NCBI RefSeq assembly: GCF_009834535.1
Contig: NC_045696.1
Coordinates: 63,986,001-64,050,000 of the forward strand
Length of the DNA stretch: 64,000 nucleotides
From: Camelus ferus
Lineage: Eukaryota
Direction: 5' to 3'
Within the stretch, counting starts at the first letter, position 1. Each line of letters begins with the position of its first letter. The notes under the pieces are model-generated. The model saw nothing but the letters and a program-made list of their open reading frames with translations. It searched no databases and had not been told where the DNA came from. Below, one piece after another: positions 1 through 64,000 of the stretch. The position numbers and the translations under genes are program-made.

Positions 1-1579
1 AAATTAAGGGATGTTTCATCTTCTTTTATTTTCTGGAAGAAATTTTGAAGAGTTGATATTAATTATTCTTTAAATGTTTAGTAGAGTTTTTCAGTGAAAC
101 CACCTGGGCTTAGGGATTTCTTTTTGGAAACCTAAAAAGTATAAACTCAACTTTCTTGATAGTTATGGGGTTATTCAAATTATCTATTGTCCTTCTAATG
201 ACATGAATAATAAGATTGTTATAGTTTCACAGGTCCTAAGGCTCTATTCAACATTTTTTTAGGCTATTTTCTCTCTGTAGTTCAGATTGGGCAATTTTTA
301 CTGTTCTATCTTTCACATCACTCATTATTTCCTGTCCTTCCCTTCTACTGTTGAGCCCATGCCATTGAGAGTTTTTTTTTTTTAATTTCAGTTCTAAATT
401 TTTTTTAATATTCAGTTCTAAAATTTCCATTTGATTCTACTTTAGATCTTCTATTTTTTGCTGAGATATTCTGTTTTTCATTTCTTTTACATGTGACTCT
501 AATTGCACCTTAAAGCACTCTTATGATGGCTGCTTTAAAATCTTTGTCAAATAATTCTAACATCTCTTTTATATTTGTGTTGGCATCTATGGGTTATGTT
601 TCTTCATTCAGTTTGAGATCTTTCTGTTTTTGGTATGACTTAAAGAAAATTAAAACATGGACATTTTAGATATTATGTTATGAGACTCTGGATCTTATTT
701 AAAACTTAGTTGGTTCTGTTGACACTGCTCCACTGCTCCACTGGTGGGGGTGTGCTGGACCCCAAGCTGCCTCCTCAAAAACCGGGGGAGAAACAGATCC
801 ACTTCTTCCCTGGGGGTGGAGTTCTTGGTCACCAGCCTCATTTCTTACCCTTGATGAGGCTATCACTTCCCCGGGTGAAACCTTCCTCCTGTAGGTTCAG
901 CATAAGATTGTCAGCAGTGAGACAGATACAACTCTGTGATGCGGTGATCATCTGGGAGATGTTCTGGGCCACCTGGATCTTGTGCGGCTTGTGCGTCTCA
1001 TTCCTGCCAGTTGGTGGTGCAAGTTCCGGTTACCTACTCAACCGCCATGGACACTTGAGGAGAGGGAGGCTCCTCAGTTTTTGCTGGTTGAGGGTGGGAG
1101 TTTCAGCACCACCAGCTTCCACTGAGAACTCTATGGCTTGGAGTGTGAGAAGTGCCTCATTCCTCCTCCCAACATGGCCTCCATGGATGCCATGGGATAG
1201 GGTCTTACTATTGCTGGTTGGAAGTAAAAAGTCTTGAATCTCCATTAGGCTTCCTCTGACAACACCCCAGCATGGAGGAGGAGGGGAGCCTTGTTACTGC
1301 TGGTTGGGAGTGGAAGTCCAGGCTCCACATGGTTTCCACTGACATCCAAGGGGAAAAGGTGCTTGTTACTATTTGGTGGGAATGAAAATCTTGGCTCCTT
1401 ATGTAGTCTTATATGACATCATTCCTGCAGGAAGGTGAGGTTCCTCTTTACAACATGTTGAGAAGAGCAGTCTAGACTCCCCACTTGGCCTTTGCTGCTG
1501 TAGGTGGAGTGAGGGCCACAGTTTTTCATGTGCATGAACTTTGGATCCTTTTCCTGGTCACGTGGGTAGAGAGATCAGG

Positions 1580-1622
<43 letters not shown>

Positions 1623-1860
1623 CTCATTTCCAGGTTGCTACTTCATTTGATTCAAGTTATAGATGAGGCAAAAAGAAAACCCAGGGAACTCACTACCATG
1701 TCATTTGTTCCTTGGCTCCCAAGTTCCCCAGCCAATCTGCCTTCGCTCCACCATTTAGGCTTCTTATCTTTGTTTTCTATGTAATGTTCATGAATCTTAG
1801 TTGAATTCATTGGGAGGAATAGGAAAAAGCAAGTCTTCCCCATGTTTCCAGAAGTAAAAG
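1..1860 (-). mobile_element. Old degenerate LINE-1 (L1M-type) fragments: ORF2/ORF1/5' region, interrupted by a (TG)n repeat
   Basis: T-rich antisense L1-like text; ORF 248..430(-) resembles the L1 ORF1p coiled coil (MEILELN...GLNSR...IAQSELQREN). Boundaries approximate. Confidence 0.6.
1581..1616. repeat. (TG)n microsatellite
   Basis: About 18 perfect TG units, seen directly. Confidence 0.97.
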
Positions 1861-2131
1861 TCTCATTTACTTTTAAAAGTAACATTACTTTCTGACTTTA
1901 TTTTAAAATATATTTGATTCTACTTTACATATTTTTGAAAGCACAGAAAACTATAAGGAAATAGATAAGCATCACCATGGTTCTATCATTGTTAATGTTT
2001 GGTGTATTTTCTGCTAGCTTTTTCTTCTATAATTTTCTTCTACATGATTGGACTAGAAGTATAAATGCCTTTGTTCATTTAACACATTATAAATATTCCC
2101 CTATGTCATTAAAAATTTATTGTGAATTTTA

Positions 2132-2282
2132 TTTATTTATTAAAACTTATTTATTTTATTTTTTGTTGGGGGGGTAGGTAATTAGGTTTATTTATTTATC
2201 TTTAGAGGAGGTTCTGGGGATTGAACCCAGGACCTTGTGCATGGTAAGCATGCACTCTACCACTTGAGCTATACCCTCCCCC
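2132..2282 (-). mobile_element. tRNA-derived SINE (camelid Vic-1-like)
   Basis: Reverse strand gives GGGGAGGGTATAGCTCAAGTGGTAGAG (A box), CTGGGTTCAATCCCCAG (B box) and an A-rich tail; 14-bp TSD TATTGTGAATTTTA at 2118-2131 and 2283-2296. Confidence 0.9.
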
Positions 2283-3769
2283 TATTGTGAATTTTAATTT
2301 GATGACTGAATAATATTCCATTTTGTGGAGGTGTCATATTTACTTAACTGTTCTCCAGAAGTTTGACAATTAAATTCTCTCTAGTGTGTGTGTATGTTTT
2401 ACTCTTGTGTGTAGTAATATAGAATTTTACCTTTTCATTTCAGATTATTTCCTTACAAAGAATTCCTGGAAACAATAATTATATCACTGCAACAAAATTA
2501 TGAATGCTTTTAAGACACTTGATAAGTTTGCTGAATTGCTTTTTAGAAAGTTTGTGCCACTTCATGAAGGATCCTACTGAATTTGTACAAAAATGCCCTG
2601 GTAAATCTCATTGGTCACTTTTCAGAACTTATCAAAGATCTTGGCCAATTTAAGAAAAAATGGCATCCTGTTTTAATTTTTCCATCCAACCTTACACAAG
2701 ATCAAAGTTTGGTATAATTCAGTTTGTTGGGGGCCAATTATCTGTAGGTCCACATGTTGGATGCTAAAATGTCAAGGTCAATACAAGGATGAAAAAGGCA
2801 TATTCTTTCACCAAGGAACTCAAAGTCTAGGAACAGTATTGGCTAGTACATAGAGAGCACTTGCCTTGTATTAGGCATCATATAAGCACTTTATAGGCAA
2901 CATGTTATTTAATTGTCACATCAACCCTGTGAGGTAGTTACCGTTATAAAACTCATTTGATGGAAGAACTATTACTTGTCTAAATGGAAATATCTCTTTC
3001 ACTGTATCGATCTGCCATCCCTAGATACCATGTGCATAAGAATCAGCTGAGATACTGAGCTGGAGATGCCCTGGTCCTCTGGTCCTACCTTCAGAAATTT
3101 GGGGTGGTGTTTCAGGAATTTACATTTTTAAAAAGTGTCCATGTGATTCTGATTCATATGGTTGGAAGTCCCACATTTAGGTACACTGGTAAGATATTTA
3201 CTTATGACTTTGAAATAAGGGCTATGTGATGATGGAGCAAGGAATCATTTTCTCTCAAAAGGCAGAGAAACTAGTTGAGGGTAGAGCTGTTTCAACTGTT
3301 TCCAGTGCCTGGTTTAGATGGGAGATTCTAATTCTCTACTTTCCTATCTATTTATTTAGCAAGAAAGAGTTTTTCCCTTAAGAAAAGTGATTGCTGTAAA
3401 GGTAAATCCATGGTAGTCACATGTAGGAAGGGATAGAATCAGTTAATACCTTTGGACCATGAGTATCCAGCCCTGCAGTCCCTCTTGACATGTCCCCCAG
3501 CAAATGCCTTTATGGCACCCATCTTTTCTCAGTCTTAGACAATAGCTAATCTATATCAATTGAACATGTGATGAGTCTCTACAATGTGGATGCTATGGAT
3601 ATAGATAAAGCTTTGTTCCTGCCTTCTAGGGACTAACACTTTAAGTGGAAGAAGCAAACATTTTATTCAACTAACTCAAGTATAAGTTCTACAAGGAACT
3701 AAAGTGATCTAAAGAAATACCTTTCCTTCCTTCCTTCCTTTATACCTTCCTTCCTTCCACCCTTCTTGA

Positions 3770-4230
3770 GTACTAACTATATATGAGTCCCTGTGCTAGG
3801 TATTAGGGCTAGAACAAAAAGTCCTAGGGCTGAATATCCAGTGGAGGATGGAGTTCAGTGGGCTGCTGTTATGACTGCAGTATATGCAAAGTGTTGTGAG
3901 AACACCAAGGAAGCTACAGCAAATTTCTGGATGACTTCAGTGAAAAAGTACCAACTGAAAATAATCTAGATGGACAAATCGGAGTTTACCAGCAAGCCCA
4001 GATAAGGTAAAGAACATTTTAAGTCAAGGAGGCACAATGTACCGAGGTACTGAGGTGTAAAGAAACAGAGCACATTCCTATTCGGAGAACTAGATGTCGC
4101 TTGGCACAGTTGGTGAGCAGGGCGTGTGTGTGTGGTGGAGTGGGACAGGAAGAACAGAGAGGGGAGGCTGAAAAGATACTGTGGGGAAGGTTGGGAAGGG
4201 CTTTGCATGTCATTCTAAAGAAAGGGATTA
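3770..4230 (+). mobile_element. Degenerate L2 LINE fragment
   Basis: L2-like phrases (gagtactaactatatgagtccctgtgctagg...); old and diverged, limits approximate. Confidence 0.45.
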
Positions 4231-6124
4231 AAGGGTTTTAAAATAGATGACCAACCATGCTGGCTTGCCTGGACCCTCTGGGCATTAGCACTGAAAACTC
4301 ACATCCGGAGAAGGCCCTCAGTCCTAGACAAATTGGGATGGTTGGTCACTGTAGGAAGGAATTGAAAGCAGCTTTAGGAAGGTAACTCTGTAGCAGGGTG
4401 GGCAACAGTGGGGGCACAAATGGAACTGGAAACAGTGGCTCTCACTATGATTCTAGTGAGCGTAGACTGAACTAACAGAGTAGTGTCAGGGATGGAACAG
4501 AAGAGACCATATTTGAGAAAAATATAGGAGACAATCCATAGCCTTTGAACCAATTAGAGGAGGGGCAGAATGATGAAGGGAATTCCGAGATTTCTGAGTC
4601 ATATAACTGGCTGTGTGGTGGTGGTGTGGATTCAGAGAGAGAAGAGGGTGTGACTAATGAGTCTGGTTTTAAACTTGTGATTAATTGTGATTGAGGGAGC
4701 TTTGTAGAAGGATTTGACTTGAATAGTACTTTTAAAGATTACTATGATTTTCCCCCCTAAGAGAAAGAACAACGAGGTAGGGGCAGGCATTTGCAAAACA
4801 AAAACAAACAAAAATTCTGCTTGAATAAAGCATGTTAGTGGATAAGACAGGGTATTACTAGGAATGGTGCTTAGATATAGGACACACTCATTTTAAGTAC
4901 AACTTTGCCTGATATGACTCTGATTAGACTGAGGGAAAAAAGAGGAGAGGTCTTGTTTTGCTATAAATATAGGATAAGGCAAGGCTATGCACCTGATACG
5001 TCATGGATGGCACTGGGGTGCTACAGGCCCATTACAGGGATTCTTATAGGAATGTTCAGATGGTGTCCCCTGCAGCTTTAAGTAGCATCATCTACTCATC
5101 AGATCTGCACTGTGCAAATATTGTCATTTTTCTATGGATACTATTATATCAAAAAGATTTGGAAGCACTGTGCTAAGGAAATCCCTTCTTTGGTTTATAG
5201 TCAAGCTTAAATTGACATAAAATTGCACCTACATTTTTATTGGAATGCAAAATAACAAAACAAAAATTCAATTCTCTTTTTTCTTTCTGGCTCACAGACT
5301 TTATTCTTTCCCTAGCTTTACTGAGATATAATTACATATAACATTGTGTGAGTTTAAGAGGTACAGTGTGATTTATATATATATTGTGAAATGGTTGAGT
5401 TCTTTATAAACAGAAGCTTTGGACTTTTTTTTTTTTTGACCATTTCCTTGTGAGATAAATGTTATTATTTCTTAAAAAAACCCATTAAATAAAAGCAGCC
5501 GAAGACTAGGTCATTTGTTGGTTGTCTTTGTGTAACATCTGAAATTGTGGGAAGGTAGCTATTAGCATTTGAACTCTTGCGGAGGCGCTGACCATTCCAT
5601 AAGTCATTATCATGAAACAGGGTAAGAGTGAGATTAAAAGAACCAGCAAAAGCAAGATGATAATCATGTAAGAGTATGTGACATTCTGCCTTTCTTTTAT
5701 TGTGAAATATGATATAATATCTATATAAAAGTGCATGAAATATTTTTGTGCAGCTTAATGGATAATTATAAAGTGAACAATCACTAACTATTATCTAGGC
5801 TAAGAAATAGAATAATGCCAAGCCAGTTTGGAAAAACCAGTCGTAGTGGATATTAGTGGGTCCATCGAAAAATCTGAATATAGTTTGGGTATAAGTTTAG
5901 ATAAAAACACACTGAACCTGGAGAAATGGAGGCCAGGGGGTGAAAAAGCAGATTATAAAAGAGCAAGCATTTACAGTATGGCTTCATTTTGATAAAAGAA
6001 ACAACATACATGCAGTGAGTTGTTAACTGCGATAACCTCTGGGTTGTGGGATTATGAAGTTCTTACTTGTTCTTTTAATTTTTATCTATTTGTGTATTTA
6101 TTTTATAATATCATATTTTAAAAA

Positions 6125-7075
6125 ATGAAGTATAGTTGATATACAATGTTGTATGTTACAGGTATACAATATAGTGATTTCACAATTTTTAAAGGTTAGG
6201 GTATAATTATTCTAAAATGTTGGCTATATTCCCCATGCTGTGCAGTACATCCTTGTAGCTTATTTTATACCTGATAGTTTGTCCCTCTTAATGCTCCACC
6301 CCCATCTTGCCCCTCTCCCCACTGGTAACCACTAGTTCCTTCTCTATATCTGTGAGTCTGTTTCCTTTCTATTATATTCACTAGTTTGCTGTACTATTTT
6401 AGCTTCCACATGTAAGTGATATCTTACAGTATTTGTCTTTCTCTGTCTGACTTACTTCACTTAGCGTAATGCCCTCCAAGTCCATCCATGCTGTACACCA
6501 GAAACTAATACAACATTTTAAATCAACTGTACTTCAATTAAAAAGCAAGCAAAAACAAAGCCCATTTAAAATATGGGCAGAAGAACTGAAGAGATGTTTT
6601 TCCAAAAGAGGAAATGCAGATGGCCAACAGGAGCATGAAAAGCTGTTCAACATCACTAATATCAGGGAAATGCAAATCGAAAGTACAATGAGACAGCATC
6701 TCACACCTATCAGAATGGCCATCATCAAAAAGAACACTCGTAACAACTGTTGGCAAGGATGTGGGGAAAAGGGAATCCTTGTACACTGTTGGTGGGAATG
6801 CAAATTGGTACAGCCACCATGGAAAACAATATGGAGGCTTCTCAAAAACCCAAAAATAGAACCACCACATGGCCCAGCAATTCCACTCCTGGGCATATAC
6901 CTGAGAAAAACAAGAACGTTAACTCAAAAAGATACATACACCCCCCTATTAACCGCAGCCGAGACACAGAAGCATCCTAAGTGCACATCAAAAGATGAAT
7001 GGATAAAGATGTAGCATATATATGCAATGAATTAGAACTCACCCACACAAAAAAAGGATATTTTGCTATTTACTG
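6125..7075. mobile_element. 5'-inverted LINE-1: 3' end on - strand (6125-6492), ORF2 C-terminal piece on + strand (~6550-7075)
   Basis: ORF 6469..7014 is an L1 ORF2p C-terminus ([44 protein letters not shown]); 6125-6492 is an antisense L1 3' UTR. Confidence 0.9.
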
Positions 7076-9649
7076 CCCTTCATTCACTTTCTTTTTGCAT
7101 GAAGTTTTTATTTGTATTTTCCTTTTTTGATCTTTAAAATTTGCATGTATTTCTTCTGTAACAACAAAAACAAAACAAAACACCCTGCAATGATGTCATA
7201 ACTATTTAGCCCAGCACTGAATGTCACGAATTACCCTTTATCAGTTGGGGGTGGCATCCCAGGATATTTCAAAAAGGTAGATTCTCCCAAACAATTTTTC
7301 ATTTTTATCGGGTCACTCATTTCCCCATCACCTGTCCTAATTTCATCATCTGCCACTTCAGTCCATTTGCTTGAGATTCCCCAGCAGAGTAAGAGGCCCC
7401 TTCTCTGTCTGTCAAAACCAGAATCATGCATCTTGGCTTGATGGTACCATCTTACAGAACTGTGAGAAACCTTCCCCAAGGCGATGCTCAAGTCTGAGTA
7501 CCAGTTATGGAAGTGAATCAGGTAGTCTTGTCACCCTTGGGAAATCCGATGCTTGGCTGATGAATATGACACAGTGGTCAGGAAGTCAGACGGTGACCTG
7601 CCAGCTCCCATTCTCCGGACCAAGCACAGGGCTTTCCACAGGTGGCATGCTCCCTCTTCCAGAGGACTATCTGATGGTCTCAAGCAGGTGGTCTGCACAG
7701 GACGATGGCAGCCATTTGCACAAGTGGTGCAATAGAGACCACTCTCTATTTTTCCTTAAAAGACTATTGAAAACTTGAGTGAAGACCACGTGGGCAGGCA
7801 TCTCCATGGAAGGGATTTATGACCTTAGATGTGCACCCACGAGGGGTCACATAGATGCATGCTGGCCACATAGATGACGTTTGTGAGGTTCCTGTTACTT
7901 GTAAGAACTATAGGTATCAAAATTGAGAGGGACTCAGAGATCATATAATTCATCTTCCTCTGTTAGTGATGGTGAAACTGAGGCCCAGAGAAGGGAAAGG
8001 GATTTTTTAATAGACTTTAGTTCAGACTAAAGCTCAGCCTTTCCCATCTCCAAGACGATGCTTTTTCTCCCCCTACTTGCAGGACAGTGCTGCAACCTGT
8101 CTGTCGGCTACGACTCTCACTCTCAATAAGTCTTAGCATTATTACTATGGGTTCAAGGACTTGTGTGCCCACCAAGCAATGACCAAGCCTCCATAAGCAA
8201 AAGTAGAACTCAATCATTTGAGAGTATTTAATAATAAATCGAAACCCATATGGTCACTGCCTAAGTCAGAGGATAGAACAGTGCTAGCATTCCAGATGTT
8301 TTTCTGGGGTCCCTTAACTATAACCCATCTCTGTCACCTTCCCTCAGTGTAGAGGTAACCTCTTACCTGACTTCTATAATTATTATTTTCTTGCCTTAAA
8401 AGTTTTTTTTCTAACCACATATGCATTCCATAGCAATGTTTTTGAAGTTTTTATAATTGAAATCAATCACGTATTCTTTTGTGTTTTGTTTCTTACACTT
8501 ATTTGTGAGATGTATTCCTATTATCGCATAAAATTAGAGTTGATTCATTTTCAATTGCACCAGGATATATTATTGTAAGACTATACTAAAAAACAAAGTC
8601 AGTTTCATTGTGGATGGACTTTTGGATGGTTTCCAGTTTTGAGTTTTTCTTGTTCATATCTCCTGGGCCACATGTGCACACATTTCTGCAGAGAAGGTTT
8701 TCACGAGTGGAATTGCTGGGTCACACCGTATGCATAAATTTCACCTTGCTATATAGTGCCAAACTGCGTTCCAAAGTGGTTTTAACAATTTGCCTCTCAC
8801 CAGCAATGTTAAGAAAGGGCTCCTCCTTCCAAATCAGGGTGGTAACCATTGTTCTAGGCATGCTTTTACCCCACCTCCACTATATGGTAAACATTTCAAG
8901 CCATCTCAACAAGAGAGCTTGGTAATAAACATAGTGATTGTTGAAATGATTTTTATCTACATAATCTGTTGTTTACACATCGACTTGGAATGGAAGATCA
9001 ATATATTTACACGGATTTTGTGTTGTTTGGACAGATAGAAATGGAGTTGTTCTGGTTGGGAGGAAAGTGTTTGTGTGTGTGCGTGCATGAGGTGGGTGAC
9101 CGGGAGCTCAGAGTACCACCTTCCAGGCTTTAGCCCGGTGTCTGGCACAGAGTGTAATTATTAGTAAGATTGCCTGAAAATGAAACAGGCTTCCCCAGGA
9201 AGTAGAGTTTGCTTCATTGCAGGTGTGGGAGTCCCATGTTGTGAAAGAAATGCAGGAGCAGATCATCTCAGATCCTGCCCTCTCTCAGAATTCTTGTAGC
9301 GTATTTCCCTCTCCTTCATTTTCTAAAACTTGATGGTAAGTGACAAACAGTAATACCTGAAGCTAAAGACAAATCACACCACTTGAGAATACAATTTATT
9401 GTCGATACATTTTCCATTGATCAAAGAGTCTAACTTTGGGAGGAGATCATGGCTTTTCCGGTCCTTTCTCTCTCTGTGTGCCCTCGTTTGAGAGTTCTCC
9501 AAAGATCTCAGATCTGTTCTCTGAAAAATGGTGTTTGACTGGACATTTGCTCAGAGTCGTCAGACGCTAACAGTCTGTAATCGCCATTTTTGGCTTCTCT
9601 AGTTAGCAGTCTAGTTGTATTCTACAACATTATCAGAGCCATTTGTTCA

Positions 9650-9935
9650 CTCAGAAAATATCAGTGGGCCTGTTATGTTCCAGGAACTGTTCTCTGTGCC
9701 AGGGATCCAGCAATGAACAAGACAGATCAAAACTCTGTGCTTGTGAAACTTAGATTCTAGAAACAGCTCACACACACACAAAATAAACAAATAAGAAAAG
9801 TATCAGACAGCGATGAGGGCTGGTAGAGATTTTAAAAGGATGCTGTGAAGAGACTGACTGGATGGCTTCTTTAGCCTGTGTGCTCAGGGAAGCCGAGATC
9901 TGAGTGATAAGGAGGGACCAGCCATGTCAGAGCGT
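9650..9935 (+). mobile_element. L2 LINE fragment
   Basis: L2 3' region text (tatgttccaggaactgttctctgtgccagggatccagcaatgaacaagacaga). Confidence 0.55.
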
Positions 9936-11324
9936 CCCTGAGGGCTTATCAGTTAACCTTGAGTCAAACTGCCCTCTAAGAACAACTTGTATTTTGAGTG
10001 GCGCTTTCATCACTGCTGTCCCATTCCATTGTCAATAACAGTTTTCTGAAGTAGGCATTATTATTATTATTTTTTAGGTGGGATAGTGATTTCCAGTTAA
10101 AATTAGTAAGTGACAGAAACAAATCTTGAACTCAGTGTTTGGTCTTTAAATGTAGCTTTTCCCCTGTTCTGCCCGGCCTTGGCCCTTTCTTCAGTGGTGG
10201 CTGCCCAGACAGGATGGGGTCCCAGACGCTGATCTGTCCGAGCCCCACTTGTCTCACACTACTCAGACATCACCAGCAAGAGAGGTTGTAGTTCTAGCAT
10301 TCCACGGGAACCTAGAAAACTCCTCTTGCCCAAGATGACCAGACCAGAAGATTAAGATGTTGCCTGCAGAAACCACTGTGTGGTTGCTGGGTGGAGTCCT
10401 TCCTGCCTATTTCCTCTCTCTCTCTCTGCAGTTCGAAGCTTGCGAAAACCTGTTTGAGGGCAACCTAAGAACTTGTCTGGGCGGTGCATCCATTAGCTCA
10501 AATGTGAACAATCAGCAAGAGTTCAAGCACTGTCCCTGGTGACACCTGCCAGTTGAGAATTTCAAGGAGCTGGGGTGGGAGCGTCTTTATGAGAGGCTTC
10601 TTGGTAGAATGAGTTTCCACTGTTACCTACAAGCTGGGTGACTCTGGGGACTTTCCTTAACCCCCTGGAAACTTACCTTCCTTATTCTCACCCACACGGT
10701 TGTTACCTTCTTTATCGGGTTGTGAGAGAATATGGAAAAATATATATTCAGGGTGACTAGGAAATAACGAAAGTTATTATTCACATGAACTGTGTGTTTT
10801 CATGATGTTCAGCTGAGTTTGGGTGGACAGTTAGCCATAGGGCAGGGTGTCACCACCCTGTCTGCCACTGATGGGTGGGACAGATTCCTTTTCTGCCAGC
10901 CAACAGGTGTGACAAGGAGGAGTTTCCACAGCCCATGCTGGCAGCCTTCTGGGCTGAGAAAAGGTTGCCTTGATTAGGTCAAAGGACCCCAGGCATTTCT
11001 GTTTTTCCTGTTTCCATAACCAGAATGCCGCCCAGCTGGTGACTTTGCCTGAAGACCGCAGCTTTAGGGGAGTCATGGGAAGTCCACTTGCTGGCTGTAG
11101 AGGGGGAAGGATGTAGGTGCAGCTTTGAAGTGTTCAGCAGACTTTCTGGGTCAGTGACTAGCTGGAGTAGGGTACATGTCCTGAAATCCCAAAGTCCCAC
11201 CAAAGGTGCATTATATGGCCGTAGAGTATGAGGTTGATTGTAACATCACAGTACATTGACCTGTAGTTACCTTTTATTTTTTTTGAGTTGGCCAAAGATC
11301 AGAGGGAAATTTTATTTATTTAAA

Positions 11325-11835
11325 ATTTTCTTTTATTGAAGTATAGTTGATTTGTAATGTTGTGTTAGTTTCAGGTGTACAGCAAAGTGATTCAGTTATA
11401 CATACACATATATACTCCTTTCCAGATTCCTTTGCTTTATAGATTATTACAAGATATTGATTACAGTTCCCTGGGCTATACAGTAGGTCCTTATTGGTTA
11501 TCTGTTTTATATATAGTAGTATGTTTATGTTAATCCCAAACTCCTAATTTATCCCTCCTCACCCTCTTTCCCCTTTGGTAGCCATAATTTGTTTTTGGTT
11601 TGTAAATAAGTTCATTTGAATCATTTTTTTTTAGATTCCACATATAAGTGATATCATATATTTGTCTTTCTCTGTCTGACTTACTTCACTTAATATGATC
11701 ATCTCTAAGTCCATCCACGTTGTTGCAAATGGCATTGTTTCATTCTTTTTTATGGCTGAGTAATATCTCATTGTGTGTATATATGTACATGTATATGTTA
11801 CATCTTCTTTATCCATTCTTCTGTCGATGGGCATT
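11325..11835 (-). mobile_element. LINE-1 3' end, 5'-truncated
   Basis: Antisense L1 3' UTR; ORF 11631..11921(-) has the ORF2 terminal motif YYSAIKKNE.MPFATTWMDLE.IILSEVSQ. Confidence 0.9.
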
Positions 11836-12121
11836 TTGACCTGTAACACCTTAAACTGACATTTTGTCCTTGAATACACTCCATGTTTCCAGACTTTGTA
11901 CCTTTGATCACTTTCCTTCACTTGGAGTGCCCTTTCTCATCTGCTTCTTTCCCGACTCCTGAAGTTCTAACAACTGTCTCCAAGTCCACCTCAAGTAACA
12001 ATTATCCTGTCAAGCTTTTCCTAATTATCATCTCAGTAGGATATCACCATCATTCTAAAGTGACAGCATGTTTCCCTCTGTGCTTTTCACATGACACTTC
12101 ATATTTTCTTAATCATATTTT

Positions 12122-12256
12122 TTCCCTTTATTAGGTTTTTTTGGGAGGGGGTTAATTAGGTTTGTTTGTTTGTTTATTTAATGGAGGTACTGGAGATTGA
12201 ACCCAGGACCTCATGCATGCTAAGCAAGTGCTCTACCACTGAGCTATACCCTCCCC
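12122..12256 (-). mobile_element. tRNA-derived SINE (Vic-1-like)
   Basis: Same A/B-box consensus as the SINE at 2132-2282. Confidence 0.9.
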
Positions 12257-13884
12257 ACTTCAATCATAATTTTTAATCTATCACCTTTCCTCTCAGCCTC
12301 TTGAGGGTGGGAAATTTATCTCTGGCAGATCTACCTTACCCATGACTTTAGACACAGTGGGCAATTTGAATGGAACTGAAGCAAAGACACCTTGAAGACT
12401 TTATGCTGGGGACGCAGCACCTAGACATTTTGCTGAGGAGTTCCTCGGTCCTGGGCCTGACAGTGCCACCATGCTGTTTCCCAGAGCAGTTGTGTGGGGT
12501 AATGCTGTATGAGCAATCTAGGAATTATTGGCCAGAGAGGTGGCACTCCAAGGCTAGGAATGAGAGAGGAGTGAAATTGCAAAGCTGGGAATGAAATTAA
12601 GTGACAGTCCAAGTGTCTGTCACAGGACAGCAAAAGACAGCCAGGCCACCAGACTTCCAAGGGTCCCCCTCGAGGCTTGTGGGGGACACCACTCAGTGGA
12701 TGTCAACACTGTTAATGGAAAATGGACTCAGCTGTCAAGCAGTCACTGTTGGAGAGTATTTCTAACATATTTTAAAAATAGTTTCTTTGTAAAGCAATTT
12801 CCAAGACTGAGAAATTAGCACAGTTCACCCAAAGGTAATTGTGAACACACTCTGGGCCAGAGCAGGAGCCTGTGGGGCAGATGTCCAGATCAGTTTGTCC
12901 CTTTCAGCCCAGGCCCTTGGTTTGTCTCTGTTGAAGGTGAGGAGTTTGGGAAACTCAGTCTTACCTTTAGCATCTTTTCAACTCCTGGAGAAAGACAATA
13001 AGGAGGAAGAAAAAGAAAAACACTTGTTCAAGAAACCTAGCCTTACAAACTAACTTCAGTGTAATTTAAATGATGGGACAGTTAAAATTTCCTAATCGCC
13101 CATGGGGCAGTATCTGGGGGTTGCTGATGCTTCCTCTTTTTTTATCCCCACTACCTTGATCTAATTTTTAGAGTCTCCAGAAACAGGCAAGGACTATGGG
13201 AACCAGACATCACCTGCTCATTTAAAGGGGCCACCTCTTACTAATTCCAGCTGATTCTTTCTTTCTTTTTCCCCCAGAACTTCAGGGGCTCACAATTAGA
13301 TTGTCCATAATTTTTGGTTCATGACATACTCGTTATTTGCCCATGCTGGATTCCATTAATTTAGTTAGTTGCTTAATTCCTTACAATAATGCATGACCCC
13401 ACCAGTCAAACAGAAGCTAGAATTTTGACCATGACCTACATTTGACAACTTGGCCCCTCTTTCTCCACCTTCAGCCCAATAGAAGTAACTGTTTGTCCTG
13501 TACCACGTGTTCATCACTCCCTTCCTTTCCATTCTATGTAGTTTTCTTTTATCTAAGTGTATCCTAAAAATAATTTTTACCTTTTAATTGTTTTTAACTT
13601 TATAAAAAGATTATCATGCCGTTGCAATCCTGTACATTGGTTGTTCTCACTTACTGTTATATTACTAAGTCATCCCGGCTGTCGGGCACTGCTGGGAGTT
13701 GATTCTTTTGAAGTGCTGTACCAGAGCCTGTGGTGGGAACACACCACGCCATGCTGCATCATCTTCTCTCACTGCGTGGTGTTGGGTTAGTTCCTGGGCT
13801 CCTTTTACGTGTTTCCTGGAGACCTCTAGTTGATTCTTGTGGTACAAGAGTGTGGGTTTAGTAGAGTCACAATTTTTGATTTAT

Positions 13885-14110
13885 TCATTTATTTTTATTG
13901 AAGTATAGTCAGTCTACAATGCTGTGTCAATTTCTGATGTATAGCATAATGTTTCAGTCATATATATATATATATACATATATTCATTTTTCTTTATAGG
14001 TTACTAACAAGATACTGAATATAGTTCCCTGTGCTATACCGAATAAACTTACTGTTTATTTTATATATAGTAGTTAGTATCTGCAAATCTCAAACTCCCA
14101 ATTTATCCCT
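13885..14110 (-). mobile_element. LINE-1 extreme 3' end
   Basis: ttgaagtatagtc...gttccctgtgctata matches the other L1 3' UTR copies in the window. Confidence 0.8.
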
Positions 14111-17100
14111 GATTTATTATTTTTTTAAATGGTAGAATTTTTATGTGAAGATAACTCAGGGACCAATTTGAAGTTTTTAAGAAATACCAGGCTAACAGGA
14201 AACCTGTCTTCAGGCCATTCTTTTTGAGCCTCCAGTTTAAGATTTTTGGATTAGGTCATCCACGTTGAGAATTACTCACCTGCATCTAGAAGTTAAATTA
14301 ACTTAGAGGCCACTTAGGAAATCATTCTTTGGCATGAAAGAGTGGCAAAAAAGAAAAGGACTGAGGCAAAAATTCGAATCAAATTTGTGGTTAAGATCAG
14401 CAGTGAGGTCAACTGCATTCCTTTAGCTTAATTTGTGGCGGTTGTGTGGAAATTGCAGCAAAACATTCTCTTCACGCACCAGGTTTGGAAATAAGGGGAA
14501 AGAGATTATCTTTAGGGAGGTAAACTTTTAAAAAATGAATCACTTACATTTTCAAATATTTAATGAAGCCAGTCGAGAAAAGCAAAATCGTCTTAAAGAG
14601 AATAAATGGCTCCCAGGCCAACAGGATTTGATAGTAATTGATTGAATATACTGAAAGAAGTCATGTCAGTCAGGGAGTTAGAGAAGATTCCAGAGCCCAG
14701 TTTAAGCCTTGTGTTTACATGAGCTCCCCTGGCAGGACAATCACAGCTGTGGAGACGGTGCTATTGGGACGATTACAAACTCTTAACATCTGCACATCTG
14801 CTCAGTGTGGCCGGTGCATACATCTCCCTCTCTCATGATGTTCCAACCTCTGAGCCCTGGGTAACTTGAGTCTTCCCTGTTCTGCTGGCAGCCTCTGGGA
14901 CTATAAGACTTAGAGCCGTTCTCAGGACTTGGTGGGCCCCCAGGTGATGATACCACCTGATGGAGCTTCTTGGAGTCCGCCACCACTCCGCTCTTGCTGT
15001 CCCCCTCTGGGACCCCACCCCCCCGCCCCACATTTCCATAAGCCCCAGTCTTCACGCTTCCTCTGTTCACTAAGTACTTACTTATTGCCAGGCCCCAAGG
15101 TCACGTTCTTAGTGTAAACTCTGAAAAATCAGCCTGGATATAGCCTTATGAACCCTCTAATACAGGGTCTTTTCTAGACTATGGGAACCCCCTGAATCTC
15201 TACGAAGAACTTTAGGTATGTGTGTTCTTGGGGAGAAAGTCTGTAGACTCTTAGGGGGTTCTTTTGGCTAAGGTGGCTTAGACCGTTGCTTCGAGGAGCA
15301 AAATTTGACTTCTTGAGCACGGAGGTTCTGCAGGGAGAAGGCCTGTACACCTGGAAGCCAGACTTTAAGCCCTTAGGGATGCAAAGGCTGTAGATGCCCA
15401 GGGACAGAGGGAGGAGGAGGATGTGTGGGTCGGCGGGGGCTAAAGAAAGGGACAGCACGCTATTCGGTAATGCACGTAGACTGCCATGAGGGTGATATTC
15501 TTTGGACATTTTCCTAACATTTTTTTTTTTTTCTGATTGATTTCTTTTTATGGGAGGGAGGAGTAGGTGGAGGGCTAGGTAGCAGGGACCGTTCCCTTAA
15601 GCATTTTCAGGGACATGGAACGCGCCCCGTAATGCAGGAAGGAAATTGCTATGGGGCAATACAAAACAGCACTGTACTAATTTTTGCAATTTTAAATCCA
15701 GTAGCTATTAATAGCCCCTGCAATGCAGTTAACTCCAAGTCAGTACAGTTCAACTCACTCCAACAAGCAATAACTGAATGCTCTTTGTCCACATTATTTC
15801 AGCTTTTCTATTGAAAAGTTCAATAGGTTAACGGGTCATGAGCTACTAACTGGTGGTGTCATATCCACAGATTGAAAGCAGGTAAGCTTTTAGAGTAACA
15901 CTGTGGTATCATTAGGGGATCTTCCCTGGCTTGCCTGGAGTACTTCTGGTCTACCTGCACTGTTTTGGTGTTACTGCTAATAGCACCCCATTCAGATGAC
16001 AATTTATTTGGTCGCTCCTCTATATAACTCTTTTATTGCTCTAACCTTATTTAATTTTTGTCTGTTTATTTGTTTCTTGAGCTTCCTATTAAACTAATGA
16101 GCTTCCTGAGGCTGGAAACATTTTCTCATTCATCTCTGTGTCTAGCACAAGGATGCGATTTGGTGGACACTTAAAAAAACATTGAACTGAATTTAAATTG
16201 AACTGAAATTAAAAACAGAATAAAGAAGAGCCTTAGAGTAGAAATAGGTCAGCTCACATTGTCTTCCATGTGCTGTCAAGATCTGGACTGGAGGCCCAGG
16301 TCTGAGTTACTATGAGCCTTGTGCCTTGGGAAACGTATTTAATCTTTTGCAACGAAATGCAAGTGTGTGTAAGGTGCTTAGTGAAAAGCTTTTAAGTGCT
16401 CAGTCAATGTTAGGTTCTGTCATTGTTTCCAAATCATTAGTTGCTAATAATAACTATTACTAAAATAACTTGAAATTCCAGCTTTCTTAGCTGGAAATGG
16501 AAGGTAAGAATTCCTGCTTTATTTTGATAATGAACATGAAGACACTTTGGAAACTACAGAGAGCTCTAATTGCATAGCCTGTAAAAGAAGGCAGGTAACA
16601 GAGAGATTGATGCTCATAGAACCAGCATAACTCGGGCAAATTATATGGGGACTCAGTTGAATGGCAAGATAAAGAAGCTTTTAAATATTTTTAAAAGATG
16701 ATTTTTTAAAATAGGGCCAGGTGGAAAGGGCGGGTAGAAGGTGATCTGTTCCAAAGTGTAGGAACATGATAAAAGCACATGGGAATAGATGGTGGGATGG
16801 ACTTGGGACAGATCTGGAATTTAGGATTGGGACCATACTCCATAAGGGTCTGACAAAGCATTGCTTCCGGCATGATAAGGGGACAGAACCATTCCAGCCT
16901 TGGCATCTGGGGAGCAACAGCTTGAGTATGCATGTCAGGATTGACATGCTACTTTGCAAAATCAGTCAAGAGCTTGTATTTCTGAGGTGAGGTGAGCATT
17001 TTATCAAAGGCACGCCAGATGTGGCCGAGAGCTGAGAAAAACATTCAGCACCTGCGTGCACTGCTAATAAGAGGAAGTAACCTCCTAATTACATATGAAA

Positions 17101-17339
17101 GCAGCTTTCAGCCCAGAAGCACAGAAACTTTTCTGATAATATATCTTCATCAAATGAGAAAGAGAAGTTGGTGGCTTTAAAGTTACATGTTCCAGATCCT
17201 TCATCCTAACAGGCAATTCTAACAAAAGTAGAACTGTTGACACTAGGAATTCTTAGATCTAAATGCTGATAAACCCAGGGGTTGAATTTCAGGTCTATGT
17301 TCAGGAAATGGTGAAGTAGTGGGAGCAGCAGCAGTGGTA

Positions 17340-17550
17340 GTAAATGCTTATGTAGCATTTATGTATAGTAACTCATTTAAATGTCAGAGCAGCCCTGTGA
17401 AGTGGGTACCATCGCCACCACCCGCATTTTATGGGTGACAAACTGAGGAATAAAGAGGTTAACTAACTTGTTCAAGGTCACACCCAGGAAGGGGTAGACT
17501 AGGCTTTGAACTCTAATAGTCTTCACCCAGAGAATGTGCTTTTCCCCCAG
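17340..17550 (-). mobile_element. MIR SINE
   Basis: MIR core (cattttatgggtgacaaactgagg...ttaactaacttgttcaaggtcacac). Confidence 0.65.
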
Positions 17551-18294
17551 GCACTCTGCTTCCTGTCAGTTGCAGCCATTATAACCAATATAAAGTGCAC
17601 CTGCAGCTTATTGGGGTAGAGCCTTGGAACTCTGGCCATACACTTCAGGGCTGGTTTTCCATTCTGTCCCAGGCTTCACTTGGAAAGAAGAAGTTTGTCC
17701 AGATTATAAATTTGTTAGAGGTCAGACTCTTATCTTCTTCATATTTGTATCCTCCAGGGTCTCCTGACCCCTCATAGCAGCTGCTCGGTAAGCACGAGTT
17801 GAAATAAATCAAATCGTCTCTATGGTTTCCCCCCACCCCTCGACATAACATTCTTTTTGTTACTGAACAAGAGAGGAGGGTGGGAATGCATAGCTCTACC
17901 CCAAACCTCCAAAGACAAGTTAGGATTTAGTTGTTATCTTCGTGTGGTCAAATACTTTCACCAAATCCTGACTCCAAACTCAAGACCTGGTTCTTGTACC
18001 TCCTGCCCACGGTGCTGCTGATCCCAGCCAAGGGAATCATTCATTGCTGCTGCTGCTGCCTCATTCTTCTGTCACATGGCTCGTGGGCACCTCTGTGAAG
18101 GCTGTGGAGCAAGCACAAGACTTGGAGGCTGACGGATCTAGGTTTGAACGTTGGCAGCAGAACTTGCCAGCTGTGTGGCCTTGGACAAGTCATTACATGC
18201 AGACTTTCTGAGCTCAGCCTCATCATTTATGAAGTGAGGGTAACATTATCCTACTCAGGGGATGCTTGAGAGACTTAAACAAGATAAGGATGGG

Positions 18295-18541
18295 GAGGAA
18301 TAAATTAGGGGTTGGGATTAACAGACATTCTCTCTCTCTCTATATATATAAAATAGCTAAACAACAAGGACCTATTGTATTGCTCAGGGAACTATATTCA
18401 ATTTCTTGTAACAACATATAATGGAAAAGAATCTGAAAATAAAAAATATACATGCATGTATGTATATAACTGAATCACTTTGCTGTACACTTGAAACTAA
18501 CATTACAAATCAACTATCCTTCAATTAAAAAAAAAAAAAAA
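18295..18541 (+). mobile_element. LINE-1 3' end with poly(A), next to a MIR at ~18085-18290
   Basis: aacaacaaggacctattgtat...gctgtacacttgaaactaaca...ttcaattaaaaaaa. Confidence 0.85.
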
Positions 18542-18728
18542 GGAAATAGTAAAAATACAAAAACAAAAAAACCCCAAACCCCAAAGATAATGTATCACGT
18601 AGTATAGGTTTGGCATCAGAGTGGTCACATGCTAAAATTGTAGAAACTGAATTTCCCAGTTAGATTCCAACTTCTTGGAGGCCTGGGATCGTGTATTACA
18701 CTTTGCCAGGAGTCTTTCTCCCCACTTT

Positions 18729-19197
18729 TGTAACTAAGCAGGACCATGTGGGGCCTTCCCAGGACAGACCCCTCCCCCATAACCTCTGCTGTAGCTCCTC
18801 TCTGAAGTACCCACATAGTAATATCTCATGTATATTTCCTGATATTTCAGATGCTTAAAACCACCAGCAAATGAGAGAAAATGAACTACTTAATGATCGG
18901 GAGCGCGTGGCCCCAGACCTTCTGGCGCCTAGGGGTTGACAGTGTTGACCGCCCTGTTACCTCAGCGCCCACCAATCAGAGAATTGTGCACGAGCTGATC
19001 ACGTACCCTCAACCCCACCTCCTTTAAAGGCCTATGCTTTGCTGAAACTTTTTGGGGAGTTCAGGATTTTCTTGGACATAAGCCTCCTTGTCCTCCTTCC
19101 TCAGCTCTGTGATAAACCTTTCTCTGCTCCAAAATTGGACGTTTCAGTTTGTTTGGCCTCATGGTGCAGCGGGCACATGAACTTGCATTCGGTAACC
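18729..19197 (+). mobile_element. Solo LTR (ERV1-like)
   Basis: Starts TGTAAC and ends GGTAACC (degenerate ..CA); 4-bp TSD CTTT at 18725-18728 and 19198-19201; CCAAT at 18972, TTTAAA at 19023 and degenerate polyA signal GATAAA at 19111 lie in the expected U3-R-U5 order. Confidence 0.8.
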
Positions 19198-19337
19198 CTT
19201 TTTCCACCCCTCATTCTGTCCTCCTTTCACCCTCCTCCACTTTTTCATTCTCTGCCCCCCAGTTTTATCGCCCAAATTCCAGTTTGTTCCTTTGTTGTTT
19301 ATTGTGCTTATTCGGGATCATTTTGGTTCTGTCCCAG

Positions 19338-19511
19338 GAGATATTTGGCTACCGGACTCAGAGCTGCCGGAAAACCCTCTGCCTTGCCGGCTCCATTTTC
19401 TCCTTTGGGATTCTCCCCTTGGTGTTTTACTGGAGACCCGCTTGGCACGTGTGGGCAAACTGCATCCCGTGTTCCTTGCAAGAAGCAGATGTCGTGCTGC
19501 TGAGGACAACA
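19338..19511 (+). CDS. ATP13A4: ATP13A4 (P5B-type cation/polyamine-transporting ATPase), coding exon 2
   Basis: gtcccag| 174 nt |gtaagt, phase 0-0; EIFGYRTQSCRKTLCLAGSIFSFGILPLVFYWRPAWHVWANCIPCSLQEADVVLLRTT is near-identical to the recalled human ATP13A4 N-terminus. Confidence 0.95.
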
Positions 19512-21049
19512 GTAAGTATGTCCCCGGTCTTGTACCTTGCGGCCTTTTCCCCCGGACGTCTTGTGATGGGATGGCTGTGGGGAGAGGGGCGCAGGGCAGG
19601 CGGCAGCTGGAGGTTCCAGCCTTTGGTTCTGTCACAGCCTTTCATTTATTTACCAAGAGTTCAATAATTTGTGTATGATGGGATTTCATGAAGAAGACCT
19701 ATGTCACAGGGTAGTCCTTTTAAAACTGTGATTTTAGTGAATATTGGAGTAGGGAATAATCATGTTATTGGCTAAAAGTAATAGGTAGTGTGAAGGGAAG
19801 TCAGGCTCCAGGCAGTAACATTCACACTCATTTTTCCCCTGCATCCTGACATATCCATGCTTATCCCAGCCCTCCTCCAGTGGAGCATCCCTGGGGGAAG
19901 GGAGGAAGGAGAAGGGGGAGGAGATGGGAAGCAACCTCCCCCACCCGGCAGAGGATACAGTCTTCCACAGCTCCTTGAGGGAGCCACGGTTCTTGGTAAG
20001 GGTGTATTACATCCTGCAGACGTGCTAGGGTAAAAATGCAGCCATCTTGTCCCCGAGGTCATTGCCCTTTTCTGCTAATACCAGGTCCTGGTGTCAGGTG
20101 AGAGTCCCTATATTCTCTTTGACACTGACACTCATCACACTTAGGCGATGAGCACTGTTCTTGCTGGAGTGTCAGCTCCACAAGAGAGGGGACCATTTCC
20201 AACTTGCTAATTGCTGCATCCCTAGATACTGCACGGGGTACAGATTCCATAAATGCGTGGTGGTTGACAGGCTAAAGTAGATATTCCTCTTGATAAGAGT
20301 CAAAGTACAGTCTCACAGAGGACCCATTTCTGTCTGTCTTTTACTGAGTGGGTCTCCCAATGCATCAGCCCAAAAGACCCAGAACGACAACCCAATTCTA
20401 GATAAATCAAACTCTACTGGCTGTTAGCTTTTTTTATGTACAACAACCTCTCTAAACATTTTCTTTATTGCAGCAGGAGGAGAGGACAGCAACTAGTCTT
20501 ATAACTGATGAAAAAACAAAAGTTCCACAATTCAATCTAATGGAGTTGGGGCTAGACCCCAGGGAAACTAGGACTGGGATGAGGTTTGTCTTTGTGAACT
20601 TGGCTTCCCTGGGGTCAGCCCCACCCCTTATTTCTGGATCTTGGCCACTTCAAGAACCACCTATTCTATGCCTCAGCTTAGCTGACATATGAACCATGAC
20701 ACAGGTGACAGCTGAAGCAGTTCCTCCCAACTTCAACTATAATTTAACTCGGATTCTTGGAGAATAAAGTTCAAGACCTTAAGAAGGCTAGATTCTAGTG
20801 GAGTAAGAGCAAGTCATATTGATGATGTTAGGCTGCCTCAAGCCATAGTTCATGAAGGCTCAGGGAATCTGCATGAGAGAAGACTGCCTGGTGCTCACCA
20901 AGGAAGACTTCGTCCTTTGATGGGGAGGAAATGGGGCCTGGAGAGGGGACACACCCACACTTCTTGGTGAGAGAAGACCTAACCAGGACTAAGTTGCATT
21001 TATCCCAGCTCCTAGTTCAAGGCTGTTTCCCATGCAACTGCACCGAGAC

Positions 21050-21235
21050 CAGTAGTTTCCAAACTTCCACAGGCATTGGAATCATCCAGAAGGTTTCTTA
21101 ACGTAGATTGCTGGGCCCCGTCCCCAGAGTTTCTAATTCTTTAGATTTGGACTGGGCCTCAAGAATTTGCATTTTAAGCCAGTTCTGAAGTGATGCTAAT
21201 GCTTCTGATAAGGGACCCTACCTTGTGCAACACTG
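21050..21235. mobile_element. MER5-like hAT-Charlie DNA transposon relic
   Basis: cagtagtttccaaactt...gattgctgggcccc...gaatttgcatttt...caacactg, with short terminal inverted ends. Confidence 0.7.
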
Positions 21236-21889
21236 CCGTAGGTAGTCCTCACTCCCATTTATGAGCTCATTTGGTCCTTGGGAGACAAATAGAGGCCTGG
21301 ATATTTGCTGTATGGCTCACCAATGTATATTTATATAGTTTCAAGGAGAACGATTGATATTTAGCGAAGTGTTGTAAGTGGTCCTCTTACACACAGCCTG
21401 AGTGTCTTGCTGGAACGGGTAGAGAGAGATTTGTTTTCCGGGGCTCAGGGTGGAAACATAAAAACTAATGTAAAACTACATCTTTGGGATCCTTTCATAG
21501 ATCAACCCCCTCCATGTGAACTTAAGGACCTATGAGATTCTTAATTTTGGGCGTGAAAGGAGGATTTGGAAAATACTTTACTCTACCCTGCAGTTACTTC
21601 CATTTCTTCCAACTAGTTCTCAGAGGGCAATGCTTTTGCTTCAACAGAAACAACCTCAGAAACAGAAAAGCTTTCTGCCTTTCAGAATGTGCCCCCAGAC
21701 TCTTCTGATGGGAGAACACCTGGTCGGCAGAGCTGTAAGCTCTGAGGTTGCTAGCAGGGTCAAGGCACAGACAGAAATAAGAGGAAATGAAGAAGGAAAT
21801 GGCAAGGAAGGGAGCAAAACGAAGGCAATGGAGAAGGAAGTAGGGAAAAGGAAAATGAAGAGGAAGGAAAGAGAAAGAAAGAAAGAAGT

Positions 21890-22075
21890 AGTAAGATACA
21901 AGCTACTATGTGTAAAATAGATAAGGAAGTGTATATTGTACGGCACAGGGAATTATAGCCACAATTTTGTAATAACTTTCAATGGAATATGACTGTAGAA
22001 ATACTAAATCACTATGCTGTACACTTGAGACTAATATAATACTGTAAATCAACTGTACTTCAATTAAAAAAAAAC
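21890..22075 (+). mobile_element. LINE-1 3' end
   Basis: gctgtacacttgagactaatataa...aatcaactgtacttcaattaaaaa. Confidence 0.8.
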
Positions 22076-22217
22076 CTTAAAATTTATAAAGAAAAAAGAA
22101 AGATCTGGCAAGAGTGAAAGAAGTAAAAAAGTGCCATCCAACAGGGAAATGGTGCATTTTGGGTTTTGGAATCCAAAGTTTTGAACTTCTAGTCTTAGCA
22201 CCTTAGATGTGTGATGT

Positions 22218-22220
<3 letters not shown>

Positions 22221-22250
<30 letters not shown>

Positions 22251-22378
22251 GGGGGGAGGTAATTAAGTTTCTTTACTTAAATTTTTTTTCTACTGGAGGT
22301 ACTGGGGATTGAACCCTGCACCTTGGGCATGCTAGGCACCACTCATTCTACCACTGAGCTGTATCGCCCCCCCCCCCC
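22221..22378 (-). mobile_element. tRNA-derived SINE (Vic-1-like) with long poly(A)
   Basis: Poly-T run followed by ggaggtactggggattgaaccc...ctaccactgagctg. Confidence 0.88.
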
Positions 22379-22541
22379 TTAGCTTTTTACTTAAACTTTC
22401 AGGACCTCAGGGTCTCTATTTATAAAACAGGTCTAGTAAAATGCACTTGTCCTTTCTTGGTTTGGTGTGAGGATGAAGCGAGATCACATATGTAACAGCC
22501 ATTCACAAACTGTAAAATGCATTATCAAAGACCATTTTGAT

Positions 22542-22545
22542 TGTG

Positions 22546-22575
<30 letters not shown>
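22542..22575. repeat. Imperfect (TG)n microsatellite
   Basis: Seen directly. Confidence 0.9.
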
Positions 22576-22576
<1 letters not shown>

Positions 22577-25500
22577 TGTTGCTCAAGCAGCTCCACATGC
22601 TTGCTGTATAAAAGGGCTTTGCTATGGACCAGAAGCACCGATGTCTAATGGCCCTACTCATCTGGATGCTGCATCCTTCCCTCACTAGCCAGGAGCCCTG
22701 GCATTTCCTTCCAGGACAGGAGACATGGGGAAGGCGTCCTGTAGCTAGGAATCCCCAGCCGTCATCCGTGTTCAGTCAGGTCACCTCTCCTAGTTGCATG
22801 GGGTCAGCTTTGCAACTGGACCAATAGTGGAAGGATTCAAACAGGCATAAGTGCCTTAGGGGGCTGCGTTCCATTCTCCCCCCTCTTTCTTTGCCCTTCT
22901 CCCTTTCATTGCTCTCTACAAATAATCAGAGCTATTGAAATCAGCTTCCATCTTGACGTTCTCATCTTGATTTCAACTTTAATTTTTAATTACCTGCTCT
23001 TGGGCGTCAGTTTAAATGGATTTGCTATGCCAGAGACTCTCCAAATAAATGAGGTGCTAAATTAGTCTTTATGTAATTAGACAAGAACTCAATTATTTCA
23101 AACACTTTTACTCTGAGAGCCTTAGATTAAAATAAGCTTTGGGCACCAATAGTTTAAAAGTCTGCTGTTAGGTTATTTGCATTAAAATGACACCTGAAGA
23201 AAGACATTATCTGAATTATAATAGCTGGACAGTAAAGATTTCCCAGGAAGAAAGACTGGGTGACTGATACCTGAAAATGTGTTGCATCTGTTTTTCATGT
23301 TATTAAAAAATCAGTACTTGGTATTTATCATCAGTCTCACAGATGTAAGATTACAGATCATTATCACAGATACTGATTAGGTAATCATTTCTTAACACTA
23401 AAAAAAATAGTAATGTGATATACCGACTCGAAGTCTTTAGCACCCAGTTTATTTTCTGCTCCCCTTTTCTTATTAAGGACCTCTAAGAATGAGATTTTTC
23501 CAAAAGATAAGAGTAATTACATTTTTATTTTATAATGTAAAAAATGGCATTTTATTTATTATTCATCTACTTCTGAATTTTAACCAATATCTGGAGGATG
23601 CCACATTGCTATGCAAATAACATGATTTGCATTCATTGGCCTCTTTGAATTCAGATGCTCTTGATGATTTCCATAGTTTTCATCTTTATCATGATTACAA
23701 ATACATTTTTCCCTTCACTGTCATTGTATGTCGCGTGTTGCCAGAGGCTCCCGAAGTGCAGAGGAGAACTTGTGATGATGGGCTATTAGGCCTGCCTCCG
23801 GGCATTTCATTCCAATGCTTTAACGGGGAACGTTTTCCCTTGTTGCACCTAAAGATGTCGTGCAACGGGCTGTAGTTTGAACACTTAGAAATCTGGCAAA
23901 CCGGCCATGCACATGGCATGCAGAGTCCACCAGCCCACCAGACACTCATCAGCCACCAGTGTCTGTGTTCATGTTTCCTGGATTCCTGCTTCCACCCCTC
24001 CCTTCTCCTCTGCAACCTGGTCTCTCCAAGCCCAGGCTCCCCACATCAGCATCATTTTCTAAGGGAACCAGATACTTTGTTTTGTCTATGTTTTTACTCA
24101 TAAAATTTCTTCTGATATTTCCTATCTCCTTCCTTCATTCGTTCCCTTATTTATTCATTCAGTAAGTATTTATTGAGCATCAATTATGTACCAAACATTG
24201 TGATAAGCACTGGGAATACAGTTATGAACAGCCATGGAAATCCCTCTTCTCACACAGTGACATTCTGGAGAGGAGTCAACTCATACACACACACACACCC
24301 TCTACACAGTAAACGTACAAAGTAGATGTTCTATCTCTACTTACTAAAACCTACTCATTCCTCAGCCATATACCACCTTCCCTATTAAATCTTTGTTGAT
24401 CCGTTCTCTGCCCTAATTCCAGAGGGAATTAATCACCTGTTCATTCTCTTTTAGCTCTGTATTTTTAACTGACTGCTGTAATGCTTTCTGCAGTCTGCCT
24501 TACATTAAAATGCCATTTCATTTTACATTTTATAAAACGGCATCTCATTGATTATATTATTTGATTCCCATAACAACCCTGGGAAATGGCATGCTCATTT
24601 TTATTTTACAGATGAGGATACAGAGAGGACAAGTGAATTTGCAACCTTCTAAGTGTCAGCCAGGATTTCGTCCTCCCTTCCTTTCTCCCTCTTTCCCTTC
24701 TTCCTTCCTTCATAAATTTGATGAGCACAGGTTGTATGCCAGCCACACCGCTAGCTCGTGGGTAGGAAGTGGGGGGAGTATGACGGTTAGGAAAATCTGG
24801 GTTCTTGACTTCATGCAGTTCATCAGATCTCTACACAAATAAATGCAAACCTCTGACTGTCATAAGTGGTACTTAGGAAAGGTTCATGGTTATTGTAGGA
24901 TTACAGACAAGGGATATGACTAAGTCAAGAAAACCAGGAAAGGCTTTTCTGAGCATCAGAGGATGGTAAAGAATTAGAATGTGATGGTGGCTGGTGGGGA
25001 GGAGCACATGGGGAATGGTCCAGGTAAAGGGGACAGCATGGACAAAGAACTTGAACTTGTCTCTGACTCTCTAAGTTCAGGGTTTTCCCCTAGTAAGTTA
25101 CATACCTTTTTATAGCCTTTTCTCTTATTAGACTATAAGCTTTTTGGAGATAGTGGCCATGGCTTTTTATTTCCCATAGCACCTAGCACATGGCCATAGC
25201 AGGTACTCAATATTTATTTAATTTAATTTAATTTAGTAAATGAATTGACTCTTTAATAAATGGTCTTGCGATTTCCACCAACACTTTATCACAAAGACAC
25301 TAAAGTGAAAGCCATGGCTGAGAAAGTAAGAGAAGATGCCGCCATTATGTTTCTTTTAGGTACTCCTTTCCTCTTCTGAATACCATTCCCCCTTCCTCCA
25401 TTTTAAATCATTTTTTGTTAGGCATTCAGTTAGAAATCCCTGAAACTCTGTAGGCTGGGCTCTCAGAGATGATTTTTTATTAAGACAAATAGTTTTGAGG

Positions 25501-25629
25501 CCATTATCTACAATACAGGGCTATTTATATTGTGATTTATAGTTTGCAAAGGATTTGCACGTATGTTGCCTGATTTGGTCCTCACTGGTAGAAATTACTT
25601 TTTCCCCATTTTACATAGGAAGCATAAAG

Positions 25630-26460
25630 AAGTTAAAGAAATTACCTACAGAATGGGAGAAATATTTGCAAATGATGGGATGGATAAGGGAATAATTTCC
25701 AAAGTATACAAACACTTTAATACCCCCCCAAAAGCAACCTAAGTAAAAAAAAATGGGCAGAAGACTGAAATAGACATCTCTCCAAAGAAGACATGCAAAT
25801 GGCCGACAAGCACATGAAAAGATGCTCAACATCACTAACTGTTAGAGAACTACAAATCAAAACTACAATGAGATGTCACCTCATGCCAGTCAGACTGGCC
25901 ATCATTAAAAGTCTACAAACAATAAATGCTGCAGAGGATATAGAGAAAAGGGAACCCTTCTATGCTGTTGGTGGGAATGTAAATTGGTGCAGACAATATG
26001 GGGGTTCCTTAAAAAACTAAAAATAGACTTACCTTATGATCCAGCAATCCCACTTCTGGGCTTGCACCCAGAGAAAAATATAATTCAAAAAGACACATGC
26101 ACCCTAATGTTCACAGCAGCACTATTTACAATGGCCAAGACATGGAAACAACCTAAATGTCCATCAACAGATGACTGGATAAAGAAGATGTGGTATATAC
26201 AATGGAATAGTATGCAGCCATAAAAAAGAATAAAATAATGCCATTTGCAGCAACATGGATGGTCCTGGAGATCATCATTCTAAGTGAAGTAAGCCAGAAA
26301 GAAAAAGAAAAATGCCAGATGATATCACTTATATGTGGAATCTAAAAAAAAAGAGGGGCACAAACGAATTTACCTGCAAAATATAGATAGACTCACAGAC
26401 ATAGAGAACAAACTTATGATTACCAGAGGGTAAAGGCGGTGGGAAGAGATAAATTGGGAA
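25630..26460 (+). mobile_element. LINE-1 ORF2 3' fragment
   Basis: ORFs 25793..26020 and 25984..26223 ([43 protein letters not shown]) are frameshifted L1 ORF2p. Confidence 0.92.
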
Positions 26461-26791
26461 TTCGAAAATTGCACCTCTTGGGGAGTGATGGAAACATTGT
26501 CTATCTTGATTGTGGTGGTGGTTTCATGGATGTATACATCTATCAAAGTTCATCAAATTGTACATCTGAAATATGTGTAGTTTACTGTATCACAATAAAA
26601 ATGTTAAAAAAAATGCTCATGAATCCAGAGCTGTAAGCAGTGAAAACAAAATTTATGCTGAGTTGTTCAGGATTTCTTCTTTTTACATAAAAATATGGAT
26701 ATTGTGTTTGCTTTGTCATATAACTTTCCTGCTTTGGTCACCTCCCCCCCACCCCACTTCCTTTTTGGAGGATGTGGTTCAACATACCCTG

Positions 26792-27245
26792 TGTCAACCA
26801 AAAATAATGCAAAAGGCTACAGATAAGAGTTTATTTGGGGTCTTAAGAACAGCAATTTGGGAGACATATAAGGTAACCCTGAAAGAGTGTTCTGGGGACG
26901 AGAAAGTGTCAGGGGCTTATAAAGACAAAAAACCTACAAGGTTGTTAAAAGTTGCCTGGAGAGAATTGTGATTGGCTCTAACACAGATCAGAAAATATTT
27001 GTCCTTAAAAATCAGTCATTTTAGGGTAGGGGCCCAATAAATAGATAGATTGACATGATTTGTCTTAGGGTAAGGGTCTGAGAAATACCTTGAGTCTCTG
27101 GCAGGTGTTGTGGATGATTTCATCAAGTCAAAAGTTCAGATTCTATCTAGGCTAAGAGGTGCATGTCACACTTCCTTAATGGCCTCCTGGCTCCATTTAA
27201 GAGAGCTCTCTTAGCAATATTGAGTCCAGTTTGATTTTTCTTTCA
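26792..27245 (-). mobile_element. 3' LTR of a decayed ERV1-like element
   Basis: On the - strand it starts TGAAAG and ends GTTGACA; AATAAA near its end (plus tttatt 26830-26835); preceded by a purine tract (AAAGGAGAAATT). Confidence 0.65.
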
Positions 27246-30200
27246 AATTTCTCCTTTAGAAAGCATTGATGATCAACCATTTAGTTATTCGGCATTGGTC
27301 TCAACTCCCTCGGCACTAGGAAGGCTTATTCCCAGAAAGCCATGTCTCATAAGAGGAGAGAGAGAGACGTGGTCATGTGGGAGGTGTATGCTTTTAGAGA
27401 GTTTATGACCACCTTTGAGCAATAAAGAGATATCTAGGAAGTGTGTCTTAGGCAGCATTCAAAACAGGAGAAATTCACAGCTCTTCAATCATCTCCAGAT
27501 GTTGAGCTGTCATTTTTCCTGTGAGGGGTGTCATAATATAGCAGTGAGAGACACAAAGTATAAACAGCTTAACAACAAAAAAGAGAGAACAAACTAGAAA
27601 AATAATTAGCATAGCTAGTTGCAATCTGGATTGCAATAAACCACCAAGTCCAGAGGGGAGCCAGCTGAAGGTTTCTAGATGTCGGAGATGAAGCCTGTTC
27701 TGCAGTTTGAAATGCCTCTATGATGTCATTGGGTGTTTAGGTAAATGGCAATTTTAGTTCTCAATGATTCCAAGTTAAAAGAATGGAAGAAAAACCAGAA
27801 ACATTAGTTTGGAGAGTCATACCAGATATTGGAGAAATCTGGACGAATTCAGGATCTAGTCTAGTTTACAGGTAATTGCCCAAATCTCAAAGACAATTAA
27901 CAGCACTAGAACTGAATATACCAAAGATGTATTATTGAAACCTAATTTTTCTCTCTAAAATCATTCTCATTTATATAGCCAAATTAAGACTAATTTGTTT
28001 GCAACATAAGTCTGTTTTCAATATATATGGCCTGATTATTTACATGAGTGAAAAAAAATAGCAACTGATCATATAGGCTCTTTTAAATCTGCTTTGCAGG
28101 AACTTTTCATAAGGAATCTCAGATTGAACTTTTAAAAGGCCTCTCCAGGCCAGGAACTTCAACACCTACAAATTTGGGTAAATTCTTCTCTGCTTGAGAT
28201 CCTCAAAATATCTTGAGGTTCCTGCACCTGCCAGGAACTGACCTTCTTTACTTAACTGGTAATGTTTCTGTGGAACTCTGTAAGCATGATACTAGGCAGC
28301 TATTTCCAAGAGTCTTTATTGGCTCCATAAAGTCAATCTTAGTGCCTTACAGCTGTCTGGTCATATCTGAGTTAATCTATGTCTCTGTCAAACAGGACAT
28401 TCCCGTCAAAGCCTTGGTTATATAACCAATGTTTTCAATTGTGTCCTGTTATAAGGAGAACAGAATCTTATTGAATTTATGCAAATAACCATATTGCCAT
28501 GAAAATAAGAATACTCACTAAGAGTTTCCAAATTCTAGAGGGATAAGGTAGGGAGAAAAAGATAAAAGTTTTATCTTTGTTTGCAAAGTGTGCATTATCA
28601 AACTGCTACAAGTCACAGCTTGAGAGAAAAAGTTTCTTTAAATCTAGAAAAGCAAAATATAAAATAACTGTCAATATTTTAAATAAAAAACATAAAAGTT
28701 ATAATCATCCTCATCAGTTCACTCATTCCTATGGAACTGTTCTTTTTTTGCAGGGGGAGGTGAGTAGGTTTATTTATTTATTTGGTTTTTCAATGGAGAT
28801 ACTAGGGATCGAACCCAGGACCTCATGCATGCTAAGCATGTGTTCTACCACTGGAGCTATACTCTGCCTCTAGAATTGATTCTTGAGCTTGGTTTTTTGC
28901 TAGCAGTTTTATGAAGCCATTGTTTCTTCTTTAGAGTGCTATAAATTCTTACCCAGTTCAATAGTAAGATCTGAAAGTTTGTCAGAAACCTGTCCTCTAG
29001 AGAAAGTGTCAGAGTCCTTTATGTGAATGTCTCTAAAGATGAAACGTATTTATAAAAGCATCAGAGTAAAACAATAACTATATGTACTTGATAAAAGAGT
29101 TAAATGGTATGGTTACAATGCAATTGACAAGGGAATTAGGTTTCTTCTGTGGCATACAACACTTTAATTTAATAACTAGGATTATGCCTGATAACATTAT
29201 GCCAGGACATATTAGATTTCCAGAAATTTCAGTTTCTGAAACACTTACAGTATATACCTATCCAGACACAACATAAAGAAGACAGTATTACTTCTTATTT
29301 GATAACACTTCCCATGTAATTTAACAGATCAAACAAGCCTGATTTGTTTAACATCTCCCTTTTTATAAGGACAAAGAACAAATCTGTGGGCTATCTCAGG
29401 GGTCTTCTGGAACATCTCATACCTCAAAGTTAGTTCTGAGTTAAAAAGACTTCATTTAGAATTTGATTTGGGGAAGTTTGTCAAAAATATCAAATGCCTT
29501 TTTTTTTTTAAACACTTGGACAAGTAGGCTCATAAATCACTGTGAAACAATGTTTAGTTGTTCATTTAACCAAAATGACAATTAAAGACTTCATAGGCAA
29601 ATGTAAAAGGTTATATAGTTATAAATAACCTTAGCTACACATTGTAGAAACTTTGTTTTCTAGACAGATAACATTAAAGGTAAAGAGAATCCTTGTTTAC
29701 AATTTCTCATTAAGACCAGACCAATAATCTCGAAAAACCTTTTCCTTTTAACAGAGAAAAACCAAATTTTGCACCAGCTTACTTTTGATATTAAAATTTA
29801 TTCATTTAATTAAATTCATCCCAATCTTAGCCAGTCTTGACTGCACATAAAATTCTTTCCAAAATTTTTTTTCCCTACAAACATTCTATGGCTTTCTATA
29901 TGTGTTTAAGTTTGCCCTTTGTTTTCTTTCCCATGTAGAAATAATCAACTTTTGGACAAAATTATTTTCTTTTCCCTTAAAAAAATGCTTTTCTAATCTT
30001 TATACCTTTAAAAACATATCATTGAATATGAAAATATTGTCCTTATTAATATTGGTAGTTTTAATTACATATATTAATTACAATATTTAAGCCTTAGAAA
30101 CCTTCATTTTTAGTAAAAAATCAAGAAGTAAGCAATTATGAACTTTTGCATTAGCAATCTAGATTGGCAAATTTATAATTACTTTTTATAATTTTTAAAA

Positions 30201-31665
30201 ACTTGTGCTTTCTTATAGAAAAGAACCAAACATATTTCTAATAGTCCCCAAATACCTTTAGTTTCTCTGTAAAAGGAGGCCTATCTTCAGTAATTAGTGT
30301 TTCAGTATCTTATTTGGGAATTATCTAGATATTTAATAAATTTCCATCATTTAACTTAATTTAGCAAGACCCTAAAGTTTCAAGTTCCAAAAAGGTTTGG
30401 GGTAACTATTTTGAGGTAGACACATCATACAACACAATTATTCTTAAAAGAGTTTACTTAAAAACTCTTATCCCATCTACATTTATTTAATTTACTTATG
30501 AAAATATCATACCAAGTTATTTTTCTTGCTGACAAATTTTGTAACAGAGATAACTTATTTGACTTTTAGTAAACTTAGGTACAATAAAAATATTATACAT
30601 AATGCTGATGACTCTAAAGGCATGTCTGTATTAATTAAAACAAACTTTACCTTTACTACTGAATATTAATTTAATACAGAATATTTCCCAGATCACACAA
30701 ACCTGAAATTCATTTGGGTTAGTTTTTACTATATTTCTGAGAATTAATTTGAGTATTTAATTTTCTTTAAGCCAATTAAATAGAACTCTTTTACAGATTA
30801 ATTTGGCAATTCTGCCCAAAGTTAGAAACACACGATGTCTTTAAGGCGCATACAGAGACATAAAGATGTCCAGGCAGACACAGACAGAGTTCTCCTAGTT
30901 TTCATTTTAAAACTTTAGTCATGAATTGGGTACAACAAAAAAGTCACTAGTTTATAAATAACAATTGGAATAAATGATGTCTGCCTCCTTCCTCATAGGA
31001 CCAAATTCTTATATTATGTGTGGGAAAGACTATAAGATTTGTATCTGCCTTTGACAGACAATTTCAAGGAGGCTGTTTGAGCAAGACAGTCCTTTTAGCA
31101 GTTTGAGTTAAAAAGCCTCTTTTCCTTTGTTTTTTGGTCTTAGGAATTAGAGATGGCCTAGATAAGAGTTTCCTGAGAAGACCAGGTAGAACATTTATGT
31201 CCTAAAGGTACAGCGAGAGAGATGCAAGCTCCTCCTAGAAGCACTTCTGTTCCCTTAGGATCAGAATTTGTTTTTTAATATTTTTTCAAAATGGCCATAA
31301 TAACCATAGACATTTTCATCAGGCCCTTAGAATTATTGTTGCCTTCTGCAGGGTCTTAATCTCAGTGTTATAAGAAGAAAATTCAGGAAAAAAATGGTGA
31401 ACAAAATCCCAAAAGCAGAAGTCAGCCACCCAAACAAAATGGGAAGCAAATCCCAGAGGCCACCTGAACAATACAGACAAAATGGGAAGCGAGCCTGGAG
31501 GACAGCAGCCAGCAACGGAGGACCCCCAGATATATGAGAACCTCCACCAAGGTGGGAGGTTTCAGTCCAGGAGGACTTCCCACCAAGTTCCGGGGCCCCA
31601 GAGGAGACGACAGACCACAGTGGGCTCTTGTCAGGATCCTGCTCAGATCCAAGGCAGTGTATCCA
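27246..31665 (-). mobile_element. Decayed ERV internal region (MER4-group/ERV1-like), no intact gag/pol/env
   Basis: Contiguous with the LTR and purine tract; AT-rich text typical of MER4-group internals; GC-richer leader-like segment at 31400-31665. Family assignment is from pattern recall only. Confidence 0.6.
28742..28868 (-). mobile_element. Vic-1-like SINE nested in the ERV
   Basis: ggagatactagggatcgaacccaggacctcatgcatgctaagc...ggagctata. Confidence 0.85.
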
Positions 31666-33648
31666 TCTCCAAGTGAAAAATACTGATTTCCTAATATGTC
31701 CGGAACTGTGCAATGGGTTACTGTTTTCCTCTGAAGGCAAGCTCAGAAATACTGCATTTTGTGGAGTGACCATTACACTCCTTTTGAATTCCAAGAGATG
31801 AGGAGGTTATAGCAAAAAGTTGAAGGAAAATAAGCAAGGTCACTCATTTTATTCAGTATAAAAGTTAGCATTCCCAGGTTCAGAAAGTTCAAGTTCACAG
31901 GGAACTAAAAAAAAGCCCAAGTTTGCTTCTCTATTCTCTTTCGGTCCAGGTCAAACATAAGTCTTCTGTGTACATTCAATTCTTTGAAATCCACTCTTAA
32001 ATTATTTGAAGTCCTCCTCTTTAAGAGTTCAAAGGCAGATCTGGTTAATTCTCTTGGTAAAGAGGAGGTAAAGTCTATTCAATGAGACTTGAGGTGTTAA
32101 AAAGTCAAGATTTATCAGGCAAACAATTTGGACTATTTGCATTACAAAGCAATTACTGTAAGTGGTGGTTCTTCTGGTGCATTTAAGGGCTTTTAAAGAT
32201 CATTAACTGCTTGAGAGAGCTGGGAAACAGATAGAAATGGAAATAGCCTTTTCCAGGTAAATAGACTTCTCCAGAAAAGAGAAATAGACTCTTAGAAACT
32301 CTAAAGTTTCCTTAAAGGGAAAATAAGTTTCTATTTACAGAAAGATCCCAAGAGCAACACACTATGGAAGTGGGGTACAGCTCTGTCACCAGCAGTTGTC
32401 ACACCCAGCTATGGGCCACACCCCGGACCAGGTCATTAAGTGCTACTGCATGTAATCCTTCAAACATTCAAACATCCATGACACGTCTTTTATCTCCCCA
32501 CTTCCTGGATAAAAAAATCAGGTTCAGAGAATTGCAGTGATTTTTTTCAACATGGTGTGGAGCTGAGATTTGAACTCACAAAGGAGCCTGTGCTCTTTCT
32601 ATCCTGGACAACACCAAGCTGAACACAGAGAAGTTGATGATGTCACCCGAGTGACCACTTCTTAGGGACACACTGTCCCTTTCACTTCTTTGCCTCGCCC
32701 CCCAAAAAATGTGGGTGAGTTTTTTTAAAAACTATGGATGATTTTACAGTCTTTAACAGGGTAGTGAATAAGACAAAAGTCAAGAATACTGCCTTATTCT
32801 AGGAAAAATGTTTCACTGTGGCATCTTTATTTAACTTCAAGAATTCTACTTTGCATTATGCAGAATTATGAGTTAAAAGACCCTGGTGGTAAAAGGGAAT
32901 GACAGGAAATGAGTTTAAAGGCAAATATATCCAAGCACCTTCTTCAATTTAGTGATGCTACCAACTGTAACAAGACGAATTTCATCTTTTAATACTCACC
33001 TAGACTAAGGCATGCAGTTGGTACATTGGATTAACACTGGCCCGTGAGAACTTGGGAGTGCCAATGTTCCACTTTGCCTTTCCTGTTTTAGAGACAGTCC
33101 AGAGGTCTGTTTGTGGTTGTAACAGAGCCAGAGAGTGACAGCTGGATTTTAGGAATCAGATTCTCTGTTGCCAGGAGATCAGAGATTCTGAGAAACTGGA
33201 TGCTGTTTGTTACACAGAGCAGAATTCAAGGTGATTTTTATACATGAGCCACAAACCATGGGATGACTTGTTGAAACAGAGAGGAAGGAGCCGAGATTCA
33301 GGGTGGGAAGACCTGGTCTCAGGTCTCTGTTCTCTCTTACTCCCCGTAACAGACTGGCTTGGGTAATTAGTAGCCTTGTGGGTGGGCAGTTTGCTCATCT
33401 GCAAAATGGAGACGATAATACTGACTTTGGAGAATTGTGATCCTAAAAGAAGACAACTGACACAAAAGGTTTTTTATAAACTGCTAAGTAATCATTGGAA
33501 ATTTAGTAGTTAGTATTATGTGCTTCGTTTAAGAGGACCAAGAGTAGGTTATCTCCATCATCGTCCTTACTTGGTGACGCGAGGTCTCTGGTGCTGATGC
33601 TCCTTTTGTCATTTGTGTTCTTATTTACCTACAAATGATGTGCTTTTC

Positions 33649-34104
33649 TTTTTTTTTTTTTTTTTTTACCATTTTTTTATTGATTTATAATCATTTTACA
33701 ATGTTGTGTCAAATTCCAGTGTTCAGCACAATTTTTCAGTCATTCATGGACATATACACACTTATTGTCACATTTTTTTCTCTGTGAGTTATCATAACAT
33801 TTTGTGTATATTTCCCTGTGCTATACAGTATAATCTTGTTTATCTATTCTACAATTTTGAAATCCCAGTCTATCCCTTCCCACCCTCTGCCCCCCTGGCA
33901 ACCACAAGTCTGTATTCTCTGTTTATGAGTCTATTTCTGTCCTGTATTTACGCTTTGTTTTTGTTTTTTAGATTCCACATATAAGCGATCTCATATGGTA
34001 TTTTTCTTCCTCTTTCTGGCTTACTTCACTTAAAATGACATTCTCCAGGAGCATCCATGTTGCTGCAAATGGCATTATGTTGTCGATTTTTATGGCTGAG
34101 TAGT
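33649..34104 (-). mobile_element. Young 5'-truncated LINE-1 with poly(A) and TSD
   Basis: Perfect 14-bp TSD ATGATGTGCTTTTC at 33635-33648 and 34105-34118; poly-T tail; L1 3' UTR and ORF2 end. Confidence 0.92.
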
Positions 34105-36392
34105 ATGATGTGCTTTTCATACCAAGTTTTTCACTGAAACTTTGTCCTTTGGCAATCTTAGTTCAGGCTGGATATAATAATGGCAATCCAATCAAGTTGT
34201 ATTTTTAAACAAAATGTAGACTAGAGCAGAGGGTAAGATGGGACCCTGGAGGGGCTACAGGATGAGAATGTCAAATCACTGCCCTGATAGTTACCAACTG
34301 TGCCTTAGTTTCCTCCCCTGTACAATGGGGAGGAGAATGAACAGCAACTACCTCATAGGGTTTTTGAGCTTTAAATGAGATCATACACATGTAGCATTAT
34401 GTGCCTAGAACATAGTAAGTGCTAAATAAATATTAACTATTTTTATTACTGTTATTATTAGAAACTCAAAGTTCTTCTCATAACATGAGCCACCGATGTG
34501 CTCAAAAGCAAAGCTATGTATTTCTGAGCTACGTCATGGTGTGCTCTGGGGTGATGGTCACATAGTCCACAGTATACAAAACACGTCCACCAGTTCAGTG
34601 GCTTGATCATTGGAAACGTAGCCATCTTTGGTCATTCTTAGTCTCTGAAGGTAACTCCATGCACATTTGATTTGATTCAATTTAGTAATTTGTTTTAAAA
34701 TGAGGTAAGAGCCAATTTTACCGACTTTAAAAATTAACTCATTAACTTTCAACTTTCTACTAAGGTTTCTTCCCTCCCCTCCTCTCCTTCCCCCTTTTTC
34801 TCTCCTTTTCTTTCCTTTCTCTTCCCTTGCTTCCCTCCCTTCCTCTTCATTCCACTCTCCTCCCTACTTCCTTGGCTGTGCTTTACCTCCTCCTCTCCCT
34901 CCCTGAGCTTCTCTCTTCACTCTCCTTCTCTTCTTTTCTCAGAATCTGTGCTGAGCCTGGCAGGAGCACAAGACATGCACCAGACATGATTCCCTACCCA
35001 CAGTCCAAGAGAAGTCATAAGGTGAAGGGGCAAAGGGGGATGCAGTGTGGTAGGATGTGGTAAGCATCTCAAGTACCCTGATGATATAGAGGAAAGATCA
35101 CCCAGAGAAATTAGAGAGGTTCCCATGATGTGAACTTTGAGCCAGACCCTGATGGATAGTTAGGATCTGGCCCCATGAAGACATAAAGAGAAGAGAGAAG
35201 GATGTGCATTCCAGGCTAAGGAGGCAGCAAGAGCAAAGGTATAGAGGTGGGCTTCTCTGCAGGAGAATCAACACCTGCTGTACCTTCCCTCTGCTTTCTG
35301 CAGAGTCAGCTCAGACACTCTTCATGGCAGAAGTGGGTGTGGTGGAGACAGTCTTCACCTCTGACCTCTATTCCCCAGGCACCACATTGTTTCCCAGGCT
35401 TGACTTCCTTGGCCATTTTTCCTAGCTCCTGAAGTTTACCAGGCCTCTCTTGTGCTCCCAATTACCTTCTGCCTTGGATTATTCACTTAGTTCTCCTAGC
35501 TTATCTTGAAGGTAAGGACCGTGTTTTACTGTCCCTCATATCTCATCCATGTGGAGAATTGCGACCGCTCAGTGAGAATCTGATGAATGAATGGGGAAAA
35601 GACTGAACTCATGAACTGAACATGCCCATGTGTAATTGTCAAGAAGTTAACACAGGTATCATTTAGGAAGCTACCTTCATGCATGACCCTAATTGAAGCC
35701 ACGTCCCTTTTCCATTCACTGATGACTCCATCACTGAATAGAACTATAGGGAGCAGCAGAGTAACAGGGACCGGAATGGTCCCTTACAAACTGATGTGAT
35801 ATTAACAATGGTTATTATCTGAATGGGTAAATGCTACACATAAAATCCACTCGGATGTCTTAGAATCTTTTGGAGTTAGTATAGTGACAGGACCCCCACC
35901 CAGACTGCTTCCACCCCCATGAAAGAGTGTTAAAGGGTTGTTCTGGAAGAGGTGGAATTGAAGTCAAGTCTCAAAACATGGGGATGGTTCAGCTGACCTG
36001 GTTTCTTAACCTTTGAGACCTACAGAAACACTTTGGAATGCTTGCTTGGTTTTTGGGTTTTTTATTTTTTTAATTTTTTTCAGTATGAAATTTGCATCTG
36101 GCCATAGTCCCATGGTTGGAAGGTAATAGGAAAAACTAGCTCTTGCCGAAGACTCTGCCTCATGACTCAGGCCAGTGCCTCATACTTACATCCCAGTTCC
36201 TCAGTAAGAGATGACAAGGCTTTTTCTCTCAAGGCTCTGGGTCTACCAGCTTTCAAAGGCATATCATTCTATCTAGAATGTTTATTAACTCCATAAACTT
36301 ACAGAATTATGTTAAAATGATGCTTTTCAGGTTGAATTTTAGCCTGATGACTTCTCTGAATTTCCCGGGGGTTTTGGTGTTTATTTTCTCAG

Positions 36393-36539
36393 GATGAATT
36401 CCAGACTTACTCTTGGAAAAAGGTAGTGTGGATCTACCTGTCTGCGTTAAACAGCACATTTCCTCTCACTCCCAACCACCCCCTCATCTCCGATGAGGAG
36501 TATATCATCAACAGAGCCATAAGGAAGCCAGACCTAAAG
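36393..36539 (+). CDS. ATP13A4: ATP13A4 coding exon 3
   Basis: ttttctcag| 147 nt |gtaagc, phase 0-0; DEFQTYSWKKVVWIYLSALNSTFPLTPNHPLISDEEYIINRAIRKPDLK directly continues exon 2 and matches recalled ATP13A4 better than ATP13A5. Confidence 0.95.
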
Positions 36540-36659
36540 GTAAGCCCATTCATGGCTACTGCAGGGGCTAGAGAAATTGAACCTTTTTTCTCTCCAAATT
36601 TAAGATTAAATTCAGATCCTCCACTGTGCCAATCTTTCATTGACAATGTAGAACATTAT

Positions 36660-36890
36660 AAAGAACACAGATTTTGGAGCCAGACAAAGCTCAATTCAAA
36701 TCTCAGCTTCATCCTTCTAAAATGTGCAACCTTGGATCAACCGCTCAACTCGGCCGAGCCTCAGTTTTCTCATGTATAAAAAGATGTTAATACCTACCTC
36801 TAATATTAATTGATGAAATTCAATAAAAACTAAGAGATACAAAGATCAATGTGGTGGGAGGTACCTAGTAGATGCTCAGTGCATACTAGC
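36660..36890 (+). mobile_element. MIR SINE
   Basis: gattttggagccagacaa...tgtgcaaccttgga...gagcctcagttttctcatgtataaa. Confidence 0.7.
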
Positions 36891-38219
36891 TCTTAGTAGC
36901 ATCATACATTGTGTTGTAATCTATGTAACAGGGTTTATCACCCAGGAGTATCTAGGGAGTTTGCTATGTCTGCCAAATGACCTTATTTTGTATTCTGTCA
37001 TTCAGATGTATTTGGGTTACTCCCTTCTCATCATATTAAATGAATACAACTTGGGTTATGACTAGCTAACATTCATATTTAAAACATTTTATAACACAGA
37101 CTGCTTTCTCTTAAATTTATATATGTGTAGACAGTTGTTTAAGCTGGTTTTATGAGCTCAAGGTCAGTTTTTTTTAAATAACCAAAGTCAATTTCTCAGC
37201 AGCTTCTCTACTGTCAATTGTTATTACCTAGTTGTCTTAACTTGCAAAGGAAACAAACAAAACGTGGTCAAGAGCCTACAACTAACAGATTGCTTAATCT
37301 GTTAGGTGGCCGTTCACCTGGAGAAGCAGGCATCCCAAATCAGCCTTATGGGCCTGGCCTCAGAGTATTGCTGACCTCCAGCATCTTTAACTGCATAAAC
37401 AAACAGGTGGACAAACAAAAGAAGAATATTAAAACAAACGAAATATGAGGAAGGGGCAGAGGTTGTGAAATGGAAAGTCCTGGCCCACAGGCTTGAAAGC
37501 TTCGTTTACCAGCATATAGCACAGGGAGCTTGGTTGGTTACTGCCTCCCCGAGCCTTGAGTTTCTTATTGATAAAATAAGAGTAGTAACACTTTCTCTGC
37601 CTGCTTCTCAGGACTGTTGTGAACCTAAAATGAGAAGATCGACACTCAGGTGATTGGTGAGCGGTCATGAGATGTATTCATATAAAGGACTGAAACTTTT
37701 ATTAAAATTGGAAGATGTGTCACAGGCTCAGCTGTGGCAACAATGATGACAATAACAGTAATAACACAAAACCAAAATGGTAACCGTTCAGGGCCACGTA
37801 GGGGGAGTTTGGAGACTGTAGCAAACGTAGACTAAGAGGAGACTCCAAGGGCCATTTTGTAGGATCACATACAAAACCGAAACCCAGTGCTTAACTTGTT
37901 AAACAGGATTCTCTTACAACTTGTTCCAACAAGCAGTGGAGAGTGGGAAGCCTGGGGATGGAAACAATTCCTGGTTCTGAGCAGAAAGATGGAAATCGTC
38001 CCACAGCTGATCCCTGATTTCTTAATTGCTGTTTCCTGGTCTGAAGTTCCAGAAAATGGACAAATAAACTCCACCCCTTGCAAATATGATGCTTAACAGC
38101 CTCTTACCAGCTTCCAGAGCCTAGGAAGGGAGCAGAGATAGTCCAGGCAGAGATGTTTCCTGCTAGGGGAATCGCAAAGGTATTTAAGAGGTCTATGATG
38201 GAGTCCACTCTTCTCACTC

Positions 38220-38319
38220 NNNNNNNNNNNNNNNNNNNNNNNNNNNNNNNNNNNNNNNNNNNNNNNNNNNNNNNNNNNNNNNNNNNNNNNNNNNNNNNNN
38301 NNNNNNNNNNNNNNNNNNN
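38220..38319. other. Assembly gap (100 N)
   Basis: Exactly 100 N, the usual placeholder for a gap of unknown size. Confidence 0.99.
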
Positions 38320-38383
38320 ATAACTGCTATGTGCGTCATCCAAAGTCCCAAATACAAGGATGGACACCAGCTACTAAAGACAC

Positions 38384-38389
38384 TTTATT
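38384..38389 (-). terminator. MUC13: MUC13 polyadenylation signal AATAAA
   Basis: Plus-strand tttatt, following a U-rich upstream element in the 3' UTR. Confidence 0.8.
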
Positions 38390-38610
38390 TGTTAACAGTC
38401 AAGAACAAATAATAACAATAACAAATAAAAATGACTTGCCCAAGGAGACCAGACATTAGACATAAACAAGGATACTATTATCATTAAAGAAAGACTGTGC
38501 TGGATGTAGCTTCCCCCTTTCTTGGCTGTATGTGTGTTGGTAGCCCCTGCTAAGCCTCTGTCCCCAGGGAAGGCCTCTGTTCTTTAGTGAGGCTCCAGAA
38601 TCTGCATCAC

Positions 38611-38724
38611 GAGGGAGGGTATGTGTTTAGCATGCACGAGGTCCTGGGTTCAATCCCCAGTACTTCCATTTAAAAATAAATAAACCTAATTACCTCCCCC
38701 TCAAAAAAAAAAAAAAAAAAAAAA
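38611..38724 (+). mobile_element. Vic-1-like SINE inside the MUC13 3' UTR, antisense to MUC13, A-box region deleted
   Basis: B box ctgggttcaatccccag and poly(A); TSD core GAATCTGCATCAC at 38598-38610 and 38731-38743. Confidence 0.88.
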
Positions 38725-39619
38725 GACCCGGAATCTGCATCACAAGACTGAACATCTGGATCCAGAGCACAGCTGCCTCTCACCATCAGCCAGACAGAAG
38801 GCCTACAAGTTTGAAGTGACTTTAACCTCTTGCTCCGGGAGTTTTATCTTCACACCCTTTCCTAGCTTCTGAGTCTTGGGTGGGACACGAAGTAGAGGAA
38901 GTGCCCATTCGCTCATCGAGGGGGGACTCTGAGGGTGAAGGTGGGTCCTGGGTATCTTCTCCCTGACTCAGCCTCCCCGTCCAGCTTCCTTACAGTCACT
39001 TGCCCGAGAATGAACCCAAGAACCTTAAAGGATGGTGTCTCTTCCCATCCCCTGGGACCTCCACAGCTGATGTGTAAGAGTCTCCCAGAATTAGGTCACT
39101 TATGCACAGGCTGTCAACTCAAAGTGACACTCTTGTAGACTCTTCCAGGAGTGAACGATCTGGGGCACTTCCGTCTAGATTGGAAATGGTTACTGTTGCT
39201 CCACCGTGTAAAAGAAACCCCAACCCCTGTACTGACTGGAGCAAATCAACTATCTTAACAAGTGCTGGTCCCATCTGTGTGCATTTAATTTCACAGGTAC
39301 TTAGCAAACAAACTGTATTCACTGCAAATTGTCACAACTTCCATTCAGAGAGGCTAGGTGTTGGTTGGAAGAGAAATCCCAAACGTCAGAGCTTCTCAGC
39401 TGCTCACGTCTCCTTCAGTCTTCCAAACACTTGAAGTAAAAGCTCATATGCTGGGTTCAGGGCCATGAATGGTCCCAAACTTTTACCATCCTAGACAAAA
39501 AGAGAGGTGGGGGGGAATTCTTAGAAAAGTATTCCAACAGAAAACGTATGAGACAATTTAGATTCATAAAGGATTACTATAATTTTAATTAACATTATTT
39601 AATACTACTGTTCCAATTA

Positions 39620-39815
39620 GAACCCATCATTGTGCTGAGTTCTTTATGCATATTAGCTTATTTGATCTTTATCCTTTGAAGGAGGCATCCTTTTGTCCAT
39701 TTCACAGATGAGAAAACAAACCCAGAGAAGTCAGGGAACTAGCCCGAGACCACAGACTTAGTAGCAGGAAGGGCAAGGCTGGGAAGCCAGGTGTCTGATT
39801 TAAATCCCACACCGA
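39620..39815 (-). mobile_element. MIR SINE
   Basis: ccatttcacagatgagaaaacaaacccagagaagtcagggaactagcccgagaccacag. Confidence 0.65.
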
Positions 39816-41045
39816 CTCAGCCACCAAAGGGCTTTCTTCAGAGGTTATACTTGAGGTAAGGGCTCCAGCGATGTGGAGAAAAGGTTTGAAATGATTCGAG
39901 GTTAAGGTTCACCTCAGGTAGGACCAACAGGGGCGCCCATGGGACGTTCGTCCCCGGCTCTTGCTGACTAGACCTGTGTCTGACCCCAAGTGGCGCACTT
40001 TGTGGAGTCGTCCCGTGGTGCACACACAAGACATCCGGACTTCCATGATTAAAAGGAACTTGATGTGTGAAATCAGCCATAGGATTTCATAATAAAAATA
40101 AGTCAGGTTTTCCCAGAATGTTCAAAGTGCATTAAGGTCCTCAAAGGATGACTCTCTCACCAGGGCTGCCAGCAGAAGTGATCGCCCTCGGCGGGGGGGG
40201 GGGGGGGGGGGGGGGGAGGTCCGGTGCTGTGCTCCCTCCCAGCGCCTCCCCCACCTCCCGTGTCGTCTCCCTCTCAGCCTATTTCTACTCTCCTGGGGAT
40301 GCCTCACCCCACTTCTCCCTCCTTCCCTTTCTCCCCACTCTTCCTTTTGAAAACAAATCCTTTCTCTCCTCCCCTCTCTTCTCTCCTCTCTGGCTCCCTC
40401 CTCTTCCTGGGCCAACCCTCCTTCCTTCTGTCCTGTCCCTCTTCCCCGCAGGAGTCCCCTGAAGGCTTTCTCCTCTCAGCATTTCACTGGGTCGCACTAA
40501 GCAGTGCCAGCTGTGCTTATCCAATGCACATCTGAGGACGAGCTAGTCTCCTCGCAAGCCCTCCCAAGGGAAATAAAGCATTACCAGCCTCAGAAATTGA
40601 TCTGGCTGCCTTGAGGTCTGCGGGGAGGAGAGGGGAGCTTTGCCCTTCTGTGGGCTGGATGGGAAGGGTCCATGTAAACAGGACCGTGCTTACATCCAGC
40701 AGTGCTGCCCAGGCCTGAGCCAGGTCCTAGTTCCTCCAACAGTCTGGGAGCTGTCATCACAACCACTGGAGTCATATCCGTAGAAACGGATTTAAAGAGA
40801 CCATAGAGGCATCTAAATTAAAGCTTCTCTTTTTACAGCTGAGGAAATAGACAGCCAGAGAAATTAAGCGATGTGTTTAAAGTCACATAGATGGTCAGTG
40901 TTAGGGACCAGGTGGTGGCTATTTACAATAGCTTTGGGTTGAAAAAAAAAAGCCTACAGGACAGCCAAGGCTGGTGATGATACAACAGCCAGGTCCCTGG
41001 GGCATCTCACTCAGCAAAGGAAACAGAAAGCACGTCAAGACTCAC

Positions 41046-41423
41046 CTAATAGTTGGGCGGTGGTGTACTAGCCTGGTCTGTATAGAGACTCTGTGGCTGA
41101 CTGTCTTCGGAGAGGTTCAGCTTGACTCTAGGGAAGATGCTCCCATGTGCTCCGAGATTGAGGTTTCCATAGGGACCCTGTGGCTGACTGTCTTCAGAGA
41201 GGTTCAGCCTGACTCTGGGGAAGATGCTCCCATGTGCTCCGAGATTGAGGTTTGCATAGGGACCCTGTGGCTGACTGTCTTCAGAGAGGTTCAGACTGAC
41301 TTTAGGAAGATGCTCCCATCTGCTCCGAGATTGCTAAAGCCGGTCATCTCCTGTAGTCTCAGATTTTGAAATTCATTCTCAACCAAGTTCTGTTCTTCCA
41401 TATTCTTGCCTTTGATCTTTAAT
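41046..41423 (-). CDS. MUC13: MUC13 exon 11 (cytoplasmic tail); contains a -1 indel at 41305-41306
   Basis: gattacag|A TTA AAG... reads LKIKGKNMEEQNLVENEFQNLRLQEMTGFSNLGADGSIF(P)KV...PPPNY TAG|gtgagt, similar to recalled human EEENLIDEDFQNLKLRSTGFTNLGAEGSVFPKV...PRPDY; 378 nt where 379 are needed. Confidence 0.92.
41073..41332 (-). repeat. MUC13: Three tandem 87-bp (29-aa) coding repeats in the MUC13 tail
   Basis: ctgtggctgactgtcttc recurs at 41091, 41178 and 41265 (period 87). Confidence 0.97.
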
Positions 41424-43405
41424 CTGTAATCAGTAACAGGAATTAGAATCTGACAATGGTGGCAAGTTCCTTGAAGCGAATATTAATATTTTATTTAAAA
41501 AAGATTTAACATTTTGAGTAATTTCAAATTACGTATAAGTTACAAAAAACAGTATTACACGAAGCTCCCATACATCTATCCACCCAGATTCCCCGTTGTT
41601 AATATTTCTGAGCTATTTAAGAACAAGCTGCAGACCTGATGTCCACCACCCATAGTGTCTCATTACTTCATTCCATGCAGATTCCCTCAGTCCATTCATA
41701 AGTTTCCAGGAAACCATCAAACCAGAACGTTAATCCTGATCTAGCATTACTGTCTCATTCTACTGATCCCATTTACTATTTGCTAATAATGTTAGTATTG
41801 TTAAATGTGTCTTTGAATTCTTTATGGAAATGATAATAAAGGTCAAAGAAAAAGATGATTTGTGACAAAACTTTCATTCAGGCAGAGTCACTATCCACAG
41901 AAGCACCTCAGTGAATTAAGTGAGTCCCCAGGTATAAAGGTCTCAGGAGGAGGAACCAAAGTTTTCCCAGGTTCTGCTGCAGGCCCTCAGGGATCTCAAA
42001 GGGTCAAAGCCAAATGGAAGTATTTGCAGGTGAAGGAGGCATCTGCCCCAAGTGAACCTCAAACCCCAGCCATGGTCCTGCCCTTCAGAGTGGGTCGTGG
42101 GGCCAGAGGCACCTATGATGGCCACAGGGCAGTCCCAGGGTGAGCCTCAGACACTGGGAATGTTGTAAAGGAAGACCCAGCCCCCTGGTGACCGTGATGG
42201 CCAGCCCAGCCCACAGTACAGCTCCTGCCCTGTGACAGCCCTCCTGTCTAAGGTGACGGAGGAGAGGTTTCCTTCCCTTGAAATGGACAAGGAAATGATA
42301 ACTCCTGGCTTGCTCCCAAGAGTCACGAGACTGAGGACTGAGCTAAGAGCAAGCCAGGCTCTGCACTAGGAGGGAGAACCGAGAACCAGGGCTGTCCCAG
42401 GGGCGAGCGTCCCCCCACGGCCCCGCAGGGCAGGAGCCAGTCCCGAGAGAGACAGCCTGGCTCCAGAACCCTGGGGTCCCTGGCCCTCTCCCTGCAAAAG
42501 GATCATTCTCAGTTCCCAGCTTGGCATCCTGGCAAGCAAGTCTCTGGGGAAGAGTTAATATCAAAATGGAATAGAAGACAAATAAAATTTTAGAAAAGTA
42601 AACTCTATTTGTCCTCTCTTGTTACAGTGCAAAAATACCTATTTTGCCAAAATTTGATAGCAGATAAATGTTATTTTTAAGTAGCTTGGTTTTACTACAG
42701 TGGCTCCTCACTTGGCACATTTAGAATGGACTGGATAACAGCTTTCACCCTGCTGATGGAGGGAACTCAAGATATCTAACTATTCGTTCAGGAAATGAAT
42801 GGACCCCACTCAGTTTTAAGAAGAGCACTTAAGACACCGCGCTGAGGAGCAGCCATGAGGAGATCATGTTTCTAAAGCCCAGGGGCTCACTTGAGGTTGT
42901 CTGGCTATTTGTGTGAAGACCTGGGCAGGGGAGTGATTGATGAAAATTAGATCTGACAACATCAGTGGAGTCAAATACGCTAACAGACGAGTCTCAGTGC
43001 CATCAGAGAGCGGCTGCTCTGTCACAGTACAGTATTAAGCAAAAACAAACCTCAGGAAAAAAAATTTTAAAACACAAAGAATACAAAATTATCTATGTCA
43101 TTTTAAAAGGTAGAAACAACCTGGAAGAATGTATTTCAAAATGTTGGTGACTGCAGGGTGTCAGGTTTTGTGGGTGAGTGTTTATTCTGCTCCTGTACAC
43201 ATTTCTCTCTTTTCTTCAATGATCATGTGTAGCTTATAGAATCAGAAGAAAATTCAGGTAAGAAAAAAAGGTCATTGGTGTGAGAGAGGCCTCGCCGTAT
43301 TTTTCAGCTCTTGCCCAGGGAAGTCTGGGCACGTCTGGAAGTTTGGAAACCAGAGTGTAATGATGGTATCACTGTGTCCCCCAAAAGGGACACTTCATCC
43401 TATAC

Positions 43406-43490
43406 CTTATCGAGAAGATGAATGCAGTCACTACACCGAGGATGAGGATGCCAGCAATGGTACCCACGATGGTGAGGATCAGCTGAAAAT
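43406..43490 (-). CDS. MUC13: MUC13 exon 10 (transmembrane helix)
   Basis: ctttcag| 85 nt |gtatag, phase 1-2; (N)FQLILTIVGTIAGILILGVVTAFIFSI(R). Confidence 0.95.
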
Positions 43491-43974
43491 CTGAAAGAGA
43501 AAAGAGCTGAGTAGGAGAGGCTCCCCCCGAGCACACCTCCACTGCCTACTGCACAGGTGCATGTGTTCCCAGTGGGTCCTGGCCCTGAGGACAATCAGGC
43601 TGTGGTCTCTGATGCCTCCAGGGCCAGGATGGAGGGTGGCCCCACCTCCTTTAACCCTCTGTCCACCCACCCCCATCTGTGTCTTCAGAACTCAATCAGA
43701 AGAGACAGCCTTGCGAGATAAACCAAGACCATAAACACAAAGGAGGCCATGGTGGCAGGACCTTGTTGGGCTTCGTGGTGGTTGGGATCTCATCTGAGGT
43801 CCACACACCTCCGTGCCTCTGCTGCCTGTGCCTGCCCATCGCTGACCTTGCTGATAAACTAGGGGAACCAGGTGGGGGTTAACTGTGCCAGTAACAGAGG
43901 ATCCAGGAAATGGCCTGATGGAACCGGTGAGGGAAGAGCCTGGAAGTTCATTACCACCCATCCTCCTCTAGATC

Positions 43975-44257
43975 TGCTCTGTCTGGCACTACTGAGCCCT
44001 TGAAAAGTGGCCTTGGGCTGCCCTTTAAGTGTAACATGTGCAGCGGATTCCAAACACACAGTATGAAAAAAATGTAATCCATCTCATTAATAATTCCTAG
44101 ATTAATAACCTGTTGAAATGATAATGTGTTCAATATCAAGCAAAATAAAATAATTAAAATCATTTTCACCTATTTCTTTTTACTTTTTACTTAACACTTT
44201 GAAAATCTGAAATTAATTCTGCAGCTCATGTGCTGTGTCTGTTGGACGCTGCTGCTC
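43975..44257. mobile_element. MER3/MER33-like DNA transposon relic
   Basis: ctgctctgtctggcactactgagccc...gtctgttggacgctgctg; limits approximate. Confidence 0.5.
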
Positions 44258-45066
44258 TAACCACTTGGATTTTTTCTTCTGCATGACTGCCCTGCGTATC
44301 ACCTCCAACCTCACTCACGGGGCTATCAACCATTAAGTCTAGGAAAAAACCCTCAAAGGTGATCTGGTCCGAAACTCTCATTTTATAGGTGTGGACACAG
44401 AAACCCCAGAAAGGAGAAATGATTTAGCAAACCCAGCCTCACAGCAAAAGATAGTAGGAATTGAAAGCATTTCTCATCATTAACTTTGTGGCTGGCTGAG
44501 AGACTGACAGGGGTATTTCATTCATCACTGATCTTTTAATTCATTACATACAATTTCAAATATAAAATCATTTAACATATAAAGTTAGTATTGACCCCAA
44601 CTGGTGGGAAAGAACTAAGCAACTGAATTTGCAACAACACATGCAAACTAAGAAATCACTCTCAGGCAGAAAAGATTTGAATATTTAACGTCTGTTTTCT
44701 GGTTCTGCTCTCCCATGACCACACATTTTTGGAAAACACTGGCCTTGGATCCTTTCTAGCAGCAGACAAGGCATATTTAAGCTACTGTAGGAAGGAAACA
44801 TAAGGTTGGGACTCCCTTCTTGGCCTGGGGCAAGTCCAGAGGCAGCAGCCCACGTGCTGGACTGACTTCTCTGATTTCTCACAGCAGAGGGGCCCTGCCC
44901 GAGACTAAGGGTGGGCATGGGATGGCCTGACCCAGAAGACAAACACAGGCAGGTTTTCTGTGTCTTTGAGAAACAGGCCCGAGACTTGGGGCACTGGACA
45001 GATTCTGAATGTGGTCAAGGTTTGCATCTCAGTTATTGAATAACAGAGCAAGACTTTTCTACTCAC

Positions 45067-45104
45067 TGTCTTTACAGCCAACTCCGCTGTAGCCAAATGC
45101 ACAC
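45067..45104 (-). CDS. MUC13: MUC13 exon 9 (juxtamembrane Cys-rich piece)
   Basis: tgtttcag| 38 nt |gtgagt, phase 2-1; CAFGYSGVGCKD (recalled human CAFGYSGLDCKD). Confidence 0.95.
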
Positions 45105-45568
45105 CTGAAACACAAGGAGCAGGAAACCGTGGTAAAGAGCCTTGTGGGAGCAGGCCAGACCTCCCACCCAACCTCCGTATGGTCCTTGCATCTCTTTCTT
45201 TATCCTCCCTGTTCCATCTTCTTTTCGTCATTTCTTTCTTACCCTCCCCATCTTCCTGGCTAAACCTGGAAGGTTGAGGGGGGCACACAATCCCACATGC
45301 TTCCATTTGCTACCATGAATGCTCATGCTGTGAGCACCAGGAGGATTCAGCAATTCAGGGGAGGCTGAGCCTGAGAGGCACGGAGCATAGCAGGACCCCC
45401 TCGGGCTGTGGGCCTACCTGGCCCTGCTGAATATTTGCTGCCCTGTGAGGTGGGGCACGTTATTTATATTCTTTGAGCTTCGGGTTCCTCACCTGAAAAT
45501 GGGGACAGTGCTGTTGTGTGAGAAGAATTACCTAGTGTGGTTCCTAGCACACAGAGGATGTTCAAAAG

Positions 45569-45832
45569 GCTGCTGCTGCTGCTGCTGATGGTGATGATGG
45601 TGGTAGTGGTGATGATGGTGATGATGGTGATGATGGTGGTGTAGCGGTGATTGTGATGGTGATGGTGGTGATGGTGGTGATGGTGGTGATGATGGTGGTG
45701 TAATGGTGGTGATGATGGTGGTGGTGGTGATAGTGGTGGCAGGGATAGAGGTGGTGTTGGGTGGTTGGTGGTGGTGGTGGTAACGACGATGGTTATGATG
45801 ACGATAGTGATGATGACAGTCATGGTCATGAT
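45569..45832. repeat. Low-complexity (GGT/GAT)n trinucleotide tract with a short (CTG)n lead
   Basis: Seen directly; lies in MUC13 intron 8. Confidence 0.92.
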
Positions 45833-45959
45833 GCTCTGTACCTACCAGCTTTTGGCAGGAGCCAACACCCTGACCCTAAACTCATACATCTGTTACAAGC
45901 TCTATCCTTTTCGCTCAGCCTCAGCTACGGCAAGATGAAAAAGCAGTGTCTTCTCTTAC

Positions 45960-46091
45960 GGTTGACAGGCCCCGTGGACTGTCCTCCCGGTAGCCCGGCA
46001 GGCACACGCAGTCCGCGCTCGTGCTGCTCCTCACTAAACATTGCCGCTTGTTCTCTGCGTTGCAGGGTGTCATCGCAGGTTGGACCGAAGG
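45960..46091 (-). CDS. MUC13: MUC13 exon 8 (EGF-like 3); contains two +1 indels
   Basis: tttgtag| 132 nt |gtaaga where 130 are needed; corrected reading AFGPTCDDTCNAENKRQCLVRSSTSADCVCLPGYREDS..ACQP has the Cys pattern of recalled human KCPDACNAQHKQCLIKK...CACVPGYQEDANGNCQ. Confidence 0.9.
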
Positions 46092-46419
46092 CTACAAACA
46101 GAGTGATTTCTGGTAATTTCAGACACAACCTCCTCCTATCCAAAGTGACATGTCACAGAAATACAGTGTTTTTCACATTGCTCTTTCTAGGTAAAAGGAA
46201 AGTGCTCAGTGGTCTGCACGTAATGTGCCCCCTGTGAAGCTGCACAAGGCTCTCCTCACCGGCTCTCAGCCAAGGCCCCACCCAGGTCCGTAGGTCTACA
46301 GCCAACATTCCCACTCCTTAGACTCTGAAATGCACATGGGAACTTGAGCAGGACAGTCTGTATTTTGAAAATGTATAAGGAGAGAGGAGAGGGACATTTA
46401 GAACCAAGGGAGCCCTTAC

Positions 46420-46546
46420 CGACACACATGGGGATCTGCGGGTTGGGCCTCACCAGCCCCTGTTTGCACTGACACAGTAAACCACTGGAGCAGTTTGTCC
46501 TGGTCATTCTTCTTCTCACAACCATAGTAGTCACACCGGTCTTGCT
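46420..46546 (-). CDS. MUC13: MUC13 exon 7 (EGF-like 2); contains a +1 indel
   Basis: ctctcag| 127 nt |gtaagg where 126 are needed; EQDRCDYYGCEKKNDQD in one frame and NCSSGLLCQCKQGLVRPNPQIPMCV in the next. Confidence 0.92.
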
Positions 46547-49229
46547 CTGAGAGGCACACAGAATTCAAAGATGAATTAGGAAGACAGTATGGATAGGTGA
46601 CTTGTAAAGCACTCACTCAATTGTTGTGGTAATTGCTTTTTAATAGGTTTGGAATTTAACAAATAAAGACCTGAGACTCTAAAATTCAAGGCCCCAATCA
46701 TTTCTTCTATATCTATATCCTATATTACTCAATTCAAATTAATTCAATCCAGTGCAGTACAGTTATGTTCAATTTCAAGACCTCTTTTGCACCTGGCTCT
46801 TTGCTGGATTCCACAGGGGACACAGTAGCTGTGTAAGTTTCAGGCCCCATCTTTGTAGAGTTACATGACTGTCACATCCAGCAGCAGCCTTAGGAAACAG
46901 TGGGAACTCAGGGGCTCGGGTAGCTAAAGGTCACATTGTGGAGGAGGTGGGTACTGGGCCAAGTGCTGAAAGATGGGGAAGATATGAACAGTCAAAGGAG
47001 AGACAAAATCTGTCGAAGTGCAGTAAGTGAGGCATGAAAAGAAGTGAAGGATTGTTGTCCGGGAGTGACGGAGTTTGTACGTGGGCAGAAGAGAGGCAGA
47101 GAGGTGAGGAGGGAACGTCAGGATTTCTCAGCTCTGCCGTTGATTGGCTGTGGGCTTCCTGTTCAATTATTTCATTGGTGGTGGGTCCACGTTCCCTCCA
47201 TCTATGAACTAAGGCTAATGATTCTTGTTTCGTGTGATTGTTGCGAGAATGAATGAGATCATGGAAATGCAAGTGTCCACTCAGCAAATAATCGTTGTTT
47301 TGTTCATTCACAGGTAGAGCAGGGTTTGAACACAAGGCTAAGGACATTGATGTTTATCATATAAGCCTGAAAATCATTGGTCGATTTTGACCAGAAGCAT
47401 GGCAGGAGGAAGCAATCTGGTAAGTAAGTTAGTCTAGAAGCAGAGCGGAAGGCATTAGGGATAAATGGGGGAACGTGAGGATGGATGATGGGGAGGGGAT
47501 AGGAGCAGGTAGAGCAGATACGTGCTCACTCTCTTCTAAACACCCCAAATCCATACCTGACCTTCCTTCATCACCTGCCCTTTCAAAATGCCTCCAATTA
47601 AAAGCTTAGAGAAAGAGATTCTACAGCTTTTGACACAGAAGAATCTGTCTTTGCAGCAGGAGCAAGAGAGCATGAGAAGCTGTTTTTCTCCAGAAGTTTG
47701 GCACTCTCACGTCCATTTGCTGGGCGGTTCATGCTCCTGTGGCCACCTCGAGCTGGCAGCATGTGGTATTTGCTAATGTATCTCAGAGTACGTGACTGGT
47801 CTCAGAGTGGGGAGATGCTGAGAGCAGCTGGTAAAGAAGAGCATTTCTCAGTCTGAGGCTGAACGGTTTCAAGTTGGCCAGAGCTCAGAGCCAAGTAGAA
47901 CCAAATGAGAGCACGGCAAAGGGTACTCAACTATGTCCTGAAGGGTACAATGGTTATTTTCATCTAGTACCCACTCTGAGCGGTCAGTCCCCATGCTGAT
48001 GGGAACCCTCAACTTCCTCGCACTTGCTGGAGATCTCATCTAGCCCAAAGCAGAGCGTAGGATAAGGTTCTGTCTTGCCCTGCTGACAATTTCACCTTCC
48101 GGGGGAGAGGTTCTGACTGCATGAATTGCTACCCTCAGCCAAATTCTGACCCCAAGGAGAAATTTATCGGCAGGCAGAAGTGATGGGTCTCCCGGAAGAC
48201 AAGGATCACGTGACAGCCAGAAAGAGGAGTGTGACTTAGAGTAAATGTTGACATGTTCAGAAAGGACAAGGTGTAGGTCCACGGCACGAGACTCTGGAAG
48301 ATGAAAGTAGAAGAGAAGGTAAGAAGCTCTGAAAATGTGATTATAACTGTGCAGCTGCAAATGATCCCAATAGATGTAGAAAAAAAATACAGTGGGAGAG
48401 TGTCTGTAACTTAAGAAACTGGCATGGTTTGCACAGAAGCTCTCAGATGAGAGACAGAAACAAAATATGAAAAGAAGGTCCTGGAACCAAAGATGGAATA
48501 TTAAACATGTGACACAGTCTAGAGTCCCAAATGAGTTCAAGTTTGCCACAAGCAAAACCCAAAACAGCAGCAAGAGTCCAATGACACAGAGTAAAGGGTT
48601 TAAACATGAAAATGGGTAAATAGTGAAGGGGTGTGTGTCTCTTCCACCAGGAATAATACTTGGATGGAAAAGAGTTGAATGGACATGGCTAAGGGAACTG
48701 AAGTCCCCGGAAAGAACACAGAGCAGAGCAGCCCCCATCATTCCTGACAAAAGTTTAAGTATTTTATTCCAGAGCATTTATATTCCAGGTCCTGAGAGAA
48801 CAGTGAGAATCTTTGTGGAATCTTGAAAAAAAGATAAAAGAGAGAGAGAGAGAGAAGGTGCCGGAAAACGATCAATGACCAGGATTTCTTTATATTTTCA
48901 AAAAGAGAAATAAATTTTGCAAACTAGGCCATGGAGGTTCCAAACATCAAAAAGCAAACATTCAAGAGACGAAAAGAGGAGTCTTGGAAGGATCAAAAAT
49001 GAAGATGAGGGAGGCGGGCAGGGGTCAAGGGAAGGTGGGGGGAGGCCCAGAGAGAAAAGGACTTCAGGACGGGGAGGGAGCAGTGTCAGAGGCTACAGAG
49101 AAGTCAGAGAAATTGTTCCTCAGCAGAAGCCTTTGGATTGGTTGCCACAGGGAGAACCAGTTATAAAGAACTTCCCGCAGGCCAGCCGGCCCTAACAGCT
49201 CCCTCTGAGGGGAGGACCTCCTGAGGACG

Positions 49230-49697
49230 GCTGTGCTGGTTGCAGTCATAGTACCAGTTTACTCCTGCCTTCCTATCTACTCCCCTAGCAGCACCGGGCA
49301 CACTGTGTTTGGTCATGTGAACTGAGGACAGTTGTAAAATCTAACATAAGCAGAAAGTGAGAAACACCTGTGTATTGAAACTTGCCCTCTTGCTGCTCTT
49401 GAAACTCTTTGGGACTAACCTGCTGGGGGATGAGAGACCACGTGGAGCAGGGACTAACTGTCCCGCTGAATCATCTGAGATCAACTGGTCCCCAGGAGGC
49501 CCACCCAGCAGCTAACGGCAGATGCCTAAGTGAGCCCAGCAGAGAGCAGCCAAGCTCCACCTAGGTCAGCAGAAGTGCCCAGCTGAGCTCAGCCCACATT
49601 CTGACCCAGAGAATCACGGTGCGGTAATAAATAAATGGTGGTTGTTTTAGGCCACTAAGTTTGGGGTGTTTGTAACACAGCAGAAATGAACAGTCAC
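49230..49697 (+). mobile_element. MaLR (MLT1-type) solo LTR
   Basis: ccagctgagctcagccca...aataaatggtggttgttttaggccactaagtttggggtgtttgtaacacagca is a typical MLT1 3' end; 5' limit uncertain. Confidence 0.75.
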
Positions 49698-50107
49698 AGC
49701 TCTGCTGTGGGCTTGTGTGTCTGCCTAGAGGAGAGCCAGTATAAGTAAAACTTTCTGTGAGCATTTGGAAAGCTCTAACTTGGTAGAGAGCCCTCTTTTT
49801 TCTCCTTCTTCATCTTTCCATGTCCAGAGGCTATTTGTCCAAGACTACCTTCCAAGCAGAGGGACAAACTAGTCCATTTTTTGACTTAGGAGACAGTTAG
49901 GAAGGAGCAGAAGCCACGTGAGAGAGGAAAGGGAGGGAGGAAGAAAGGACGGTGCAAAGGAAAACTCGTCTGTGGACGTCAAAGGACAGATGTCTGTGGA
50001 TTCAATTACCCAGTTCTTCTGGCCCCCTTCACACAAATAATAGCAAAGTTTATGAAAACCTAGATAGGTCTTCAGGTAAATGTGGAATAAAATTATTTGA
50101 TACTTAC

Positions 50108-50274
50108 CAGTATATCCTGTAAAGACATCTGCATTGTCTTCAATTGCTTTTGTAATTGCATTAGATACTGTAGTCTCATTTAGTTCTGTAGTTTCCTTAA
50201 AGATGTTTACTACTTCTACGTCAACATCCTTGTCACCAGCACGCAATTCAGATCTTGCTGCAGATGTCCTAAGA
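50108..50274 (-). CDS. MUC13: MUC13 exon 6 (SEA domain, C-terminal part)
   Basis: tttcag| ... |gtaagt, phase 2-1; TSAARSELRAGDKDVDVEVVNIFKETTELNETTVSNAITKAIEDNADVFTGYT. A second in-frame acceptor would start the exon at 50268. Confidence 0.92.
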
Positions 50275-52089
50275 CTGAAATGAAATCATTACTTGATGAA
50301 TTGAACTTAAGCTTCAACAAATAGGTCTTCAGACCTCCCAGACTCTCAAATCTCCCAGCACTAGTCCCGACCCACTGTTCTAAATCCACAGTTGAGGCCC
50401 ACATAGGGAGACCTGGGGTTGCAGTAAGATGGCAGTTCATAGCCCAGAGATCTCTATTCGATGTGCATTCAGAGGAAATCTATGGCTACAATAAGGTCCT
50501 GCTGGAAGGTACGTAAAAACATTGTGGACAAACTTGTTTAGCATCTAGGAGCCCGGAGTGAACCAGAAGTAGAAGTTGCATCTGAAATAGGAAAGTGTCA
50601 CTTTCTGCAGAAAATCAGGAGTACATTTCTTAACAACCTGTAAAATCTCAGACTTGTGCTTTGAGAGAGACAGATGGGTGTGTGTTCCTCCCTGCGCACA
50701 GAGAGAGCAGTAATCCACCACACAGAGTCTGGGTCATTCCCAGAAAAGGCCCAGGAAGCCAGCAGACAGTTCAAAGTGCATGCAGATTGGGCCTGGGCAC
50801 ATAGGACCCAGAGAAGAACTGATCCCAAGGAGGGTGGGGCTGGGGGAAGCATCAGCATACAGCCCCACATCACATCCCCAGACACTAAGTCCTCCTACGA
50901 CCAGGACATCGTAAGGGCCTCTCTCTCGAATCAGCGCTGCAATTTGGGGCCCTAAGAACAGCTGTGCCAAGTTCTGTTTCATTATCCAAAAGGAATCAAG
51001 TCACACAACCACTGAGAGAGAGAGAGAGAAACGACTGTTAAAACCTGCTTCCCTCTCTGATTAGTGTCCGTGTTTTTTTTTAAGACTCAGGATCTATTTT
51101 TCCTGTCTAATTATTTTCCTGTATTCTCTTTTGACATCTGAATAAACACAGAAGCTTGAAAACATAGCCAGCCTGCTTGGGAAATGTTCACCGCCATGTG
51201 GTTCTGCAGAACAATCAAGAAAAACCGAACATGAACCAAATTCTGCTTTTTAGGAATCATCCCATAAAAAGGGATTCCAAAACGAAAAATGGGCTTCCAA
51301 TTCTAATTAAAAGTTTCCTACAGTAATTTGCTCATAGTAGGATTTGAAGGCGGGAGTGGAAGGAACAGGGCAGTGAGAAAGGGGTACTTGACACAAGCAA
51401 TTCTTTATCGGTTGAAAGATGCCCAGAGATCCACGGTGTAACTCTGCAGTGGGGCTAGGGAAGAAGTGCCGTCCATTATTCATTGATTCAGAGAACCTAC
51501 TAGCACACACCCCAAGTCAGGAGGCAAGACGTCACACTCACAGAACATTTACAGGAAACACTGGAGCAGCCGCGCACTTAAGCGACAAGAGGTGCAGAAT
51601 GCAGGACTACAGCGCGGCTTGCAGTTAAGCACCCAGGGATCGAGACCCAGGATGGACAGGACACCGTCTTCTGTGGCCCAAGACCAGTCCCAGCTTCCCT
51701 GAACCTGAGTGTCCTCCTCTGTCCAAACAGAGCTTCGAGTGTTTGAGAAACTCTGAGGATCCTTCTCATTCCAACATTTAGGCAGGAAATAAAAAGATCT
51801 TGGGGAATCAGAGGCAAGGGCACTGGTCTGGAGTCTAAGAAATGCCTTTGAAAGTGAAACCAAGGTCCACGTGCCGGGCAGGGCCCCTGAGCTGAAGGGA
51901 GTCACTCCTCCCCAGGACACTGAGCTCACAGGTGAGGGGTTGCCTCCAAACACCGCTGGCTCCCTTTCAGTAACTTCTTAGGAATGACGGGAGTGCCAGA
52001 GTGTCAGGGAACCCCCAGATGACCTTGTGGGGCCAGCTCTCCCTCACACTTGCAGGGTCTGTTATTCTGGACAGGAAACAGACGGGAAC

Positions 52090-52300
52090 TAACGTGTTGA
52101 AACTGACTCTGTTCCAGGCACTTTGCACAGGGAATCTTCCCAAGGGTATCTCATTTGCTCCTCCCGGGGTTTCAAAAGTTGATTGGATTATCCCAGTTGT
52201 ACAGATGAAGTAATAAAAATTTAGAGAGGTTAAATCACCTGCCTAGTCACACAGCAAGTGGTGCCAAGGCCAGGATTCGAGTGTGGATTTAGCTGACCCC
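52090..52300 (-). mobile_element. MIR SINE
   Basis: attatcccagttgtacagatgaag...agagaggttaaatcacctgcctagtcacacagcaagtgg...caggattcga. Confidence 0.7.
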
Positions 52301-53284
52301 ACCACACTGCACTGATCCTGTTTTTATCCAGTCATCCCGATGCACGAACTCCTTGTTTTCCCTTAAGCCAAACCTAATGCCCTGACAGTTGGTGGCTGTA
52401 CCTCCAGCTTTGAGCCTCCACATCGGGGCTCAGCTCCCTGCCTGCCGCTTGCCCTGGGCCTCCTATTGGCTGCCTGCTGTCCTGGCCACCAATCATATGG
52501 GACCCTTGTTCACCGCCAAGATCAAAACGCACCAGCTTTAGGAGGTCTTCTCTGAATTTATATATATGAATGTATATATTGTACATTTTTCCAGTATGGA
52601 TTTGACAAAGCTTATAAAGATAGATGAGGTAGTAAAACCATAAAATACAAATACATTAGGGCTGCTTTTTCTGCATGACTCCGTTCACCTTAGAGCTGCC
52701 TTTCCCCGGCCTGCTGCACTTGTGTGTCAGCAGGCTTCAGAGAAGGCCGAGATGGAATCACTGACTTTTTTGAGGCTCCTCTGCCTCTTTGGGTTCCTTA
52801 GTAGCACGTAACCCTGGTCATTGAATATTCATATGCTCACTGAATGCCTGTTCTTCTGAAGAAAGAGCTCAGGACGGGCCCTTCAGTGGCCAGGTGTGTG
52901 CCTGGGGAACTCCTCTCTGCTCATTCCCCCCATGAGGGAAGAGACAGCCGTGAGCCACTCATTCTGCTCCTGGCCCCCTGGAAGGAACATGGTTTGTAGC
53001 CAAGGGATCAAACCAAACAAACTGATGACTGGTGATGTCATGTGTGCACACTGCTGTGTCGCCAATCACAGGCAGCATCTTGCTGTCCCCAGGCTACACC
53101 CTGCGCACCCAGGCATGGCTCAGTATGACATCAGAGGCTGGTCCCTCTGCAGTGAGTGCTCTTCCTGACATGTGACTCGCCACCCTAGGGCCTCAGTGCC
53201 TCACGGGGAATGCCAGAGAAGATGGGAAGATAGGCATACACACACCTGCTTCCAAAGTTCCCCTTCAGTCCACAGCAAACTTAC

Positions 53285-53340
53285 CTTATTTTAACAATTA
53301 CAGTCTGTCCGTAATCAGAATTGTTAAATGCCTTTTTAAA
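53285..53340 (-). CDS. MUC13: MUC13 exon 5 (SEA domain)
   Basis: tcctccacag| 56 nt |gtaagt, phase 0-2; FKKAFNNSDYGQTVIVKI. Confidence 0.93.
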
Positions 53341-56300
53341 CTGTGGAGGAAAAGAACAGATTTAATAACTACAAAGAGGGGGGAAATGTGATACTGTATC
53401 TATGTTTTAGCATAAGTCCATTTCTAAACTCATTTATACAAATAATACAGCAAATTATTTATTCTTTACATACGCTCTAACACCTTTCAGTAAGTTTTGC
53501 TTTGAAATAGTAAGATTCTGATATAATTCAGAGCTACCCAGGAAAAAGCAGGAAACCTAAAGCACTCAGTCAAATCAATGATCACTCTCTTAAAAATCAG
53601 CTGACTAACTTCAGTTTTGTCTTATCAAAGCCACGGTGAAGTTCTGCAAGTCTGTTACACTTACCTGTATGCAAACTTCATACACTCATCATTTATCCAG
53701 GAACACATAATTGCCTGCCTTCCCAGGGCGTCAGGCCAGGAACACGGAGATGACCAAGGTGGGCAGAACCAGCCTGAGAGCCAATGGGGGCTACACCATG
53801 AACTTGAGTGAGGGGAGCACCACAGAGAGTATGATCTACCCTGGGCGTTCAGAGAAAACTCCCTCCAGGCTGCAGAGAAGCAGAGCGAGCGGCACAAAGG
53901 AGAGCAGCCTTCCAGCACTTCAGCGGGTGGTGCGGGGCCAGGGCGCGGAGCGAGCGGCAGCCCGGGCCGGCCTTCAGAGGTGGCGGGGCTCAGAGCGGAG
54001 CGGGCTCAAGTGCCACCTTTCTCCCCCCGTCAGCTTTCTTTGAACCTCGCTGTCTGACTGGGAAGTGTGAGATAGCAGTAATTTCCACCACCCAAGGCCG
54101 CAGGTGTAGACGAGGAGGGGGAGTAAAGGATCGTGGCTTTGTGCGCTGGAAGGGGCTCCAGCACAGGTAGATCTTGCTAGGCTCGAGTTGTGTCCCAGGA
54201 GCAGAGACAACTCTAGAAATTTATACAGACGTGGCCAGAGGTAAAGCTGGGACTCTGGCAGGGGTGAGGGGATGGGTGTCCCAATTAGAACATAAGTTCT
54301 TTGATGACACAAATGAGATTCATTTTCTCTTTCTTAGGACACAACCCCCCTCCCGCCTGCTCACCCCTATCCTCGTCCCACAGCGCCCAGCACCAGGCAG
54401 ACCCCAGGAAATACCCACACCAGCTGACTGATGACTGAGGGAATTAAATGTGAAAGTCATGACCTTGGACGTGTCTTCTCCTTTTTGGGCCCCAGTCTCC
54501 ATGTTTATTACATGAGTGTTGAACTGGGTTGGTGCAACTGTTTTAGAATCCAAGAATTTTATTATTTTTCTCCCACGGGGGCCCTACATTTTAAAAGATC
54601 TTGGCAACCAATGTCACTTAGAAAGATGTTAGAACATTTCTCTTTCATTCTAGTCAAATCCAAATAAATTTGATGCTCTCCTTATTCTGGGCAGCCTTAT
54701 ATCTGGAATATGTCAGATTCCTTTTCAATTCTTTTAAATATTAGGAAGGGCTGGTATTTCTGTAAACCATCAGGGCCCCAGGTATCTACTTGAAAAAAGT
54801 TCACTGAATGACCTCCAAGTTTCCATCATCTCCCCTACTGACCACTGCCCATTTAATTTCCTTAATCTCAAAGAAGAGATTGCAAAATTAGCATCTGCCA
54901 TTGGAAAAGGGTTTCCATTTTTCCCTCTTCCAGGCCACCCTTTGAGGATTTGGGGATATGCACCTCTTCAGCGGAAGGGCTGCAAGGCTGGGCAGGAGGG
55001 CAGGAGTTATCCAACAGGCCTGCCGGCTTCCACTGCACAGCAGAGCCAGCAGGGAAGGAGAAGCAGCTCCGTGGTCAGGCAGGTCTGGGTTCACATCCCC
55101 CCACCCCGTCCTCACTCATCAGCTGGGCGACCTTCGGCCAGTTACTCAGCCTTCCTGATCCTTGACTGCCCACCTCACCTGCAGAACAGTTCCACAGCAC
55201 CGTCTCCCCCATGTGGCGATTTTGAGAACTAGAAATATTATGCATAAAATGCCAGGTACAGCAGCAGTAGGGAAACTTCAAAACCCTGTGCAGACTGTCC
55301 CTTTGAATCTATCTGGGGACAAAAAGGACCCTGGGAGACGTCTCAGGGCCTGAGCTGGCACTGCCCTGGCCATAGAGTCTGCTAAGTGGACCTGGAAGAA
55401 AGTAAATGTCTCTCTTTCCCCACCTCTAGTTGTTGCAAAGGAGTTTTGGTGCTTCCCTTTCAGATTGATAGCCTCTTAGAAATTACAAGAGTGCTCTAGC
55501 CCTTCCTGCTTCCCCAGGATCATTGAGACCTGCCTGAGATCAAGTCACTGAACTAGACTCTGAAGCCCGGGGCCTAGGCCTGTAGCCAGAGGGGGTTTTG
55601 GACACTCGTACTCAGAGCAAGTTGGGAAGTGCAGTGGCCACAGTGGCCAGAGATTGGTAAAGCCACACAAGACCATCAGGGGTTCCCTGGAAGCAGGAAC
55701 ACACTGGTGTTACTGTCCTCAATGTAGCACGTATCATGCAAGCGGGGATTTGGAATGTAGACCCAGGGTGAGAGGCTAAGTCCGGCCAGCTGGCCCCTGG
55801 TGCACAGGTGGTGCAGCAAAGGGGCAGGGCAAGCCCGGGGCACCCGGGCATTGCTCACAGTGCCTGGCACCGGCTGTTTGCTTGTAAGCACTCACTCTGT
55901 CTGTACCATCTGTAAATCATTTGGATAATAATTTTTCATGTTTAACAAATTCTAATAACAAAACTCTTTTGTAATGATATAATTTCAAATTGAAAGACAT
56001 TGACATAGAGTAAGATTTTAATTTTTAACATCTTACTAGAATTCTAAGATGTATTTACAAGCTAACATTTTCTTCTTCAAAACCAAACTTTGAGAAATAC
56101 TGGCTGGAGGCCCTAAGACCTTCCAGATCTGACAGCAGTTGGTCCAGAATGAAGATCTCCATCTCTCCATGTTGACATTCTTACTCACAGTAATCAAAAT
56201 GAAACGAAGCTATTGTTCATTTTGACATTTTTGAACATGGGAAAATGAAATAACGGATGTTAAGTCAGATGGAGTTCCTCTTCCAGATGTTAAAAAAGCC

Positions 56301-56716
56301 AGACAAGCACAGGAAAATGTGCAAATTTGATTGTAAAAAGAAAAATATCTTTAATTTTTTTTTCTCTTCAAGACTATGAAAATAATTTATTTTAAAGCAT
56401 CATTACATTTATCTGTCCATTTAAAAATATTTTAATAGCCTCTGTAAGAATGAGTATGGCATGGCCGCCAGGTGTAGGGGCAGGGGTGCGGGGACCAGGG
56501 CCCCAGAGGAGGAGCTGGGCAACCAGGAAGCAGTGACACCCGGGAACTGGGGACAGTTACTGTTTACCAGCCAATAAGGGTGCATTTCTCTGTTTGAACC
56601 ACTGGTACAGCCACACCCATGTGAACCACCTGAATGTCATTCTCTAGTTAGAGAGAGAATAGTCAGTGTTAGAATAAAGAATATCTGTATGGAAAAGACA
56701 GTTGGAAAATACTTAC

Positions 56717-56823
56717 AAATTCAGTAATTTCAAAATGTAATTTTTGATAGGCCACAGAATTTTCATCTTTCAAGTCCTCTATATTTGATGTTTTGAATGT
56801 AATTGTACCAGGGAATATCTTTC
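56717..56823 (-). CDS. MUC13: MUC13 exon 4 (SEA domain, N-terminal part)
   Basis: atttcag| 107 nt |gtaagt, phase 1-0; (G)KIFPGTITFKTSNIEDLKDENSVAYQKLHFEITEF. Confidence 0.94.
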
Positions 56824-58012
56824 CTGAAATTCAAGCAGAATATTTCTGTGATACTTAATGTAAAAAGGGCCATTTCCATTTTGTTTAAAACATAGATTAT
56901 TGTAAAAAAATTCTAAACTTATGAAGATACTACTGGAAGTATGGGAATACGAAAAACATTACCCCCTATTTCTCCCAGCTCTGTTTTTTTTCTGTGCCTG
57001 GTTTACATCGTTATAGCTCCAATATATATCATGAGTCTTCTTTACTTATTATTACATAATAAACATTTTTCCAAATTATTACTTAGGCTTTGTAACTATC
57101 ATTCTAAATGCTATATAGTATTCTATGAAATACATGTTCCCTCCATTGATTTTTTTTAGTGCTTTTAATTATTTAAAAGGGAAAAAAAGCTTGCAGTGAA
57201 CGTCTTCATACACAGAGCTTTCTATTTTGGAGGTCATTTACTTAGAGTGCACCCTCAGAAATGAGATTATTAGTGCTTAAGATAGGACATCCTTCTGCGT
57301 TTTGGTATATCTCTAATCCCTGTGGCCAGTACAGTTCATTCATGTCCTATAGAGTTGGTCTGCTCTGGGAAGGAAGGGTATTTCTCATTCAGAAAACAGA
57401 TCCACATTTATAAATCAGTAAACAGCCTTGGACTTTCATAGCAGTCAGCTGGTCTAACCAAAAAAGTGTAGTGCTGATTTGCTCCTAAAGTCCGTTTCCA
57501 GAGCTGAGAAGCTCTTAAGTCTCCAAAAATAGGGTTTGGTGTTTGGAAGAAGCAAATCCTATGACAACACAGAACAGGACCAAGGTCAGAGCTGAAGTAG
57601 ACCGGCTTGTCTGGCTGAGTGGTTTTAGGCATACGGCCTTATTCTGTATCAGAGGAGCCACGGAGCAGCACCACCCTGTGTTTATGCAGCCTTTGTACTT
57701 TGTCAGGGACTTCAGCACCTCTCATTCTCATTTTGACCCCATGGCACCTTTCCTTGAACTGGTGAGGTGAAGGGACACATGCACTCCTGTACCTTCAGGA
57801 CTAGCTCCCAGGTCTGACTCGGTCCATTTCCTCTCCCACTAGGTCCCAGTGAGATAAAGACAGGTGCCTCTTCTCTACTTGGTGGGGCTTTGTGGCCTCC
57901 AAATTTGCCTCTACCTTTAGAATTCTGGAGGCTCTTTTCACCATCATCTTAAGTTTTCTATTCCATTTAGGTCTGAGGTGCAGGTCTACATGGTTCATCC
58001 CTTGTCACTCAC

Positions 58013-58135
58013 CTTTACTGCATGTGGAAGAGTTATAGTATTGCCCTTCTGGACACAGGCAGAAAAATGTATCATTCAGACTCACACACGAAGAACCACC
58101 CTTACAGGAATCCTCTTGGCAAGGGTTGGTGGGAC
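58013..58135 (-). CDS. MUC13: MUC13 exon 3 (EGF-like 1)
   Basis: ccattgcag| 123 nt |gtgagt, phase 1-1; (G)PTNPCQEDSCKGGSSCVSLNDTFFCLCPEGQYYNSSTCSK with six Cys. Confidence 0.95.
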
Positions 58136-59059
58136 CTGCAATGGAGTAGAAAGAGATTAAAAATCCATAGATTGACAACAAATAACACCCAGAAACATAC
58201 TTTTAAACCTTCATGCCTCCCTCCCAGGCACTTTCTGTTCGTTAGCTGTGTTATTCCATGGTACCCTCTTAGAACAGCTAGAAACAAATACATATTTTCT
58301 TACGTCTCTAGGAAGTTTGTTGCTAAAATTCTGGAGCCAAGCGCTTGTCAACAGTAAAGGTCAGAGTTTGGTGGGTAAGAGTCTGCTCAGAGAGGGATAG
58401 CAGTCTTCTAACTGCAAGGAGTACGGAAATATGTTGGACCTCAAGGATCCTCCAGAACCTTGACGTCTGGTCCTCCAACACTAGGTAGGGCTCCCACAAC
58501 CATTTTAGAGAAAGCATCATATTTTTCAGGAAGATGTGAATAGCTCAATTACAGGGAAGACCAGGCAGGACGCTCCAAAAAGAAGCTATTCTATTCTGGT
58601 TAGCATCATGGCATACAAACCCAGGAAGAAAGGAAAGGGATAGTAAGGGAACAATGTGGATTAACTCAGTGAACATTCCAAGAGCAAGCAATGCGGGGAC
58701 ACTCCACCCTCTCGCTTTCTGAGTGGATGACCTGAATAAATGGTGAGAAGAATGTTACAGTGGTCTCTGCACCACTGGCCAGGACTCCAAGACAAGGCCA
58801 GGTGCAGCATCCTTCCTATCTCTGTAGAACTGATGGGACCCGAGAAGGGAAGATAGGTCACTGGCCAAACGGTGGTCTTGGCTAGCCACTTTCTTCATCT
58901 CTGTCCACTGAAATGATTCTGAGCTTTGATTTCAGAATAGATCATGTGACTGACAACCTTCAGAGCTGTCTTAAGATTCACATGATCCTATAGGTGAAAA
59001 TCACTGCTCTTAAGAAAAAGCTGTGTATAAGCTACAATGTGTACAACATGGTCTCTTTT

Positions 59060-59826
59060 CTTATTGAAGTACAGTTGATTTACAATATTATAATTTCAAA
59101 TGTACACTACAGTGATTCAGGATTTTTGTAGATTATACTACATTATAAGTTATTATAAGATAATGGCTATAATTCCCTATGCTATATCATATATCCTAGT
59201 TGCTTATCTATTTTATAGATAGTAGTTTGCATCTGATAATCCCATACCCCTAATTTGTCCGTCTCCCTTTTGTTAACCACAAGTTTGTTTTCTATATCTG
59301 TGAGTTTGTTTTTGTTTTGTATATGCATCATTTGCATTATTTTTTAGATTCCACATATAAGTGATATCATACAGCAGTTGTCTTTCTGTGTCTGACTTAT
59401 TTCATTTAATATAATGCCCTCCAAGTCCATCGACATTGCTGCAAATGGCAGAATTTCATTCTTTTTATGGCTGAGTAATATTCCATTGTGTATGTGTATA
59501 TATATAAAATATATAATGTATATGTACAATACATAATGTATCTATATCATGCATTTTATAAATATATATATGTGTGTATGTGTGTGTATATATCTCTCTC
59601 TCACATCTTTATCCAATCAGCTGTTGATGGGCACTTGGGTTGCTTCCATGTCTTGGCTGTTGTAAATAATGCAGCTATGAATATTGGGGTCCTTGCATCT
59701 TTTTGAATAAGTGTTTTTGTTTTTTCCAGCTATATACCCAGGAGGGGAATTGCTGGATCATATGGTAAAACTAAAAACAGAACAACTATATGATTCAGCA
59801 ATTCCACTCCTGGGCATGTATCTAGA
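59060..59826 (-). mobile_element. LINE-1 3' end with a short inverted 5' piece
   Basis: Antisense L1 3' UTR and ORF2 end (ORF 59344..59529); fold-back at 59731-59820. Confidence 0.88.
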
Positions 59827-60094
59827 AATAACATGCTTTGTTTTATGATAAAGGAGGGGACTACATACAAACATACAAGTGTATATGTTTGTATTTGCCC
59901 AAACACAAGCAGCTGGCCACAGAAGCTGCCTCTGGGGAAAGAAACTGGGGTCCTGTATCCTAGGGGTTTAAGATGGGAAGGAGATTTAATTTTTACTGCA
60001 TATACTTTTATTCTTTTACTTTAATTAAATTTAAGCTTCTTTTTCCATAACTCTGGACCTAATGTAGTTTTATTTTAAAATGAAAAATAAAATA

Positions 60095-60912
60095 GTGCTG
60101 GTGAGGAACTCTTATATTGGCAGGAATGTTAAATGGTACAGCCACTTTGGAAGATAGGTTGGCAGTTTCTTACCAAACTAGATGTACTCTTACCATGTGA
60201 CCCAGCAAGTGCCGACCTTAGTACTCACCCAAGGTAAATACTAAATATTAACTTTGTATTTACCACAACTCACATCCGCTCATAAACCTGTACACTGATA
60301 GCAGTTTTATTCAAAATCACCACAACTTGGAAGCAACCAAGATGTCCATTAGTAGGTGAGTGGATAAACAAACTGTGGTACAGCCACACAATGGAAAATT
60401 ATTCAGTGTTCAGTCTCGAAAAGACATAGCGAAATGTTAAATGCATATTATTCAGTGAAAGAAGCCAATCTGAAAAGGCCACATACTGTGTGACTCCAAC
60501 TACATGACACTCTGAAAAAGGAAAAACTATGGCAACAGTAAAAAAGGCCAGTGATTGCCAGGGGTTAGCTGGAAGGGAGCGGTGAATAGGCAGAGCACAG
60601 GGGATTGTTAGGAAAGTCTTTATGAACATAGCCTTTATGAAACCATAATGATGGATACACATCTTCTACATTCATCCAAACCTATAGAATATACAACACC
60701 AGCAGTAAACCCTCATGTGAACTGGACTTGGGGCGACTATGATGTGTCAGTGCAGATTCATCAGTTGTCACAACTATACCCTCTGGTGAGGGATGTTAAT
60801 AACGAGGGAGGCTATGCAGGCATAGGAGCAAGGAATACAGGAAATCTCTGTACCTTCCTCTCAATTCAGCTGTGAGTCTAAAACTGCTCTAAAAAGTAAA
60901 GTCTATCTAAAA
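60095..60912 (+). mobile_element. Older LINE-1 (L1MB/L1MC-type) 3' fragment
   Basis: aaatggtacagccactttggaaga...ttggaagcaaccaagatgtcc...gaaagaagccaatctgaaaagg...aaaactgctctaaaaagtaaagtct. Confidence 0.8.
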
Positions 60913-61690
60913 AGAATTTTTTTAAGAGTGAAGAAAAACCAGGCTCCATGCAACACAGGAGGCATAATGCAGTGTCTCATAAACAATGTAAGGCTCTCCC
61001 CTCCAACCAGGTGTAAATCAATATTCTAAGGAAAGTAAATAGCTTTTTAAATAAGCCTCAGCCATGCTGCAAGGATAATTTGGAAAATCCTAGGGAAGAA
61101 ACTGAGTGCAGCTCCCTTCTGGACACACTGGACAGACAACTCCCTGCATGCTTTCTTCCTGGCAATAAAGGACAGACTTGTTAGCTCTTCTGTGTCTGGG
61201 AATAAAGTGACATGATGTTACAGTGTGAAAGGGATTTGGGAGGCTATTTAGTTCAATCACACCTGATTACACATGAGCAAGTAGAGGCCAAGAGAGAAAT
61301 GATTCGCCCTGCACCCCACAGTAGTGAGTGTAGGGCCAGAACACAGATTGCCTTACTCGGGGGGGGGGGGGGGCGGGGCGGCAGAAATGGCGTAGAAAAG
61401 CTGCTTTTCCTGATCATGGGATTTGTGTAGCTGCCTTCAGAGTGGCTCCTCCCGTCATGAAAGAAGACTGGGAATCCGGTTGTGACACATGCTCTGCCTC
61501 CATTTGCTTAATCATCCATATCTTAGATCTATCCAAGAACATTAGGGAAGCCAAAGAAGTAAGCGTAGGGAGACATCAATTGTTTTTTGACTTTGGGCAA
61601 CTTGCCGCCCTCACTGGGCCTCAGTTTCCCTTTCTGAGAATAACAGTTTATCTAGACCCTTTACGCAAAGGTTTGAGGATTCTTTTAGAC

Positions 61691-61915
61691 CAGGGGCTGG
61701 CAAACTCTCACTCAGGAGCCAATAGTGGCCAGTCTTCTGTTTTTCTTCTAAAGTTTTATTGGTACACAGTCAGGCACGTTCATTTATATATTGTCTACAG
61801 CTGCTTTGATATTAAAATGGTAGAGCTTAGTGGCTGTAACAGAGACCTCATTGTGGCCCACAAAACCTAAAATATTTACTAGTTTGCCTTCACTGATAAA
61901 ACTTGCTGACCCTTG
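61691..61915. mobile_element. MER58-like hAT-Charlie DNA transposon
   Basis: Terminal inverted repeats caggggctggcaaact...cttgctgacccttg; flanks ttttagac and ctctagac resemble an 8-bp hAT TSD. Confidence 0.8.
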
Positions 61916-62568
61916 CTCTAGACCAAGTTTTGGGAAATGAGGCAAGTGGTTTCTGTTTCAGTAACTTTGGCTTGAGGTCAATTGTCCTCTCTTAGTACCC
62001 CCAAACACCCATCCTCTGGACCATGGCTCTGCTCACGTCTAGGACGAGGACTGAGCCCTGCTGTGGTTTGGCTTTTTATCCCTCAAATTCCAAATTGCGA
62101 TCAGCTACTTTTGCAATGTCATATTTCTCAATAGCACTTGGTCAGGAACCGGGGTAGCACTGACTCCTTCCTTCAGGAGACCAGGGATCTAGACCAGTGG
62201 GGCTGGAGAGTCAGTGCTTATTAGGACCTGACCTTCTCAGAGAAGCTGAAACTATTTCGAAAAATCTCCTAGGAAGACAGAAGCTGGAAAAGCAGCTTTT
62301 CTGAAGTCCAAGTTGATAAAAATATTCCCCATCTGGCAAATTGCTGGAGGAAAGGAAAACAGAATAGAACTACAGGCAACCTTGTAGCATCTCTGCCATC
62401 GCTCTTAGTCTTTGTGACTGCAGACTTTTTAACTCTAGAGTTTCGTATCCAAGGAAACCGTGAGTCACTTCACAAACACTTCCCTACTACAGGAGAACAC
62501 ACTTACCTACCATCCATCACAGTGCTGTGACTCCTCACTGAGGAGTCTTTCCTGGAATTGCTCTTAAC

Positions 62569-64000
62569 CTGTGGGACCAGGGTTTGGACTGTTGGTCTCT
62601 GATGAAGTGCTGCTGCCCCAAGTCACAGAAGGAACAGTCCCTATGAAATTACCTTTCGTGACAGTGGTGCCCGCAGCCCCCGTGGTGGGAGGAGGAGGGC
62701 TCGATGCCGTGGTGCCTACAGCCGCCGTGGTGCTCTGAGCCCCCGTGGAGGAAGGAGGAGGGCTCGATGCTGTGGTGCCTACAGCCGCCGTGGTGCTCTG
62801 AGCCCCCGTGGAGGAAGGAGGAGGGCTCGATGCTGTGGTGCCTACAGCCGCCGTGGTGCTCTGAGCCACCGTGGAGGGAGAAGCAGGGCTCGATGCCGTG
62901 TTACCTGCAGCCGCCGTGGTGCTCTGAGCTCCCGAAGAGGGAGTAGCAGGGCTCGATGCCGTGGTACCTGCAGCTGCTGTGGTGCTCTGAGCCGCCGTGG
63001 AGGGAGTAGGAGAGCTTGATGCCGGGGTGCCTGCAGCCTCCGTGGTGCTCTGAGCCCCCGTAGAGGAAGGAGGAGGGCTTGATGCAGTGGTGCTCTGAGT
63101 ACCCGTGGAGGGTGTAGGTGGGCTCGAAGCCATGGTGACTGCAGCCGCCGTGGTGCTAGGAGCCCCCGTGGAGGAATGAGGAAGGCTCGATGCCGTGGTG
63201 CCTACAGCCGCCGTGGTGCTCTGAGCCACCGTGGAGGGAGTAGCAGGGCTTGATGCCGTGGTACCTGCAGCCGCTGTGGTGCTCTGAGCCGCTGTGGAGG
63301 GAGTAGGTGGGCTGGATGCCGTGGTGCCTTCAGCCGCCGTGGTGCTATGAGTCCCTGTGGAGGAAGGAGGAGGGCTGGATGGCGTGGTGCTTGAAGCCGC
63401 TGTGGTGCTGTGAGCACCCGTGGAGGAAGGAGGAAGGTTCGATGCCGTGGTGCCTACAGCCGCCGTGGTGCTCTGAGCCGCCGTGGTGAGAGTAGCAGGG
63501 CTTGATGCTGTGGTGCCTGCAGCCGCCGTGGTGCTCTGAGCCCCCGTGGAGGGAGTAGGAGAGCTTGATGCCGTTGTGCCTGCAGCCGCCGAGGTGCTCT
63601 GAGCCCCCGTGGAGGGAGAAGGAGGGCTCGATGCCGTGGTGGCTGCAGCTGCCGTGGTGCTCTGAGCCCCCGTAGAGGAAGGAGGAGGGCTTGATGCAGT
63701 GGTGCTCTGAGTACCCGTGGAGGGTGTAGGTGGGCTCGAAGCCGTGGTGACTGCAGCCGCCGTGGTGCTAGGATCCCCCGTTGAGGAATGAGGAAGGCTC
63801 GATGCCGTGGTGCCTACAGCCGCCGTGGTGCTCCGAGCCACCGTGGAGGGAGTAGCAGGGCTCGATGCCGTGGTGCCTACAGCTGCCGTGGTGCTCTGAG
63901 CCACCGTGGAGGGAGTAGGTGGGCTCGATGCCGTGGTGCCTACAGCCGCCGTGGTGCTATGAGTGCCTGTGGAGGAAGGAGGTGGGCTCAATGCCGTGCT
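62569..64000 (-). CDS. MUC13: MUC13 exon 2 (Pro/Thr/Ser mucin domain), 5' end outside the window
   Basis: Frame open from the window end for over 475 codons, S/T/P/A-rich; phase-1 donor ACAG|gttaag at 62569 joins in frame to the EGF1 exon. Confidence 0.9.
62680..64000 (-). repeat. MUC13: Mucin tandem array: 63-bp (21-aa) units plus two 45-bp (15-aa) variants
   Basis: tcgatgc recurs at 62701, 62764, ...; consensus SSPPPSSTGAQSTTAAVGTTA; at least 21 units in the window. Confidence 0.97.

Follow-up and report, generated by a model that had tools for sequence, protein, structure and literature searches.

A triplicated tail module in one of two camelid MUC13 paralogs with a putatively homogenised extracellular core

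We confirmed three tandem 87-bp units in the cytoplasmic-tail exon of a MUC13-like gene in a 64,000-nt stretch of the wild camel (Camelus ferus) genome, hereafter the window, and consider it probable (roughly 0.6) that this triple repeat belongs in frame to the tail of one member of a tandem pair of camelid MUC13 paralogs, in which the core is homogenised by gene conversion and the two tails are kept by selection. Gene conversion would keep one EGF-SEA core in both paralogs, and selection would maintain two membrane-tail modules. The long copy would carry a multivalent phospho-docking tail, in which the sites corresponding to human S482, S495 and Y501 are repeated and Y512 is kept; its two YxxL motifs and a terminal PPxY could act as added sorting signals, so that this very large mucin would be taken up or turned over faster. 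The short copy, having lost the equivalents of S482 and Y512 and the Gln of YxxQ, would signal weakly. Since one tail is tripled and the other cut short, the two copies likely have different signalling or trafficking roles.

The repeat was detected by TRF as a period-87 array at 41082–41333 (2.9 copies, 93% matches, score 434), and the three units and their YANL and YGNL motifs lie where an earlier interpretation of the window, made from its letters alone (the sequence-only reading), had placed them (Table 1). In the uncorrected window frame the tail ends at GSIFLKSV*. An extra G behind position 41304 is present at full depth in all four public runs compared over 40900–41600 (three DNA runs under three organism labels and one RNA run, 4 of 24 listed) and also in a second genomic copy (L002, C1:60.03 Mb). 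The base missing from unit 1 is therefore an assembly error of the window copy, as had been supposed, and with the G restored the long-paralog tail has the expected 126 aa; a real frameshift in unit 1, which would have kept the repeats from being translated, is ruled out by the runs and L002. Run contigs tile all three units with 0–2 other letters per contig, which disposes of a single unit in the raw reads and rules out an assembly duplication of the 87-bp units, already judged unlikely in the sequence-only reading; no single contig covers the whole array, and alleles of two or four units are compatible with these data. The in-frame repeat reaches spliced RNA: one RNA contig joins the transmembrane (TM) exon to the tail exon acceptor (loose end at 41425) and runs through unit 1, and a second bridges the junction of units 2 and 3, both from one run at a depth of 2–3. 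The stop codon TAG of the long-paralog tail exon directly adjoins a GTGAGT donor. The repeat was found in none of 364 scored candidates among short proteins (47–151 aa) and in two of 1,791 in a longer search, none of them from alpaca or llama; P0001 carries the Ser of L002 and is not independent support for the repeat.

Table 1. Features of the MUC13-like gene copy in the window (positions counted from the first letter of the window)
Feature	Position	Strand	Remarks
Scaffold gap of 100 N	38220..38319	.	Left edge of the gene-bearing 29-kb contig
Tail exon of the long-PTS/long-tail MUC13-like paralog	41046..41423	-	Sequence; RNA contig
C-terminal PPNY (PPxY pattern)	41049..41060	-	Variant at 41059 gives PRPNY
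Unit 3, ends in YTDQ	41073..41159	-	87 bp; YxxQ, as in 58/115 other tails
171-nt GT..AG skip	41126..41296	-	Reproduces the alpaca and dromedary RefSeq tails exactly; 69 aa
Unit 2, ends in YGNL (41160-41171)	41160..41246	-	87 bp; apparent chimera, 5' part of unit-3 type and 3' part of unit-1 type
Unit 1, ends in YANL (41247-41258)	41247..41332	-	86 bp in the window; base missing behind 41304
Transmembrane exon, 85 nt; second divergence peak	43406..43490	-	16/83 nt distinguish it from the other paralog
Seven exons of the EGF-SEA-EGF core, putatively homogenised between paralogs	45065..58133	-	Three +1 indels in the window copy
3' end of the PTS exon, 63-bp units	62653..64000	-	Extends 3.4 kb beyond the window, up to a scaffold gap

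In RefSeq, the models of alpaca and dromedary are without the repeat and read KVIKLNL, a tail that the 171-nt GT..AG skip of Table 1 yields exactly. The repeat could accordingly be an exitron, i.e. an in-frame intron removed in most mRNA so that the tail returns to its usual length. This is a poor prospect given that the donor (TCA|GTCTGA) is non-consensus, that the acceptor reads GAG and has a TAG lying 2 nt before it, all nine true acceptors of the gene being CAG, and that RNA contigs bridge both sites with no such joint in the four runs (one of them RNA). Moreover, removing the 171 nt restores precisely the customary tail length, which is what a protein-guided model would produce. The skip is likely an annotation artefact, and the alpaca and dromedary models probably cut out the repeat wrongly; judging from its RefSeq model, alpaca would have at least units 1 and 3.

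In the camel's own genome, the search matched C1:60.03 Mb almost identically and C1:60.13 Mb at 82%. Each locus holds a complete MUC13 gene, from exon 1 and the PTS through the core to the TM and tail exons, with about 96 kb between the two. The SEA domain (PF01390) is precomputed on P0001, and the named matches in the protein search are MUC13 proteins, the remainder being unnamed. Paralog pairs are annotated in wild camel (P0001/P0005), dromedary (P0003/P0004) and alpaca (P0002/P0008), and the short type is annotated in the Bactrian camel (P0122), where one short-type sequence stands under two accessions, reflecting isoforms or a duplicated locus in the assembly. The PTS exon of the long copy comprises about 13.3 kb of 63-bp units with an open frame of 4,383 codons (about 4,400 aa; G000:C1:60,056,315-60,069,540, L010–L011) and that of the short paralog less than 1 kb of 45-bp units (about 230–290 aa), repeat lengths in assemblies being uncertain. 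The giant exon has one frameshift near its 3' end. The duplicated unit reaches about 50 kb upstream (G000:C1:60,069,138-60,121,165 vs 60,152,236-60,200,355) with 95–98% identity and patches of 80–87%, and the diverged patches could mark paralog-specific regulatory elements.

The window copy itself is most likely a misplaced haplotype (haplotig) of the 60.03-Mb gene. That it should instead be a genuine third gene is suggested by 128 mismatches in 13.8 kb to the 60.03-Mb copy and by core introns that are often nearer to the short paralog, and is nonetheless highly improbable: the copy sits on a 29-kb contig flanked by two 100-N gaps, its flanks are unlike the MUC13 region, and it contains several indel errors. 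Furthermore, at 40938 and 40942 the runs segregate into window-type and L002-type letters in the manner of alleles, and X1 has a depth of 10.9 over the tail vs 21.2 over the shared 3' part. A P5-ATPase N-terminal exon lies upstream at window positions 19338–19520 (+), and the contig has apparently been scaffolded into an ATP13A-type gene.

Distances and trees were calculated for 14 chosen rows with tails cut at FPKV. In the EGF-SEA core, paralogs within a species differ at 1–3 of 245–246 aa and sequences of different genera at 11–15 of 245 aa; the alpaca paralogs pair up in the core tree (93/88), and the camel rows are unresolved among themselves. In the TM and tail segment, paralogs differ at 23–25 of 73 aa, in camels and alpaca alike, and orthologs at 1–3 of 73, with both paralog clades at 99. 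Because the core groups by genus and the tails by paralog, the MUC13 duplication appears older than the camel–alpaca split, which dates to about 16–17 My, and the core appears to have been homogenised in each lineage. By the same counts, the tail does not clearly exceed the core in conservation between genera.

At the DNA level the seven core exons (752 nt) differ between the paralogs by two substitutions and one indel, the TM exon at 16 of 83 nt and the tail at 28 of 148 nt. The TM and tail exons have a pS of 0.26 (58 sites) and a pN of 0.21, compared to 5.9% (116/1972) in the intervening intron (Fisher p 2e-6 for pS and 2e-11 for pN, sites being assumed independent, which conversion tracts violate). 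In 100-bp bins, divergence reaches 15–21% over the tail exon and 20% over the TM exon, as against 0–3% in many intron bins; further intron bins are also high, with 10–17% at 41.4–41.6, 42.0 and 42.5–42.6 kb. The pattern points to gene conversion, with the TM and tail exons standing out as divergence peaks, and is a stronger finding than the junction motifs on which the sequence-only reading had centred. The dN/dS between the paralog tails is 0.76, so that positive selection in the sense of a dN/dS above 1 was not found between them; between units it ranges from 0.9 to 2.4 on only 5–9 differences, and purifying selection on the units was not seen.

The tail of the short paralog consists of one unit and ends after 59 aa at an early stop, which is common to all four camelid short-type models; the repeat attributed to camelid MUC13 in the sequence-only reading thus holds for the long paralog and does not extend to the gene as such. 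The early TAG stands where unit 3 has a Gln codon, and the terminal Tyr is lost. The sequence context of this TAG is not known as a readthrough signal. In the short-paralog tail exon (L003) the 27 nt past the early TAG are still open and lead through a MUC13-like ending to the old stop.

The three units differ pairwise at 5, 11 and 10 of 87 nt. Unit 2 matches unit 3 at nt 13, 32 and 39 and unit 1 at eight sites from nt 38 on, with two private changes, and could have arisen when two-unit alleles crossed over unequally. Most of the changes that separate the units are non-synonymous, and their number is too small to demonstrate selection. The sequence differences are compatible with a history of gene duplication before the camel–alpaca split, doubling of one unit and an unequal crossover that left a chimeric middle unit. 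The junction codon is CTC, which would be one change from the CGC or CAC expected if the duplication joined the flanking AGC and CAG codons. Both junction Leu residues would for this reason go back to one event, and the Leu at +3 may represent one chance-level match.

Camelid tails were compared to 115 non-camelid tails, which are cluster representatives taken from the 120 best of 129 matches, with some species repeated. NPY is present in 111, YxN in 49, YGN in 8 and YxxQ in 58 of these tails; YxxΦ and PPxY occur in none, and LPxY occurs in three. The repeated tyrosine is the ancestral NPY tyrosine; none of the three units retains the Asn of this motif (GPY, GPY, SLY), which could mean decay. 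GRB2 (YxN), STAT3, AP-2 (YxxΦ) and WW domains such as those of the NEDD4 family (PPxY) are the partners linked to such motifs. YxN is also found in the single-unit short camel paralog, and given its frequency in other tails pY-x-N is not a camelid gain, contrary to the sequence-only reading; GRB2 docking would not be new. The claim that the duplication created YxNL fares better for its last residue, since the Leu at +3 is seen in none of the 115 tails, than for its tyrosine and YxN, which are ancestral. The new features of the long camelid tail are the number of units, the Leu at +3, which makes a YxxΦ pattern twice, and the terminal PPxY. The sequence-only reading had overlooked this PPxY, as well as the YxxQ retained by unit 3 and the pattern of conversion and divergence; the PPxY is PPNY in the window and PPEY in the alpaca model, and is absent from the dromedary model and two of the four runs. 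A second whole module was found in none of 113 non-camelid tails (two tails lay outside the pattern), and a second PY-like motif in 5 of 115. The latter are independent short NPY duplications in rhinoceros, ass, bat, tree shrew and goat (P0036, P0040, P0079, P0092 and P0030; loose in goat), and their distribution suggests recurrent multiplication of the NPY tyrosine in mammalian tails.

Phosphosites listed for human MUC13 include Y501, Y512, S482 and S495 in the portion of the source available (PMC10192752). Residues 488–496 are described as a predicted PKC site within the segment of the tail that, when lost, leads to altered tight junctions (PMC10984281, accessible portion), and a human tail variant at residue 503 is reported, in the part of the article available, to affect iron uptake (PMC13702042). 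By spacing from the PKC peptide, each camelid unit would repeat the S482, S495 and Y501 positions and the long tail would keep Y512; the tripling of GSIFP and Ser sites by the repeat had been noticed before. In the short tail the S482 position is occupied by Asn (91 of the 115 other tails have Ser there and 13 have Asn), and the C-terminal Tyr, kept by 101 of the 115, is absent. The paper linking MUC13 to YAP1 names no WW or PPxY mechanism in its accessible sections (PMC10551643).

How firmly selection can be invoked depends on the exon peaks, which lie far above the intron in divergence, yet intronic peaks exist. The dN/dS of 0.76 and the intron bins at 10–17% may argue against pure selection, and they fit an alternative in which the tail repeat and early mismatches blocked conversion locally; the island would then have diverged neutrally, with the repeat as tolerated filler in a likely disordered tail. 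A dN/dS of about 1 between units, the disappearance of the NPY Asn from all units and the looseness of the YxxΦ pattern, which arose once, agree with such a neutral barrier as well. A barrier at the repeat does not readily account for the TM exon, which lies 2 kb away behind bins of 0–3% and yet has its own 20% peak on 85 nt. The island also persists in both genera, both frames have stayed open and all four short-type models have the early stop in common, and we therefore regard the neutral alternative as unlikely.

The sequence-only reading, in which the junction YxNL motifs give camelid MUC13 GRB2 docking or AP-2 endocytosis, remains tentative. The frame on which it depends is real, YxxΦ is confined to the camelid tails in this comparison and short NPY-like duplications recur in the five tails named above (loosely in goat), and the homologous human Tyr, mapped by spacing, is a listed phosphosite in the available part of the source (PMC10192752). 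This is offset by the commonness of YxN, also present in the short paralog, and by the probable origin of both motifs in one event. The Gly at +1 of YGNL lies outside the usual GRB2 pattern of ELM. With Pro at −1 and Gly at −2 the motifs do not match an ITIM. The AP-2 half would seem more plausible than the GRB2 half, and could be a sub-case of the two-module mechanism preferred here. It is also possible, though doubtful, that camelids have a paired-receptor-like mucin system, with a giant MUC13 bearing a tripled phospho/sorting tail and a short MUC13 with a stripped tail, in which the same partners are contested through the shared core and the tails have been kept apart by selection since before the split.

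Comparison to known systems is based on the accessible portions of the sources cited. Camelid and other mammalian MUC13 (PMC10984281, PMC10192752) have in common a signal peptide, PTS, EGF-SEA-EGF core, TM, FP[KR][VI], NPY-type Tyr and terminal Tyr; other mammals have a single gene with one tail module, whereas camelids have two paralogs, one with a tripled tail and a giant PTS and the other truncated. The red/green opsin genes, in which a divergence peak on exon 5 under gene conversion is taken as a mark of selection (PMC3924837), are likewise an old tandem pair with converted flanks and peaks on particular exons, where alone orthologs are closer than paralogs. The camelid paralogs also group by lineage in the converted parts and by paralog in the peak; their peaks differ in lying on TM and signalling-tail exons.

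Siglec-11/16 (PMC5701461) and CEACAM pairs resemble the camelid pair, as far as described in the accessible literature, in an ectodomain converted per lineage and a distinct TM and tail. Camelid MUC13 differs from them in being without ITIM, ITAM or a charged TM residue and in not sharing the PTS, the likely ligand surface. Homogenisation of the ectodomain holds for the EGF-SEA core and not for the PTS, with its 63- vs 45-bp units and different length. The ITIM, ITAM and hemITAM patterns do not fit the long tail, in which Tyr residues are 29 apart with Gly at −2, in agreement with the sequence-only reading, and neither paralog has a charged TM residue. Because the ITIM/ITAM comparison fails and the PTS is not shared, the camelid pair is not classed as paired receptors. 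Pig MUC13A and MUC13B similarly are two MUC13 forms with distinct PTS repeats and a common core, and are, according to the accessible text, alleles of one gene (PMC3440394) with a disputed causal role (PMC4138166), whereas the camelid forms are fixed separate genes with different tails. Possible MUC13 duplicates were also seen among protein models of Molossus nigricans (P0062/P0135) and Delphinus delphis (P0031/P0127/P0130/P0132), and these models have no tail-specific divergence peak (9/97 vs 17/201 and 0–4/97, respectively).

No paper on this pair was found among those listed for camel MUC13, MUC13 duplication and camelid mucin duplication, with subscription journals mostly outside the coverage, nor, in the same literature, a transmembrane mucin pair shaped by conversion with protected tail exons. 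For the MUC13 tail, the accessible text describes phosphosites and a tight-junction role and no tested docking site (PMC10192752, PMC10984281). Camelids present two tails on one core, one with its sites tripled and one with several lost, and so allow a direct test of tail binding; if the paired-receptor-like reading were true, they would be a natural gain and loss experiment on MUC13 tail tyrosines. In practical terms, the alpaca and dromedary models probably omit the repeat wrongly and the window copy is likely a misplaced contig. A TGG/TGA-rich intronic repeat at window positions 45586–45817 gives rise to spurious His/Thr-rich open reading frames.
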